IMG/VR virus record: IMGVR_UViG_3300008107_000017
Coordinates: 32,001-96,000 of that record
Length of the DNA stretch: 64,000 nucleotides
Reading direction: 5' to 3' (one strand)
Origin: a virus
Of this stretch, positions 1 to 64,000 are shown one piece after another. The notes beneath the pieces are model-generated. The model saw only the letters and a list, made by a program, of their open reading frames with translations, did no database searches and had not been told where the DNA came from. The first letter of the stretch is position 1. The number at the start of each line of letters is the position of its first letter. Both the position numbers and the translations under genes were made by a program.

Positions 1-1
1 G

Positions 2-961
2 GGCGATGTTCTTTTTCACTTAGGTGATGTATTTGATAACCGCCAAAGTTTAAACCTAGCTGCTCAAGATTTAGGCATACGAGTTTTTGAAGAACTCTCA
101 AAAATATTCCCAGAAATACATATCATAGTTGGTAATCATGATATCATGAGAAAGAATTCAAATGATATATCTTCTGTTGATTGCCTTAAGTATATTCCTA
201 ATGTTACTGTACATAAAGAACCTAAGATTTTGGAATATGACGGTGCTACTTGTCTTCTAATGCCTTGGCGTAGAAATGCTGAACATGAAAAAGAAACTCT
301 ATCTTCAATTAAGAAGAAGATTGATTATATGTTTTGTCATACGGAAACCCAAGGGGTACAAACTAGCCCTAGCACAAAACATCTCCACGAAGGTGGAAAT
401 GATCTAAGTACATTTAAAAGATTTAAGAGGGTTTATTCTGGTCATATTCATTATCGTCAAGAAAAAGAAAACTTTATTTTGGTAGGTAATCCATATCAAA
501 TGACAAGATCCGACCGTGGAAATATTAAAGGAATATATCTACTAGATCTTAAGACTGGTAATCATGAATTTATCCAGAATGAGAGATCACCTATCTTTAT
601 TCGGTATTATATAAATGATATTCTAGAGAGGCGTATGGAGGATATACTTAATGAAATTAAAGATAATTTTGTTGATATTAATATTCCATCCAACGTTCTA
701 GGTAAGTATAATATTAATAAGTTTATGGATTTTATGGATGGATATGCCAAGAATCTAGAACCTAAGATATACGATGAAGAAAATCCAATCGAATTAGATG
801 ACGATGTACAGTCTTCTGACTTTAATGGAGAATTTAATTTAATGACAATTGCTGCTGACTTTATAAATGGTTTAGGTTATGATGATGACCTAAAAGAAAG
901 ACTTATTAAGTCAGTATCTGAATTGTATAAACAAACATTAGCACCTTCTTATGAGGATTAA
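2..961 (+). CDS. gp47: Recombination endonuclease subunit, Mre11/SbcD-like (T4 gp47 type), 5'-truncated by the window
   Basis: Frame is open from base 2 (GDVLFHLGDVFDNR...VGNHD). Has phosphoesterase motifs GD, GNHD and SGHIH, and lies next to an SbcC-like gene. Confidence 0.9.
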   Translation, partial: GDVLFHLGDVFDNRQSLNLAAQDLGIRVFEELSKIFPEIHIIVGNHDIMRKNSNDISSVDCLKYIPNVTVHKEPKILEYDGATCLLMPWRRNAEHEKETLSSIKKKIDYMFCHTETQGVQTSPSTKHLHEGGNDLSTFKRFKRVYSGHIHYRQEKENFILVGNPYQMTRSDRGNIKGIYLLDLKTGNHEFIQNERSPIFIRYYINDILERRMEDILNEIKDNFVDINIPSNVLGKYNINKFMDFMDGYAKNLEPKIYDEENPIELDDDVQSSDFNGEFNLMTIAADFINGLGYDDDLKERLIKSVSELYKQTLAPSYED

Positions 962-2618
962 TAAAGTAGAGTTTAAGAATTTTGCAAGTTACGGTAATAG
1001 AAAGCAGGTAATTGAATTTGATAAAGAACAAAGCGATCTTTATCTAGTATTAGGCGGTAACGGTGCTGGAAAGAGTACCTTAGCCAAAGTAATTACCTAT
1101 CTATGTTATGGTAGAGTTGAAGGGGCAAATCTTAAAGACCTTCCTAATCGTGTTAACGGAAATCTTTGGGGAAAAATCTGGATTGAAAGTAAAGGAAATC
1201 AAATTGAGATTGAAAGAGGAGTATCTCCAGGAATATTTAATGTTTCAATAAATGGAACCGAATATGATGTTGCAGGTAAGTCCAATTTACAAGAGTTTTT
1301 AGAATCCGAGATTTATGAAATTCCTTATCATGTATTTAAGAATGTTATCATCTTATCTGTAAATGATTTTAAGTCTTTTATTACAATGTCTCCATTTGAT
1401 AAGAAACAGATCATTGATAGGATATTTGGTTTCTCTGTAATCAATCAGATGAGAGAATTGGTAAAGAATAAGAGAAAGTTAATCATAGATGAAATTAGAA
1501 CCTTTGATGATGAAATCAGAACACTTGAAGAATCTATCCAATCTGTCTTACTTAAAATAGAACAATACGAAGAAGCATCAAAAGAAAAAGATGCCAATAA
1601 AGTAGCTGAACTTAAAAAGAAATTAGTTTCTCTTAATGAAATGAGAAAGAAACTAAAGGATGCCAATGATAAGACCAAGGTAAGAATTGATGAAAACGAT
1701 AAAAAATATAAAACTAAATCTTCAAAAGAAACTGAATTAAAATCTGAGATTAATGCGGTTAAAAAAGGATTAGAGCTTTATGAAAATAATACATGCCCAA
1801 CATGTAACTCTCCTCTTGATTCAGAATTTCATCAACATATTAAAAAGGAAAAGCAGGATCTTTTAGAAACATTAAATGCTAAGTATCAAAAGATACAAGA
1901 TGAGGTTGCAAAAATTGATGATTCTTTAACCACACTCAGGGAACAGGGTAGACAAATCCATGTAAAGGTTGGTCAATTGGAATCCCAAATGAATACCTTA
2001 AAGAATGAGATTATTGAATTAGCCGAAAAGGATGATTCATCTTCTGGGCATCTTAAAGAACTTATAAAAGAATTTAAGGAAAAGAAAGAAGAAAAGGGTC
2101 AGGTAAAACTTAAGAGCGAAGGCGAAGACTATTACTTAAGTATTCTTGAAACTCTTATGGGTGATGATGGAATTAAAAACTTGGCAGTTAGGTCCATTCT
2201 ACCATCCTTTAACAATAATATCCTTGTTATGGCAAAGGAAATGGGTATACCGTTTGGGATCCGTTTTGACGATAAATTTAATTGTACTATCCATCATTTA
2301 GGTCAGGAGATTAGTCCTAAAACCTTAAGTACTGGAGAAAAGAAAAAAGTTGATTTTGTAATTATCATGGCTTTAATTAAAATGATTAAGGTTAGATTCT
2401 CTAGTCTTAACATCTTATTCCTGGATGAAATCTTTTCTTCAATTGATGCTGATGGTGTTTATCATATCGTAAATATTCTTCATGAAACGATACAAGAGAT
2501 TGGGTTAAACACATTTGTTATTAATCATACCGTCCTGCCAAGTGAATATTTTGATAAGAAGTTGGAAATTACAAAGGATGGCGGCTTTTCTGAGTTTACA
2601 ATTGAAAGCATTAAATAA
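951..2618 (+). CDS. gp46: Recombination ATPase, Rad50/SbcC-like (T4 gp46 type)
   Basis: Walker A GGNGAGKST, coiled coil with CPTC zinc hook, signature LSTGE, Walker B LFLDE. Confidence 0.93.
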   Translation: MRINKVEFKNFASYGNRKQVIEFDKEQSDLYLVLGGNGAGKSTLAKVITYLCYGRVEGANLKDLPNRVNGNLWGKIWIESKGNQIEIERGVSPGIFNVSINGTEYDVAGKSNLQEFLESEIYEIPYHVFKNVIILSVNDFKSFITMSPFDKKQIIDRIFGFSVINQMRELVKNKRKLIIDEIRTFDDEIRTLEESIQSVLLKIEQYEEASKEKDANKVAELKKKLVSLNEMRKKLKDANDKTKVRIDENDKKYKTKSSKETELKSEINAVKKGLELYENNTCPTCNSPLDSEFHQHIKKEKQDLLETLNAKYQKIQDEVAKIDDSLTTLREQGRQIHVKVGQLESQMNTLKNEIIELAEKDDSSSGHLKELIKEFKEKKEEKGQVKLKSEGEDYYLSILETLMGDDGIKNLAVRSILPSFNNNILVMAKEMGIPFGIRFDDKFNCTIHHLGQEISPKTLSTGEKKKVDFVIIMALIKMIKVRFSSLNILFLDEIFSSIDADGVYHIVNILHETIQEIGLNTFVINHTVLPSEYFDKKLEITKDGGFSEFTIESIK

Positions 2619-2642
2619 ATAATAGTAAATAATCACTACTAA

Positions 2643-3623
2643 ATGTCTGCTTATAACCAGGAATTTAATAAAGACAACACAATATTACGATATGTAACTG
2701 TAGCTACTCTTGCTGAATTAAGAAATAAAGTTTACTATTATAATCAGATTGATGAGGATACTGTACAAAAGGTAAATGTACCTTTCTATTATTCTGTTAC
2801 GGGTGATGATCGGTTTCTGGCAGATAACTTCTTATATGATGCTATTGCAGAAGGTAAAGCTATAGGAGATTATGAAGTTGTACCAAGAGGTGTACTTCAA
2901 TTAAATTCTCTTTCAATTGATTCAGGCGCCCAGACAAATAAATTTATTAGAGGTGAATTTGTCAGAGAGTGGAACGGCGTCTTAAAAAGATTTTCACTAG
3001 AGACAAACTTTTTACCTCTTACTATGACATTTGGAGTAACTGTTGTTTGTTCCAATAATCTTGAAATGTTAAAGGTTACCGAATCAATTTTATCAAAACT
3101 CTATAAGACAACTCTTTATAGTGTTGATTTAGGTATGACAAGAGTTCAGGCTGGTATGTCAGTTCCTGAAGACTATAGCCAAGATCGTCTCTTTGAATTT
3201 GCCCTTAACGATAAGAAAGAATTTAATGTAACCTTTGATTTGGAAGTTAAATCATTTATGCCATGTTTTGAAAATGGTGTTCTCTTATCAGAGGTTGATC
3301 TAATAGCCAGAGATTCAATTCAGAGTAACCCTGATGCCGAAGGTGTTGGTCTATTTAGAACTGGACCAAATGGAGATATTGGAATATCATTTGGTGGTGT
3401 ATTCCAGAAATTTGAATACACAATTGATAACATTGCAAAGATTGCTCCAGAAAATGTATTATCCAATAAGCAGTATGTTAATCCTTCTGATATTAATCGT
3501 GGAGGACCTTATATAGAAACTGAAACGACTTCTGCCAACTTTGACTTTGATGCTAAAAAATATGATGATTTAGAGGCACCAGAGAGTAAAGAATACAGAA
3601 ATGCAGAAGATGACGAAGGATAA
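2643..3623 (+). CDS. Tail terminator/sheath stabilizer (gp15-like)
   Basis: KVNVPFYY...RFL and VVPRG...SID pattern resembles T4-like gp15 proteins; structural-gene context. Confidence 0.6.
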   Translation: MSAYNQEFNKDNTILRYVTVATLAELRNKVYYYNQIDEDTVQKVNVPFYYSVTGDDRFLADNFLYDAIAEGKAIGDYEVVPRGVLQLNSLSIDSGAQTNKFIRGEFVREWNGVLKRFSLETNFLPLTMTFGVTVVCSNNLEMLKVTESILSKLYKTTLYSVDLGMTRVQAGMSVPEDYSQDRLFEFALNDKKEFNVTFDLEVKSFMPCFENGVLLSEVDLIARDSIQSNPDAEGVGLFRTGPNGDIGISFGGVFQKFEYTIDNIAKIAPENVLSNKQYVNPSDINRGGPYIETETTSANFDFDAKKYDDLEAPESKEYRNAEDDEG

Positions 3624-3639
3624 TAACTTTAGGATCTTA

Positions 3640-3649
3640 GAATATATAA
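3640..3649 (+). promoter_or_regulatory. Putative late promoter GAATATATAA (representative copy)
   Basis: Same or near-identical motif precedes structural genes at 6996, 12605, 13811, 20121, 22539, 25245, 47126 and 50548; analogous to the T4 late promoter TATAAATA. Confidence 0.65.
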
Positions 3650-3669
3650 AACAAATAAAATCATCAAAT

Positions 3670-5499
3670 ATGAGTAAAGCAGTTAATGAAGGACAAACTC
3701 AAGTCTATGCGAATGGTACTATTGAGCCTCAATATGGTGTAAACACTGATGCTCCGTATCTAAATAATCCCCCAAAGCAATTGATTGATCTTATTACCGC
3801 ATTTTATAAAAGTGGTAAATCAGATAGTCAAGTTTTAGCTATTCTTGTAGGAATGGGTACTCCACAACAATTAGCATTATCTGGTATTAATGCATATAAA
3901 GCCGCTGCTCAAACATTCACAACCGAAAACAATCAAAAAAATCATAATAATATGAAATTTACACTTGCAGGCTTGTATGAAAACGTTATGAAAGCCATTA
4001 ATGCATTAAATACGATGGGAGAAGATCAATCACGAGTATCTTATTCCGCAAAAAATGCACTTAACATTTTAGAAAATTCTTTAGGTAATTTTCCAATGAG
4101 ATTCTCTAGCGGAGATATTTCAATAATTAGTGAAGATATTGAAAACAACGTAAACCCCGCTCTTAAATTTAAGATTGCAAAAAATCTTCACAGAGATCTT
4201 GCTGCATCTGAATGGTTAAACCCAGTTAGAGAATTAAGAAGCTATATCATGGCTGCATATGATTCTTCTAAATGGTCATTTAGAATTGCTGAAGCAATCG
4301 ATAGATCAAATTCACAAAAAGGTAAACTATACGAAAGTCTAACCAATCAATTTGAAATTCTTTTAAAAGAATCTTCTGAAGACATTAAATCTAAATTTGC
4401 TATTATTGCTGCAAAGAACCCATGGTCTGCTGAATGTAAAAACATTCTAAACGAAATGGCTTCCTCTGAGCAAAAGGCCTATTCAAATCATGGTGGTAAG
4501 GTTTCTAAAATTCTTTCACCCGTGTTGGAGTCTGAAGAAGGATTAACATTCCACTTACATGGTAAGAACTATATCTTTACCGAAGGTAAGATTTCTGAAA
4601 CTGAAGTAACTGATTCTCGTTTCTTTGATGTTTTAGAAGGTATTAAAATGTTTAAACTTGACGGTAATTCATTAGTTACTTTTTCTGAAAATGGAAAAAC
4701 TTTAGAATATAACCTTACTGAAGGTACATTAAGCTTAGGTGGAGTAGATCTTACCAATGCAAGTATCGTAGAATTAAAGGAATCCCTTATTGCAACAAGA
4801 TTCTTTGGTTATAGAGATCAGTGGAAATCTGATACTGTATGTAAATTCTTTGAGAATGTAGATCTTTTACATGAAATGGATAATTTCACTGGAATTACTT
4901 CTACTGAATTCTTAAATCTTTTCTTAACTGTAATTGCTGTTGAGGAAGGTGTATGGGTTAATAAAGTTAACTTTGGAATGCAGGTAAATGAAATGAAATT
5001 CTATTCATCTGCAACTGAAGCTGTTAAGATGATTAAAGAATTCATTAATTATGATGCATCATCTATTCTTTCTGAAAGATTAGTGGCTGAAGGTAATCAA
5101 AAAGCAGTTGCTGATAAAAAGAGAAATGAAATCAATGATAAAATTTCTTTCTTAGAAGAGAAGAAGAATAAGGTATCTGAAGCAATCAAATCATTAGGAG
5201 ATTCTGAAGAATTACAGGAAGCATTAAAATTAATCAATACCGAAATCATTAAGTTTGAAAAAGAACTTCAAGAAACTTATTCTATAGTTGAAAAAAAAAG
5301 TAAAGACCAATATCTAAACGACGGTTATGTTGAAGCAAAAGTTCAAGATAACGTAAATGGATTAAAGAAAGGTCAAACTGTTTTTGTTAATGCAGAAGAA
5401 TATACTTCTTTAGGTGATACTGATTTACTTAATATCATCGTCCCTGAAACCGATAAATCTAAAATCGTAAAGAAGGCAAGCCTTAAGGTTGAAATTTAA
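3670..5499 (+). CDS. Hypothetical late protein, probably virion or prohead core, with C-terminal coiled coil
   Basis: ATG at 3670 follows late motif GAATATATAA (3640). Several [VL]xE sites (AVNEG, LKES, VLES) resemble prohead-protease sites. Confidence 0.5.
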   Translation: MSKAVNEGQTQVYANGTIEPQYGVNTDAPYLNNPPKQLIDLITAFYKSGKSDSQVLAILVGMGTPQQLALSGINAYKAAAQTFTTENNQKNHNNMKFTLAGLYENVMKAINALNTMGEDQSRVSYSAKNALNILENSLGNFPMRFSSGDISIISEDIENNVNPALKFKIAKNLHRDLAASEWLNPVRELRSYIMAAYDSSKWSFRIAEAIDRSNSQKGKLYESLTNQFEILLKESSEDIKSKFAIIAAKNPWSAECKNILNEMASSEQKAYSNHGGKVSKILSPVLESEEGLTFHLHGKNYIFTEGKISETEVTDSRFFDVLEGIKMFKLDGNSLVTFSENGKTLEYNLTEGTLSLGGVDLTNASIVELKESLIATRFFGYRDQWKSDTVCKFFENVDLLHEMDNFTGITSTEFLNLFLTVIAVEEGVWVNKVNFGMQVNEMKFYSSATEAVKMIKEFINYDASSILSERLVAEGNQKAVADKKRNEINDKISFLEEKKNKVSEAIKSLGDSEELQEALKLINTEIIKFEKELQETYSIVEKKSKDQYLNDGYVEAKVQDNVNGLKKGQTVFVNAEEYTSLGDTDLLNIIVPETDKSKIVKKASLKVEI

Positions 5500-5520
5500 T
5501 CGCTAACCTTTATATAAAAA

Positions 5521-5548
5521 GCTGACAGGTAAACTGTCGGCTTTTTTT
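5521..5548 (+). terminator. Intrinsic terminator, overlapping an AAAC-N16-ATATAA promoter motif for gp55
   Basis: GCTGACAG-gtaaa-CTGTCGGC followed by T7. Confidence 0.75.
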
Positions 5549-5575
5549 GCATATAATAAAAAAACAGTTCAGGTT

Positions 5576-5941
5576 ATGCCTAGAAAAAGGAATTACTTAA
5601 ATAATAGAGATCTTTTAGACGAAATACGTAAATCAAAAGAACTCGATGAATTAACACCAAAGGCTTTAGAGTTCTTAATGTTATTAGCAGATAAATGTTC
5701 AACCAAGCTTACATATCGCGATCCTGCTGATAGAGAAGATTGTATAGCATTTGCTTATATGGATCTCTACCGCTATTGGAGAAACTTTAATCCAGATAAA
5801 AGTGAAAATGCATTTGCATATTTTACAGAGATCGCAAAAAGAGGATTTGCAAAAGGTTGGAATAAATTACATCCAAAGAAATATGCAGGAACCGTTTCAA
5901 TAGACGGTAGTTCTGACGGGGAAGGAATTTATACCATTTAG
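5576..5941 (+). CDS. gp55: Late-transcription sigma factor (gp55-like, compact 121 aa)
   Basis: NYLNNRDLL N-terminus and NFNPDKSENAFAYFTEI motif characteristic of gp55. Confidence 0.85.
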   Translation: MPRKRNYLNNRDLLDEIRKSKELDELTPKALEFLMLLADKCSTKLTYRDPADREDCIAFAYMDLYRYWRNFNPDKSENAFAYFTEIAKRGFAKGWNKLHPKKYAGTVSIDGSSDGEGIYTI

Positions 5942-5951
5942 AATAATACCA

Positions 5952-6428
5952 ATGAGTATAAAGAATGTCAAACCTACGGCTAAATCAGGATTTAAACAAG
6001 GTTATTATAAACCACACAATCCTCATAAGTATATAGGACCAGGGCCTATCATATACAGAAGCTCGTGGGAAAGAAAATTCTGTCATTGGTGTGATCATAA
6101 TGAAAATGTAATTAGCTGGGTGTCTGAACCTTTTTCAATAAAATACTTTAATGTTTTGGATAATAAGTTTCATAACTATTATCCAGACTTTTATGTAAAA
6201 ATGAATAAAGAGGGTTTGGTTGAAGAATATGTGGTAGAGATAAAGCCAAAAGAACAATTAAAGAAACCATCTCCACCAAAAAGAAATACCAAAAAAGCAA
6301 TAGATAACTTTAAGTATGCCTATGAAACGTATGTTAGAAATCTTTGCAAAACAGATGCTCTTAATAAAGCTGCAACTCAAAGAAATTTTAAGGTTATGTT
6401 ATTAACCGAAGACTCAAATCTTTTTTAG
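5952..6428 (+). CDS. gp4: Head completion nuclease (gp4, TnsA-like)
   Basis: YKPHNPHKYIG, IIYRSSWE, YYPDF and VEIKP motifs. Confidence 0.9.
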   Translation: MSIKNVKPTAKSGFKQGYYKPHNPHKYIGPGPIIYRSSWERKFCHWCDHNENVISWVSEPFSIKYFNVLDNKFHNYYPDFYVKMNKEGLVEEYVVEIKPKEQLKKPSPPKRNTKKAIDNFKYAYETYVRNLCKTDALNKAATQRNFKVMLLTEDSNLF

Positions 6429-6429
6429 T

Positions 6430-7005
6430 ATGATAATAGGTAGTTTTACAGATGATTTAGATTTATACATTGCTGAGAATAAAGGTCAGTCTAAGGCCTC
6501 TAAAGCATCCTCTAAGGATTTATTATTAATGGGTGTTAAGGGAACTGGCGTTTTAGATCAAGGTAGGATGTATACATTTAGGTATTTTACTGAAGATGAA
6601 ACTTTTTATGATACCTTTCCTATTGTTATAGGATTAGGTGCTGTTCCTGGATCAATGACAAATCAATTAGGAATTAATTTACATTACATTCCTTATGATG
6701 CAAGAATACCTTTTATGGAAGATATCATAAAATCGTTTAGTGGTTTCTTTGAAAGACAATTTAATAATGCTGGAGAAGTTGCAAAACAAACATTTAATAA
6801 AGACTTTACATATGAAGCCGTTAAAAAGTCATTAGGTAGAAAATATAACTTAACATATGCAATTAGGCAATATAGATTAGATCGTATGAAAGATCCAAAG
6901 ATAATTGGTTATGAAGACTGGTACCTTGGTGCTGTTAATGATGATAACTTTTTCTTTGGTGGATCAATTTTACAGGCGCAAGATTTATATTACCAGAATA
7001 TATAA
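6430..7005 (+). CDS. gp2: DNA end protector protein (gp2-like)
   Basis: GRMYTFRY, YDTFPIV, GINLHYIP and AIRQY motifs. Confidence 0.8.
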   Translation: MIIGSFTDDLDLYIAENKGQSKASKASSKDLLLMGVKGTGVLDQGRMYTFRYFTEDETFYDTFPIVIGLGAVPGSMTNQLGINLHYIPYDARIPFMEDIIKSFSGFFERQFNNAGEVAKQTFNKDFTYEAVKKSLGRKYNLTYAIRQYRLDRMKDPKIIGYEDWYLGAVNDDNFFFGGSILQAQDLYYQNI

Positions 7006-7023
7006 AACAATAAATGATAAAAC

Positions 7024-8673
7024 ATGGCAGGATTTACAAATAGAAGAGGTCCTCTTACAGACTCCAATCCAGTAAGAAAGATTCTAAAAGATCTTTCTAA
7101 CCTTGGGATGGCATATGATGATATGATCATTCGTAATTCCAGAGCAATCGGTTTTACCGAAAATGCAATGGGTTATACAATGAATCCAATGGGATCCGAT
7201 GCAGATGATATGTATGCTGCATTTGCTGCCTTATCATTAACCGATACGAGTCTTAAAAAGAACATCTCATTCTTTGATAGAGATTATGAAAAGAAGAGAG
7301 ATCAATTAAGAACCTTTGCGGTACAAGATGAAATTGAAGATATCCTTGATGTAGTTACCGATGAGGCAATAGTATTTGATAAGAGTAACTATTTTGCTTA
7401 TGCAGAATTTAACGGAGAAATAAGTAATTCTATTGAAGAAGAAATTGGAGATATCTATAATAACATTTACAATTATTTTGGGTTTAATGATGCTATCCAA
7501 CCTTGGAACTATTTTAGAAAATGGTTGGTTGATGGATATCTTGCATTTGAAATTGTTTATAATGATAAGCAAACCGAAATCATAGGCTTTAAAGAACTAG
7601 ATCCTATTTCTTTAATGCCAGGTTTAGATACTGAAACTGGAAAGAAAATGTGGGTTCAGTATAAAGGTGGCGGATCTAAGGAAAGAAAGCTTTGGGATTC
7701 TCAAATTCTTTATCTTTCATATTCACAAGTTAATTCACCACAGAGAATCTCTTATGTTGAGAGACTTATCCGCTCTTTTAACCTTTTAAGAATTATGGAA
7801 ACTACCAGAATTATCTGGGCTGTTTCTAATGCTTCGTTTAAGACACAGTTTATTATTCCGGTCGGTGGAAAATCTAAAACGAGGGCAAAACAATCCCTTG
7901 CCCAATTAATGAATTCTTATCGTGAAGTAGTAGACTTCAATTATGAAAGTGGAGAAATTCAAACAAACGGAAAACCAATGATGCCTTTTAATAAGGAATA
8001 CTGGTTACCTTCTAAAGATGGCGAACAACCTGAGATTAGTACAATCGGAGGAGATGGTCCTGATTTAGGAGACACCGAATCATTAAAATACTTTGCTGAT
8101 AAACTTAAACTTGCCTCAAAAATTCCATTCTCACGTTTCGATAAAGAAGGTGGTAATACCTACGATATGGATGCAAGTGGTATGTTAAGAGATGAAATTA
8201 AGTTTTCTAAATTTATTGATCGCTTAAGATCAATTTTCCAGGAAATCTTAATCAAACCTGTTTATCTTCAAATGTGTCTTAACCATCCAGAACTTAAAAA
8301 TGATATTGCATTTAAGGCTGGATTGGCATTAAGGTATATGAAGGACAACGTATTTGAAGAAATGAAAGAAATGGAACTTCAAACCAAGAGAGTAGACTTT
8401 ATTGGTAATATGAAGACCCAATTAAGTATAATGGATGAAAATATGACCGAAATACCGTATTTTGACTTAGGATGGTTAATTAAGAGGTATGGAGGATTTA
8501 CACAAGATGACCTTAAAGCCAATCAACGTGCTAAGGATAGATCTGATCTAAAGGCCCAAGGTTACACTGAGGAAGATATTGAAAAGATTCTTTTAGGCGC
8601 CGATAAGAAACTTTTTAAGCCAGAAAAGCCTGCAGGCGGTATTGAAGAAGATCCATTGGCGGGTTTAGGATAA
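7024..8673 (+). CDS. gp20: Portal protein
   Basis: EIEDILDVVTDEAI, FRKWLVDG, EYWLP, ASKIPFSR and RDEIKFSKFIDRLR, typical of T4-like portals. Confidence 0.93.
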   Translation: MAGFTNRRGPLTDSNPVRKILKDLSNLGMAYDDMIIRNSRAIGFTENAMGYTMNPMGSDADDMYAAFAALSLTDTSLKKNISFFDRDYEKKRDQLRTFAVQDEIEDILDVVTDEAIVFDKSNYFAYAEFNGEISNSIEEEIGDIYNNIYNYFGFNDAIQPWNYFRKWLVDGYLAFEIVYNDKQTEIIGFKELDPISLMPGLDTETGKKMWVQYKGGGSKERKLWDSQILYLSYSQVNSPQRISYVERLIRSFNLLRIMETTRIIWAVSNASFKTQFIIPVGGKSKTRAKQSLAQLMNSYREVVDFNYESGEIQTNGKPMMPFNKEYWLPSKDGEQPEISTIGGDGPDLGDTESLKYFADKLKLASKIPFSRFDKEGGNTYDMDASGMLRDEIKFSKFIDRLRSIFQEILIKPVYLQMCLNHPELKNDIAFKAGLALRYMKDNVFEEMKEMELQTKRVDFIGNMKTQLSIMDENMTEIPYFDLGWLIKRYGGFTQDDLKANQRAKDRSDLKAQGYTEEDIEKILLGADKKLFKPEKPAGGIEEDPLAGLG

Positions 8674-8718
8674 AAACTTTATAAGTTGATAATATATAAA
8701 TCAAATAACAAGTAGAAG

Positions 8719-10449
8719 ATGTCAGGAAAAAAACTATTAATTCTTGAGAGATCACAGTCTAATTTATCATTTAAGACAGATGATGATGGCGCCGTCGTAT
8801 TAGAAGGCGTTTTTACTGAGTTCGGTGTTCGTAATAAGAATAACAGAATTTATGAGGAAAAGGAAGTTTTACCTCATATTAATGAACTCCAAGAAAAGGT
8901 AAAGACAAACAAACTTTTAGGTGAATTAGACCACCCAAAAGATTTTGATATTAGTCTCTCTAACGTATCCCATGTAATAGAATCTTTAAAGTACGATTCC
9001 GAAAACAAACAAGTTGTTGGAAGAGTTCGTTTATTAAATACTACAAAGGGTAAAGAAGCACAGGCTTTAATTAAGGACGGTATTCCTCTTCATATTTCAA
9101 GTCGTGCCGCTGGAACTGTTGATGAAAACGGTAAAGTAAAGATTAAGAAGTTTTTTACATATGACCTAGTTGCAGATCCTGGATTTGAAAATGCAGAATT
9201 ATCAAGGGTTAACGAATCTTACGGATTTGATGCCGACCCTACTTTATTCATTTATGAAATGGAAGAAACTAAAAATACAGAAGATAAAAAAGAACCAACA
9301 ATGGAAAATCAAAATTTTGTAACCGTTGAGGATTTTCAAAAATACACCGAATATGTTCAAGGCGTATTAAATAATGTAAAAGAATCCGCAAATTCAGACA
9401 ATACTGAAATCGTTGAAAAACTTATTAAGTACAGTGAACATATTGGAGAAAAGGTAAATCAGTTAAGCGATTATGCCGAGTATCTTTCTGAAAACCTTGA
9501 TAAGAGTATTTCTTATTCTGACTATCTAGCTGAAAATGTAGATAAGATTAAGAATTATACGACATACCTTGCTGAAGAATTGGATAACTCAATTCAATAT
9601 GCTGAACATGTTGCTGAAAAAGCTGATAAGGGAATTCAATATGCAAACTATTTAGGAGAGAACCTTGAAAAAGGAATTGAGTATTCCGAATATGTTGCTG
9701 AAAAGGTTGATCAAAACATTGCATACTCTGAACACCTTGCTGAAGGTTTAAGAAAGAGTATTAAATATGCTGAATACATTGCAGAAAATGTAAACACGGT
9801 TGAAGGTTCTGCTATTAATGAATCCGAAGTATCTGAAGAAGCTACTTGTGAAAAATGCGGTGAAGTTCATGAAGGATCTTGTGGATCTAAGAATGAAGAA
9901 AAAGAATCCGATAAGAAAGAATATAAAGATTCAATAGAAGAAGCCTTAAATAAATTAATTGCAAAGGCTGAAGCCAAAACTAAGGTTGTTACTGAAATGC
10001 ATTTTATGAACTTCCTTTCTGAATCTAAGAAAAATGAATTTAATTCACTTTCTGAAGAAAAGCAGAAAATGATTGTTGAATCAATGAATGCTAAACCAAT
10101 TATGTCAACTGTTCAGGCTGAAAATATATGGGAATCTTCATTTATTGAAAAGAAGAGAGAATTGAATTTTATTGCTGATATGCCTGAGAAATTCTCTGCT
10201 AAATGGGAAGCTTTATCAGAATCTCGTAAGAATCAAATTATTGCAGAATCTAAGTTCTATACCTTAACTACTCCTTACGCCATTAATAACTTCTGGGGAA
10301 CCAGAGATCTAAGACCATCTCAAATGGAATTAGAACAAATTAATGAAAGTAAAACAGCTGCTGAGGCCGCTGCACCTAAGGAGCCTTTAGTAAATGAATC
10401 TTTTGCTAATGACCTAGTTAATAGAGTAAAATTCAACTTAGGACGATAA
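8719..10449 (+). CDS. gp21: Prohead protease (gp21-like) fused to a repeat-rich scaffold-like domain
   Basis: NKNNRIY, GELDHP, ISSRAAG and TYDLVADPG, followed by tandem 14-aa YxEYLAENLDKxI repeats. Confidence 0.88.
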   Translation: MSGKKLLILERSQSNLSFKTDDDGAVVLEGVFTEFGVRNKNNRIYEEKEVLPHINELQEKVKTNKLLGELDHPKDFDISLSNVSHVIESLKYDSENKQVVGRVRLLNTTKGKEAQALIKDGIPLHISSRAAGTVDENGKVKIKKFFTYDLVADPGFENAELSRVNESYGFDADPTLFIYEMEETKNTEDKKEPTMENQNFVTVEDFQKYTEYVQGVLNNVKESANSDNTEIVEKLIKYSEHIGEKVNQLSDYAEYLSENLDKSISYSDYLAENVDKIKNYTTYLAEELDNSIQYAEHVAEKADKGIQYANYLGENLEKGIEYSEYVAEKVDQNIAYSEHLAEGLRKSIKYAEYIAENVNTVEGSAINESEVSEEATCEKCGEVHEGSCGSKNEEKESDKKEYKDSIEEALNKLIAKAEAKTKVVTEMHFMNFLSESKKNEFNSLSEEKQKMIVESMNAKPIMSTVQAENIWESSFIEKKRELNFIADMPEKFSAKWEALSESRKNQIIAESKFYTLTTPYAINNFWGTRDLRPSQMELEQINESKTAAEAAAPKEPLVNESFANDLVNRVKFNLGR

Positions 10450-10532
10450 TATATAAAAAATATAATCTAATAGCTAAGAAGCAAAGAGCTACAGATTGAT
10501 TAATAAAAACAAATAAAAAAACAAAAAACAAA

Positions 10533-12248
10533 ATGTACGCAAATCATTTAATTAATGAGGCTGAAGTACAAAAGACGTGGGCACCTATCATTGAGGAGGC
10601 TACTGGTATCACTGAGAAGTCTAAGTTATCTTGGATGTCTAAGTATTGCCATTACCATAACCTTAATGAAAGTGTTTACAATACTGTACACCTCAATCCA
10701 AACATGAACGTTCAATCAATGGGCGCTCCTACTTTCCCTGGAGATCCTACTACATTGAACGCTTTCTATTCTCAGGCCCCAGGTTCTGGTGATAGACCAT
10801 TCTCTTTGTTGCCACTTGCTATGCAAGTAGCTGCTCAGACTGTAGGTCTTGATCTTGTACCTGTAGTTCCTATGCAAGGTCCTATGGGAGTTCTTACTTA
10901 CCTAGACTTTGTATATGGTGGTGGTCGTGTAACTACTGCTGGTGGTATTAACGGTAACTCTGCTCCTTTAATGATCAAAGTTCCTTTAACTATCGCTACT
11001 GGTGGTGACTTAGCAGTTAACGATCTTCTTTACGTTGGTACTGGTAGCTTCGGTGCATACGAATTAACTTTCGTTGGTAAGTCTCGTATCGATGGTTATC
11101 CTATTTTCCGCGTAAGAGGTAAAGGAACTGACCAAGCTCAAGGTGCTGATCCTTTTGCACAAGGTGAAGAAGGTTATCAGCCAATCTATACTGCAATCAC
11201 TGCAGCTACTGATGGTTATTCTGATGATCCTCTAACTGTAGTTCGTGTTAACTTTGACGGAGCTCCTGAATTAGTTAAAGCTTTAGAAGACCACATCGTT
11301 GGTTTCTCTGGTAATGCATTCGCTGAGAACAACCCTGCTACAGGTGTTCCTTCTTTCGCTGAATCTATTAACAGTACTGATCCTTATCAAAGAGGAGATG
11401 GAGAATCTACTCCAGATAACATCATGGGTCTATCATTGTTCAACAAATCAGTTGCCGCTAAAACTTATCAAGTTGCTGCCGCTGTAACTCGCGAACAAGT
11501 ACAAGATCTTAAGCAATTCGGTATCGATGCAGTTGCTCAAGTAGAAGCTGTATTGGTTAATGAATTAACTCAATCTATCAACAAGTATATCTTGGATAGA
11601 ATCTTCAAGAATGGCGTAACTAACGCTTACCAAGTATCTCAAGTAGACGCTACTGTTCTTTCAGCTGCATTTACTACTGGTGCTACCGGTGCTGTTACTA
11701 TTCCTCTTGGAACTGACAATACTGGCGTTAACCGCTCTGTAACTGTTACTTCTGTATCAGTTGGTGGTGGTGGCGAAACTCAAGGTACATTGCAACGTAG
11801 AATCCTTACTAAGGTTCTTGCTGCTTCTAACTTGATCGCTACTCGTGGCCGTAGAGGACCTGCTACTTTCGCTGTAACTGGCGGTAAGATGGCATCTGCT
11901 CTTCAGGACATCGCTGGATTCGTTGCTTATCCTCTTTCTAACACAGTTAACCAAGCTGGTGGTTCTCTTTACCCAATCGGAGCTATCGCAGGTGTTACTG
12001 TTTATGTAGATCCAAACAGAGACTTTAACGATGTTAAGATCGCTGTAGGTCGTAAAGGTGATGGTAACTCTCCTGGTTTAGTATTCATGCCTTACTTAAT
12101 GGCTGAATCTGTTGAGACAATCGCAGAAGGAACTATGGCTCCTAAAATCGCGGTTAAATCTAGATTCGACTTAGTAGACGCTGGATTCCACCCACAAACT
12201 ATGTACTATGTATTGAACTTCAACTTCAACGGAGTTGATATTATCTAA
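10533..12248 (+). CDS. gp23: Major capsid protein
   Basis: KTWAPII, VVPMQGPMG, EQVQDLK, ELTQSINK, IATRGRRG, GLVFMPY and PKIAVKSR; strongly biased codon use. Confidence 0.93.
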   Translation: MYANHLINEAEVQKTWAPIIEEATGITEKSKLSWMSKYCHYHNLNESVYNTVHLNPNMNVQSMGAPTFPGDPTTLNAFYSQAPGSGDRPFSLLPLAMQVAAQTVGLDLVPVVPMQGPMGVLTYLDFVYGGGRVTTAGGINGNSAPLMIKVPLTIATGGDLAVNDLLYVGTGSFGAYELTFVGKSRIDGYPIFRVRGKGTDQAQGADPFAQGEEGYQPIYTAITAATDGYSDDPLTVVRVNFDGAPELVKALEDHIVGFSGNAFAENNPATGVPSFAESINSTDPYQRGDGESTPDNIMGLSLFNKSVAAKTYQVAAAVTREQVQDLKQFGIDAVAQVEAVLVNELTQSINKYILDRIFKNGVTNAYQVSQVDATVLSAAFTTGATGAVTIPLGTDNTGVNRSVTVTSVSVGGGGETQGTLQRRILTKVLAASNLIATRGRRGPATFAVTGGKMASALQDIAGFVAYPLSNTVNQAGGSLYPIGAIAGVTVYVDPNRDFNDVKIAVGRKGDGNSPGLVFMPYLMAESVETIAEGTMAPKIAVKSRFDLVDAGFHPQTMYYVLNFNFNGVDII

Positions 12249-12270
12249 TCAATAGTAATCATACTGTTTG

Positions 12271-12302
12271 AAAAGGTCCGCTTCGGCGGACCTTTTTTTT
12301 TT
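12271..12302 (+). terminator. Intrinsic terminator after the capsid gene
   Basis: AAAAGGTCCG-cTTCGg-CGGACCTTTT plus T tract. Confidence 0.9.
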
Positions 12303-12329
12303 CTTAATATATAAAACAAAAATAACAAT

Positions 12330-12578
12330 ATGTCACAAGGAGTTTACCGCGCAGCTGTTCTTTATAATTTTAGCCAAGATAAATACATTGCAATAGATCC
12401 TGGCACCATTGGTGGTGATCCTTCGGCGGTTACTTGGACATGGGTTACGAATCCTAATGGTGCTACTAAATGGGTTAACATCGTGGAACTTCAATACTAT
12501 TTAACTGATACACCTATTGGTGATCCTACTATAAATGCATACCCTTGGGAAATCCAATGGCTATACTTTGCAGCATAA
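12330..12578 (+). CDS. Hypothetical protein; single copy of the domain repeated in 12631-13746 (possible capsid decoration protein)
   Basis: RAAVLY...Y...NxNxATKW...WEIQ pattern; late motif upstream. Confidence 0.55.
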   Translation: MSQGVYRAAVLYNFSQDKYIAIDPGTIGGDPSAVTWTWVTNPNGATKWVNIVELQYYLTDTPIGDPTINAYPWEIQWLYFAA

Positions 12579-12630
12579 TCCTCTTTAAAATTTTTACTCC
12601 TAAAAGATATATAAAAATAAAAATTAGATT

Positions 12631-13746
12631 ATGGCAGTAAATAGAGCAGCCGTTATAAAAGCAAAAGACGCTGGAAGATGGCTTAAAGTAGACAATACCG
12701 TATTAGGTGTTAGGGGTGATACTGTTGAAATTGCTGATAACGCAACAAGATACACAAATCTTAATACACTCGATGCACAGATACCTTCTACATACTGGTA
12801 TCCTAACCAATGGGGTGATGAATCAAAGACACTTTTTGATGCAGCAAATGGATATGAAATTAAGGATAAGTTCTTTTCTGATCCGGTTGGATCTACTTCA
12901 TTTGGGGCTGCACCCACACCGAATGTTGCAGGTGGTGCAAAATCATCAAATACATTAGATAGAACAGCTATCCTATATTCATTTGATCTAGGCGCCTACA
13001 TTTATGTGATAAATCCTGGTGCTGCTCCAGCATCCTGGGAAGTTTACCTTGTTTCTAATGAAAATCAGGCAACTAGGTTTGATGATCTTCTTGATGTAGC
13101 TACATGGTTAAATGCCACATCTTATGGCAATGTCCCTTTTGGTTATGGTATTCAACAATATACATTTACTAAAGCACCACAAACCCCATTTTATTCTATA
13201 GGTAACTGGCCTACTACTGCAACCAAAACAATTGTTAGATCATATGTTCCATACTCTAATCAGGAAGGCGCATATCTTCGTGTTGAGGATACCGGTGTTC
13301 CTATTCCTAATATGACATTATCTTATGTTCCAAATGCATGGGAAGGCACTAGATTTGTAAACACTAATGACATTAAAGCCATTATAGATGGAAGACCTGA
13401 TTTCTTTGGCACAACCACTAAAGCAGGTTGGGAACTCCCACAGTTTTTCTTTACTCAGACCGTAAAAACACCTAGCGATAGTAATTTTAAGCAATTCTTT
13501 GACGGTTCGAATCCTTGTGGGGTAACTGATAATAGATACGGAAGTACCCTTGACTGGTTTAATGCATTAGCACAACAATACTGCTTTGACTTTCAAGCAT
13601 TCTATTCCACTATAGTTGATGGTATATTCCAGGACTCTAGCGTTTGGGTTGATTATAAATGTTTTCTTAACTGGTGGGATGCTCAAGATCATGCTGCATT
13701 CCAAGACTGGTTATACAATGACATCTGGTCACCAGTTATGTGTTAA
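12631..13746 (+). CDS. Hypothetical late protein with three internal repeats and a Cys/Trp-rich C-terminus
   Basis: Three diverged copies of the 82-aa domain; late motif at 12605. Confidence 0.55.
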   Translation: MAVNRAAVIKAKDAGRWLKVDNTVLGVRGDTVEIADNATRYTNLNTLDAQIPSTYWYPNQWGDESKTLFDAANGYEIKDKFFSDPVGSTSFGAAPTPNVAGGAKSSNTLDRTAILYSFDLGAYIYVINPGAAPASWEVYLVSNENQATRFDDLLDVATWLNATSYGNVPFGYGIQQYTFTKAPQTPFYSIGNWPTTATKTIVRSYVPYSNQEGAYLRVEDTGVPIPNMTLSYVPNAWEGTRFVNTNDIKAIIDGRPDFFGTTTKAGWELPQFFFTQTVKTPSDSNFKQFFDGSNPCGVTDNRYGSTLDWFNALAQQYCFDFQAFYSTIVDGIFQDSSVWVDYKCFLNWWDAQDHAAFQDWLYNDIWSPVMC

Positions 13747-13768
13747 TAATCGTAAAATTAAATACTCT

Positions 13769-13797
13769 AAAGGTTCGCTTCGGCGAACCTTTTTTTT
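13769..13797 (+). terminator. Intrinsic terminator
   Basis: AAAGGTTCGC-TTCG-GCGAACCTTT plus T tract. Confidence 0.9.
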
Positions 13798-13842
13798 GCT
13801 CTAGACCCTGGAATATATAAATTACTAAAAAAATAATAAGAA

Positions 13843-15000
13843 ATGAAAGAACTTGTCAATTTTGAACATTTTAGAATAATTAAGGAAGCTGAGACTAGAT
13901 TAGAGGCTCATCTTGACCGCGTGGTTGAACAGGCTATTAATGAAGCTGCGCCTAAACCTGCACAAACTAGAGCAGGTGCCCTTTTTCAAAATCCTGTTAA
14001 ATTTTTAAAGATTAAGAACAATGCAAAGAAGTACCAACAAGCATTGGTACAAAAGGCTCTTAATAATGTAGACTATGAAAAGAAAATACAGGCATCTGGT
14101 GGAGAAGTAGATGCAGATAAAAAGGAGGTTCTTAGACAGGCTAATGCTGCAAAGAACCAGGCACTTACCGATAAGGCCAGCGCTATTTCTGACCGTATGA
14201 CTACTCTTGCAACGAGTCCAGGTTTACAGGCCGTTAAATCTCTTGCTATGTCAAAGGCTAAAGTTGCCGCTGCTGAAACTGCTCTTAAAGCTGCTGATGC
14301 CGAAGAAACTAAACAACTTAAGATCCAAATAAAGAAACTTAATGCACAAGCTGCTAAGGCAGAGCAAGATATTAAGGATTATGAAAAGGCCGAAGAACCT
14401 AAAGCAGAAGAACCACAGGCTCAAGAGCAACCACAGCAGCAAGAAATGCCTAAAGTAAAGGATAATAAACCTGCAGCTGAGACTAAGCCCGAAGGAGAGA
14501 CTAAGCCCGAAGGCGAGGATAATACTGAAAAGATAAACGTTATAGATTCTAAGATCAATAAATTAAAGGCAGATAAACAGTCTAAAGAAGATTCGCTTGG
14601 ATCTAAAAAACACCCTGATGTTTTAGCTATTGAAAGACAGATTAAAGCAGAAGAATTAGAAAAAGCAAAATTAGGAGGTAATTCTGATGACATTGCCGCT
14701 GCACAATCTGCTCTTAATGTTGCACAGGATGATCTAAAGGCTGCTGTTGCAACCGAGGAGGATCCTCTTGATAAAGAAATAGCAGATCAGGAAGATAAGA
14801 TAGCTGCAATTAAGAATAAAGCAAAGGATAAAAATAGTCCTCTTGCAAGTCCTGAAGTTTTAGCAAAGGCTCTTGAACCAGAAGAAAATAAACTAAAGGA
14901 TCTTAAAGATAAGAAGGCAGGTAAAAATGAATCTGCTGGTTATATTGGTGAATCTTTTACTGATAAATTTAGAAGATTAAGTAAAAATGTAAATGTATAA
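13843..15000 (+). CDS. Ala/Lys/Glu-rich coiled-coil protein with putative capsid-targeting N-terminus
   Basis: MKELVNFEHF...INEAA start; late motif at 13811; ETKPEG tandem repeat. Confidence 0.55.
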   Translation: MKELVNFEHFRIIKEAETRLEAHLDRVVEQAINEAAPKPAQTRAGALFQNPVKFLKIKNNAKKYQQALVQKALNNVDYEKKIQASGGEVDADKKEVLRQANAAKNQALTDKASAISDRMTTLATSPGLQAVKSLAMSKAKVAAAETALKAADAEETKQLKIQIKKLNAQAAKAEQDIKDYEKAEEPKAEEPQAQEQPQQQEMPKVKDNKPAAETKPEGETKPEGEDNTEKINVIDSKINKLKADKQSKEDSLGSKKHPDVLAIERQIKAEELEKAKLGGNSDDIAAAQSALNVAQDDLKAAVATEEDPLDKEIADQEDKIAAIKNKAKDKNSPLASPEVLAKALEPEENKLKDLKDKKAGKNESAGYIGESFTDKFRRLSKNVNV

Positions 15001-15484
15001 AGTTCGTAAAATAAACTTTGGATGGTATAGAAGGCGGCATGGTATTCTTTTGGAGAACCTGCCGCCTTCAAAGCAACGATTTATGGCAGAGAATGACTAC
15101 CTTAAGTGGTTAGATCCAGACCCGCAAACATATGAAATCATTTTTAAGGTTGAGGATATGAATGACCATGAAAAGAATCCTAATAAGATTCTTTGGAATC
15201 CCTTTAGAGAAACCTTTACCACAATAAAGGAAGTAGAATCAGACTCAAATGTTATAGACTGGAACTGTGCAATCTGTTCTGTAGAGATTAAGGCAAGAAT
15301 GGATTCAAAGAAGATTGAAAACTTTGTATGTAGCAAATGTTCTGAGGCTCATAACTCACGGAATAAAAGGGTTGATCAACGAGTAATAGATTCATCTGTT
15401 AACTTTACTAAACACTGTAAATCTCTTCTAAAAGGTGAACAAAGGGAGTTTATCACACATATTAGAAGATCATTTAAAAGTTAA
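14993..15484 (+). CDS. Hypothetical zinc-finger protein
   Basis: CAIC...CSKC. Confidence 0.55.
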   Translation: MYKVRKINFGWYRRRHGILLENLPPSKQRFMAENDYLKWLDPDPQTYEIIFKVEDMNDHEKNPNKILWNPFRETFTTIKEVESDSNVIDWNCAICSVEIKARMDSKKIENFVCSKCSEAHNSRNKRVDQRVIDSSVNFTKHCKSLLKGEQREFITHIRRSFKS

Positions 15485-16279
15485 AGCTTTTTCTAATGTA
15501 ATCTTAGGCCAGGTATTTAATAAACTATTTGGAGATGCATTATAGACTTCAATTCCTTTTGTCTTAAGTAGATCTGCAAGTATCTTAAATCCTGGGATAA
15601 ATTGATCCCTGTAAATATTATCACCTGTTACCGGAACTGGATATCCATCATGATGATGTCCTCTTTTACCATCATTACCCATATCATATCCTAAAAGAAT
15701 AATTCGTTTTGCTCCTAAATGGTATGCAAGATTAATAGCAGCATATCCGCTATTATTACCATGTGATAGCGTATCTTTGGCTTCTTCTAAACCAAACTTA
15801 TTACCTTTTCTTAAAATCTTAATGTCGCCTATATATGATGGGTGATCTCGTATTGTATATTTAGGGCCTTTGAAATTATCAATGTCGGCTTTCATCCAGG
15901 AATAAACCCTAGAATCTGTCCAATAAAGAACATTTGCTTGAGGAAACGAAAGTAGTGATTTATTGATTGCAATGGTTTTCTTACCATAAAGACCAGACCA
16001 ATTAAAATCTTGAAGAGATGGCCCACCCCCTATAATGAAAACGGTTTCACCTAACCAAATAGGTTCAATTTTACTTATTGGTCTTTTTGTTACTTCAGCC
16101 GATGTTGTAATACTAAGATTTCTTCGCTGTATTGTTGGTATATTATCATTAGCAACAACTACTCTTCCTAACCTATTACTAGATTGCCCTTTCTTAATTA
16201 CAGTTGGAGGTAATCCCTTATTCTCTTTTATGACAGGAACTCTTCTGTCATTACCAAGTAATTTTCTTACTCTTCTCAT
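15470..16279 (-). CDS. MAF/DUF115 (MptE-like, sialyltransferase-fold) putative glycosyltransferase
   Basis: IIGGGPSL, AINK and NSGYAAINLAYHLGAKRIILLGYD; minus-strand GGATAAATAA late-like motif upstream. Confidence 0.65.
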   Translation of the reverse strand: MRRVRKLLGNDRRVPVIKENKGLPPTVIKKGQSSNRLGRVVVANDNIPTIQRRNLSITTSAEVTKRPISKIEPIWLGETVFIIGGGPSLQDFNWSGLYGKKTIAINKSLLSFPQANVLYWTDSRVYSWMKADIDNFKGPKYTIRDHPSYIGDIKILRKGNKFGLEEAKDTLSHGNNSGYAAINLAYHLGAKRIILLGYDMGNDGKRGHHHDGYPVPVTGDNIYRDQFIPGFKILADLLKTKGIEVYNASPNSLLNTWPKITLEKALTFK

Positions 16280-16364
16280 TGATGTCTTATATGATTTTTT
16301 TATTTATCCTTAGTAAAACTATCACTCAGGTTTGCATATAAAAATAAACAATAGTATCTTAATT

Positions 16365-17327
16365 ATGAGAAATGTACAGAATATTCTTTTAACTGAAAAG
16401 TACCGGCCACAAAACTTAGATGATCTTATTACACCTAAACGAGTAGGTGATAAATTATCAAAGGGTGTTTATCAACATCTTCTTTTACATGGTAGTCCAG
16501 GTACAGGTAAAACATCCGCTGCTAAAGCATTGGTTAAACATTTTAAGCATCCATATCTTTATATTAATGCATCAACAGATACCTCGGTTGATATTGTTAG
16601 AAATCGTATTACTGACTTCTGCGCAAACCGTTCCATTATGGATGAACCTGGTAAACTTAAGGTTATTATCCTAGATGAGATTGATGGTGTATCTGATCAA
16701 TTTTTTAAAGCCCTTCGTGCAACAATGGATCAATTTGCATCCAATGCCAGATTTATTGCAACATGTAATTACATTAATAAGGTTCCAGATCCAATTCAAT
16801 CAAGATTTGAAATGATTGATTTTGATTTTACGAAGGAGGAGGAAATGGAAATTATGAAAGGTTACATAATGAGAATTTTACAAATCTGTAAAGAAGAAGG
16901 AATTGGAATTGATAAACATGCAGCTGTTGAATTGGTAAAAAGAAAATTTCCGGATCTTCGTAATATGCTTAATCAACTTCAAGGGTTTAAATCCCAAGGT
17001 AAGGAAACTATTACTGTTGAAGATATTAAGAAGTTTAGTTCGGTTTACAAAGATGTTTATGATCTTATTATTGATAACACTGACCCGGTAAAAAATTACC
17101 AATATATGTTATCAAATTATGCAAACCGAGTAGATGATGTACTCTCTTCCTTAGGCGCTGAATTTATTGAATACATACAACAGGAAAGACCTTCTTATAT
17201 TCAATTCATACCGCAAACAATTGTAACGGTTTCAAAGTATCAATCGCAAAGACAACTTGTAATTGATCCTGCTGTATCAATGCTCGCTTGTATTTATGAA
17301 TTGCAATCAATATTAAATGGTGCATAA
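16365..17327 (+). CDS. gp44: Clamp loader large subunit (RFC-like)
   Basis: EKYRP, GSPGTGKT, ILDEID, IQSRF and FPDLR. Confidence 0.92.
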   Translation: MRNVQNILLTEKYRPQNLDDLITPKRVGDKLSKGVYQHLLLHGSPGTGKTSAAKALVKHFKHPYLYINASTDTSVDIVRNRITDFCANRSIMDEPGKLKVIILDEIDGVSDQFFKALRATMDQFASNARFIATCNYINKVPDPIQSRFEMIDFDFTKEEEMEIMKGYIMRILQICKEEGIGIDKHAAVELVKRKFPDLRNMLNQLQGFKSQGKETITVEDIKKFSSVYKDVYDLIIDNTDPVKNYQYMLSNYANRVDDVLSSLGAEFIEYIQQERPSYIQFIPQTIVTVSKYQSQRQLVIDPAVSMLACIYELQSILNGA

Positions 17328-17328
17328 T

Positions 17329-17493
17329 ATGTCAGATAATTTACTAAATGAATTAATTAAGAGATATCCTAATCATTTTGCATTAGGTGAAGCAGTAAAA
17401 AGATTTTGGGAGTTTAAGAGAGAAAGATCTAATCAATCACAAGAACAGATTGAAAAAGAATTCCTTATTATAAACTTTCAGTTTAATTCTTGA
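17329..17493 (+). CDS. Small hypothetical protein (54 aa, MSDNLLNELIKRYPNHFALGEAV...), not in the ORF track
   Basis: Open frame fills the gap directly after the gp44 stop. Confidence 0.5.
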   Translation: MSDNLLNELIKRYPNHFALGEAVKRFWEFKRERSNQSQEQIEKEFLIINFQFNS

Positions 17494-17524
17494 CCTGTTA
17501 TATTTTAATAAATTACAAAAATAG

Positions 17525-18739
17525 ATGAAAAAAACAGGTAGACACACACTAGTTGTGGATGGAAATTATTTTCTATTCAGAACATTATATGTCTTGCCTC
17601 GTCTAGGTAAGTCTAAAGAATTACTAGGTTCTTCTGAAGAGTCTCAATCCTTTATGGCAAAACTCGCAACTGATTTTGCATACCAGGTTAGATTATTTGA
17701 AGGTCTTATTGATAAAATTGTATGGACGGTAGATTCTCGTTCATGGCGTAAGGACTTTTACCCAGAGGCAGATTATAAAGGAAATCGTAAACAAGATTCC
17801 ACTATTAACTGGGAAAACTTTTCTAAAGTATCAGAAGACTTTATTGGTCTCTTGGTTCGTCAGGGTGTAATTGTTTCAAAAATTGATGGAGCCGAAGGTG
17901 ACGATTTAATGTATGCATGGAATACTGAATCTTTAGCCAATAACAAATCAGTAATTATGTTTACTGGTGACCGTGATATTGTTCAATTAGTTTGTAAAAA
18001 TAATGATACTCATACTATCCTATTTTCACCGGCTCATAAGAAACTCTATACCTATCAAGGCTTCTCTGAATGGATGAATACTGAAGAACAAGAAACATCA
18101 ACAGATATCTTTGATCTTATGAAGGTTTCAGTTTCACCAGAAAATCAAGCAAAGAAGCTATTACAAACTTTGGTAAAAAAGAAAAAGGTTGATATCATAG
18201 AGGTTGACCCCGAAGAGTTTCGTTTTAGAAAAGTTCTTACCGGTGATGCTGGTGATAATGTTACTCCTGCATATTGGTATGTATCTAAAGATCGCCGTTA
18301 TGGAATCAGCGAAAAGAAGGCAGAAGAAATTGTTTCTGAATTCAAACAGAAGCATGGCGTCCTTTCTCATATGTATCTTTATAATGATGAGTTGGTAACT
18401 GACCTTGCCAATATCATTATTCGTGTTATGAAGGCTAAACATATGACCAGGGAACAGATCATTGCCAATATTAAATCAAACGTAAACTTAATGGTTCTTT
18501 CTGCCGAATCTATCCCAGAGGGTATCCTAGACGAAATGTTTCGCTCTATTGAGTCTAAGATTAGTTTAAATACTTTAAAGATTAATGGTGTTTCTTCAAT
18601 GAAATCAATTTTAGAAAATAGCCCATATAAGACAGAAGATACCTCAATAGCAGTTTCATCTAAGATCTTTAAAGATGATGAAGATGACTCTGATTTTTCT
18701 TTCATATCAGATCGTAAACAAAAGGGAAAAATATTTTAA
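17525..18739 (+). CDS. rnh: 5'-3' exonuclease / T4 RNase H-like
   Basis: VVDGNY, SWRKDFYPEADYKGNR, EGDD, TGDRD and LTGDAGDNV. Confidence 0.88.
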   Translation: MKKTGRHTLVVDGNYFLFRTLYVLPRLGKSKELLGSSEESQSFMAKLATDFAYQVRLFEGLIDKIVWTVDSRSWRKDFYPEADYKGNRKQDSTINWENFSKVSEDFIGLLVRQGVIVSKIDGAEGDDLMYAWNTESLANNKSVIMFTGDRDIVQLVCKNNDTHTILFSPAHKKLYTYQGFSEWMNTEEQETSTDIFDLMKVSVSPENQAKKLLQTLVKKKKVDIIEVDPEEFRFRKVLTGDAGDNVTPAYWYVSKDRRYGISEKKAEEIVSEFKQKHGVLSHMYLYNDELVTDLANIIIRVMKAKHMTREQIIANIKSNVNLMVLSAESIPEGILDEMFRSIESKISLNTLKINGVSSMKSILENSPYKTEDTSIAVSSKIFKDDEDDSDFSFISDRKQKGKIF

Positions 18740-18740
18740 T

Positions 18741-19031
18741 ATGACGTCAAGAATGCAAAAAAGAGTAGATGATGCGATGATGGAATGTTATCGTCGTCTT
18801 TTTAGAGAATCAACTCCTAGTGGCAATTTTGACTATTTAGTTGAAACTGCTTCTTTAAATGACAGAGGTCAAAAAGAGATACCTTTTTTAGATTATGAAT
18901 TAGAAGAAAGTAAATGGGAACCTATTTTTAAAGAAATTTATAAAGAATATAAGATCCCTAAATATCTTAGACAATCATTTAGAATATCTATTGTTTTAGG
19001 ATGTTCCCCTAAAACAAAAATGAACTGTTAA
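18741..19031 (+). CDS. Hypothetical protein
   Basis: ORF; probable start at ATG 18741 just after the rnh stop. Confidence 0.55.
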   Translation: MTSRMQKRVDDAMMECYRRLFRESTPSGNFDYLVETASLNDRGQKEIPFLDYELEESKWEPIFKEIYKEYKIPKYLRQSFRISIVLGCSPKTKMNC

Positions 19032-19050
19032 AGTATAATAAAAAAGGAGT

Positions 19051-19467
19051 ATGCAATTATTTGACTACATAAAGGTTTTATTTGGTAAAGACGCACAATG
19101 GGATAAAGTTTCTAGTTATGATAAGTCTCGTAATTCTTTTATGACCAATCGTTTTATGAGTATTAAATTTCCTATCCAGGCAAATCTGTTTAATACTCTT
19201 AAAATTGATCCAGTAGGACAGGCAGAAGCATGGAGAATGGTTGCTTCAAAGTTTAATAAAGTTCCAGGTTTTATTTACACAAAGGTAAAGAAACAAGAAA
19301 AAGAAAAGCAATGGTCACCAGATCCAAAGGCCGTTGAACTTTATATGAAATTTAATGAAATTGGTCATAGAGAGTTTAAAGAATGCCTAAAATATAACCC
19401 ATCAGAAGTCCGAACCGCGATAGATATATTAGAAAAACAGATGGGAAATGATGCTAATAGACAATAA
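19051..19467 (+). CDS. Probable clamp loader small subunit (gp62-like)
   Basis: MQLFDYI...FMTNRFMS pattern, size, and proximity to gp44. Confidence 0.55.
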   Translation: MQLFDYIKVLFGKDAQWDKVSSYDKSRNSFMTNRFMSIKFPIQANLFNTLKIDPVGQAEAWRMVASKFNKVPGFIYTKVKKQEKEKQWSPDPKAVELYMKFNEIGHREFKECLKYNPSEVRTAIDILEKQMGNDANRQ

Positions 19468-20119
19468 GTTTGAGTTAGGTATTCCAACTCACATTTACTT
19501 TACTCTTTATAAGTTTGATCTCATTGATAGTATTATCATATCAAGAGTCATAAAAGAGTGTAAAAACTGGAATGAATCCGGTGATGAAAATCTTTTCACC
19601 GTTGATGTAGAATCTTTTAAGTCTGCTATTAGAGGTAATAAAAGACTGGATCATGAGATCACAAAAGCCGAGGTAGATGGTCTTGCTGCAATGCCTGGTA
19701 ATAAACCTAATTCGGTTACCTTTCTTTGGTCAATTATAGAAAGGCTAGAAAATCTAGAGTGGATGACATTTAGTATTTCTTATGATAAAAAATTCTCAAG
19801 AGTTGTTAAGATTGAGAATAAGGAAATTATGAGCTTTTATTTTAAGATAGAAGAAGGTATTTTTGACTTAACTCAAGTATTCCAAAGAAGCCAACTCGAT
19901 ATTATTAATAAAAAGATTATTGAGTACAAAATAATGCCTAACAAGTATTTAGAAAGATCTTCATATTTTTATATGAAAGCTTCACTTTTATTTGAAATTT
20001 TAGGCCAACTTGAAATTGATGGTACTCTTGGAACATTTGATCTTCTTGATCATATTGATCAAAAACTAGAAGAAGATGATCCTACCCTTTTGGTTAAGAC
20101 AGACTATACTCCTTATTAA
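19448..20119 (+). CDS. Hypothetical protein
   Basis: Long ORF, no recognised motif. Confidence 0.5.
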   Translation: MMLIDNKFELGIPTHIYFTLYKFDLIDSIIISRVIKECKNWNESGDENLFTVDVESFKSAIRGNKRLDHEITKAEVDGLAAMPGNKPNSVTFLWSIIERLENLEWMTFSISYDKKFSRVVKIENKEIMSFYFKIEEGIFDLTQVFQRSQLDIINKKIIEYKIMPNKYLERSSYFYMKASLLFEILGQLEIDGTLGTFDLLDHIDQKLEEDDPTLLVKTDYTPY

Positions 20120-20143
20120 GGAATATATAAACAAAAAGGTCTT

Positions 20144-20572
20144 ATGAAAAGTTTTTTAAGGAGATGTTGCGAATCTAAGCGTGAATGCGTAACATATCTT
20201 GTGGTACTTTTATGGTTAGCTGTAGGTATTACTGCAACATATTTTGAAACCGATTTTACTGCTTTGGCTGCATATTTTGTTTCTTTAACAGGTTTCGTTG
20301 CTTCATATATATTTGGTGAAAGCGTTCGTAGAAGTAAAAATTCTTCAATATTTTTGCCAGGCCCTAACAGTAGAAGAGAAGTAATGATGTACATTACAAT
20401 TGGATTATGGCTAGCCGTAGGTTTATGGGTAATCGTAAATGGTTCAGATCTTATTGGAGTAAGCGCATATTTTGCAGCATTAACACCGTTTGTAGGTTCA
20501 TATATTTTAGGTGAAACTTTCAAAAAGGAAGTGGTTGAAGTTGAAGAAATAGAACAACAAATAAATTCTTAA
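20144..20572 (+). CDS. Four-TM membrane protein made of a tandem duplication (holin-like candidate)
   Basis: Two copies of S[KR]RE...LWLAVG...AYFxxLTxFVxSYIxGE. Confidence 0.6.
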   Translation: MKSFLRRCCESKRECVTYLVVLLWLAVGITATYFETDFTALAAYFVSLTGFVASYIFGESVRRSKNSSIFLPGPNSRREVMMYITIGLWLAVGLWVIVNGSDLIGVSAYFAALTPFVGSYILGETFKKEVVEVEEIEQQINS

Positions 20573-20575
20573 TAC

Positions 20576-22534
20576 ATGGCCGTTATAGGAACAACAACAA
20601 ATGAAAATGGCGATGCTATTTTAATAAGTCTTCAAGAGCCTTACAAGAATGTTGTTGAGGTATTAAGTTATAGTGATCAAACCGAAGGTGAATCTACATC
20701 AGTTTATTTTAGTAAATCTTTTAGATGGGGTATTGATGGAGTTACCTATTCTGATTGGATCTCATTAACTAATGCGAATCTAGACGGTTTGTTACTCAAT
20801 CCGATTAATCCATTTTGGGTGCAGTATAAGTATGAACAGGTGGGCGATGGCACACTAGAATTTAAGTCTATATCACTCGAAATAGTTACAGATGGTGGAA
20901 TGATTTGTAAAATTCCACAAATTAATTGTTGTGATAGCGGTTCATTATCAGGTGCGCAAAACCTTGTTATTGATTGCTGTGGTTCATCCTGGAACCCGTA
21001 TGATTTGTCCAGGGCATCACAGATGTATAACCAACTTTCTGCTGTTGCATCAAATTTATTTGGTTTTTGTGTTAAGTACTTTAAGACTGCTGCAGATCAA
21101 AGAAGTAAAGATGTTATCCTAAAAGAATATTCTTTATTTAATGTTATCTCAACTGCAGAAGTTAAGATAATGTTTCCTGATAACCAATTACCAACAAGGG
21201 ACATTCAGTATAATCCTCTTATGATGGATTTTCCTGTACAGTTTGAGGTGCATATTGTTAAATCAGCATTTGAACAAGTATTTGGTGTTGGTGCAAGACC
21301 ACAGATGAGAGACTATTTGTATTTTGAACAATATATGAACAGAATGTATGAAGTTGATGCTGTTACTGAAGCGGATGACTTTTTATATACCGGATCATAT
21401 TGGAGAGTAAGTCTTGTACCTTATCAACAAAGAACGGCTGTTCTCTATCCTAATAAAAACATTGAAGCTGAAAAGAATGCATTGGTAAGTGACCTTGAAT
21501 CTAAGTTTGGTGAAGAGGCTAATAAAGAATACGATGATGTAAGAAAGCCTAATCAATATAACACTATAGGTACTTTATCAAATGATTATGTTAGAAGAAT
21601 ACTTGATAAGAGACTTTTAATTAAAGAGGAGAATGTTTATAATAACTGGACTATTATTTCCAAATATCACTATCAGTTGTCCTCAATGGAAACAGGCATA
21701 GAAGGTGTTGAGTACAGATATAATAAAGGATGGAAAGAAACCGATGATAGAGCATTTACTTTTTGGGTAAGACCAAAATACACAAATCCTATTGGGATAA
21801 ATGTGGCAATCACAGGCATAACTAATAGCGGAGGAAAGGTAAAACTTAATACTTCAGGTTTACCTACCCTGTCACAAACCCTCTCTGTTGGAAATTGGGT
21901 TAAGGTTGCTGGTACCGCATCATATAACGGTATTCATAAAATAACCGCAATAGGATCTACTAGTATTAATATTGATGTAGACTATATTGATAATACATTC
22001 CAAGGTACTCCTAGATTTAACAGAGAGGCAAGTAATACCTTTATGGTTTATGAAACGTCTCTTTTACCACCTGCTCAACTTGTAGAATTCACATACACAC
22101 CAAATTGGTTTATAGTAAAGTTGGATGGTAACTATTTTAAGTATAATTTACAATCACAAGGTCTATCTCTTATTGAGAATAATTGGTATGCATTCGTAAT
22201 TAATCTTAATTCTATTGCAAAACAATTAAGCCTGTTTGGATATGAAACTCTTGATAAAACAGGTGCAATTAATCCAAAAAATAGCGCTCAATTAACAAAG
22301 ATATTTTCTGAGACCAAATTGTATACACCGATTGAAATACCAGATTTTAATTCATGGAAACTATTAGGGTGTAAAACAGACCTAACTAACCTTCGTATTT
22401 GGAGTAAACCTATTGAAGAAGAATTACAGGAATTGATATTATCACAATATGTAGTAAAAGATACTCATTTAACTTTACTACTGGATAATGCTGCACCACA
22501 ACTATTACTACAGAAAGAAACCAATCCTAGATAA
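20576..22534 (+). CDS. Neck protein (gp14-like core) with beta-rich/LamG-like extensions
   Basis: FGFCVKYF...DVILKEY...EVHIVKSAFE...RPQMRDYLYF...MYEV resembles gp14; C-terminal FTFWVRP and LRIW. Confidence 0.55.
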   Translation: MAVIGTTTNENGDAILISLQEPYKNVVEVLSYSDQTEGESTSVYFSKSFRWGIDGVTYSDWISLTNANLDGLLLNPINPFWVQYKYEQVGDGTLEFKSISLEIVTDGGMICKIPQINCCDSGSLSGAQNLVIDCCGSSWNPYDLSRASQMYNQLSAVASNLFGFCVKYFKTAADQRSKDVILKEYSLFNVISTAEVKIMFPDNQLPTRDIQYNPLMMDFPVQFEVHIVKSAFEQVFGVGARPQMRDYLYFEQYMNRMYEVDAVTEADDFLYTGSYWRVSLVPYQQRTAVLYPNKNIEAEKNALVSDLESKFGEEANKEYDDVRKPNQYNTIGTLSNDYVRRILDKRLLIKEENVYNNWTIISKYHYQLSSMETGIEGVEYRYNKGWKETDDRAFTFWVRPKYTNPIGINVAITGITNSGGKVKLNTSGLPTLSQTLSVGNWVKVAGTASYNGIHKITAIGSTSINIDVDYIDNTFQGTPRFNREASNTFMVYETSLLPPAQLVEFTYTPNWFIVKLDGNYFKYNLQSQGLSLIENNWYAFVINLNSIAKQLSLFGYETLDKTGAINPKNSAQLTKIFSETKLYTPIEIPDFNSWKLLGCKTDLTNLRIWSKPIEEELQELILSQYVVKDTHLTLLLDNAAPQLLLQKETNPR

Positions 22535-22564
22535 GCTAGAATATATAATCTAAATTAAGGATTA

Positions 22565-23182
22565 ATGAAAGAAGATTCTAAACATAAATTTAGAGATAGC
22601 CTTGGAGACTTATTAAATGATTTACCTGATGAGGTACCTGGTTTAGAAGATACCCCACAATTACCAAAGGTTAGAGCAGAAGGAACACAAGCTGTTGCAT
22701 TACAAACCGCAAAGAATAAGGCCCAGCGGGTTATGAATAATCTTCTTAAGTTCTATTTAAGTGAAGAGATTATTGAGGAGCATGAATACATTAAGGTTAA
22801 AGCAGAGCTAGATGAATATGCATTAGGTATGCTTATTCGCCAAATGCAAAATAGTGAAACTGCAATTTCAACATTAATGGATACTATTAATGAAGGTGAC
22901 GTTTCGCCTAGAATGTTTGAAGTACTTAGCGACCTACAGAGAACACTTTTAGATATCATTAAAAGTCAAACCATGTATATGGTTGCAATTGAAGAGAATG
23001 CTAAAAAGCTTTCCAGGGATATTGATGTTTATCATGGGGGTGCTAATACTGATACTGCTCAAAAGAAATCCGGTAACACTGGTGTTAAGGCAAGAGGAAC
23101 TAAGGATCTTATGAGAGCCTTACAAGATAGTATTAACGAAGAAGATATACAAGATGTCGATGCAGATCAAACTGAAGAATAA
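22565..23182 (+). CDS. Possible terminase small subunit
   Basis: Helical, SPRMFEVL motif (gp16-like PRxxEV), upstream of terL. Confidence 0.5.
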   Translation: MKEDSKHKFRDSLGDLLNDLPDEVPGLEDTPQLPKVRAEGTQAVALQTAKNKAQRVMNNLLKFYLSEEIIEEHEYIKVKAELDEYALGMLIRQMQNSETAISTLMDTINEGDVSPRMFEVLSDLQRTLLDIIKSQTMYMVAIEENAKKLSRDIDVYHGGANTDTAQKKSGNTGVKARGTKDLMRALQDSINEEDIQDVDADQTEE

Positions 23183-23426
23183 CTATGTTCTTACAAAAGA
23201 GATCATAGAAGAAAAAGTAACCGAAGGTGGAATTATACTTCCAACCGAAAAGTATAATCGTAAATGTATTGTAATTAAGTCCTCATCCGAAGATGTTAGA
23301 GATGGGCATACAATCATAAAAACAATTGGTAAGGGTACGATTTTTAATATAGACGGAGAAGAATACGAAGCTCTACATGAAAATCATATCTTAGCTATAA
23401 TAGAAGAAGATGGCACAGAAACCTAG
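23154..23426 (+). CDS. GroES-like co-chaperonin
   Basis: EEKVTEGGIILP mobile loop and DGEEY...ENHILAII. Confidence 0.8.
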   Translation: MSMQIKLKNNYVLTKEIIEEKVTEGGIILPTEKYNRKCIVIKSSSEDVRDGHTIIKTIGKGTIFNIDGEEYEALHENHILAIIEEDGTET

Positions 23427-25227
23427 AGCAGAAAGCGCAGGATTTGAGTTTAAGATTGGCGCTGCAGAAGAATCCTTTTCATGGACATCAGAAAAGGTTG
23501 AACAACTTATGCTTGCATTAGAGGAAGGGTATAAACCTAAAGCAACTCCTTTCTATGAAGGTAATTCTAATCTTAGGAAGGGAAACATAGTTTTTAATTA
23601 TACACCGCATGAGATTAGAGAAATAAAGAAATGCGCAACTGATATTGTTTATTTTGCAAATACTTATTGTACCGTAATGACCGATCATGGTCTTCAGACA
23701 ATTAAGTTAAGAGGATATCAGGAAGAGATGTTAAGACAATTTCAAAAGGAAAGATTTAATTGTTGTTTAGCATCTCGTCAGATTGGTAAAACAATTTGCT
23801 CATCAATTTTTATTGCATGGTACTCTTTATTTAATTTTGATAAGAATTCTCTTGTACTTTCAAACAAAGGGGCTACCACTCGTGAAATTATTGATAAAGG
23901 AAAAACGATTCTTGAACACTTACCGTTTTTCTTAAAGCCTGGTGTTATTAAATGGGATGTATTTAATTCCAAGTTTGATAATGGCTGTCGTATTATTGGT
24001 CAAACCACTACAAAGAAAGCCGCAATTGGTTTTACAATTCACTTACTGTTTATGGATGAGTTCGCTCACATCCCACAGAACTTCGTGGAAACATTTTATG
24101 AAAACGTTTATCCTACTGTATCTGCTTCTTCAAATTCAAAGGTAATTATTACAAGTACACCGAACGGATTTAATAAGTTTTATGATATTTACTCATCTGC
24201 AGAAAAAGGATTAAATGAATATTCACCGTTTAGGGTTGACTGGTGGGATGTTCCTGGTAGAGACGAGGCATGGATGAGGCAAGAAGTTGCTAACCTTGGT
24301 TCAGAGGAGGCTTTTAATAGACAATACGGAAATCAGTTTATAGCAAGTTCTTCTCTCTTATTAGGCGCAGATAGTCTTAAAAAGCTTCAACAAAACCAAA
24401 AAGAATTTATTCATAAAGAGATTCCTGAATTTGAGGATGAGAACATTGAGTATGCAGGCTTATTATGGGATCCTGATTTTAATCTTGATGAAATTGAAGA
24501 AGATACAAATTATTGGGTCTTTTCAATTGATATTGCAGAAGGAAATGGTGGTGACTATTCAATTATAAATATCTTTAAGATTGAAATCATGGATGAGCAG
24601 GACTGGAAAAAGATAACCTCGCCTGGGTCGTTTGTAGACTTTTTTAGACTTAGACAAATAGGAAGATTTAGAAGTAATGAACATACTATAGAAGAATTTG
24701 CAAAAGCTGTTTATATTTTATCATTTGATATGTTTCATTCAGAAAACGTAAAACTAATAATCGAGTGGAATATGTTTGGCGGTGAATTAATTAAGAGACT
24801 GGAAACTGTCTTTCCACAGAGAAATGAATTTGATGAAGAAATGGTTGTTAAGTTTAAACATCGTATTGATGCAAGAACTAAAAACTTTGGTCTTAAAATC
24901 AAAAAAGATAATAAACCTATCTTTTGTCAAAACTTTAAGAAATATATAACCCAGAATAGAATTGTAATTAAAGATAAGAAAACTGTGTATGAAGCCTCTA
25001 CGTTTGGAAAGATGCCTAATGGAACATATGCAGGACAATTAGGTCATGACGATCTTATAATGACCAGCATAAATAGTTCAGAATTTTTCTTTACTTTAGA
25101 CTTTTCCGACTTTGTTGAAGAGATTTATGATACCGTAGAAGAATCTCTACAAACTAAGATTGATGAGATCTTAGAAAAGGATTCTAAGGGAGGAAATCTC
25201 AATTACGATATTTATGATCTTGTGTAG
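23410..25227 (+). CDS. gp17: Terminase large subunit
   Basis: LRGYQ, ASRQIGKT, LFMDEFAH, ITSTPNG, DIAEG and HDDLIM. Confidence 0.95.
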   Translation: MAQKPRAESAGFEFKIGAAEESFSWTSEKVEQLMLALEEGYKPKATPFYEGNSNLRKGNIVFNYTPHEIREIKKCATDIVYFANTYCTVMTDHGLQTIKLRGYQEEMLRQFQKERFNCCLASRQIGKTICSSIFIAWYSLFNFDKNSLVLSNKGATTREIIDKGKTILEHLPFFLKPGVIKWDVFNSKFDNGCRIIGQTTTKKAAIGFTIHLLFMDEFAHIPQNFVETFYENVYPTVSASSNSKVIITSTPNGFNKFYDIYSSAEKGLNEYSPFRVDWWDVPGRDEAWMRQEVANLGSEEAFNRQYGNQFIASSSLLLGADSLKKLQQNQKEFIHKEIPEFEDENIEYAGLLWDPDFNLDEIEEDTNYWVFSIDIAEGNGGDYSIINIFKIEIMDEQDWKKITSPGSFVDFFRLRQIGRFRSNEHTIEEFAKAVYILSFDMFHSENVKLIIEWNMFGGELIKRLETVFPQRNEFDEEMVVKFKHRIDARTKNFGLKIKKDNKPIFCQNFKKYITQNRIVIKDKKTVYEASTFGKMPNGTYAGQLGHDDLIMTSINSSEFFFTLDFSDFVEEIYDTVEESLQTKIDEILEKDSKGGNLNYDIYDLV

Positions 25228-25283
25228 AAAAGTGGCTATGCCGTGGATATATAAAAAAAGCAATAAAAAAAATATAATACAAG

Positions 25284-28200
25284 ATGGCACTAGATCCAAG
25301 AATCGCTTCTCTTAAAGCCGCAGGTACATACCGCTTCGAATTTGATAAGAGTCAAGTTGTTAGCATTCCTGCAAACCAAACAAGATTAATTGTTGGTTTT
25401 TCTAAGAAAGGTCCTTTTAATACCCCAGTTTTTGTACCGGATACTGCATTTTTTAAGCAAGTATTTGGAGATATTGACAGAAACCTCGAAAGAAAGGATT
25501 CATACTTTCATAGAAGCTGCTTAGCTGCATTAGAAAGAGGACCAATTTTAGCCCTTAACCTTTTAGCATTAGACTCAAACGACGATGTAGACTACATTAA
25601 GTTAGGTACTGCTGCTACACCGGAAGCTCAAAATAATGCAGGTGCTTCTGGAGAATATCAAAAATTTTACAACAGGGATAAATTCTTTTTCCCTGATAGT
25701 GATGCATTCCTAGATAACGTTGGAGCAAACAGAAATGTATTAAGCTCTCTAACTACTAATGATCTTTTAGATTTTGTTAACTTAGGTCAAAATCCAATAT
25801 CAATAATTGTTAGAAAAGCTGCAAACGATAATGTTGCAAGCTTTAATGTTACTGTTGAAGAATGGTACGGAACTGCAAATGTTCCTGGTTTCTTAGATAA
25901 AGACAGTTTAATCTCTGACTTTATGGTAGATGTATTTGTCATTGAAGGTAACTTTGGTGGAAACTTCGGTTCTGCTACACCTTATGACAGATTTACTGCC
26001 GATCCTACATTCCAACAATATTTTAATCCAACTAAAGGTATTGAGAGAAAGAAATTTGCATCTGACACAACCGATACTAAATTACAAGAATTCTTTAATG
26101 AATCAGAAGTAAACCTAATTGCAACTTACACTGCATGTTTAATTCCTGATTTTGTAGATTTACTTGGTAATAACTTATTCATTGAGAAATTAATCAATGC
26201 TGATACTGCTACAACCGGATTATTCTGCGCTGTGAATGAAGATCTCTTCAGTGGAGATTTTCTAATCGATGGTGTAAAAGGTGGTATTGACCTAATTGGA
26301 CATAACATCGAATATACTCAGGCTACTGGTATTCAGGATGATGTTAATTTCCTTTCATATAGCGAAGCAATTGTGGCTGACCTTCCTTATGCAAGAGCTG
26401 CACAAGGTGTAAACCTAGCAACTATTGCAACAGGTGACATAGTATCTGTTAATACTTTAACAGGAGGAAATATTCAGATCTCAGTAATTGGATCTGCGGG
26501 TAATCCTTTATATGATGCATTCGCAAGTATGTCTGCTAACTCTCCTACAACAGTAGGTTCTTACATTAAAGGTGCAATTAGCAATAAGTATGTTCCTGTA
26601 CTTTCTGTGAATGTTACCAATACCGTTGTTACTGTTGTTTTATCAGGAGTAGGTGGAATTGTATCTGGTGATTTTCCAACATCATTAGGAACTACATATA
26701 CTTATGTAAATGAAGAAGACTTAGGTTTTACCGTTCATGAATTTGAAACTTCAAATACTAATGCTAATATCATTGGTTCTTACGGAAGTGCTCTTTACAG
26801 TTCATTCTCTAACGGAACTCTTACTGATGGTGATGAAGCAGTATGGGAAATCTCTGGTAATGAATATACATCTTACCTAGTATTTAATGCTACTAGTTAC
26901 GGATTTATTCATACTGGTGTACCTGCTACTGTAAGTACTAAGTTTGCAATCTCTGACCCTGCATATTACATACCAGGTGTTAGAATAACTCCTTATCAAC
27001 AAGATACTTTTGTAAACGTTACTCCAAGATCTCAGTTTAATATGGATAGCGGTACAGGATACTTCTTAAATTCAAACGGAGGCTCTGTTGGATTAAACAC
27101 GTTAGATATCCAAACACTTAAAGGATCTCTTAATCGTTCAATCGATATTATATCAGATTCTTCAACTGAACCACTTCTTAAACCTAACCAGGTACTTATT
27201 GCATCAACTAACCCTGATGCTTCTACTGTGGTTGTAGGAAATTATCTTTTACATTTTGAAGGTAATGTTTCAGTACCTCACTCTAGATTAACTAGAATTA
27301 ATCAAGTTCAAGGTGGTAAAACGAATAATGAATTCCCTACTATCCCAGTAGGAACTACTGCATTACTTGTGACATGTCAATCTGAAATTAACGTTACTAC
27401 TGTAAATTCTATTAAGAAGGTTGAACTTTATTACCCAATTGATACTTGGGTTGATTACCTAAACATCTTTACTCTTGACGGATTTGTATTGGATGTTAAT
27501 AAACACGTACCTAACGGAACCAATGATCGTCAGAATGCTATTCTTAATGGAACATTAAGTGGAACAAATTTATTTAAAGCATTAACTGATAGAGAAACTA
27601 TTAACTTCCGTTACTTAATTGATACTTTTGGAAACGGTATTGAAAGTGGATCTAAGTCAATCTATACTAACTTATGTCAAACTAGAAAGAATGCATTTGC
27701 AATTATTAATGCACCTTCTGCAAAAGACTTTAAGGCTAACGTAGACCCTTCATTCGTGGATGCAACTGGAGCCTTATCATCTAGATTTATTTCTACAGGT
27801 GGTGATCTTTCTAAGAACCCAACAGTTAGATACTCATTGCCTGCATCTACTCAAGGTGGAAGCTGGGGTGGATTCTATTATCCTTTTATTACTGTAAGGG
27901 ATTTAGGAAAGAACATTAACGTTCCTCCTGCTGCTTATGTATCAAATAACTTTATTGCAAAGTATGAAAATGCATTACCTTGGTCTTTGGTTGCAGGTGT
28001 TCGTAGAGGTGTTGTAGGTGGAACTGGTGTGGTAGGATTAGAAATTAATCTTGACCTATCAGATAGAGAATACTTAGAACCATTTGGATTGAATCCAATC
28101 ATTTTCCAAAGTGGAACTGGTCCAACTATCTTTGCAAATAAAACTGCTCAACAAACTCCTAAATCTGCATTAAGTTCAATTAATGTGAGAGAGGTTGTTA

Positions 28201-28499
28201 TTTACATCCAGGATGGTATTGAGGCAATTCTTAAGAATTACTTATTTGAGTTCAATACTGCTCAAACAAGATTGGAAATTAAAACTCTTGCTGATAACTT
28301 CTTATCAACGGTCCAAAACGATGATGGTGTATATGACTTCAGAAACGTAATGGATGAAACTAATAATACGCCGGAAGTTATTGATCAAAATGTTGGTATC
28401 CTAGATACTTATATTGAACCAGTAAGAGGAATGGAAATTTTGGTTCAAAGAACCACTATTTTAAGAACTGGAGCAATTAGTTCAGGAAACTTCCAATAA
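25284..28499 (+). CDS. gp18: Tail sheath protein (1071 aa, with insertion domains)
   Basis: GFSKKGPFNTP, FYYP, PWSLVAGVRRG, LNPI, INVREV and FEFNT. Confidence 0.92.
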   Translation: MALDPRIASLKAAGTYRFEFDKSQVVSIPANQTRLIVGFSKKGPFNTPVFVPDTAFFKQVFGDIDRNLERKDSYFHRSCLAALERGPILALNLLALDSNDDVDYIKLGTAATPEAQNNAGASGEYQKFYNRDKFFFPDSDAFLDNVGANRNVLSSLTTNDLLDFVNLGQNPISIIVRKAANDNVASFNVTVEEWYGTANVPGFLDKDSLISDFMVDVFVIEGNFGGNFGSATPYDRFTADPTFQQYFNPTKGIERKKFASDTTDTKLQEFFNESEVNLIATYTACLIPDFVDLLGNNLFIEKLINADTATTGLFCAVNEDLFSGDFLIDGVKGGIDLIGHNIEYTQATGIQDDVNFLSYSEAIVADLPYARAAQGVNLATIATGDIVSVNTLTGGNIQISVIGSAGNPLYDAFASMSANSPTTVGSYIKGAISNKYVPVLSVNVTNTVVTVVLSGVGGIVSGDFPTSLGTTYTYVNEEDLGFTVHEFETSNTNANIIGSYGSALYSSFSNGTLTDGDEAVWEISGNEYTSYLVFNATSYGFIHTGVPATVSTKFAISDPAYYIPGVRITPYQQDTFVNVTPRSQFNMDSGTGYFLNSNGGSVGLNTLDIQTLKGSLNRSIDIISDSSTEPLLKPNQVLIASTNPDASTVVVGNYLLHFEGNVSVPHSRLTRINQVQGGKTNNEFPTIPVGTTALLVTCQSEINVTTVNSIKKVELYYPIDTWVDYLNIFTLDGFVLDVNKHVPNGTNDRQNAILNGTLSGTNLFKALTDRETINFRYLIDTFGNGIESGSKSIYTNLCQTRKNAFAIINAPSAKDFKANVDPSFVDATGALSSRFISTGGDLSKNPTVRYSLPASTQGGSWGGFYYPFITVRDLGKNINVPPAAYVSNNFIAKYENALPWSLVAGVRRGVVGGTGVVGLEINLDLSDREYLEPFGLNPIIFQSGTGPTIFANKTAQQTPKSALSSINVREVVIYIQDGIEAILKNYLFEFNTAQTRLEIKTLADNFLSTVQNDDGVYDFRNVMDETNNTPEVIDQNVGILDTYIEPVRGMEILVQRTTILRTGAISSGNFQ

Positions 28500-28539
28500 A
28501 AGAAATAAAGAAAGAATAAATAAAAAAATAAGTTAAACT

Positions 28540-29103
28540 ATGCCATTACCACATTACACTCAATCAAGGGCAAGTAATAACAGATACGAACCTATTCAGC
28601 CTAACCTATTTGAGGTAACACTCTTTACCCCAAATGGTGATGATACTGGTTTGATCCTTGAACATGTTATATCTGTTGGAGGTTTAAATGCATTAAATCC
28701 TTCAGTAGATGCAATTGGTCAAAAATATAAATTTGCAGATCGTTCTTTTGCAGGTATGCCTGGTCAGACTTTCGTAGATCTTACTATCGCGTTTACACTG
28801 AATCTAAATGATGCAAATGAAAACTACATTTACAATACCATGAGAAACTGGTATAAATTAATCTACGATCCATTGACTGGTGAAATGGGATTAAAGAAAG
28901 ACTATGTAGGAAGCATGATCATTGTTCAATATAACCGTGCAGGGGATATCTTCAGAAAGATTACTTGTAAGGACATCTTCCCAACTGGTGCACCTGATTT
29001 TATTGATGCACTTGATTATGGAACAGCCGATGCTGCCCAGTTATCAATGACTTATCGTTGTGACCATTGGGTTGAAGAAAACGTTGGAGCTCCAAATAAC
29101 TAA
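28540..29103 (+). CDS. gp19: Tail tube protein
   Basis: PNLFEV...W...G..KDY...IFPT pattern; follows the sheath gene. Confidence 0.85.
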   Translation: MPLPHYTQSRASNNRYEPIQPNLFEVTLFTPNGDDTGLILEHVISVGGLNALNPSVDAIGQKYKFADRSFAGMPGQTFVDLTIAFTLNLNDANENYIYNTMRNWYKLIYDPLTGEMGLKKDYVGSMIIVQYNRAGDIFRKITCKDIFPTGAPDFIDALDYGTADAAQLSMTYRCDHWVEENVGAPNN

Positions 29104-29118
29104 ATCTAAACATTTAAC

Positions 29119-29146
29119 AAAAACTGGCCTTAGGGCCAGTTTTTTT
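29119..29146 (+). terminator. Intrinsic terminator
   Basis: AAAAACTGGCC-ttag-GGCCAGTTTTTTT. Confidence 0.85.
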
Positions 29147-29190
29147 GTCTTATCTCTAATATATAATATAGAATACATAATCTATAGATC

Positions 29191-29661
29191 ATGATTATAT
29201 TTAAAGTAGAAAATATATCCAATGGGAAAACCTATGTGGGATATGCAGTTAATGATAATCCTAATAATTTAGGTACCGGAAAATACATTAAGAGAGCCGT
29301 AAAGGATTTTGGCACAACATCCTTTAAGAGAGATGTGTTAGAAAGATTTGATGAAGAAGAATCTTTAGGTATTGTAATGGACCGGGTTGAATTTTGGATT
29401 AAAAAATTCAAATCTGACAATCCTAAATTTGGATATAATGAAAGCGTACAGGAAATGATTCCTCAAAAAAAGAAATTGACAAAAAAATTACAAGTTCTTT
29501 TAACACCTGAGGATGAAGATAACTTAAATACTATTATCATTCAAAAATCAATGGAATCTGGTATTAGGCCAATTCCTATCTCAAGATATGTTAGAAACAT
29601 TATTGTTGAACATATTGTAGAAGAAACTACACCAGAAAAACAATTAACAAAAAACAAATAA
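29191..29661 (+). CDS. Degenerate GIY-YIG domain with a C-terminal ribbon-helix-helix-like segment
   Basis: IIFKVEN...KTYVG...GYN and LQVLLT...ISRYVRNII. Confidence 0.55.
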   Translation: MIIFKVENISNGKTYVGYAVNDNPNNLGTGKYIKRAVKDFGTTSFKRDVLERFDEEESLGIVMDRVEFWIKKFKSDNPKFGYNESVQEMIPQKKKLTKKLQVLLTPEDEDNLNTIIIQKSMESGIRPIPISRYVRNIIVEHIVEETTPEKQLTKNK

Positions 29662-29662
29662 C

Positions 29663-30655
29663 ATGAGTAATCACGAAGAAAATATCAAAAAAGAGTTTGA
29701 AGCAGCAGAAGGCATTCAACCAGCAACAGTAGTTAATGATGGTAAAATTACAAATTTAGGTAAAGTTGATCCAACCAAAGGGATGGGACTTACTTCACCA
29801 GACGATCCTGAGATTAGAAGAATTCAGGAGTTAACCGGTTATATGAAGTTAGATTTAGGAAATCTTCCTTCTGCTGGTAAATTTTATCGTGAAGATTTTG
29901 AAATTCATATTAGAGCTGCAAGAGTTGGTGAGATTAGAGATTTCTCTACAATCGATGAAGAAAACATTAGAGACGTAGATGAAAAACTAAATTCTATTCT
30001 TGTAGGCTGTACTAAAATTATGTACGGTAACCAAAGAGGATCATATCGTGATATTCTTGAAGAAGACCGTATTTATGTTTTACTTTCAATCAGAGAGCTT
30101 ACATTCAAAAATGGTGAAGCTAAATTAATGATGCCAGTAGGTAAAAAGAAATGTACTTCAGGTTCATGTAAGTCACAGGATAGTGTAGAATTAAAAACAG
30201 CCAATCTTCAGTTTAATGAAGTAGATGATCTTATTGAAAAGTATTATGATTCTGTAAATAAATGCTACACTATTCCAACCAAAAGCCACGGTGAATTAGT
30301 ATTAGCACCACCTACAATTGGTGTTATGAGAGCTATTACTGATTGGGCAAGAAAGAGAGAGGAAGAAAATAAATCGTGGGATAAATCTTCTCTTGGTATA
30401 CTTCCTTATGTGCAAAGAGAATGGCGAGGATTTGATGAAAAGCAAATCTTCTCTGCTATGACATCATTCCAAGGATGGGATTCTGGTAAATATTCAATAA
30501 TTTTTAGATTGGTGGAAAAAATGAAAATAGGTATTAAGCCTGAATTTGTTTACCCATGTCAATCTTGTGGCGCGGAGGTCACAGTTCCGCTTTCCTTTCC
30601 CGGCGGAATCAAATCTCTGTTCATTATTCAAGATATCTCTTCTGAACTTCTATAA
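29663..30655 (+). CDS. Baseplate hub assembly / tail chaperone (gp26-like)
   Basis: LPSAGKFY, DRIYVLLSIRELT, PPTIG and C-terminal CQSCG. Confidence 0.7.
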   Translation: MSNHEENIKKEFEAAEGIQPATVVNDGKITNLGKVDPTKGMGLTSPDDPEIRRIQELTGYMKLDLGNLPSAGKFYREDFEIHIRAARVGEIRDFSTIDEENIRDVDEKLNSILVGCTKIMYGNQRGSYRDILEEDRIYVLLSIRELTFKNGEAKLMMPVGKKKCTSGSCKSQDSVELKTANLQFNEVDDLIEKYYDSVNKCYTIPTKSHGELVLAPPTIGVMRAITDWARKREEENKSWDKSSLGILPYVQREWRGFDEKQIFSAMTSFQGWDSGKYSIIFRLVEKMKIGIKPEFVYPCQSCGAEVTVPLSFPGGIKSLFIIQDISSELL

Positions 30656-30914
30656 GATCAGGGTATTACTTATGGAAAAATTGCATGTTCAGCCTACCGA
30701 GCTGGACATGCTTCCATATTATGAATTTGAGTATACTCTTGAAATCTATAATGACATCATTAAAGAACGTAATGATGAAGAAAAGAAACAAAATCAAGAT
30801 GCTGAAGATAAGTATAACATAGCTGGAATGCAGAAAAATGCTACCAATATGAATAAAAATATGTCTAGTTATAAGCAACCTTCTATGCCTAAGATAAGTA
30901 TGCCAAGATTCTAA
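30546..30914 (+). CDS. gp51-like small baseplate protein, possibly reached by frameshift from the gp26-like gene; first ATG at 30672
   Basis: SLLNFYKIRVLLM...TELDMLPYYEFE resembles T4-like gp51. Confidence 0.55.
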   Translation: MFTHVNLVARRSQFRFPFPAESNLCSLFKISLLNFYKIRVLLMEKLHVQPTELDMLPYYEFEYTLEIYNDIIKERNDEEKKQNQDAEDKYNIAGMQKNATNMNKNMSSYKQPSMPKISMPRF

Positions 30915-30938
30915 ATATATAAATAAAGACAAAAGATA

Positions 30939-31931
30939 ATGGATAGACAACAAATTCTTAAAGATATTCAGGCAAAGAGCCAGGCTGCTTTTTCTGAAAT
31001 TAGAACACAGGCATTACAAGAAGCGGTTAGAAATATGTCAGCTGTTGCTGCAACCGGAGACTCAAGTAGCGGTGGGGGTGGTAGAACACCTTCATTGGAA
31101 TTTGTAGTAAATACCTTTGACAGTACTTACTTTGAATTTGATTTTACTTCTACTGGTGAACCTATTGAATTTACAATTGAATGGGGTGATGGTAATGTAC
31201 ATGTGGATTCAGGTGGTGGTGGCTATTACAGCGAAAACCATACATATGATGAGATTGGCGATTACACAGTTAAAGTATACTTTGATGATCCTCTAAAAAT
31301 CTTACAATTAAATTTTCCTGGTGATGGTGATGCACCTATTAAGTCAATATCACGTTTACAAACCCTTGCTAATTTACAAGAATTTAGGGCAGACTATAAT
31401 GCGTTAGAAAGTGTAGATTTTTCTGGTTTAACAAACCTTACATATATTGATATAAGTGACTGTGATCTTGTTGATACAAACACACCATCATTAACTTCTG
31501 TTAATTTATCAGGTTGCTATAATTTAATTGAGCTTCGTGTAGACGATAGTGATTTTTCAGGTGGATTCCCAGATCTTGTAGGATTAGTTAATCTTGAATT
31601 TTTTGATGCTGACCAATCTCTTATTGCAGGTAGTCTTGACATATCAATGTTACCTTCATTAACTGGATTTGATCTTAATGGAAATACAGATTTAACCGAG
31701 ATAATTATTGATAGCAGTCAACCTCTAGGTAATGGCGGCTATGATGTAAATGCATATAACTGTGACCTAACGGAAGAAGCGGTAGATAACATCTTAGTTG
31801 CTCTTTCTACAAACGGTGTATCAGGTGGATATGTTGAGTTAAACGGAGGAACTAATGCTACTCCTAGCGCAACTGGTCTTGCTGCTAAAGCGGTCCTAGA
31901 AGGTAACGGCTGGACGGTTGACGTTAACTAA
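30939..31931 (+). CDS. PKD-like plus leucine-rich-repeat protein
   Basis: IEWGDG...HTY...YTVKV followed by LxxLxxxxN/C repeats. Confidence 0.7.
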   Translation: MDRQQILKDIQAKSQAAFSEIRTQALQEAVRNMSAVAATGDSSSGGGGRTPSLEFVVNTFDSTYFEFDFTSTGEPIEFTIEWGDGNVHVDSGGGGYYSENHTYDEIGDYTVKVYFDDPLKILQLNFPGDGDAPIKSISRLQTLANLQEFRADYNALESVDFSGLTNLTYIDISDCDLVDTNTPSLTSVNLSGCYNLIELRVDDSDFSGGFPDLVGLVNLEFFDADQSLIAGSLDISMLPSLTGFDLNGNTDLTEIIIDSSQPLGNGGYDVNAYNCDLTEEAVDNILVALSTNGVSGGYVELNGGTNATPSATGLAAKAVLEGNGWTVDVN

Positions 31932-31947
31932 TAAAATAACTCCATGA

Positions 31948-34900
31948 ATGGCAGTAGTAACCTTAAAGGATCTTATGGATCCTCTAACCAAGATAGCAAA
32001 GTCGACTGAAGAAACTGCATCAAAATTAGATGCTGTGGTTGCTGCTGTTGCCGGTGGAAGTAGTGGGCAGTTAAGTCAAGCAATTGTAGCCGAATTACAA
32101 GTACAGACAGATTTATTAAAACAGATTGCTACAAATACGAAAAATGGTGCAATATCCGTAGGAGGTAAACCTATGGATAAAGATAAACTTAAAGAAGGAG
32201 CAGAAGCCATCAAAATGTTAGGTGGTGGTGCTTCTTCTTTAGCGTTCGGTCTATTAACTTTTATGCTAGTACCTAAAGGTGCTATTAGAAAATTTTCATC
32301 AACCATTAAGGAAATAATGGCTGTCTTTGATGATTTAGATACAAAAAAGATTAAAGAAGGGTCAGAAGCATTTGAAAAAATAGCAGCAAACATAGGTAAA
32401 TTTGCAAGAGGGCTGGCTGCGGCTGCATTCTTACTTATACCAGGATATGTAGGTGCTCTTTTACTTAAAGCTACATTAAAGATATTACTTCCTACATTTG
32501 AAATGATAGGAAAGAAAAGTAAAGTGATAAGTAAAGGCGCCGATGCATTAGGCCTAATGGGTGACTCATTAATTAAATTTGCAAAAGGGCTTGTAGTAGT
32601 TGCAATTGCTTCTATTATAGGTATTGTTATGGCTCCTGTTATATTACTGACCGTAGTATTATTTGCAGGAGCATTTGCACTATTAGGTAAATTTGATAGA
32701 CCAATCAGACAGGGTGCCCGAGCTCTTTTATTAATGGGAAGATCATTAGTTTTCTTTAGTGCCGGATTAGTTCTATTTGCTTTAGCTTCTCTATTTATCT
32801 TATTAAACCCAATCATTCTGCTAGCAATGGTAGGAACTCTTGTTCTTATAAGTGGAGCATTTGCTCTTATAGGATTATTTGATAAGCAAATCAGAAAGGG
32901 TGCGGTTGGTTTATTAATTATGGGATTGAGCTTAATAGTATTTTCTGTTGGGTACCTAGTGTTTGCAATGGTAACAAAAGATATAACTCTTGAAAGATTA
33001 GGTATACAATCAGCAATTTTAATTGGTGTCGGAGCTGCTGTTGCTGCGGCTGGATTACTTGCTAGTCAATTAATTAAAGGGGCTATAGGGGTTGCTGCTA
33101 TGGGACTTGGATTACTTGTATTTAGTCTTGGATATTTACCGTTTGCCAAGGTAACAGAGGATATGACTCTGAAAGATGTAGGTGTACAATCAGGTATCCT
33201 ATTAGCATTAGGTTTAGAATTTGCTGCGGCTGGTGCTGGGGCATTATTTATATTAGCTGGGTCTGCAGCATTTGCTGCAGTTGGAATATCTTTAGCTGTA
33301 TTATCTGGTGGTTTGGCTTTATTTAAAGCAGTAGGTTTTACTGAGGATGATGCTTCTGCTATGACAACTACTTTAGTTGGTATTAAATCAGCATTCTTAG
33401 GTAATGCCGATGCAGATGAAGGATTTTTTGCTAAATTAGGCGGAGCTATTACTGGCGCAGTCGATGCTGTTAGGATGGTTGAAGCCGCTGCTGGTTTTAC
33501 TGCTGCTGGTATTGCATTAACAACATTATCATTTGGTCTTAATAAGTTTAAAGAAGTTGGATGGAATGATGAGTTATCTAAAGAATTGGTAACAATGTTA
33601 AATGGTGTTACTACTGCATTTGCATTAGCAGGATCAAGCGAACAGGTACCTAGTTCATCTTTCTTTGGTCAAATGTTTGGATTTAAGAGAACTGCGGTTG
33701 AAGAAGGTATTAATTCAGTGCTAGGCGCCGGTAGAGCATTAAAAGATATTGCCAAAGGCCTAAAAGAATTCCAATCTCTTATTGATAGCGGAGTTAGTTT
33801 TGGCCAACCTGATGGTAATGGTAATTATGAAGAAGGTACATTAGGTTATGCTGTTACAAACACAGTAGGATTTATTAGAACTGCTTTTGCCGCCGTAGCC
33901 AATGAAGGAAATGTCCAAGGTGGTGGTTTCTTTGATACTTTATTTAATGTTAAACAGAATAAGGTACAGGAAGGTATCCAATCAGTTATGGGAACCGGTA
34001 AAGCGCTTAAAGACATCGCAGAGGGTCTTAAATCATTCCAGGCATTAATTGATGGTGGTGTTCAATTTGGACAACCTGATGCAAACGGAAGATATGCTCC
34101 TGGTACATTAGGTTATGCTGTTACAAATACCGTAGGTTTTGTTAGCGAAGCTTTTGCTGCGGTTGCAAGTCAAGGTAATGTACAGGCAGGTGGAATTATG
34201 GGATCTCTTTTTGGAATTGAAAAGAATAAAGTTGCTGAAGGTATTGATTCTGTAAAGGGTGCAGGTCAAGAACTTACTAATATTGCAACAGGTCTTAAAA
34301 CATTCCAAGACATGGTTGATCAAAATATTAACTGGGATACATTAGCAGGTGCTGTTAAAAAATCAATTACCTTTGTAGGAGAAGCCTTTGCTTCAATAGG
34401 TGGAATGGAACAAGAGGATGGGTGGTTTATTTTTAGCTGGGATGAAAACCTTGTCCAAAAGGGTGTCGAGAGTGTAAAGGGTGCTGGTGAGCAACTTAAT
34501 TTAATTGCAAATGGTCTTAAGTCTTTTCAAGATATGATTTCTAATAATGTTGATTTTGAAAAGTTAGGATATACGATTAAAAATACCCTTATGTTTGTAG
34601 GTGATGCATTTATGGCAATAGGTGGAAAAGAACAGGAAGATTCAACTGGATTAAGTTCTCTGTTTGGTATAAGCTGGGATGAAAACCTTGTTCAAAAAGG
34701 TATTGAGAATGTAAAGGGTGCAGGTAAAGAATTAGAAAATATTGCAAAAGGTTTACAGGCATTTACGGATCTTAAGAATCCACAAGCAATTGCAAAAAGC
34801 ATTAAAGAGATCTTTACATCAATAGGTGATACATTTACATATTACTATGAGAAACCTAAATTTAAGTCCCAGGTCGATCATATGCAAGGATTTATTTCTG

Positions 34901-35286
34901 AAATATCTAAGAATGCTGGAAAAGGACTTATTCATAAAGCTGCTGAAGGTATGGATAAAATGGCTGCCGCTATTAATAAGATAGATGCAGATAAAGCAGA
35001 ATCATTTGCAAATCTATTTAAGGGCGCAGGTGAATTAAGTAACAATGCAGCTGCATATGCTCAATTACTTAGTGCCGTCGAAGACATTAGAGATGCGTTA
35101 AATCAAAGTAATACTTCTACTGCTACCACCACAACAACATCTGATGGTAATGCTGGCGGTGGAGGCGGAGATAAAGGTCTTTCAGTAACTCTTAGAAGTA
35201 TTAATACTACTTTAGGTAACCTAAATTCTACAATGAGTGGTTTACCTGGAAAAATTGCCGTACTCATTCCTACCGAAGGTAATTAA
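31948..35286 (+). CDS. Tape-measure-like protein with hydrophobic and periodic repeats
   Basis: 1112 aa, Ala/Gly-rich, repeated ~80-90 aa units; follows the tail chaperone genes. Confidence 0.7.
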   Translation: MAVVTLKDLMDPLTKIAKSTEETASKLDAVVAAVAGGSSGQLSQAIVAELQVQTDLLKQIATNTKNGAISVGGKPMDKDKLKEGAEAIKMLGGGASSLAFGLLTFMLVPKGAIRKFSSTIKEIMAVFDDLDTKKIKEGSEAFEKIAANIGKFARGLAAAAFLLIPGYVGALLLKATLKILLPTFEMIGKKSKVISKGADALGLMGDSLIKFAKGLVVVAIASIIGIVMAPVILLTVVLFAGAFALLGKFDRPIRQGARALLLMGRSLVFFSAGLVLFALASLFILLNPIILLAMVGTLVLISGAFALIGLFDKQIRKGAVGLLIMGLSLIVFSVGYLVFAMVTKDITLERLGIQSAILIGVGAAVAAAGLLASQLIKGAIGVAAMGLGLLVFSLGYLPFAKVTEDMTLKDVGVQSGILLALGLEFAAAGAGALFILAGSAAFAAVGISLAVLSGGLALFKAVGFTEDDASAMTTTLVGIKSAFLGNADADEGFFAKLGGAITGAVDAVRMVEAAAGFTAAGIALTTLSFGLNKFKEVGWNDELSKELVTMLNGVTTAFALAGSSEQVPSSSFFGQMFGFKRTAVEEGINSVLGAGRALKDIAKGLKEFQSLIDSGVSFGQPDGNGNYEEGTLGYAVTNTVGFIRTAFAAVANEGNVQGGGFFDTLFNVKQNKVQEGIQSVMGTGKALKDIAEGLKSFQALIDGGVQFGQPDANGRYAPGTLGYAVTNTVGFVSEAFAAVASQGNVQAGGIMGSLFGIEKNKVAEGIDSVKGAGQELTNIATGLKTFQDMVDQNINWDTLAGAVKKSITFVGEAFASIGGMEQEDGWFIFSWDENLVQKGVESVKGAGEQLNLIANGLKSFQDMISNNVDFEKLGYTIKNTLMFVGDAFMAIGGKEQEDSTGLSSLFGISWDENLVQKGIENVKGAGKELENIAKGLQAFTDLKNPQAIAKSIKEIFTSIGDTFTYYYEKPKFKSQVDHMQGFISEISKNAGKGLIHKAAEGMDKMAAAINKIDADKAESFANLFKGAGELSNNAAAYAQLLSAVEDIRDALNQSNTSTATTTTTSDGNAGGGGGDKGLSVTLRSINTTLGNLNSTMSGLPGKIAVLIPTEGN
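33835..34127 (+). repeat. Internal DNA duplication in the tape measure gene
   Basis: GGTACATTAGGTTATGCTGTTACAAA at 33835 and 34102, 267 nt (89 codons) apart. Confidence 0.85.
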
Positions 35287-35371
35287 TAAATCTTTTTCTT
35301 AGAAACCTAAAACTAAGTTATCTGGTTACTATATAAAATTAACGGATTGTTCCACTAAAAGTATAGTAATT

Positions 35372-36166
35372 ATGGATAAGAGTATTGTTTGGTTTGATTT
35401 AGAAACTACTGGTGTTAACACAGCAACAGATAGGATTATTGAGATCTGTATGATCAAAACTGATTTTGAAGGTAATGAGATCTCATCTTTTTATACACTC
35501 GTAAATCCTGGGCCTGGTATTGAATGGCGCCAAGAAGCGATTGATAAACATGGAATCACACCAGATATGCTCGAAGACCAGGATAGGTTTGAATATATTG
35601 CCAAAGAAGTTATGGACTTTATAGGTGATAGCGACCTCGGTGGTTATAATGCACTTTACTTTGATATCCCAATGCTTACTGAAGAATTTATGCGAGCTGG
35701 TCTTGTATTTAATCCTCGCGGTAAGGCCGTTATTGATCCGTTCCTAATCTATTCTAAATACGAAAGACGAGATCTTAGTACTGCATATACCAAGTACACA
35801 GGTAAAACTTTAGATGGTGCACACCGTGCAGAAGCAGATATTCGTGCAACAATGGAAATCTTCCAGGCACAACGTAAACTATATGATATGCCAGGATCTG
35901 CTGCCGAAATTGACCAAGCGGTTAATGAGTCTCGTCAAACGCAAGTTGACCTAAGCGGTAAGTTTAAGTTTGCCGAAATTAACGGGAAAAAAGAAATCAT
36001 CTTTAATTTTGGAAAATGGGCAGGTAAACCTTTTAAAGAAGTTTATGAAGCAGATTCCAGATATATTGAATGGATGATTGATAAAGGTGAATTTGCAAAA
36101 GAAACCAAAATCATTGCAAGAAAGCTTATAGAAAAGTTAAAGGCAGAGTCTCCAATGCCATTCTAA
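35372..36166 (+). CDS. DEDDh 3'-5' exonuclease (DNA Pol III epsilon-like)
   Basis: FDLETTG, GYN...FD, AHRAEAD and C-terminal FNFGKWAG. Confidence 0.88.
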   Translation: MDKSIVWFDLETTGVNTATDRIIEICMIKTDFEGNEISSFYTLVNPGPGIEWRQEAIDKHGITPDMLEDQDRFEYIAKEVMDFIGDSDLGGYNALYFDIPMLTEEFMRAGLVFNPRGKAVIDPFLIYSKYERRDLSTAYTKYTGKTLDGAHRAEADIRATMEIFQAQRKLYDMPGSAAEIDQAVNESRQTQVDLSGKFKFAEINGKKEIIFNFGKWAGKPFKEVYEADSRYIEWMIDKGEFAKETKIIARKLIEKLKAESPMPF

Positions 36167-36195
36167 ATTGTTAATAACTTTTTTCATCTGGAGAG

Positions 36196-36245
36196 AAAAA
36201 AGTCTCCCAAATATTTTCAAATCCCAAAAATTTGTTTTATATTTA
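36196..36245 (+). promoter_or_regulatory. Putative early, host-sigma promoter (copy 1 of an extended repeat)
   Basis: AAAAAAGTCT..ATTTTCAAAT..TTGTTTTATATTT matches 48104-48153 with identical spacing. Confidence 0.65.
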
Positions 36246-36262
36246 TATAAAATTAAACGGAT

Positions 36263-36469
36263 ATGGAAAATCAAATTAACAAAGGATCAATCGTAACATA
36301 CCAAGGTGGATTCTACCGGGTATCAAACTGCACAAAGAATACGGTCAATCTAAAGTCTGTCTTTGGAAACCGAGTCTACTTCAAAAGTATTAAGCTTACT
36401 GAAGTTACAGAATCTGCTGCCGCATTCTATGAATACTGGTCTAAGTCTGAAACTTATCAATGCATGTAA
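36263..36469 (+). CDS. Hypothetical protein
   Basis: ORF after the early promoter motif. Confidence 0.55.
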   Translation: MENQINKGSIVTYQGGFYRVSNCTKNTVNLKSVFGNRVYFKSIKLTEVTESAAAFYEYWSKSETYQCM

Positions 36470-36470
36470 T

Positions 36471-36698
36471 ATGATACGAGAAAAACACGAAAGAACTGGC
36501 CCTATAGTAATTGATCTTACAGGCCCTGATGGAAATGCATTCGCACTAATTGGTCTTGCACAAAACTTAGCAAAGCAATTAGGGTATCAACCGAATAGGC
36601 GCGGAGAACTTACCACTGAAATGATGAGTGGTGATTATGAACATCTCCTTCAAGTATTTGATCGCGAATTTGGTAACTTTGTAATTTTAGAAAGATGA
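36471..36698 (+). CDS. Conserved-type small phage protein
   Basis: IDLTGPDGNAFALIG...MSGDYEHL motif. Confidence 0.6.
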   Translation: MIREKHERTGPIVIDLTGPDGNAFALIGLAQNLAKQLGYQPNRRGELTTEMMSGDYEHLLQVFDREFGNFVILER

Positions 36699-36997
36699 AA
36701 ATAGAAATTGAAAAACTCAAACAGATTGAAAATGCCTTAGGGCAATTCGAGGTATGCCGTATCTTTGGTGGCGGTAATCATAATTACCTTCGCTTTGGGT
36801 ATTGGAGACCAACAGATTGGAAAACTCTTCAAGAAATCCTTGGTCATTCTATTGTGGTAGAAGAAGATTCTGACTATGATGATGACTGTGGGTGGAAGTA
36901 TTCCTATGTTCTATATGATCGTATGGAATGGGATATGATTCAAAAGAATCGCCGCGAACAAATGGAATCTTGGAGAGCTCCAGTAAACAATCGTTAA
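36695..36997 (+). CDS. Hypothetical protein
   Basis: ORF coupled to the upstream gene by an ATGA overlap. Confidence 0.55.
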   Translation: MKIEIEKLKQIENALGQFEVCRIFGGGNHNYLRFGYWRPTDWKTLQEILGHSIVVEEDSDYDDDCGWKYSYVLYDRMEWDMIQKNRREQMESWRAPVNNR

Positions 36998-37020
36998 CCG
37001 CGATTATATAAATAAAGGTA

Positions 37021-37037
37021 CGTTCTTTAACATATTG
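37021..37037 (+). promoter_or_regulatory. boxA-like antitermination element before the tmRNA
   Basis: CGTTCTTTAACATATTG; near-identical copy at 37839; resembles rrn boxA TGCTCTTTAACA. Confidence 0.65.
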
Positions 37038-37418
37038 GGGGTGACCAGGTTTTGACGATTAAGCTGAAATTAGGTTACTGATGCAAGCAGGGTTAGATGG
37101 AAACCCTTAAACACCTATCGCACAATAAAAGGCGAAGAGAAATCTTCATTCACCTGGGAAGACGCAATGGCTTTCATTGGTGCTGATTACGCTGTAGCAG
37201 CCTAATCAGTCTCGCACTCATCGTGAGATATTAAAAAGAATGAGAATTCAAGGTCTCGTTCAGAGTACTACCTTATAAGTGAACTCGACATAGTTATTGG
37301 TAACGATGTCAAAATAGGAACCATTTATTTTGGCCATTAAGAAAAATGGCCTAAGCTTGTGAATGAGGGATTTAGGTTCCTTAGTCGGACATGGGTTCGA
37401 ATCCCATCACCTCCACCA
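37037..37418 (+). ncRNA. ssrA: tmRNA; tag ORF 37131-37205 = GEEKSSFTWEDAMAFIGADYAVAA
   Basis: GGGGGTG/CACCTCC-ACCA acceptor with G3:U, TTTGAC 5' motif, T-arm GGGTTCGAATCCC, tag ending YAVAA-stop. Confidence 0.93.
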
Positions 37419-37421
37419 AAA

Positions 37422-37478
37422 AGGATGCATACAGCAACTTTGGACTAGACTTGTAAACTACAACCCAATGCATCCTGT
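37422..37478 (+). ncRNA. 57-nt ACAGCAA-motif structured element, copy 1
   Basis: AGGATGCAT/ATGCATCCT stem enclosing ACAGCAA; second copy at 38111. Confidence 0.55.
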
Positions 37479-37482
37479 TTCT

Positions 37483-37555
<73 letters not shown>

Positions 37556-37573
37556 CAAATTCTCACACATGTG

Positions 37574-37600
37574 AAACAAACACAATGTGAGTATATATAA
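37574..37600 (+). promoter_or_regulatory. AAAC-N17-ATATAA promoter motif upstream of the leader ORF
   Basis: Same spaced motif at about 12 sites (see findings). Confidence 0.6.
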
Positions 37601-37621
37601 ATAACAAATAAAACAATTTCA

Positions 37622-37717
37622 ATGCAACTGCACGGATGTACATATTGGATTCTTAGTAATGTGGAAAAGAATTTTCCGCAGGCGGATTCAATTACACCAA
37701 GTCCAGGCAGGAGCTGA
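37622..37717 (+). CDS. Putative attenuator leader peptide MQLHGCTYWILSNVEKNFPQADSITPSPGRS (all 20 amino acids)
   Basis: A-rich leader before the ATG, double stop TGA-TAA, 3' end complementary to the downstream terminator arm. Confidence 0.7.
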   Translation: MQLHGCTYWILSNVEKNFPQADSITPSPGRS

Positions 37718-37740
37718 TAAGATAAAACACTTATAATACT

Positions 37741-37777
37741 AAGCCTCCTGGATAAAAAATTCCGGGAGGCTTTTTTT
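37741..37777 (+). terminator. Intrinsic terminator (putative attenuator) upstream of the tRNA array
   Basis: AAGCCTCCTGGA-taaaaaat-TCCGGGAGGCTT plus T tract. Confidence 0.88.
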
Positions 37778-37786
37778 ATGGGTCTC

Positions 37787-37817
37787 TTTCAGAAAAAGAT
37801 TGAATGAGTTATATTTG
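37787..37817 (+). promoter_or_regulatory. TTTC-N19-TATATTTG host-type promoter for the tRNA array
   Basis: Bacteroidota -7 box TAnnTTTG; same spacing at four other sites. Confidence 0.6.
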
Positions 37818-37838
37818 TTTAGAATAGAATTTCAAATT

Positions 37839-37855
37839 CGTTCTTTGACATATTG
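37839..37855 (+). promoter_or_regulatory. boxA-like element before the tRNA array
   Basis: CGTTCTTTGACATATTG. Confidence 0.65.
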
Positions 37856-37865
37856 AGGTACCAAC

Positions 37866-37951
37866 GGAAAGATGGTAGAGTTGGTTGATTACACCGGTCT
37901 TGAAAACCGGCATACCGCGAGGTATCGGGGGTTCGAATCCCTCTCTTTCCG
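37866..37951 (+). tRNA. tRNA-Ser(TGA)
   Basis: Long variable arm; CCGGT-CTTGAAA-ACCGG. Confidence 0.92.
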
Positions 37952-37959
37952 CTTTAAAT

Positions 37960-38030
37960 TGCCCTCTCGTCTAATGGCAGGACATGTGGTTTTGGTCCAC
38001 AGTGTAGAGGTTCGAATCCTTTGGGGGCAA
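37960..38030 (+). tRNA. tRNA-Gln(TTG)
   Basis: TGTGG-TTTTGGT-CCACA. Confidence 0.9.
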
Positions 38031-38035
38031 CATAT

Positions 38036-38108
38036 AGGGAAGTAGCGCAGTTGGTAGCGCACCTGGTTTGGGACCAGGGGGTCGCAGGTTCGAGCCCTGT
38101 CTTCCCTA
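38036..38108 (+). tRNA. tRNA-Pro(TGG)
   Basis: CCTGG-TTTGGGA-CCAGG. Confidence 0.92.
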
Positions 38109-38110
38109 CA

Positions 38111-38167
38111 AGGATACATACAGCAAATTTTATCAAACTGCAACTTTGAAGCCAAAACGTATCCTGT
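38111..38167 (+). ncRNA. 57-nt ACAGCAA-motif structured element, copy 2
   Basis: AGGATAC/GTATCCT stem with a compensatory change relative to copy 1. Confidence 0.55.
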
Positions 38168-38172
38168 ATTTT

Positions 38173-38245
38173 GCCTCTGTAGCTCAGTTGGTAGAGCTAC
38201 TGATTTGTAATCAGTGGGTCGTAGGTTCGAATCCTATCGGAGGCT
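38173..38245 (+). tRNA. tRNA-Thr(TGT)
   Basis: ACTGA-TTTGTAA-TCAGT. Confidence 0.92.
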
Positions 38246-38257
38246 CAAACATTATTT

Positions 38258-38331
38258 GGTCCGTTCGTCTAATTGGTTAGGACATCTCCCTTTCACGGAG
38301 AAGCTTACGGGTTCGATCCCCGTACGGACTA
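38258..38331 (+). tRNA. tRNA-Glu(TTC)
   Basis: TCTCC-CTTTCAC-GGAGA. Confidence 0.9.
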
Positions 38332-38337
38332 CAACAT

Positions 38338-38412
38338 TGCGGGGTGGACTGGAGATGGTTCCAGCTCGGTCTCATAAGCCGAACCACATGGGTTCGATTC
38401 CCATCCCCGCAA
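38338..38412 (+). tRNA. tRNA-Met(CAT), with initiator-like acceptor stem
   Basis: TGCGGGG/CCCCGCA acceptor; TCGGT-CTCATAA-GCCGA. Confidence 0.85.
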
Positions 38413-38519
38413 CAAAGGTGGTATCTAGACGAAAATGAAATTCCTGCTGTGAAGTCGACTTAATCAGCATATTCAGAAGTAGAAATGAAGGATCGCAAAT
38501 CTTTCGCCACCCTCTTATT

Positions 38520-38596
38520 GGCTCGTTAGTAGAGATGGTTACAATGTCGCCCTGTCACGGCGAAGGTCACGGGTTCGAGTCCCGTACGGGCCGCCA
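38520..38596 (+). tRNA. tRNA-Asp(GTC)
   Basis: TCGCC-CTGTCAC-GGCGA; encoded CCA. Confidence 0.92.
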
Positions 38597-38668
38597 AAAA
38601 ATGCCGAGGTTAATGCATAACCTAAAGTAACACGTACGGTTACACAGTAGGAAGGCTACCTACACTTT

Positions 38669-38742
38669 GGGGGTATAGCTCAGTTGGCTAGAGCATCTGC
38701 CTTGCACGCAGAGGGTCGTGGGTTCGAATCCCTCTACCTCCA
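38669..38742 (+). tRNA. tRNA-Ala(TGC)
   Basis: G3:U70; TCTGC-CTTGCAC-GCAGA. Confidence 0.93.
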
Positions 38743-38746
38743 CTAA

Positions 38747-38819
38747 GATCTCGTAGCTCAGTTGGTAGAGCAATACACTTTTAATGTATGGGCCGCGCGT
38801 TCGAGCCGCGCCGGGATCA
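38747..38819 (+). tRNA. tRNA-Lys(TTT)
   Basis: ATACA-CTTTTAA-TGTAT. Confidence 0.9.
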
Positions 38820-38919
38820 CAAAAAAATCGTACATCATAGTTTTCCCGTTTAGGATGTAGCTATAAGATGTAAATGTGAAAGGCGCAATCACAGTAGGTT
38901 AAGCGATATCCTACAACTT

Positions 38920-39000
38920 GCCGAAGTGGTGGAATGGTATACACGCTGGTCTTAGGAACCAGTGCCTAACGGCTTAAGGGTTCGAGTCCCTTCTTCGGTA
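38920..39000 (+). tRNA. tRNA-Leu(TAG)
   Basis: CTGGT-CTTAGGA-ACCAG; long variable arm. Confidence 0.92.
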
Positions 39001-39005
39001 CTAAT

Positions 39006-39080
39006 GCACCCTTAGCTCAGTGGGAGAGCATCTGCCTTACATGCAGAGGGTCGGTGGTTCGAAACCATCAGGGTGCACCA
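39006..39080 (+). tRNA. tRNA-Val(TAC)
   Basis: TCTGC-CTTACAT-GCAGA; encoded CCA. Confidence 0.92.
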
Positions 39081-39202
39081 AGAGAGATAGTGAAGCTGTA
39101 TGATATGGTCTTAATCCCGCTGACTGTCAAAAAGGCATTAGGAGATTCAGATGTGTTGATTATATCACAGAATGCCCGAAAGACCCGAAGTCTCTCTTTT
39201 AT

Positions 39203-39285
39203 TGGAAGGTGGGTGAGTGGTTAAAACCGGCAGACTGTAAATCTGCTCTCTTCGGAGTACGGCGGTTCGAATCCGTCCCTTCCAA
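39203..39285 (+). tRNA. tRNA-Tyr(GTA)
   Basis: GCAGA-CTGTAAA-TCTGC; long variable arm. Confidence 0.92.
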
Positions 39286-39290
39286 CATTT

Positions 39291-39364
39291 GGACCTTTAG
39301 CTCAGTTGGTTAGAGCATCGGACTCATAATCCGCAGGTCGCAGGTTCGAGCCCTGCAAGGTCCA
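39291..39364 (+). tRNA. tRNA(CAT), probably Ile2 (lysidine) rather than Met
   Basis: GGACCTTTAGCTCAG body and GACTCATAATC arm resemble bacterial Ile2. Confidence 0.8.
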
Positions 39365-39369
39365 CATTT

Positions 39370-39442
39370 AGTCGATTAGTTCAATTGGATAGAACACTTG
39401 ACTACGGATCAAGAGATAAGGGTTCGAGTCCTTTATTGACTA
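39370..39442 (+). tRNA. tRNA-Arg(ACG)
   Basis: CTTGA-CTACGGA-TCAAG. Confidence 0.9.
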
Positions 39443-39447
39443 CTAAT

Positions 39448-39520
39448 GGTGATGTAGCTCAGTTGGTAGAGCAAAGGACTGAAAATCCTTGTGTCGGCGG
39501 TTCGATTCCGTCCATCACCA
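39448..39520 (+). tRNA. tRNA-Phe(GAA)
   Basis: AAGGA-CTGAAAA-TCCTT. Confidence 0.93.
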
Positions 39521-39603
39521 CTAAGTAATAGGTAAGCATCTAAGGGGTCTCCTATGTAATATTAGGGCGTGTCTAACCCAAAGCCTCTGCTTATTACTTT
39601 TAT

Positions 39604-39675
39604 TCCTCGGTAGCTCAGAGGCAGAGCACATGACTGTTAATCATGGGGTCGGGATATCGTAATTCCCCCGGGGAG
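39604..39675 (+). tRNA. tRNA-Asn(GTT) with atypical T-loop
   Basis: CATGA-CTGTTAA-TCATG; T-arm reads GGGATATCGTAATTCCC. Confidence 0.8.
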
Positions 39676-39733
39676 CAAAAACGCTTAATAGAACAAAGTA
39701 CAAGTTCAGAACAGGGTGCGGGTCCTGTGACAT

Positions 39734-39807
39734 TGGAATATAGCTCAGTTGGTTAGAGCATTCGTCTGATACGCGAAGGGTCGGCAGTTCGAGTCTGCCT
39801 ATTCCAA
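39734..39807 (+). tRNA. tRNA-Ile(GAT)
   Basis: TTCGT-CTGATAC-GCGAA. Confidence 0.9.
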
Positions 39808-39812
39808 CACAT

Positions 39813-39887
39813 GGTGGTTATAGCTCAGTTGGTTAGAGCATCTGATTGTGGTTCAGAAGGTCGTGGGTTCGACTCCCATTAATCACC
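39813..39887 (+). tRNA. tRNA-His(GTG)
   Basis: G-1:C73; TCTGA-TTGTGGT-TCAGA. Confidence 0.92.
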
Positions 39888-39893
39888 CATAAT

Positions 39894-39964
39894 GGCACTA
39901 TGGCCGAGTGGTTAGGTGGAGGTCTGCAAAACCTTTCACACAGGTTCGATTCCTGTTGGTGCCT
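39894..39964 (+). tRNA. tRNA-Cys(GCA)
   Basis: GAGGT-CTGCAAA-ACCTT; U73. Confidence 0.9.
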
Positions 39965-39972
39965 CAATAAAT

Positions 39973-40045
39973 GCGTCTGTAGCTCAGTTGGTAGAGCACT
40001 GGTCTCCAAAACCAGGTGTCGGTGGTTCGAACCCATCCAGGCGTG
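39973..40045 (+). tRNA. tRNA-Trp(CCA)
   Basis: CTGGT-CTCCAAA-ACCAG. Confidence 0.92.
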
Positions 40046-40062
40046 CGAAATACATAAAATGA

Positions 40063-40512
40063 ATGAAGGTGTTTAGAAAGACAAATGGAGTCAAGGTTAA
40101 TGTGATAGATCACACCCTCGAGCAGTTAAAGAATTATCCTCATGCATCGATTCACATTGGAACCGATTCACAAAATCATGGTGATGTAACTATGTATAGC
40201 ACAGTGATAGCATATCGCTTTGGATCATCAGGTGTACATTATATTTTTACTAAACATAAAATGCCAAAGATCACTGATATGTGGACACGTCTTTGGAAAG
40301 AAGCCGAGATGAGTATTGAAACCGCTGAATGGCTTACACAACAGATTAATGTTAAGGTTCAAATTGATATGGACTATAACGGAGATGAAGAACACAAATC
40401 ATATAGAATTATTTCTGCGGCTAAAGGGTGGGCAAATTCTCTGGGCTATAAAGTAAATGTAAAACCTAACGAGCAAATTGCAACTCGTGCAGCTGATTAT
40501 TGCTGTAGATAA
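40063..40512 (+). CDS. RNase H-like YkuK/DUF458 family protein
   Basis: IHIGTDSQ, RLWKEAEMS, IDMDYN and ATRAAD. Confidence 0.8.
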   Translation: MKVFRKTNGVKVNVIDHTLEQLKNYPHASIHIGTDSQNHGDVTMYSTVIAYRFGSSGVHYIFTKHKMPKITDMWTRLWKEAEMSIETAEWLTQQINVKVQIDMDYNGDEEHKSYRIISAAKGWANSLGYKVNVKPNEQIATRAADYCCR

Positions 40513-40513
40513 A

Positions 40514-40598
40514 GGAAGGTTACCCAAGTGGTGAAGGGGGCAGTTTGCTAAACTGTTAGGTCGGCAACGGCGCGAGGGTTCGATCCCCTCACCTTCCG
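40514..40598 (+). tRNA. tRNA-Ser(GCT)
   Basis: GCAGT-TTGCTAA-ACTGT; long variable arm. Confidence 0.92.
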
Positions 40599-40648
40599 CT
40601 CTTTCAGAAATCATATCTATGTATTATATTTGAATAAATAGTTTAGGT

Positions 40649-40846
40649 ATGAAAAAGGATTTTATTTGGGTACGCAGGGTTATCCTAAACAAAGACAACA
40701 AGACCGTTCATTACGAGTCTTTGGTTAAACTTATTCATTTGTTTTCAGCAAAATGGAAACATAATGAAAAAGATCCACGATTTAGGGAAGCCTATAATTC
40801 ATATAAAGCCTTTCTGAAACTTACACTTAGACATCAATATAATTAA
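40649..40846 (+). CDS. Hypothetical protein
   Basis: ORF after a TTTC-N19-TATATTTG motif (40602-40632). Confidence 0.5.
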   Translation: MKKDFIWVRRVILNKDNKTVHYESLVKLIHLFSAKWKHNEKDPRFREAYNSYKAFLKLTLRHQYN

Positions 40847-40881
40847 ACCAAACAGAGTTTTAGCATATAAAAATAAAAGGT

Positions 40882-42759
40882 ATGGCCGTAAGTGTAGAAA
40901 AGAGGTATCAAAAACTTACTGACACTGAACACGTTCTCCTTCGTCCAGGTATGTACATCGGTTCAATTAAACCGCATACCGAGGAAGTATTTCTTCTTAA
41001 CGAAAAGAAAGGTAAATTTGAACCTACGGAGATTACTTATAATCCAGGTTTCATAAAACTTTTTGACGAGATCGTATCAAATTCAGTTGATGAACATAAA
41101 AGAAATCCTCAACTTAACCAGATTAAAATTACTATTGATGAAGTATCTGGCAGAATATCAATCTGGGATAATGGAGGAATTCCTGTAGAGATCCATAAAG
41201 AGTACGGAGAATGGGTTCCAGAAATGATCTTTAGTAATCTTAAGACTGGTAGTAATTTTGATGATACTGAAGACCGTACTGTTGTAGGTACTAATGGTGT
41301 AGGTAGTACATTAACCAATATCTTTAGTAAAGAATTCAAAATTGAAACATGTGATGGTAAAAAATCATTTGTGCAGGTATTTTCAGATAACATGTCCAAA
41401 AAGACAGAACCTGTAATTAAATCACATAAGAAAGGCTATACTGAAATTTCTTATATTGCAGATTTTGAAAGATTTGGAATGAAGAAAATTGATAAGTCTT
41501 CTCTGCAAATGATTCAGAAAAGGCTTTATGATATTGCTGCATGTAATACTTTGCTTAAGATCTATCTTAATGATACCTTAATATCGTTTAAGAACTTTAA
41601 AGAATATGCAGATCTTTATACTGATAATGTTTTCTATGAACAGTCTCCTAATTGGAAAATTGGTATAGGACATTCAACATCAGGATTTAAAGCAATATCA
41701 TTCGTCAATTCGGTTGAAACAAAGGATGGTGGCACCCATGTTAATAATGTTACATTTCAAATCATCCAATACCTTAGAGAAAAGATTAAGAAAAAATATC
41801 GGGTTGATGTAAAACCAACCGATCTAAAACAACACATCTTTCTCTTTATTGATTGCACAGTTATTAATCCTGCATTCTCGTCTCAAACTAAGGAGAAACT
41901 CATTACTGAACCTAAAGACTTTGGGAGTATACATGAACTATCAGAAAAGATTCTTAAACAAGTATTTGCATCTGAAATCATCCAATCTGTTCTTGACTGG
42001 ATTGAAAGAAAGCAGGCAGCCGAAGAAAGAGCAAAACTTAGAAAATTAAATAATAACCTCGATAAGTCAAAGGTAATTAAATTAATCGATGCTAAGAAAA
42101 CCGGTGATAGAAAAAATTGTACTCTTGCAATATTTGAAGGTGACTCTGCATCCTCTGCGTTTCGTCGTTACCGTGATCCGCTAACGCAAGGTGCGTTTCC
42201 TCTTCGCGGTAAATTTATTAATGTAAGAGAGATTCCTGATTCAAAGGTGGTACAAAATAAAGAAGTACAATCTCTTATGGCTGCAATAGGATTAAAGATT
42301 GGTCATGAACCAAAGGACTTAAGATATGGTAAGATCTTATTCTATACTGATGCCGATGTTGATGGGAATTCAATTTCTGCATTGCTAATTAATTTCTTTG
42401 GTAAATATTGGCCTGAGTTATTTGAAGAAGGTAAAGTTCTTAAGGTAGAAACACCTCTTATGGTAGCAAAGAAAGGAAAGGAAACTTTAAGCTTTTATTC
42501 TGAAGAAGATTATAAAGAATGGGAGTTAAAACAAAAATCATTATCCTCATGGAATATTGAATATAAGAAAGGATTGGCTGCATTGGAGGACGATGAATAT
42601 CAGGAGATCATTAGAAGCCCTAGATCATACTTTCTTACCAGAGATAATGGATTTAACAGTACATTAAATATCTGGTTTGCAGGTGACTCTAGCCCTCGTA
42701 AAAAGAAGATTCTAGGCGAATCTGTTGAAATTAAAACAAGCAATAAATCTCTTTTCTAA
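40882..42759 (+). CDS. gp39: Type IIA topoisomerase ATPase/TOPRIM subunit (unsplit gp39+gp60)
   Basis: HVLLRPGMYIGS, GTNGVG, EGDSA, PLRGK, TDADVDG and YKKGL. Confidence 0.95.
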   Translation: MAVSVEKRYQKLTDTEHVLLRPGMYIGSIKPHTEEVFLLNEKKGKFEPTEITYNPGFIKLFDEIVSNSVDEHKRNPQLNQIKITIDEVSGRISIWDNGGIPVEIHKEYGEWVPEMIFSNLKTGSNFDDTEDRTVVGTNGVGSTLTNIFSKEFKIETCDGKKSFVQVFSDNMSKKTEPVIKSHKKGYTEISYIADFERFGMKKIDKSSLQMIQKRLYDIAACNTLLKIYLNDTLISFKNFKEYADLYTDNVFYEQSPNWKIGIGHSTSGFKAISFVNSVETKDGGTHVNNVTFQIIQYLREKIKKKYRVDVKPTDLKQHIFLFIDCTVINPAFSSQTKEKLITEPKDFGSIHELSEKILKQVFASEIIQSVLDWIERKQAAEERAKLRKLNNNLDKSKVIKLIDAKKTGDRKNCTLAIFEGDSASSAFRRYRDPLTQGAFPLRGKFINVREIPDSKVVQNKEVQSLMAAIGLKIGHEPKDLRYGKILFYTDADVDGNSISALLINFFGKYWPELFEEGKVLKVETPLMVAKKGKETLSFYSEEDYKEWELKQKSLSSWNIEYKKGLAALEDDEYQEIIRSPRSYFLTRDNGFNSTLNIWFAGDSSPRKKKILGESVEIKTSNKSLF

Positions 42760-44102
42760 TGGAAAAAAGAACAGTAACATCATTCTTTGATAAAGAATAT
42801 TTGGAGTATGCCAAATATGTTGTAGAAAATCGTGCAATCCCTAGCTGTATTGACGGTCTTAAACCAACACAACGGAAGGTCGTTTTCGTGGCAAATAAAA
42901 TCTGGAAAAATGGAGCAGAAAAGCCAATGAAACTATTCCAACTTGCAGGCCGTGTAGCGGCAGAGGCATATTATCATCATGGTAATACTTCCTTGGAATC
43001 TGCTATGGTTGGTATGGCACAGAAGTTTAAGAACTCTTTACCTCTTTTGGATGGCATTGGCCAATTTGGATCTTTACGTTCCCCTTCTGCCGGTGCACCT
43101 CGTTACATCAGTGCAAAATTACATCCTAATTTTAGATTAATTTATCAGGATTTTGACCTTCTTAATAATAAGATTGAAGAAGGTGTAGAAATTGAACCAG
43201 ACTTCTTTCTTCCTATCGTTCCAACCGTTATCTTAAATGGATCTTCTGGTATTGCTGTAGGATTTGCAACTAACATTCTTAATCGTAATCCTAAAGATGT
43301 AGTTGAAGCATGTTTGGCCGTTCTTAAGGATAAGAAGATTAAAACACTTCCTCCTTGGTTAAGTGAATTTAAGGGATCATTTACTAGAGATCCTGGTAAT
43401 CCTAATACGTGGAAGATTAGTGGATCATATGAAATAGTAAATAGTACAACAGTAAAAGTAACAGAAATTCCACCTTCATTTACTTATGAGAGATATGAAG
43501 AGTGGTTAAACGCTCTGGTTGATAAAAAGATCATTGTTGATTATGAAGATAATTCATCAGATAAAATTGAATACCTTCTTAAATTTCAACGAGCAATTCT
43601 TAAGGACTATATTTCAAAGGATAGACTAGAAAATCTGTTAAAGATTCATTCACAAGAAACTGAAAACCTTACCACTATCGATGAGACTGGTAAATTAAAG
43701 ATCTTTACCAAAGCTGAAGATATTGTAACCCACTTTGTTGGAATAAGACTTCAGTATTATCATAAGAGAAAGGCCTATCTTCTTGATAAATTAGGAAGAG
43801 AGCTTCTTATCATATCAAATAAGGCAAGATTCATTAAAGATATTATTGAAGGAAAACTTAAGGTAAATAATGTAGCAAAAGATATCATTGTTAAATACCT
43901 GGAAGATAACAAATATGATAAGATTGATGGTTCATATACATACCTATTAAGTATGGCAATCTATTCATTAACTAAGGAGAGATTTGAAGAACTACTTAAA
44001 CAAAAAACAGAAAAGGAATCTGAGGTAGAAGCCATTAAGAAAACTGATCCTAAGGACATGTATATAACTGATCTTGAACAATTGAAAAAATCATTAGGGT
44101 AA
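42759..44102 (+). CDS. gp52: Type IIA topoisomerase breakage-reunion subunit
   Basis: DGLKPTQRK, YHHG, APRY (catalytic Tyr) and GIAVGFAT. Confidence 0.95.
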   Translation: MEKRTVTSFFDKEYLEYAKYVVENRAIPSCIDGLKPTQRKVVFVANKIWKNGAEKPMKLFQLAGRVAAEAYYHHGNTSLESAMVGMAQKFKNSLPLLDGIGQFGSLRSPSAGAPRYISAKLHPNFRLIYQDFDLLNNKIEEGVEIEPDFFLPIVPTVILNGSSGIAVGFATNILNRNPKDVVEACLAVLKDKKIKTLPPWLSEFKGSFTRDPGNPNTWKISGSYEIVNSTTVKVTEIPPSFTYERYEEWLNALVDKKIIVDYEDNSSDKIEYLLKFQRAILKDYISKDRLENLLKIHSQETENLTTIDETGKLKIFTKAEDIVTHFVGIRLQYYHKRKAYLLDKLGRELLIISNKARFIKDIIEGKLKVNNVAKDIIVKYLEDNKYDKIDGSYTYLLSMAIYSLTKERFEELLKQKTEKESEVEAIKKTDPKDMYITDLEQLKKSLG

Positions 44103-44141
44103 TGAAACTTATTAAGATACTTCAATATAAAAAATAAATCC

Positions 44142-44303
44142 ATGAAAACATTTATTATAGTAGGTTCAGGAGTTAAGTGGACGTGTAAGGCAAATACCGA
44201 GGAAGAAGCATGGGAATCCTTATCTAAAATTAAAGTATTACCTATCACAGAACTAAAGAAAATGTTTAAAGTATTAAACGGTGATCAATCAAAAAATCAA
44301 TAA
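44142..44303 (+). CDS. Small hypothetical protein (53 aa, MKTFIIVGSG...), not in the ORF track
   Basis: Follows an AAAC-N16-ATATAA motif (44105) and fills the gap before the KTSC gene. Confidence 0.45.
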   Translation: MKTFIIVGSGVKWTCKANTEEEAWESLSKIKVLPITELKKMFKVLNGDQSKNQ

Positions 44304-44304
44304 T

Positions 44305-44532
44305 ATGTTAATAGAACAAACCTCGATGACAGACTCATCAATGATTAAAAAAGCAGTTTATAATTTTTCTGCAAACACATTAAAAATTGAATTTAATTCA
44401 GGTACTATCTATGAATATTCAAATGTTGACTCTCAAACATATGAAGAATTTTGTAGAGCAGAATCTCAAGGAAAATTCTTTAATGAAAAAATTAAAAACA
44501 ATTTTCAAAACTCTAAACTTTTATTAGACTAA
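44305..44532 (+). CDS. KTSC domain protein
   Basis: SSMI...Y...LKIEFNSGTIYEY.NV...AESQGKFFNEKIK. Confidence 0.85.
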   Translation: MLIEQTSMTDSSMIKKAVYNFSANTLKIEFNSGTIYEYSNVDSQTYEEFCRAESQGKFFNEKIKNNFQNSKLLLD

Positions 44533-44534
44533 TT

Positions 44535-44771
44535 ATGGGACCAACTAATGTAATGTATGATGCTCTCAAAGCACAATTTGAAGCACAAAAACAAAAGGCT
44601 CTTGCCACACTTACTATCTACTTAACAAATCCAGTAGGTATCGGTGAACATCCACAGCATATAGATGAAATGATGACCTTAACAAGATCTCTTGCTGAGG
44701 CCAATGATTGCATTCAAACTTTAGAAAATACCTTTGAGGTAAAAAATGCAGCCAATGAAAACGGTAACTGA
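44535..44771 (+). CDS. Conserved-type phage hypothetical protein
   Basis: YLTNPVGIGEHP motif. Confidence 0.6.
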   Translation: MGPTNVMYDALKAQFEAQKQKALATLTIYLTNPVGIGEHPQHIDEMMTLTRSLAEANDCIQTLENTFEVKNAANENGN

Positions 44772-45006
44772 GATAGTACAAAGACTTCTTGATGAAAGAC
44801 ATATTACTGCAGAGGAAGCCATAGTACTTTTACAAGCCGAGGTAAATAGAAATCAGCCTTTTTACATACCTAGCCCTACGCCAACCATTCAACCTTATTC
44901 TCCGCCTTATAAACCAGGCGATCTTTGGTATAGTTTTTCATCAACCTCACCAGGCACAACCGTAAACACTCCTATTGCAGGTTCAAAATCAGAAGATAAT
45001 GAATAA
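44746..45006 (+). CDS. Hypothetical protein
   Basis: ITAEEAIVLL motif plus Pro-rich tail. Confidence 0.5.
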   Translation: MQPMKTVTEIVQRLLDERHITAEEAIVLLQAEVNRNQPFYIPSPTPTIQPYSPPYKPGDLWYSFSSTSPGTTVNTPIAGSKSEDNE

Positions 45007-45478
45007 AGTAATCCTAGTAGGTAAAGCCGCTGCAGGTAAAGATCACATGAGAAAGGTAATGGAAGGCCGTGGATTTATCTACGGTATTTCTTATACCACT
45101 CGACCACCGAGAGAAGGTGAGATTGACGGCCAAGATTATTACTTTATGTCAAAAGAACAATTTGATGATGGTATTAAGAATAACTTTTGGTATGAATGGG
45201 TTGAATTTAATGGTTGGTATTATGGAACAAGTTATAAACAGTTCAAGGAACAGTGTAACTTATTTATAATGACACCTAAAGGCATTTCTCATATCAATCC
45301 AATTGATCGTAAAGAATGTACAATCATTTATCTCAATATGCCAATTGAAGTAAGACGCCAAAGACTTATTAGCCGCAATATGCCAGGTGATACATTGGAA
45401 CGTAGAATTCAGGCAGATGAAAATGACTTTGCTAATTTTACAGATTTTGACATTGAGATAAACAATCATAACTTCTAA
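44999..45478 (+). CDS. gmk: Guanylate kinase-like
   Basis: GKAAAGKD, SYTTRPPREGEIDGQDYYF and WYYGT. Confidence 0.88.
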   Translation: MNKVILVGKAAAGKDHMRKVMEGRGFIYGISYTTRPPREGEIDGQDYYFMSKEQFDDGIKNNFWYEWVEFNGWYYGTSYKQFKEQCNLFIMTPKGISHINPIDRKECTIIYLNMPIEVRRQRLISRNMPGDTLERRIQADENDFANFTDFDIEINNHNF

Positions 45479-45492
45479 CATATAAAAATAAA

Positions 45493-46092
45493 ATGAGTAA
45501 GTTCATTATCATTGAAGGCACCGATAATACCGGTAAAGATACACAGCAAAATCTTATTATTAAGAATCTTAAAGATACTGTCTTTCATAAGATTCATTAT
45601 TCGTCTTTACCCTTTAAAGATGATATTGAAATGCATACTTCATATTCAAAGAAAATGTATGAAGACATGTTTAAGATGATGGTTCTCTGTAAAGATCAAG
45701 ATATTAATATCATCTTTAATCGTTCTCATTTAGGTGAAAGTATTTACTCTCCACTTTACCGTGGATATTCCGGTGATTATGTTTTTGATATTGAAAAAGG
45801 TTTTGTAAATACATTAAGAGAAAATCTTTATCTTATTACGTTAACAAATGACCCTCATACCATTTGGAGCAGAGATGATGGAAAATCATTTTATAAAAAT
45901 GAAGAAGGTATTAAAGCCGAGGTTGATGGATTCCAACGTGCTCATCGTTTGAGTAAGATTAAAAATAAACTTCTTCTTAATGTAGGTACTATGGGTGCCG
46001 ATGAAGTCTCCAAAATTATTATTGAGTTTTTATCCCATGAAAATACAATAACCGGAGATCCTAAACAATTATCTATGTTTAGTCATGAGTAA
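45493..46092 (+). CDS. Thymidylate-kinase-like dNMP kinase
   Basis: IIEGTDNTGKDT and FNRSHLGE..Y..LYR. Confidence 0.75.
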   Translation: MSKFIIIEGTDNTGKDTQQNLIIKNLKDTVFHKIHYSSLPFKDDIEMHTSYSKKMYEDMFKMMVLCKDQDINIIFNRSHLGESIYSPLYRGYSGDYVFDIEKGFVNTLRENLYLITLTNDPHTIWSRDDGKSFYKNEEGIKAEVDGFQRAHRLSKIKNKLLLNVGTMGADEVSKIIIEFLSHENTITGDPKQLSMFSHE

Positions 46093-46273
46093 GTGGAGAG
46101 AAGAACGCATGTATGAGATAATGAATCATCTCTGGGATAATCCTAAGTTGATGGAATTATATGAACTCGAAATGAAAAAGGCACAAGCCGAAAAATACGT
46201 AGAAGAGTTCTTTCCTAAAATGGAAAAATGTTACGAAAAAGCTTTAAAAGAATATGAGAATTTACAAAGGTGA
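46085..46273 (+). CDS. Hypothetical protein
   Basis: Short coupled ORF. Confidence 0.45.
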   Translation: MSKWREERMYEIMNHLWDNPKLMELYELEMKKAQAEKYVEEFFPKMEKCYEKALKEYENLQR

Positions 46274-47135
46274 AACATTTGCTGATGTGTATCAAACTGC
46301 ACTAACTGATGTACTCCAAAATCCTGAATATGTTACCTCTCCAAGAGGTATGAAAATTAATGAAGTTACTAATGCTGCGTTAGTTATCGAAGATCCTACA
46401 TTTCCTCTTTATGAAAATAATAGAAGGAGTAGTCAATTCAAATATATTGCAGCCGAATTAGTTTGGTACTTTACTGGCCGTAGAGATACTAATTTTATTT
46501 CAAAATTTGCAAAGTTCTGGGAACAAATTGATAACGGAAACGGTACGGTAAATTCTGCTTACGGTAATCTTATCTTTACGGATAAGAATCCTCATGGTAT
46601 TAATCAGTACCAATGGGCATTACAGTCTTTAATTGAAGATAAAGATTCTCGTCAAGCTATTCTTCATTTTAATATGCCTTCACATCAGTGGAAAGGTAAT
46701 AAAGATTTTGTATGTACTCTTACAGGCGTATTTCAAATTCGTGATAATCATCTTAACTTTACCATTGATATGAGATCAAACGATCTTATTCTAGGTACAC
46801 CGACTGACATTGCATTTTTCTGTCTTCTTCAACAGCAGATGTATGAGCATCTTAAAAAGTATTACCCAGATCTAGAATTAGGTACATATACACATATTGT
46901 ACATTCTCTTCATATTTATGAAAGGCACTTTGGCTTAATAGATGAAATGTTAGATCATTCTTTTGAACCAATGAGTTTTCCAGAGATAAGAGAATTCTTA
47001 ATCGATCCTAATGGTAATCCTTTAGAAGGTATTAAAGAAATTGAATCTGAAATAGAATCAGATTCCGAGGTTATAAGAGTTAAAGATGATCCTTTACATG
47101 TGTGGATATCCGATGCGGTTTTCATGGATATATAA
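46254..47135 (+). CDS. Thymidylate synthase-family enzyme, probably dCMP hydroxymethylase-like
   Basis: VNSAYG, DSRQA, DFVCT, MRSND...GTPTD and SLHIYERHF. Confidence 0.75.
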   Translation: MRIYKGETFADVYQTALTDVLQNPEYVTSPRGMKINEVTNAALVIEDPTFPLYENNRRSSQFKYIAAELVWYFTGRRDTNFISKFAKFWEQIDNGNGTVNSAYGNLIFTDKNPHGINQYQWALQSLIEDKDSRQAILHFNMPSHQWKGNKDFVCTLTGVFQIRDNHLNFTIDMRSNDLILGTPTDIAFFCLLQQQMYEHLKKYYPDLELGTYTHIVHSLHIYERHFGLIDEMLDHSFEPMSFPEIREFLIDPNGNPLEGIKEIESEIESDSEVIRVKDDPLHVWISDAVFMDI

Positions 47136-47152
47136 TAAAATCATCTATAACA

Positions 47153-48103
47153 ATGAAGTATGTCAAACTTTTTGAAGAGTTCTTAAATGAAGCCGTTGAA
47201 GATAACGGATTAAAGAAAGTATATTTAGCCACCCGCCGAGATAGTGGACAGAGATGGTGGTCTTATAAAGGTTTTGCCGGTGATAAGTTTTTTATTCAGG
47301 TTACCGAAAATAATATTGATAAGTTAGACATTAATCCTGAGTACCCTGTACTTAATTATCATAGTACTATAGTTGATGAATTACTAAAAAGAAAATTGAT
47401 TAAAGAGGAAAACATCTATAATCATCCTAAGTATATTCCACTATCTGGATCAAAGAAAGAGTTTCATAAACTTGTAGGTGAAGATGAAAATGTACCTAAG
47501 ACCGTTTACTCAAAAAACGAGGCTTTAGAGAAATTAAACTTTCCTATCATTGCAAAGCCTGCAAATGGTCATAGCGGTATTGGAATTCAGGTTATTAAGA
47601 AGCCTGAATTAATGGAAGAACTTGATGAAAAGATATTTGACACTTTTTCTGAATATGTAGATAAGGTAGAGGAAATGAGATTCTTTAACTTTAAAGGTCA
47701 ACCTATTTTTTGGATGGAAAGAACACCTGCAAACAGTAAGGCAAAATCTGGTGATGGTAAGACCGATGAGGAAATGGAATTTAATTATGCTAAGAGAAAT
47801 GTTGATAATATTCCAGAAGACTATAAAAAGGTTTTAGAAAAATACTGCAAAATATTTGAAAAGTTTCCTTACATCTGTTTTGATATGATGAAGGATAAAG
47901 AAGGTAAGATCTATGTTATTGAGTCAAATGCCCAGCCCGGTGTACCTTTCGATAGCACAGTTGAAATCTATAAGAAAGTATATGAAGACTTCTATGGTAA
48001 ACCCCTAGATGAAAAATCTCTTCAAAAACTAGACGAATACTCAAAGGAAATGATTGAAAGAACACTGGAACGCGATAAGAAAAGATTTTCTGTAAAAAAG
48101 TAG
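47153..48103 (+). CDS. ATP-grasp domain protein with putative capsid-targeting N-terminus
   Basis: MKYVKLFEEFLNEA start; FPIIAKPANGHSGIGI, CFD and VIESNAQPG. Confidence 0.75.
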   Translation: MKYVKLFEEFLNEAVEDNGLKKVYLATRRDSGQRWWSYKGFAGDKFFIQVTENNIDKLDINPEYPVLNYHSTIVDELLKRKLIKEENIYNHPKYIPLSGSKKEFHKLVGEDENVPKTVYSKNEALEKLNFPIIAKPANGHSGIGIQVIKKPELMEELDEKIFDTFSEYVDKVEEMRFFNFKGQPIFWMERTPANSKAKSGDGKTDEEMEFNYAKRNVDNIPEDYKKVLEKYCKIFEKFPYICFDMMKDKEGKIYVIESNAQPGVPFDSTVEIYKKVYEDFYGKPLDEKSLQKLDEYSKEMIERTLERDKKRFSVKK

Positions 48104-48153
48104 AAAAAAGTCTACGAAAAATTTTCAAATCTCGTTTTTTTGTTTTATATTTG
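48104..48153 (+). promoter_or_regulatory. Putative early, host-sigma promoter (copy 2)
   Basis: TTTC-N19-TATATTTG with an upstream AAAAAAGTCT block as at 36196. Confidence 0.7.
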
Positions 48154-48190
48154 TACTGATGGTATTTTTATACTGTCTTAAAACAATGAT

Positions 48191-48736
48191 ATGTCTGAAG
48201 AACAATTAAGAGAAATCTCTGATTTTTACATTACATCGGATACGTGGTTTGGAAGGCCACAAATCCTTGATATTGCAAGGCGTACCCAGTTTTCAAGTAT
48301 TGATGATATGAATGATCAATTCATCAAAAACTGGAATAAGCAGGTCAAATCATCTGACCTCGTTTTTCACTTAGGTAATTTTGCGTGGGATCCACATACC
48401 GCAAGAACTGTTTTGAAAAAGCTTAAAGGCAAAATCTTTTTCATGATTGGAAATTCTGATGAATCTCTACTGGAAGTAGCCGATGAGTTTGAAAACGTTG
48501 AGGTTCTTGATCAACAAATTATTGAACTTCCTCAATTTGATTCTATTCTCTGTCACTATCCGTTGGAAGTATGGAATGGAAAATCATCAGGGACTATTCA
48601 TTTTCATGGACATACCGTCTTTTCACATAAGACAGATCTAAGATCATCCAATCGTGTAAACGTTTGCATTGATTTTTGGAATTATTCACCAATTAAATTT
48701 TCGGCAATTAAAGAATTTACAAATGGCAAAATCTAA
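48191..48736 (+). CDS. Calcineurin-like metallophosphoesterase with degenerate motifs
   Basis: SDTWFG, HLGNF, GNSD, CHYP and HGH. Confidence 0.75.
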   Translation: MSEEQLREISDFYITSDTWFGRPQILDIARRTQFSSIDDMNDQFIKNWNKQVKSSDLVFHLGNFAWDPHTARTVLKKLKGKIFFMIGNSDESLLEVADEFENVEVLDQQIIELPQFDSILCHYPLEVWNGKSSGTIHFHGHTVFSHKTDLRSSNRVNVCIDFWNYSPIKFSAIKEFTNGKI

Positions 48737-49349
48737 AACCTACAAAGAACTGGCAATTGAGTTTAAGAAAACTCGCTCAGAAAGAATTTACAATGAACTT
48801 TACAAAAAGATGAGACCAGGATTATGGTCTTATGTAAATAACATCGTAAGAGATCCGGCGGTGGCTGATGATATTGTATCAACCACATTAACAAATGTTT
48901 ACTTAAAGATTGATCAATATGATGAATCTTACCAAATAACTACATGGGCCTATCGTATTGCATATAATGAATGCATTGGATGGATTAGGTTCCGCAATAA
49001 AAAGATAAGTATTAATGTATTTACCGATGCAGGTGTTGAACCTCCGGCAAGAGATGGTTTCCTTGAACCAGAAATGCATGTAAAAACCGAGGATGATTTC
49101 TGGGCAGAGGAAGATATCTTAACCGAACAGGTAAGACTAACTAAAGAAGCGATTAATGCATTACCTCCAATGTATAAGAGATACATGATAGAGAGATTCC
49201 TTAATCATAAATCATATAACGATATTCTTGATATCATGGTAGAACATGAAAAAGATATCAATCTACAGACGGTAAAGAATCGCATTTTCCGAGGTAGAAA
49301 AATAATTCAGAAACAGTTAGAGAAAATGAAACTCTTTTCTGAAGCATAA
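48723..49349 (+). CDS. ECF-type sigma-70 factor
   Basis: DDIV...TWAYRIAYNECI (region 2); AINALP...SYNDI...TVKNRIFRGR (region 4). Confidence 0.88.
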   Translation: MAKSKTYKELAIEFKKTRSERIYNELYKKMRPGLWSYVNNIVRDPAVADDIVSTTLTNVYLKIDQYDESYQITTWAYRIAYNECIGWIRFRNKKISINVFTDAGVEPPARDGFLEPEMHVKTEDDFWAEEDILTEQVRLTKEAINALPPMYKRYMIERFLNHKSYNDILDIMVEHEKDINLQTVKNRIFRGRKIIQKQLEKMKLFSEA

Positions 49350-49368
49350 ATAGATAAAATAAAGAACT

Positions 49369-49809
49369 ATGTATATTTTTAATCTCATCAATGAAATAAA
49401 CATCTGGCGAAAGGTAAGAGCTATTGCATTGGAAAATGAGGGGCTCCTAAAAGAAAATGGCTTTAGGGTAGATTGGGTCGGTAGAATTTATACCGTTATT
49501 AATCTGCCTGAAGAAGTGGTTAATCAACCATTTTCCAGAGAAGGTTATGTACTTATGAAACTTCGTGAATATGACTCGATGTTTCTTAATATGGGAATAG
49601 CCGATGCTATTGCACCAGAACTAGTTGATTTACAAGATGCTGAAGCATATCTTTTAATCCTATCACCCGATAGAGACTATATTAAGCTTTGGCCATTTCT
49701 TATATCATTATTTAAGACAGGCGGACTTTTCTTATTATTAAGATTAGTATATCTTTTACTTTCCAGTTATTGGGGCAGCATTACTTCTGCCTTTAATTGG
49801 TTATTCTAA
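49369..49809 (+). CDS. Hypothetical protein with C-terminal TM segment
   Basis: RVDWVGRIYTVINLP and hydrophobic C-terminus. Confidence 0.55.
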   Translation: MYIFNLINEINIWRKVRAIALENEGLLKENGFRVDWVGRIYTVINLPEEVVNQPFSREGYVLMKLREYDSMFLNMGIADAIAPELVDLQDAEAYLLILSPDRDYIKLWPFLISLFKTGGLFLLLRLVYLLLSSYWGSITSAFNWLF

Positions 49810-49813
49810 AAAC

Positions 49814-50557
49814 ATGGCAACAAAAGAATCTCTTTTACAGACCGAGACAATAAATGGAAAACGATACTATGTTATAGGTGAACATAAGTACCCATCAGTT
49901 ACAACCATCTTAGGATCAATGACAGATTCATCTGGACTTGATAAGTGGAGAAAAAACATTGGTGAAGCCGAGGCAGATAAGATCTCTAAGTTTTCTGCTA
50001 ATCGTGGTACAATCATGCATCAAATGATTGAATATTATTTAGGTTCAGAAAAAGAAACTCAAAAAGAAAGGCTTAGAGAAGCACAGGAAAAAATCATTAC
50101 TTTTGTTGAAGCAGAAGGTTTTACTGAAGATGAATTAGAGGTTGGCAGAAAATTATTCTATAGTTTTTATAATAATGATCTCTTCAGTAAGATTGGTAAG
50201 GTTATAAGTATCGAGGAGACGATCTACTCCCACCAGATGGGAGGGTATGCAGGTAGAGTAGATAATATTTACGAGAATGTTTTATCTCATCTACTCATTC
50301 TAGACTTTAAGACATCTCGTAAGAGAAAGAAAAAAGAATGGATAGAAAACTATTTTATGCAGATTGCTGCATATTTTCTAGCATATTGGGAAATGACCGG
50401 TAAAAAACCGGACGGTGGAGAAATCTGGATAGGTGTAGAAAATGATGAGCCTCAGGTTTTTGAACTTACCTGGGATGATATTCAAGAATATGGTAAGAAA
50501 TTCTTATCCCTAGTAAAGGAGTATCATAAACTCAATCCATTACCTCAGAATATATAA
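49814..50557 (+). CDS. PD-(D/E)XK exonuclease
   Basis: YPSVTTIL, RGT.MH, AGRVD, DFKTS and YFMQIAAY. Confidence 0.85.
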   Translation: MATKESLLQTETINGKRYYVIGEHKYPSVTTILGSMTDSSGLDKWRKNIGEAEADKISKFSANRGTIMHQMIEYYLGSEKETQKERLREAQEKIITFVEAEGFTEDELEVGRKLFYSFYNNDLFSKIGKVISIEETIYSHQMGGYAGRVDNIYENVLSHLLILDFKTSRKRKKKEWIENYFMQIAAYFLAYWEMTGKKPDGGEIWIGVENDEPQVFELTWDDIQEYGKKFLSLVKEYHKLNPLPQNI

Positions 50558-50573
50558 AAAAACAAAATAATGA

Positions 50574-51407
50574 ATGAAACACATACAAACATTCGAGAGC
50601 TTCTTAAATGAAAGCATATTAAATGAAGCAGTGTCTGGAGGACCATACTTCCTTCAGATCAATTTGAGACAACAATACGGAGGAGGCCACAGCCTGGAAG
50701 CTGCAGTAGCTCCTTCGGATAAACAAGATTTTGCCGACATTCGCGACAAAGACAGCTTCTTGAGATCTCCCGAAATAGACAAAGCAATTCGGAATTTGAC
50801 TAACTGGAAACGCGGAGATAAGAGCGGAAAGATTGACGCGTCTTTCCTCAAAGAGTTCGAAAGGGCAATGGAAGGTATAGGGTTCAAGCTTGTTAAGTTT
50901 AGATACTCTCATCCTCTTGTAATGCAAGTATCAAATGAATCTGAAGCAGTTGCAGCAATCAACAAGACAATTGCATTGCTAGATAAACTTTACGATTCTT
51001 ACACACCTGAACTGATACCTGTACAACCAGGTCCTGCTTCTTCTGTAAGAGCTTTTGCTGACCGACTTGTGAATGATTATGTAAGTGGGAGAGGTGATGT
51101 TGTAAGAGAACTTGCAAGTTTTATTGAATCTGTGGTTGGTGCCAAGGTTACTAAATACCTTAAGCACGGACCCGATGACAACACTGCAATTGACGCTGTT
51201 AGAGACCAATACAGAAAAGAGAGCCCTGTAAAGGAAGAAACTTGGGGAGTATTGAAAGCATGCGCATATAAAGACGGTGTGGTAATTGTGTGGATCGAAG
51301 ATCCTGCTAAAACATCTACTCCAGAATACAACACAGACTATTCAGCCAAAAATCTTAAATATGGTGGTGTAGAACCTGGAGATGCCGCATTGGTAGTAAA
51401 AAAGTAA
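50574..51407 (+). CDS. Hypothetical protein with putative capsid-targeting N-terminus
   Basis: MKHIQTFESFLNESILNEA; late motif at 50548. Confidence 0.6.
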   Translation: MKHIQTFESFLNESILNEAVSGGPYFLQINLRQQYGGGHSLEAAVAPSDKQDFADIRDKDSFLRSPEIDKAIRNLTNWKRGDKSGKIDASFLKEFERAMEGIGFKLVKFRYSHPLVMQVSNESEAVAAINKTIALLDKLYDSYTPELIPVQPGPASSVRAFADRLVNDYVSGRGDVVRELASFIESVVGAKVTKYLKHGPDDNTAIDAVRDQYRKESPVKEETWGVLKACAYKDGVVIVWIEDPAKTSTPEYNTDYSAKNLKYGGVEPGDAALVVKK

Positions 51408-51414
51408 ACGTAAT

Positions 51415-51720
51415 ATGAAACATATTCAGACATTCGAGACTTTTTTTGCTAGATTTCTATCTGAGGAATTAGACCAAACTAGACATAAGGCAGCTAAGCA
51501 TATTGAGGACATTGAAACTGATAATGAATCAGATAAAAAGACCGAAAAGGATGCACAAGATTACTTAGACGATAAATCTGATTATTGCCCACGATGCAGT
51601 GAACATAAAGACGATTGTCAATGTCAGGAAGATGATCCTTGGTCAACTCAAAATTACCATAGAGTACCTCCAGGTAAAAAAGAGAAGAGTAAAGCAAAAC
51701 AAGAATTCAAAACAAAGTAA
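51415..51720 (+). CDS. Small acidic Cys-containing protein with putative capsid-targeting N-terminus
   Basis: MKHIQTFETF; CPRC...CQC. Confidence 0.55.
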   Translation: MKHIQTFETFFARFLSEELDQTRHKAAKHIEDIETDNESDKKTEKDAQDYLDDKSDYCPRCSEHKDDCQCQEDDPWSTQNYHRVPPGKKEKSKAKQEFKTK

Positions 51721-51724
51721 AGAT

Positions 51725-52012
51725 ATGGAAAAGATTAATTTATTTTTTGCAAAAAATGGATCAAAAGTTATCACAGTTCTTTTGATTCTTTTGTACTTTA
51801 AATCATGCGGAGTTGATAGCGAATTAGAGAGACTTAAAAAGGAATCTAAAGCAAACACTGAATTGATTAATAAGCTTCCCTCTGCGGCTGATGTAAAGAT
51901 TGAAGGCTTAAATGCAGAGAAAAGAATGATCCAAGCAACAGATCGTAAGATGTTGGATGTACAGCGTCAAAACGAAATTGAAAAAGAGATCAAAATATTA
52001 CAAGGTAAATAA
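51725..52012 (+). CDS. Membrane-anchored coiled-coil protein (spanin-like candidate)
   Basis: Hydrophobic segment ending YFKSC followed by a coiled coil. Confidence 0.45.
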
Positions 52013-54288
52013 TGGCAAATATCATACCAGGTGTACCAACGCCAAGTGATCCATCGTGTGCTCTTACCATTTGCGGTAGAATTATAGCACAAGTAGATTG
52101 CATTAAGTATATAATGCAAGGTACATCCGCGTGTATTGATATTCAGTTTTTTGGTGCTGATGGTCAACCTCTTGACCTAGATCGTTTTTGCGAAATGCAA
52201 ATTCAATTAACGAATGAATTTGAATGCGTTGTTGCAAATTTTTGGTATCCTGGTGTTCCTACTGGATCAAAAGGATTTGATATTGAGATTTTACAATACA
52301 CTACAACAGGTGGTCATATTGTAAATAAGGGTCTTGTTAGAATATGCTTATCAACTAACTGTACATTAACTTCACCTGGTGCTGTTTCTGCAGAGATCAT
52401 ATTAAAGGAATGTTTATTAACAGGTGAGCAAGGAATTTTAACTGGAGTACCTACACCAACCGGAGCGGATGGTGAAACGTTTGGCATTCCATGTTTACTA
52501 ATTGCAAATATTCTTAATTCAAAAATTGCAAAAAACGGTGGAGATAGCGGATGTTTTCCTGGATACATTCCACCTCAGCCTGGTAGTAGTGGTATAGGAT
52601 ACGCAATAGGATCAACTGGAGCAACAGGTATTCACGGGGCAACTGGTGTGCAAGGTTTGGCTGGAGAAGGCTCAACTGGTGCAACAGGAACACAAGGATT
52701 TACTGGTTCAACCGGATCGCAAGGTAATCAAGGATTTACTGGTTCAACTGGTGCAACAGGAACTCAAGGATTTACTGGTTCAACCGGATCGCAAGGTAAT
52801 CAAGGATTTACTGGTTCAACCGGATCGCAAGGTAATCAAGGATTTATTGGTGCAACCGGTATAGGTGCAACCGGCCCCCAAGGTGCAGGTGGTACATTAG
52901 GTTATTGGGGTAGTTTTTGGAGTACACAAACACAAACCAATCCAACACCTAATGCCGTTAATGTAATGTCATTTAATAACACTGACCCAGATTCAAATGG
53001 TGTTTCTATTCAAAATAACACGGAACTAACATTTGCATATGAAGGTGTTTATAATATACAATTTTCTGCACAGGTTAATAGAATACTTGCCGCTCCTTTA
53101 GCGGCAGAGGTTGATATTTGGTTTGCAAAAAATGGAGTATCAATCCCTGACTCTAACACCATTTTGTTCATTTCAGGACCGAGCTCTGGGGCAAAGGATG
53201 TTGCTGCATGGAATTATCAACTAAAACTAAATGCAGGAGACTACATTGAACTCTATTGGTCATGTCCTAATACTGATATTGAACTTACGTACATACCCGT
53301 AACATTTAGTCCTACTCGCCCAGCTGTACCATCTGTAATTTTAACTGCTCAACAAGTAACATATACGCAAAAAGGTGCAACCGGCGCAACTGGCACACAG
53401 GGCGATCCTGGTGCAACTGGAACCCAGGGTGATCCAGGTTTTATTGGAGCAACAGGTTTAGGTTCTACTGGCGCAACTGGTGCTCAAGGTGACCCAGGTC
53501 TAATTGGAGCAACTGGAATGGGTTTTATTGGAGCAACTGGAATGGGTTCTACTGGGGCCACTGGAACCCAAGGGGATCCGGGTCTAATTGGAGCAACTGG
53601 AACAGGTTTTACTGGAGCCACTGGAACGGGTTTTACTGGAGCCACCGGTGCAACTGGCACATCCGGTTTAAACGGAATACCTGGCCCAACTGGTCCGCAA
53701 GGTTTTACTGGAGCAACTGGACTAATAGGATCAACTGGATTTATTGGATCAACTGGCCCACAGGCAAGTTCCAGCGCAGGCCTATTTTCACAGATAGCAA
53801 ACTCAACTCCAGTTACAGCCACTACAACGGAGTTGAGTATTTTAGGCAGTGGGGTTGGAACTTTATCTGTTCCTGCTAATGGATTTGCAGTAGGTGATAG
53901 TTTTACCGCAAATATGAGTGGTATTATGTCTGCCCAAAATGGTAATACACTTAGACTTAGAATTAAAAGTGGAAGTGTGGTTCTTGCAGATAGCGGGCCA
54001 TTAACTATGCCTGGTAGCGGTATAACTAACCAGGTGTGGAATCTAACAATAGATTTTACAATTAGAGCTATAGGTGGTGCTGGTACTGCTGGAATAGCAA
54101 CATTAGGTCAAATGCATATTCTTAAACTTGCAAGCGGTTCACAAGAAGGTTTTGGTTTTAATACAATTAATACTACAACATTTGATACCACAACATCTAA
54201 TACTCTGGATGTAACCGCACAGTGGTCTAGCAACAATGCAAATAATAGTATTTACACCGATATATTCGTGCTAACTAAAATTTATTAA
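52012..54288 (+). CDS. Collagen-like (G-X-T/Q) fibre protein with globular domains
   Basis: Two GAT/GST/GFT-rich tracts separated and followed by beta-rich domains. Confidence 0.8.
52693..52850 (+). repeat. Tandem DNA repeats within the collagen tract
   Basis: CAAGGATTTACTGGTTCAACCGGATCGCAAGGTAAT occurs three times. Confidence 0.85.
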
Positions 54289-54383
54289 TATAGATGAATA
54301 ATTTTGAATGGAAAGGTGGTTGGTTAAATAGTATATTACGGATACACACAGATTTAATCTGAAATAAATATTAAAACTAAGTC

Positions 54384-55049
54384 ATGAAAAATAAACTCGT
54401 TCATTATTTTATCATAGGTATCTTTTGTAGTCTTTATTTCTTAGTAGCTACAATCTCTATGATTAACTCTGTTGCATTTTTTGACCTAGCTCATAATGGC
54501 ATTATGAACTGGGCTCTTGCTATTGGATTTGAATTGGGTGCAGCTGCTTCTCTTGCTGCTATTATTATCTTGGATAAGACAAATAAAACAATGGTATGGA
54601 CTCTATTCCTACTTTTAACCGGATTCCAAATGATGGCAAATTCATTTCATGCATTTGTAAATCTTGAAAACTATATGCCTTGGATAGAACTGTTTGGTCT
54701 TGAAGAGGAAGAGCCTATATTCCAAAAAAGAATTCTCTCAATTGTGAGTGGAGCCGTATTACCTATTGTGGCTCTAGGATTCATTAAATCATTGGTTGAT
54801 TATATTAGACCTGAAAAAACTGAGGAACCTCTACAGGCGGCAATTGAAAATAAACCGGCCGAGGTACCTACAGAACCACAAATAGAAGCCCTTACTGTAG
54901 TGGAAGAAAAAGTGGAAGCCTCATCTATCATAGGTGATTCAAAGGTAGGTCATGTTACCATAACACCTGAAGTCACTGAAACTAAAGAAGATGTAGTGGC
55001 GTCCAAACAAGAAATCTCCCCAGTTAAACATTACAATCCTAAGCCATAA
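54384..55049 (+). CDS. Multi-pass membrane protein
   Basis: Four hydrophobic segments and an acidic tail. Confidence 0.6.
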   Translation: MKNKLVHYFIIGIFCSLYFLVATISMINSVAFFDLAHNGIMNWALAIGFELGAAASLAAIIILDKTNKTMVWTLFLLLTGFQMMANSFHAFVNLENYMPWIELFGLEEEEPIFQKRILSIVSGAVLPIVALGFIKSLVDYIRPEKTEEPLQAAIENKPAEVPTEPQIEALTVVEEKVEASSIIGDSKVGHVTITPEVTETKEDVVASKQEISPVKHYNPKP

Positions 55050-55091
55050 GTATATACTTATGAACTTATTAACTCAAAAAAATAAAAAGGT

Positions 55092-55805
55092 ATGCCAGCT
55101 AGAACCTATGATGATGAAGTGTTTCGTGAAAAACGAACTATAAAAAACCCAATAAAATTTAAGATACCTCTAAACGAAGAACAAAAATCTGCAAAAGATA
55201 TAATCTTAGCAAATACTATAACACTCCTTGCTGGTAAAGCAGGTAGTGGTAAAACGCTATTAGCATGTCAAATTGCCCTTGACGGTTTATTCCGTAGGCA
55301 TTTTGAAAAAGTAATTATTACAAGACCTACTGTATCAAAAGAAGAAATAGGATTCCTACCAGGTGATCTTCACCAAAAGATGGATCCATGGGTACAACCA
55401 ATTTATCAAAACATGTATCTTTTGTACGGTAAGGATAAAATAGATCCCTTTATTCAAAGTGGTCAAATTGAAATTGTGCCAGTTTCATTTATGAGAGGCC
55501 GAACATTTCTTGACTCGTGTGTTATTGTTGACGAAGCACAAAACGTTACCAATGAACAAATGGAAATGATTGTTACTAGGGTAGGTCTTCGTTCCAAAAT
55601 GATTATCTGTGGAGATGATGGCCAGGTTGACTTAAAGAATAAGAGTGACTCCGGCTTTAGATTTTTGTACAATTGCGCAAAGAAAATAAAGCATCTTGCT
55701 GCAATTACTCTATTTCAAAATCACAGAGATCCTATTGTTGATACTCTTATTGATATTTATGAAGAAGAGAATTTAAGAAGAAATGGCGGAAAGCCTAATA
55801 AATAG
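55092..55805 (+). CDS. phoH: PhoH family ATPase
   Basis: GKAGSGKT, IITRP, GFLPG, FMRGRT, DEAQN and GD..Q.D. Confidence 0.93.
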   Translation: MPARTYDDEVFREKRTIKNPIKFKIPLNEEQKSAKDIILANTITLLAGKAGSGKTLLACQIALDGLFRRHFEKVIITRPTVSKEEIGFLPGDLHQKMDPWVQPIYQNMYLLYGKDKIDPFIQSGQIEIVPVSFMRGRTFLDSCVIVDEAQNVTNEQMEMIVTRVGLRSKMIICGDDGQVDLKNKSDSGFRFLYNCAKKIKHLAAITLFQNHRDPIVDTLIDIYEEENLRRNGGKPNK

Positions 55806-55820
55806 AAAAAATGAACCATT

Positions 55821-56702
55821 ATGATATTAAAGAAAGGCTCCAAGGGAAATGATGTTAAAGAATTACAAAGATTCCTTGGTATTAAAGATGACGGGAATTT
55901 TGGACCAGGAACTGAAGCCGCTGTTAAAAAATGGCAAGCCGCAAATGGTCTTACCGCTGATGGTATTGTGGGTCCTGCCACTTGGAACGCTATGGGTGTT
56001 GCTACTACTGATGCTTCGGAAAAAGTTTATACGACATCAAATGGATTAATAGTTAATCGCTATTATATGCCTACTGATGAATACCTGCCAGGTCCTATTA
56101 AACCTGAATGGGTATTCCTTCACCATACCGCAGGATGGCATAATCCTTATAACACTATTGATAGCTGGGCAAAGGATACTCGTGGAAAAATCGCAACTGA
56201 ATTTGTTCTAGGAGGCCCTTCGGTTAGAGGTAATGACGATAAGTACGATGGTGTAATGGTCCAAGCATTTCCTGAAGGAAATTATGGATGGCACTTAGGT
56301 CAATGTGGATCTCAAAAAATGCATAAGAATTCAGTAGGAATTGAGGTATGTAATTTTGGGTATGTAGTAAATGGTAAAACATATGCAGGTACTCAAGTTA
56401 CACAATCACAAACTGTTGAATTAGCAAAGCCGTTCCGTGGTCATAAAATATGGCATCGCTATTCAGACGCTCAAATTGAATCATTAAGACTTTGGATTCT
56501 TTGGATTGCTGAAAGAGACAACATTGATGTTAGATCAGGATTACCTGCTTTAATTAAGGAGAATGGTGCTGCCGCATTTGAATGGAATGAAGATGCTTAT
56601 TATGGTAAAGCCAAAGGACTTTGGACTCATACCAATACAAGAAAAGATAAAGTTGATATGTTCCCTCAGCAAGAATTGATGGATATGTTAACAAGCCTCT
56701 AA
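55821..56702 (+). CDS. Endolysin: PG-binding domain plus N-acetylmuramoyl-L-alanine amidase
   Basis: DGNFGPGTEAAVKKWQ...DGIVGPATW; LHHTAG, SVGIE and HTN..KDK.D. Confidence 0.88.
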   Translation: MILKKGSKGNDVKELQRFLGIKDDGNFGPGTEAAVKKWQAANGLTADGIVGPATWNAMGVATTDASEKVYTTSNGLIVNRYYMPTDEYLPGPIKPEWVFLHHTAGWHNPYNTIDSWAKDTRGKIATEFVLGGPSVRGNDDKYDGVMVQAFPEGNYGWHLGQCGSQKMHKNSVGIEVCNFGYVVNGKTYAGTQVTQSQTVELAKPFRGHKIWHRYSDAQIESLRLWILWIAERDNIDVRSGLPALIKENGAAAFEWNEDAYYGKAKGLWTHTNTRKDKVDMFPQQELMDMLTSL

Positions 56703-56719
56703 AAAATAGAAAATATGAA

Positions 56720-56863
56720 ATGGCAAAAGCTAAAGCCGGTGTAACAAATTCTTTCAAAAGTAAACCTAAGGTATGTAGACCTGGGGTTCAGGCTAAGACT
56801 AAACAGTCTAAGAATAAGAAATCAAAGAATTACGTTAAGCCATATAGAGGTCAAGGTCGCTGA
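56720..56863 (+). CDS. Small basic protein ending YRGQGR (47 aa), not in the ORF track
   Basis: MAKAKAGVTNSFKSKPKVCRPGVQAKTKQSKNKKSKNYVKPYRGQGR. Confidence 0.65.
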   Translation: MAKAKAGVTNSFKSKPKVCRPGVQAKTKQSKNKKSKNYVKPYRGQGR

Positions 56864-57014
56864 CTTATTGTCATAGACACTTTTGAGTTTTCATGAAATC
56901 CATGACATTTTTTGTAGTGTTTTCTTAAAAATATAGTTTTGCATGGTTTTTATAGTTATAATAAACAAATAGGGGAAACTCTATTATAATAAAAAACTAA
57001 AAAAAAATTAAGCT

Positions 57015-57377
57015 ATGTTTTATTACAATTCAAATCATTTTGATGATCTGCTAAAGGACACATTTAAAGATTGGCCTACATGGTCAACAACAGTAACTTC
57101 ATTAGGTAATCACTATTCAGAAAAAACTGATGATGGTTATAAGTTGGAAATTGCAGTACCTGGTTTAACTAAAGAAGACCTAAAGGTTAAGATCATCAAA
57201 GGCCGTCTTAATGTTATCTGTGAAAAAGAAAATCATTGGACTTCTGCTTTTGACAAAACATTTACTCTACCAGAAGATGCTGATGTTAAAAAAGTAAAGG
57301 CATCTGTTGAGAATGGTATCTTATCAATTGTAGTTCCTATTGGTAAAGATCCTGAAAACATTATTGAAATTATTTGA
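57015..57377 (+). CDS. Small heat shock protein (Hsp20)
   Basis: LEIAVPGLTKEDL, FTLP and ASVENGIL. Confidence 0.88.
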   Translation: MFYYNSNHFDDLLKDTFKDWPTWSTTVTSLGNHYSEKTDDGYKLEIAVPGLTKEDLKVKIIKGRLNVICEKENHWTSAFDKTFTLPEDADVKKVKASVENGILSIVVPIGKDPENIIEII

Positions 57378-57419
57378 AACAAGATAAGTAAACTTGTATA
57401 TAAATAAAAAACAATAGAT

Positions 57420-57644
57420 ATGGAAAATCAAAATCCTCAGGAATTAACCCAAGCACAGGCAGTCAATGTTTTAATCCAGGCCGCTCGTATTGCACAGTCA
57501 AAAGGAGCATTCACGCTTGAAGATGCAGAATTAGTTTCTAAAGCAATTAAAGCGTTTGTACCGGTTAACCAAGAAAATGGCCAGGATCCTGTTATTAATG
57601 AAACTCAAGAAGAGACTATTCAACCGGTAGTAGAAAAAGCATAA
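57420..57644 (+). CDS. Hypothetical protein
   Basis: AQSKGAFTLEDA motif. Confidence 0.55.
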   Translation: MENQNPQELTQAQAVNVLIQAARIAQSKGAFTLEDAELVSKAIKAFVPVNQENGQDPVINETQEETIQPVVEKA

Positions 57645-57669
57645 GGTGGTTAAGATCTTAGTTTTGATC

Positions 57670-57700
57670 GAGGATCTGAGTAATCAGATCCTCTTTTTTT
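57670..57700 (+). terminator. Intrinsic terminator
   Basis: GAGGATCTGA-gtaa-TCAGATCCTC plus T7. Confidence 0.85.
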
Positions 57701-57735
57701 GCTTACAGATAAATAATAAAATTAAGAACCTGCAG

Positions 57736-59125
57736 ATGAAAAGGAGAATTCCTAAAATAATTGTTAACCCAACTAGAGTACAACCCAATAGGCCAATACA
57801 GGTTACAAACCAGGTACAACCACAAAGGCAAGTACCACAAATAAATAATGGACCTAGTGTACCTATAAATAAGAGAACAAGTTTTTCTGCAAAGAGTTCT
57901 ACAAGAGTTTTTATTCTAGGCGGTGGTCCTTCAATTAAAGATGTAAATCTTTCATTTCTAAATGGTGAAGATGTTATTTGTGTAAATAAGTCAATCGATC
58001 TGGTAAGAAATCCTACATTCTTTATCACAATGGATTATAGCTTTTTTGGCAAGGTTGGTGCACCTGTACAAAATATTACATCCAAGGCAAAGAGTAGCCA
58101 TTTTATAATTAATAAGGGACATAAGTATATCCAGGAGATAAATGGATCTTATGTTGATGTTAGGAATAACCTTAGGTATGCTGGGCTTGAACACTTTACA
58201 TCTTTGTGCAATTCAATTTGCAATCCTGGCGGGATATCGTGAAATCTACTTATTAGGATTTGATTTAGGAAATACTAATATTCATGCAGAAACTCATTTT
58301 CATGGAGCATATCCTAAAGTTCCATCAGAAACATTTAGACAAAGATTAGGTACATATACAGCAAATCTTGTAGCCTCTATCTCTAAATTATCTTCAAAGA
58401 GTTCAACCAAGATAATGACAATGACACCTACTCCATTAGAGGCGGTGATACCTTTGGTAAAAACTGTGAGTGGTGTTGATAAAGTAGAACTACAAGAACC
58501 GCCTAAAGAAGTCATTAACACAACATCTTCTCTATCTGATCTGGTAATTGTTGCATACTATACACTTAACACTCCGTATGAAGATGAAGCCAAAAAATTA
58601 ATCAGATCTCTTAGTAGATTAGGTCTTAATCACGACGTAGTAGGTGTTAAGAATCTTGGTGATTGGCAGGCAAACACCAGATTTAAGGCTAAGTTTATGG
58701 AAGACATGTTAAATAAGCATCAAGGAAAAAATCTTTTATATGTTGACTCTGATGCCATAGTACACAGTAAACCGGTTCTTTTTGAAAACTATAACTATGA
58801 TATTGCAGTTAGGTGGCAAGACTTTAGATGGAGAAAGGATGAATGCCTAAGCGGTACTATTTTTATGGCAAATAATAATAAGACCAGAGAACTCTGTAAA
58901 AGATGGCAGAGAATTAACATAAGCGAAGGACCTAATGCAAAAACATTTGAACAATGGAACTTAGGCGCAGTGATTAAAGAAATGGAAAGTGAAGGAAAGA
59001 TTAAGACTGATAATCTACCTGCCGAATACACATTTATATTTGATAGTATGAGAGCATTATATCCTAATGCAGTACCTATTATTGAACATTTTCAGGCTAG
59101 TAGAAAATTAAGAAATAAGATATAA
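57736..59125 (+). pseudogene. Frameshifted MAF/DUF115-like domain fused to a GT-A glycosyltransferase (break near 58200)
   Basis: ILGGGPS...CVNK lies in one frame and CAIQFAILAGYREIYLLGFD plus YVDSD in another; the NSG segment seen in paralogue 15470-16279 is missing. Confidence 0.65.
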
Positions 59126-59131
59126 TTATTT

Positions 59132-59806
59132 ATGAAAATTAATGAATACTTCGATAAAGTAATCTGTATCAATCTCGCTAAGCGTAATGATAGATGGGAA
59201 GAAATGCAGAAACAATTTAAGAAACATAACATTAAGGTAAGTAGATTTAATGCGATTGATGGAAATCCTATGGGATGGAAAAGTGATAACTTTGAAGGTA
59301 AAGAAACATCGTTTGCCGGCGCTATGGGTTGTATTGCAAGTCATGTTAATGTTTATAGTTTAGCAAAACAAAACGGTTGGAAAAATGTTTTAATCATCGA
59401 AGATGATTGCGATTTTATAGACGATTTGAATAAAATGTTTGAAGAGTCTATAAAAACATTACCTAATAAATGGGATCTTTTATACTTTGGTGGTGTTCAT
59501 GAAACACGTGGTGGTAAATTTGTTCCTGAAAAATTTAATAAGTTTTTTGTTAAGGCAAAAAGAATTATAACAACTACATGTTATGCAGTGAATCATACTG
59601 CGTATGATTTGATTTTAGATACTGTATTGGAAAAGAAGCCGTATTTTGATTGTCCTATTGATACATATCTAGGTGCATATATTCAACCTAATCTAGAAAC
59701 ATACGCATATCATCCTCCGATTGCTTGGCAAAGACCAAGTCATAGCGATATCCAAAATGCACATCGTGATTATTCTGAAATGATGAAAAATAATAATGTA
59801 AAGTAG
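59132..59806 (+). CDS. Glycosyltransferase family 25-like
   Basis: CINLAKRNDR, RFNAIDG, GCIASH and IIEDD. Confidence 0.85.
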   Translation: MKINEYFDKVICINLAKRNDRWEEMQKQFKKHNIKVSRFNAIDGNPMGWKSDNFEGKETSFAGAMGCIASHVNVYSLAKQNGWKNVLIIEDDCDFIDDLNKMFEESIKTLPNKWDLLYFGGVHETRGGKFVPEKFNKFFVKAKRIITTTCYAVNHTAYDLILDTVLEKKPYFDCPIDTYLGAYIQPNLETYAYHPPIAWQRPSHSDIQNAHRDYSEMMKNNNVK

Positions 59807-59810
59807 TAAT

Positions 59811-60374
59811 ATGAAGATTGATTATATTATTCCAACTTTACATAGAGATACGTTAGATAGAGCTATAAAATCTATAACAGATGAAGGCACAAATCATAAT
59901 ATTTTTGCCATTAGTCATGTTAAGGATGGTAGAGGTTGTGGTAATAGAAATGCAGGATTATCTCAAGTTAAAGATAGTGATTGGATTATTTTTCTAGATG
60001 ACGACGACTATTTAGTTAAAGGATTTAGTAAACAGCTTGATAATAATTTCGATGTTGTTGTTTTTAGAATGTCACAGGATGCGTCTAACCCATATTATCC
60101 ACCTAAGGTGATTCCTAGGGTATGTAATAAATGTTCTGAAACTACATCAAAGGGGTGCTGTTTACATAGCGGAAATGTTGGTTGTAATTTTGCAATAAAG
60201 ACTTCATTTTATCTTCAATATAAATGGTTATTTGACTGTTCTGTTAAAACACCTGATTGGCATTTCTTAGAAAGAGTAATTAATAAAACCGATAGAATAA
60301 AGGTTACAAAAGATATTTTTTATGTTGCTCCAATGGGAGGATATAATAAAGTAAAACCTAATGGAAAAAAATAA
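59811..60374 (+). CDS. Glycosyltransferase family 2-like
   Basis: IIPT, RNAGL and IIFLDDDD. Confidence 0.8.
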   Translation: MKIDYIIPTLHRDTLDRAIKSITDEGTNHNIFAISHVKDGRGCGNRNAGLSQVKDSDWIIFLDDDDYLVKGFSKQLDNNFDVVVFRMSQDASNPYYPPKVIPRVCNKCSETTSKGCCLHSGNVGCNFAIKTSFYLQYKWLFDCSVKTPDWHFLERVINKTDRIKVTKDIFYVAPMGGYNKVKPNGKK

Positions 60375-60380
60375 AAGAAT

Positions 60381-60974
60381 ATGATAATAACTGTTTATAA
60401 TGATGTTATTCCACATGAAGTTGTAGAAAACCAAAGAAAGGTATTCGAAAAATTTGGAGAAAAGATTATACAAATTAAACCTAAAGTATGGGAGGGTCAT
60501 GCCCATACGGTAGATTCTCATTTAAGAAATAGTAATTGGGAATATGCAATAGTATTTGATATTGATTGCATTCCTCTAAATAAAGATGTGATTAAAGAAG
60601 CACGAGACTGGGCATTAAAGAATATGGGATTATATTCAGTAGCACAAAATCCTAATCATATACCAGGTGCGCCTGATTATGCAAGCCCGGCCTTTATTGC
60701 TTTTTCAAAAAAGACATATGAAGAGTTAGGAAGACCTAGTTTTCAAGGAACTAAAATTTGGGATGTTGGTGGAGAATTAACCTATAGAGCAAGAGAAAAG
60801 AATATGCCAGTAGTGTTAATGTACCCAAGCCACGTTGAAATTCCTAAATGGAAATTTAAAGATGGTAAAATGTTTGGTATAGGAACTACTTATGCAAATA
60901 AAATATATCATCATTTTGAAGGAAGAAGAGTAACAAAAAGTTTTTTAGATAAATGTAAACAAATTTTATTATGA
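60381..60974 (+). CDS. Putative GT-A glycosyltransferase
   Basis: FDIDCIP (DxD), DVGGE and IYHHF. Confidence 0.6.
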   Translation: MIITVYNDVIPHEVVENQRKVFEKFGEKIIQIKPKVWEGHAHTVDSHLRNSNWEYAIVFDIDCIPLNKDVIKEARDWALKNMGLYSVAQNPNHIPGAPDYASPAFIAFSKKTYEELGRPSFQGTKIWDVGGELTYRAREKNMPVVLMYPSHVEIPKWKFKDGKMFGIGTTYANKIYHHFEGRRVTKSFLDKCKQILL

Positions 60975-61690
60975 AAAAGACAATTATAATTATCCCTGCA
61001 AGATGGGGATCAACTAGACTACCTGCAAAACCACTTGTTAAGATCTTAGATAAAATAATGATCCAATGGGTTTATGAAGAATGTAAAAAATCATTGGCAG
61101 ATGAAGTCTATGTGGCAACAGACGATGAAAGAATCCGCACTAAGGTTAATGAATTTGGTGGTAAATGTATAATGACAGGTGAATGTAAAACCGGCACAGA
61201 TCGCGTATTAGAAGCTGCTAAAGATCTATCATATGATATTCTTATAAACATACAAGGCGATGAACCTGGTATATCATTTAGAGATATTAACTCTCTTATT
61301 AATCTGGCAAATAGAAACACACAATCAGTTTCTACATTATCATCTCTTTTATCCAAAGAAGAACTAACCAATAGAAATGTAGTAAAACTCATTAAGTCTG
61401 GTAAAAAGGTTGTAATGTTTACCAGGAGCAGTTCTTATCTTTTTAGTCCTGATGTAGAAAAGCATATTGGGGCATATGCATTTCCTAAGGAGATTGTAGA
61501 AAAGATAGTAAAGCTTAAAACACAAACAGAAAATGAGATTGCAGAATCTTTAGAACAGTTAAGATGGGCAGATTCTGGAATATCATTTGTATGTAATACA
61601 GTTCTTCATGCTGCTAAAGGTGTTGATACACCAGAAGACTTAAAAATGATTGAAACATATCTTAAACAAAATAGAAAACAATCAATATAA
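60971..61690 (+). CDS. kdsB: CMP-Kdo synthetase (3-deoxy-manno-octulosonate cytidylyltransferase)
   Basis: IIPARWGSTRLPAKPL, VATDD, TGTDR, NIQGDEP, HIGAY, ESLEQLR and VDTPEDL. Confidence 0.9.
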   Translation: MKKTIIIIPARWGSTRLPAKPLVKILDKIMIQWVYEECKKSLADEVYVATDDERIRTKVNEFGGKCIMTGECKTGTDRVLEAAKDLSYDILINIQGDEPGISFRDINSLINLANRNTQSVSTLSSLLSKEELTNRNVVKLIKSGKKVVMFTRSSSYLFSPDVEKHIGAYAFPKEIVEKIVKLKTQTENEIAESLEQLRWADSGISFVCNTVLHAAKGVDTPEDLKMIETYLKQNRKQSI

Positions 61691-61706
61691 AACTAAATAC
61701 TGTATT

Positions 61707-61934
61707 ATGCAACAGCAAATGAACTTAGATATTAATAACACAACGGAAGTTGTTTGTGAAAGCTGTGGTAACAATACATTTAGACCAATCTTCTTTTTAA
61801 GAAGATTAAGTCCACTTATTTCACCTGATGGCAACGCTCGTTTAATTCCGATGGATACACTTGCATGTTTAAAATGCGATCATGTAAATAAAGACTTTAA
61901 CCCAATTCCTCCACAAATTCAAACAGAAAAATAA
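61707..61934 (+). CDS. Zinc-ribbon protein
   Basis: CESC...CLKC. Confidence 0.6.
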   Translation: MQQQMNLDINNTTEVVCESCGNNTFRPIFFLRRLSPLISPDGNARLIPMDTLACLKCDHVNKDFNPIPPQIQTEK

Positions 61935-61936
61935 AC

Positions 61937-62512
61937 ATGGAAAACAACGAAGAAACAGTAGTACAAGAGCCTTTAAAGAAAAGCGAATTAATTGCTAAAC
62001 AAAAGGAACTTATGGAGCTTAATGAAAAGCTTCTTAAAGAAATGCAGGAAAGAGAGTATACCATTGATCTTAACAACAAAAAGATTTTTGATCGTCTTGT
62101 TAAATTTCTTGAAAAGGATGCTCCTTGGGGTCATACCACTGCAACTGGCTTGGTTATGTTATATCATAATCTTCGCGAGCAGAAAGATATCATTATTAAG
62201 ACAAAGGATTGGGATGGTAAGATCCAATTAAGATCTGCCAATGTAACTATTCTTTGGTCAATGGTTACTAAAATGACCGGAAATGGATTCCATGAAGCCA
62301 AAGCCTTTATTGAATTAATGGCTGTATGTGGAGAAACTTTGGCCGGTGCTGTACAACGTGCCCACCAAGATAATCAACAACTTCGTGAAAATCATGCTAA
62401 GCTATCTCAAATTGATGATCAATTAGCAGATCCTAATATCATCAATGATATTGAAGAATCTACAGAGACTGTATCTATTGCTAATGAAGTAGACCCAGTA
62501 ACTGAAGCATAA
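61937..62512 (+). CDS. Hypothetical protein
   Basis: Long ORF. Confidence 0.55.
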   Translation: MENNEETVVQEPLKKSELIAKQKELMELNEKLLKEMQEREYTIDLNNKKIFDRLVKFLEKDAPWGHTTATGLVMLYHNLREQKDIIIKTKDWDGKIQLRSANVTILWSMVTKMTGNGFHEAKAFIELMAVCGETLAGAVQRAHQDNQQLRENHAKLSQIDDQLADPNIINDIEESTETVSIANEVDPVTEA

Positions 62513-62760
62513 TGGGATTCCATAAAAGATACATAGATAATCAACAGGTTATTCGCCTATTTAATGAAGGCGGGTCTGACCGGGTTATTAAATGGTATAC
62601 CGGTAAGGTTGACTCTTTAATCCTAGAAACCGGACTAGCATCTGACATTAATAAGATTTTATCAGATGGTGAATGGACAATGTTTGGTCAGGCAAAAATT
62701 GCCGAAGAAGTTACCAAACGGATTCATCAAGAATTAGGAATAGAAGAAATTAAAAAATAA
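62512..62760 (+). CDS. Hypothetical protein
   Basis: MGFHKRYID start; coupled ORF. Confidence 0.5.
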   Translation: MGFHKRYIDNQQVIRLFNEGGSDRVIKWYTGKVDSLILETGLASDINKILSDGEWTMFGQAKIAEEVTKRIHQELGIEEIKK

Positions 62761-62779
62761 GGGACTTCGGTCCCTTTTT
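62759..62779 (+). terminator. Intrinsic terminator
   Basis: AAGGGAC-TTCG-GTCCCTT plus T tract. Confidence 0.85.
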
Positions 62780-62823
62780 ATTTCTCTATGTTATGATGAA
62801 TAAATAAAAAAAGATATCCTAAC

Positions 62824-63546
62824 ATGAAATTTATTAAAACGTTTGTTAACTTCTTAACTGAAAAGAAAGAAGAAAAAGACTTCGAGGATAAAATAAAAGG
62901 CCACGGATACTTTAAAGGTATATCAACCTCAACTGCCCGCAAGAAAGTGGATCAAATGAAAGACCAGGCTGCTAAACCTGATAATGATCCTTCTGCTTAT
63001 AAAGAATTACCAGGCGACACCAAAGGAAAGAAACTCCTAAAACCTTCTAAACATACTAAGAATTATCAGGATATCTATGCTGATGATGAAAAGGACACTA
63101 AAAATGAATCTATCATTAATTGGGAACTCTATCAAAAGCTTAAAGAAAATGATCTTAAAATAGAAAAAGAGATCAAGGATTTTAGTATTCTTCCATTTAT
63201 GATTAATGAGGATGACGCAGGTGGGGATCGTTCGCCGATTGATAATGATGCTATTGAAACTGGGTTAAAGAAAAAGAGCGAGGAAACAGGTGTTCCTTTA
63301 CCGCTTCTTAGAATAGTAATGCGTCGTGGAATGGCTGCATGGAAAAGTGGTCATAGACCTGGTGCAGGACAAGAACAGTGGGGTTATGCTAGAGTTAATT
63401 CATTTTTAACTCAAGCACCAGGAACATGGGGTCGTCCTATTAAAGATCCTCAAAAGAATGGACCTAAAGGCGCTTATGGTGCCGATGCTGATGTAGCACA
63501 AGAAGTAATTAAAGGTGGTCATGATAAAAATCTAAAAAAAGGATAA
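62824..63546 (+). CDS. Putative capsid-targeted protein with RRGMAAW...QWGYARVNSF domain
   Basis: MKFIKTFVNFLTE start; GAATAAATAA upstream. Confidence 0.6.
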   Translation: MKFIKTFVNFLTEKKEEKDFEDKIKGHGYFKGISTSTARKKVDQMKDQAAKPDNDPSAYKELPGDTKGKKLLKPSKHTKNYQDIYADDEKDTKNESIINWELYQKLKENDLKIEKEIKDFSILPFMINEDDAGGDRSPIDNDAIETGLKKKSEETGVPLPLLRIVMRRGMAAWKSGHRPGAGQEQWGYARVNSFLTQAPGTWGRPIKDPQKNGPKGAYGADADVAQEVIKGGHDKNLKKG

Positions 63547-63992
63547 TGAAAACAATAAAACTATTTGAAGAATTTAAAGAAGCTACTTCATGTCCTGTAC
63601 CAACTAAAGATTTAGAAGTTAATACCAAAAATCGTGATAGAGCAATTCATGCAGATTTTATTGATTATGGACCTCTTAATGTAGATGAACCTGCAGGTTA
63701 TTGGGAACATTTAGCAGATCATTGGAATACCAGTGTTGATGCAGCTAAAGCATCTACATGTGGAAATTGTGTGGCTTTTGACATATCTCCTCGTATGTTA
63801 GAATGTATGCCAGGTGAAATTAGTGATGGCGATGGAAGATTAGGTTATTGTTGGATGCATCACTTTAAATGCCATTCTGCCCGCTCTTGTTATACATGGG
63901 CAAAGGGTGGTCCTATAACCGATGATAAGATATCTTACGGATGGCAAGAAAAAAATCTGGATGCTGCAAACAATCCAAACCCTATTAAGTAA
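63546..63992 (+). CDS. Cys-rich putative capsid-targeted protein
   Basis: MKTIKLFEEFKEA; CGNC...GYC..HFKC...C..W. Confidence 0.6.
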   Translation: MKTIKLFEEFKEATSCPVPTKDLEVNTKNRDRAIHADFIDYGPLNVDEPAGYWEHLADHWNTSVDAAKASTCGNCVAFDISPRMLECMPGEISDGDGRLGYCWMHHFKCHSARSCYTWAKGGPITDDKISYGWQEKNLDAANNPNPIK

Positions 63993-64000
63993 TTATGAAA

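Follow-up and report, generated by a model that had tools for sequence, protein, structure and literature searches.

A putative leader-peptide attenuator containing every amino acid precedes the tRNA array of an uncultured T4-like phage of Bacteroidota

In a 64,000-nucleotide stretch of viral DNA (the window; bases 32001–96000 of a 139.8 kb IMG/VR virus record), we found a short open reading frame (ORF) containing all 20 amino acids upstream of a tRNA array, and we interpret it, with a probability of about 0.7, as the leader of a ribosome-dependent transcription attenuator that senses overall decoding and precedes a complete tRNA array. Translation, termination, and read-through are all unobserved; the attenuator interpretation, put forward in a preliminary description of this locus, is supported by computation and by no experiment. 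The gene content of the window is that of a T4-like myovirus, including portal, major head protein, terminase, tail sheath, topoisomerase II large subunit, and an SbcC-like nuclease, and its source is an uncultured T4-like phage of Bacteroidota. The leader and tRNA locus sits between an exonuclease gene and a topoisomerase gene (Table 1), and the array of 21 tRNAs plus the upstream tRNA-Gly covers all 20 amino acids.

As seen in the sequence, a transcript begun at the TATAAATA-containing motif carries the 31-codon ORF, whose region 2 can pair either with region 1 or with region 3. In the proposed mechanism, a ribosome that decodes fast would have reached the final codons or the stop, and so cover region 2, as regions 3 and 4 are made; the terminator would then form and transcription would end. 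A decoding delay at any codon would leave region 2 free to pair with region 3, and, with no terminator formed, the polymerase would pass boxA and transcribe the tRNA genes. With every amino acid represented in the leader, a shortage of almost any charged tRNA, which may arise from starvation or from a tRNA-cleaving host defence, would raise transcription of the tRNA set. The sole Arg codon of the leader, earlier noted to lie inside the antiterminator segment, is indeed there, together with one Gly codon; a stall at the Arg or this Gly codon within region 2 would mask the antiterminator.

Table 1 Features of the leader and tRNA locus (window coordinates)
Feature	Position	Strand	Basis or remark
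TATAAATA box	37007–37014	+	5' of tmRNA
boxA-like motif	37022–37038	+	5' of tmRNA
tmRNA	37037–37418	+	ARAGORN, Rfam
tRNA-Gly	37483–37556	+	ARAGORN, Rfam
Hairpin just 5' of TATA-like box	37562–37591	+	In every lineage; stem sequences differ
Promoter-like motif (GTGAAACAA, 12 nt, TATATATAAATA)	37571–37603	+	Conserved; contains TATAAATA
Leader ORF, 31 codons + TGA	37622–37717	+	ATG 37622; TGA 37715–37717
Region 1, codons 1–5	37624–37637	+	Outer stem of long ORF hairpin with region 2
Inner hairpins of ORF structure, possible pause hairpin	37644–37692	+	Folding
Region 2, last five codons	37701–37714	+	Core TCCAGGCAGG, putative antiterminator 5' half
Intrinsic terminator	37741–37777	+	23-nt spacer after ORF
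Region 3, terminator 5' arm	37741–37752	+	Stem
Region 4, terminator 3' arm	37761–37772	+	Stem
T-run of terminator	37771–37777	+	7 T
Host-type promoter-like site (TTCAGA, 16 nt, TATATT)	37788–37817	+	Consensus scan; 3' of terminator
TATATTTG inside host-type promoter-like site	37810–37817	+	Sequence
boxA GTTCTTTGACATATTG, rRNA-type antitermination box	37840–37855	+	Sequence identity
Array of 21 tRNA genes	37866–40599	+	ARAGORN, Rfam

The ORF was recovered with the coordinates and content first ascribed to it. All 20 kinds of amino acid occur in its 31 codons, 19 of them within codons 1–22; the first 16 codons are all different, 26 distinct codons are used, and every amino acid is present in one to four copies without a run of one or a few. 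The G-ending codons, which had been thought uncommon, have RSCU values of 0.2–0.3 in the phage, and the leader is rich in rare codons, its mean RSCU of 1.11 (1.06–1.15 overall) lying below the 1st percentile of gene codons. As to the phage's own tRNAs, 27 of 30 window leader codons are cognate (0.72 expected, p = 0.015), and GGA, CTT, and AGG are unread under strict wobble. When residue diversity was compared with that of random windows, as the preliminary description had proposed, random 31-mers averaged 14.9 kinds against the 20 of the leader, and the probability that a random 31-mer contains all 20 was 1.4 × 10⁻⁴ to 3.5 × 10⁻⁴. The leader is the most diverse 31-residue window of the six frames and the only one with all 20 kinds among 31,945 stop-free 31-residue windows. 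Nevertheless, 58% of Markov-random 64-kb sequences contained some all-20 window, and 3% contained a complete all-20 ORF of 35 residues or fewer; with such an ORF in 3% of random sequences and post-hoc picking possible, a single instance is unconvincing. It is the comparative sequence data, and not the lone ORF, that lift the leader above chance.

Relatives were sought via the neighbouring exonuclease, the upstream motif, a peptide profile, and the pair formed by region 2 and the terminator. Six lineages were found, each with an ATG-to-stop frame directly before a large tRNA array: A (the window and L001–3; 31 codons, 20 kinds), B (L004, L006, and others; 31 codons, 20 kinds), C (L010; 31 codons, 20 kinds), D (L022 = L030; 34 codons, 20 kinds), E (L096 and L097; 31 codons, 19 kinds, lacking Cys), and F (L219; 32 codons, 18 kinds, lacking Cys and Lys). 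Lineage D is diverged, with an exonuclease 68% identical and 28 tRNAs in a different order, and the array of F, comprising 26 tRNAs, carries both Cys and Lys tRNAs despite a leader without either residue. Thus, the expectation that tRNA arrays of related phages would be preceded by a diverse in-frame ORF and a terminator was fulfilled throughout A–F, with coverage complete in A–D and one or two kinds short of 20 in E, in F, and in a scaffold variant (L098) that has Ala21Val and 19 kinds. In C, D, and E, some amino-acid kinds are confined to codons 24–30. The sequences themselves speak for an ORF, as close variants differ at third codon positions only and keep the frame, although translation is unobserved; moreover, leader lengths differ by whole codons only, while the flanks carry other indels.

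The element was absent in relatives with a tmRNA and only one tRNA (L011 and L012) or seven tRNAs (L018), and no all-20 short ORF was found upstream of six other phage arrays sampled (phiWae14, Direpillow8, S-H68, CM1, and two huge uncultured phages), a screen made for all-20 ORFs only and not for block-matched leaders. BLAST of the spacer against 50,697 phage records gave no match, and a scan for the promoter plus boxA pattern returned lineages A and B only. Scans of viral and metagenome contigs anchored on the promoter plus ATGCAR or on TYW gave, besides lineages already known, only chance matches in coding DNA; L027, L032, L034, and L040–L088 (family members excepted) were discarded as such matches, and L220, L221, L223, L224, and L228 likewise as chance matches. 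The profile search also returned a 125-residue protein (P0005) with two leader-like repeats.

Further evidence comes from phages whose leaders are less complete. A pattern search for boxA next to a terminator yielded family G (L222 and L225–L227), whose upstream box is of a similar kind and whose ORF of 32 codons has only 13 kinds of amino acid; boxA stands immediately after the terminator. Its array comprises Cys, Thr, Gln, Pro, Leu, Glu, Tyr, and Phe tRNAs, with Met added in L227, and all 8–9 array kinds (L226 and L227) are present in the leader, where the codons TTA, CTT, and CTA match the Leu-TAA, Leu-GAG, and Leu-TAG tRNAs; 21 of 31 leader codons are cognate, as compared with a background of 0.39 (p = 0.001). 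The cultured Cellulophaga phage phi4:1 (L089) has three promoter-ORF-terminator modules. The first, with the run QRLHLQELEQP, stands ahead of Pro, Glu, Gln, His, Leu, Leu, and Arg tRNAs; in the second, T, K, G, I, V, D, A, and R are abundant, and tRNAs for Ala, Lys, Ile, Gly, Met, Asp, Thr, Val, Arg, and Met follow; and the third, with NYCTYNNSNWSFSY, is followed by those for Tyr, Ser, Asn, Trp, and Phe. The table of leader codons by tRNA block gave a chi-square of 32.4 (p = 1.6 × 10⁻⁶). These modules share with the window the layout of promoter, short ORF, terminator, and tRNAs (with boxA in family G), as well as an ORF 3' end that mimics the terminator 3' arm, but their leaders are limited to the 5–9 kinds of their own block, whereas the window leader serves a complete array. 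The leaders of family G and phi4:1 thus follow the downstream tRNA set, and the window leader represents the all-in-one case, with a complete array. In all of these, the leader codons correspond to the product of the genes downstream.

The RNA elements expected of such a switch were also identified. The strong intrinsic terminator reported earlier has a 12-pair stem of –21.9 kcal/mol followed by a run of 7 T; those of the lineages range from –17 to –22 kcal/mol, with the stem 22–26 nt past the stop codon in the five lineages measured, and in the alignment 100% of the cells are paired, with 3 compensated pairs. The final codons can pair with the terminator 5' arm, as had been claimed (TCCAGG(C)AGG with CCTCCTGGA, –14.1 kcal/mol). 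This duplex between regions 2 and 3 amounts to –14 kcal/mol with shuffle p values of 0.006–0.02 (0.006 for the window) and to –10.3 kcal/mol in lineage D. Region 2 is invariant in A–C, synonymous sites included, and the antiterminator register is kept with 97–98% of cells paired across the lineages. In D, one position has changed together in regions 2, 3, and 4; because this is the only coordinated event, and 66 of 500 shuffles reach the observed covariation, support from antiterminator covariation is thin. The covariation anticipated for the antiterminator is therefore borne out only as a conserved register with one coordinated change, the remainder being conservation alone.

The idea that a ribosome at the end of the ORF hides the antiterminator was modelled by imposing a ribosome footprint on the nascent transcript during folding in silico. 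The predicted probability of the 2:3 pairing, P(2:3), was 0.5–0.9 while the A-site codon was at or before about codon 23 and fell to 0.01–0.17 in A, B, C, and D once the footprint had reached the last codons or the stop, the result being less clear in E. The footprint folding thus reproduces the proposed logic, and an exclusive antiterminator masked by the ribosome at the ORF end is predicted, in silico only. Equilibrium folding without a ribosome placed the 1:2 and 2:3 pairings within about 1 kcal/mol of each other, leaving the default state unresolved.

Substitution patterns bear on whether the peptide itself has a function. Only 10 of 31 positions are invariant across A–E, and the leader shows dN/dS values of 0.16–0.9, about 0.3–0.5, as compared with 0.07 for the neighbouring exonuclease, which indicates only weak constraint on the peptide sequence despite retention of the ORF. 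The coverage, in contrast, stays far above the random mean, and the diversity that was expected to be conserved in relatives is retained via compensating replacements: in lineage C, Lys16 and Phe18 are replaced, with Lys and Phe regained at positions 17 and 24, and between C and E, 14 residues differ, with Tyr, Glu, Val, Ala, and Phe all relocated. In simulations, all 20 kinds were retained with a probability of 0.035 in C and, with eight homologous residues kept constant, of 0.003 in D, and at least 19 kinds in E with one of 0.06; among 5181 short ORFs in 724 kb of fetched loci, one unrelated all-20 ORF (43 residues) was found. To judge from these comparisons, amino-acid coverage itself, rather than sequence, appears to be under selection. 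The same data weigh on the possibility, which we regard as unlikely, that the unit is a stand-alone small gene or small RNA, with a transcript of ~170 nt whose peptide or structured RNA acts in trans and whose adjacency to the tRNAs is incidental. The unit is indeed self-contained, with its own promoter-like motif and strong terminator, the ORF region folds significantly in A–C (see below), and products of attenuators acting in trans are known (peTrpL/rnTrpL). Yet a peptide that evolves almost freely while its composition is kept, a place directly before tRNA arrays in six lineages with otherwise different neighbours, and the tracking of the tRNA set by the leaders of family G and phi4:1 all tell against it, and cis attenuation would not be excluded even if the unit acted in trans.

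The RNA structure of the ORF region raises a different question. Region 1 folds with region 2 into a long hairpin with z scores of –3.8, –4.7, and –2.25 in A, B, and C, respectively; no significant ORF hairpin was obtained for lineage D (z = –0.6). Region 1 shows a G:C to A:U compensatory change in E and F. In an alignment of eight distinct sequences, 86% of the cells are paired in the ORF hairpin and the terminator, and both sides have changed at 10 pairs; the covariation is 0.246 against 0.176 for shuffled alignments (reached by 0 of 500), and slid controls do not exceed 0.09. Moreover, dS is 0.2–0.4 in the leader and 0.5–1.3 in the neighbouring gene. A structured RNA acting in cis, which would control the terminator through binding of a protein, a tRNA, or a metabolite and in which the open frame would be incidental, could account for both the covarying hairpin and the tighter synonymous sites. 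We consider this quite unlikely, as start, frame, and stop are kept through whole-codon length changes, 18–20 kinds are retained through relocations, and lineage D keeps the ORF and its coverage without the hairpin. Nor was a T-box or any other leader family significant in an Rfam search of 36900–40800, in which only sub-threshold chance hits fell over the leader; a T-box identity was rejected, no specifier loop or T-box being recognised by the Rfam model.

As regards transcription signals, the upstream promoter-like motif occurs once in the window and has 83% identity to its counterpart in the diverged lineage D; it contains TATAAATA, the T4 late-promoter consensus, and looks like a T4-type late promoter and not a host promoter. 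The box TATAAATA is also found 5' of the tmRNA and of ORF 30939, with no enrichment in the window as a whole (9 found against 11 expected). For the hairpin just 5' of the TATA-like box, folding energies lie between –7 and –13 kcal/mol in A, B, C, and E, that of D being weaker. Should the upstream motif be a late promoter, the switch would have its main effect in the late phase of infection. The separate host-type promoter assigned to the 3' side of the terminator corresponds to a promoter-like site conserved in A, B, C, and E. As this site lies between the terminator and boxA in the window and in B, C, and E, the attenuator is not the sole route to the tRNAs there, and read-through in the window would add to the separate promoter. 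In F and G, no host-type promoter-like site was found and boxA lies 1–2 nt after the terminator; with no space left for another promoter, the module itself is the gate in these phages. The boxA is conserved in all lineages and is identical to a 17-mer found exactly in >120 Bacteroidota genomes, including that of Pedobacter hartonius, where it lies in the rRNA spacer between the spacer tRNAs and 23S. It thus matches an rRNA-type boxA antitermination site by sequence alone, and this distribution confirms the boxA assigned before the tRNAs and points to a Bacteroidota host. These signals also admit a translation-coupled terminator serving timing or insulation, which would block late-promoter transcription into the array when translation is normal, with the coverage non-adaptive. 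The TATAAATA motif is suggestive of late transcription, a separate promoter serves the array, and effects of the ribosome-terminator distance are general (PMC4824070). We give this reading little credence, since it leaves unexplained both the maintained coverage of 18–20 kinds and the match between leader and tRNA block in family G and phi4:1.

In two studies, RNA-library contigs run across both the ORF and the terminator (37503–37830 and 37630–37954), with the tmRNA and tRNAs covered more deeply; stretches without cover were not counted as evidence. The bridging is a weak hint only, for such contigs cannot show strand, ends, or regulation. That the terminator merely ends a tmRNA/tRNA-Gly unit, the ORF being a chance frame in its 3' trailer, would fit the position of the element after the tmRNA and tRNA-Gly in A–C, the RNA contig spanning tRNA-Gly through the ORF, and the 3% of random sequences with an all-20 short ORF, but is very unlikely: D, E, and F have protein genes upstream and neither tmRNA nor tRNA-Gly, yet keep the motif, ORF, and terminator, so that the element is not the tail of a tmRNA operon and a tie of the leader to the tmRNA is rejected, and the conservation and coverage statistics argue against chance.

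The proposed attenuator resembles those of amino-acid operons (trpL, hisL, pheL, and the multivalent thrL/ilv leaders) in its short ORF, intrinsic terminator, and mutually exclusive 1:2, 2:3, and 3:4 pairings, and in having codons that correspond to what the downstream genes supply. It differs from them in preceding tRNA genes instead of biosynthetic enzyme genes, in being phage-encoded in a Bacteroidota context, and in an ORF that spans region 1 to region 2. The pheST leader (pheM) and T-box leaders control aminoacyl-tRNA synthetase genes, each sensing one amino acid or tRNA, and T-boxes bind tRNA directly without need of a ribosome; like the proposed phage leader, they couple genes of the translation apparatus to tRNA charging by attenuation. 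The nearest analogue studied by experiment comes from Actinobacteria. In this whiB7 uORF attenuator, the response to a given amino acid was found by experiment to depend on its presence in the uORF, the uORF of M. smegmatis contains every amino acid but Cys, and loss of the start codon raises basal expression (PMC10274678). The whiB7/wblC uORFs share the diverse composition of the phage leader, and stalling in whiB7 likewise gives antitermination, as proposed here; their target, however, is a drug-resistance transcription factor and the uORF is Ala-enriched and variable, whereas the phage target is tRNA supply, there is no sequence relation, and coverage is apparently selected in the phage family. 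Membership of the whiB7/wblC class was hence rejected, the downstream genes being tRNAs and the host signals those of Bacteroidota, although the element would work similarly.

Attenuation is textbook knowledge; its use on phage tRNA genes and a leader with all amino acids are what would be new. Our literature search found no report of attenuation controlling tRNA genes and none of a leader kept stocked with all amino acids. Beyond the single locus, we lean only slightly toward the broader view that Bacteroidota phages gauge the whole decoding capacity of the cell by one checklist peptide with every amino acid, switching on the complete tRNA set at any charged-tRNA shortage, and that codon-matched attenuators gating phage tRNA blocks make up a wider class, as yet undescribed, of which this is the all-in-one form. 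Late high-demand protein synthesis and tRNA-cleaving host defences are settings named for this checklist reading. The finding lends itself to direct testing, both phi4:1, with its three block-specific versions, and its host being in culture. What purpose tRNA arrays serve in phages and by what means they are regulated are open questions. If the attenuator is real, phage tRNA supply would be under feedback control by decoding speed, in keeping with proposals in which the tRNAs of phages make up for codon demand or for defences that target tRNAs, and the leader would constitute a natural compact sensor of global translation status.

In family G, the related phages with a restricted tRNA array, a 32-codon leader containing 13 kinds of amino acid is followed by a terminator and directly by boxA. 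The array covers only 8–9 amino-acid kinds, every one of which is contained in the leader, and Tyr, Leu, and Glu are over-represented in leader and array alike. In the cultured Cellulophaga phage phi4:1, the leader codons of each short ORF-terminator module match the tRNA block 3' of that module (chi-square p=1.6e-6). Two of the three modules have an identical promoter-like stretch in common; module 2, for which a GTG start codon was assumed, overlaps the annotated gp075.

Coordinates of the leader elements and associated features
Feature	Location	Remarks
TATAAATA and boxA variant ahead of tmRNA	window 37007-37038	
Hairpin directly 5' of TATA-like box	window 37562-37591	equivalent place in L001 (lineage A), L006 (B), L010 (C), L096 (E), L022 (D)
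Lineage D, terminator to array	L022:12408-12724 and 12870-13130	
Lineage F element	L219:4552-4727	18-kind leader
Family G element	L226:2171-2345, L227:5352-5526	also L222, L225
Short ORF+terminator modules (n=3)	L089:3378-3499, 4338-4476, 6084-6232	Cellulophaga phage phi4:1, NC_021788.1

In lineage F, boxA begins no more than 2 nt after the terminator T-run and precedes 26 tRNAs; approximately 100 nt of GC-rich hairpins separate boxA from the first tRNA. In lineage D, the sequence from terminator to array contains 2.7 tandem copies of a 117-nt unit, in each of which one part is promoter-like and another boxA-like. After these copies comes a stretch of about 250 nt that has a tRNA-like 3' end and matched no Rfam family. 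A lineage-A element with Ala21Val and 19 kinds was also found on a short metagenome scaffold (L098:1-954), which is probably an assembly chimera because its 5' part is unrelated (asparagine-synthase-like) and fused in frame.

Upstream of the tmRNA gene lies TATAAATA, with the boxA variant GTTCTTTAACATATTGG 8 nt later. Since a ATATAAATAA box was found ahead of both tmRNA and ORF 30939, these boxes suggest T4-type late promoters; the octamer showed no enrichment within the window. In RNA-library contigs, word depth over the tmRNA (window 37037-37418) reached about 100–200 in one run, as compared with about 6 over the leader. The encoded tag has 24 residues in the window and 9 in the relatives L010, L011, and L018.

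Every lineage has a hairpin (−4 to −13 kcal/mol) directly 5' of the TATA-like box, with differing stem sequences; it could serve in processing or stability of upstream transcripts, or as an operator. Finally, dS was lower in the leader (0.2–0.4; window 37622-37714) than in the neighbouring exonuclease gene (0.5–1.3; 35372-36163), as would be expected if RNA structure constrains the third codon positions as well.
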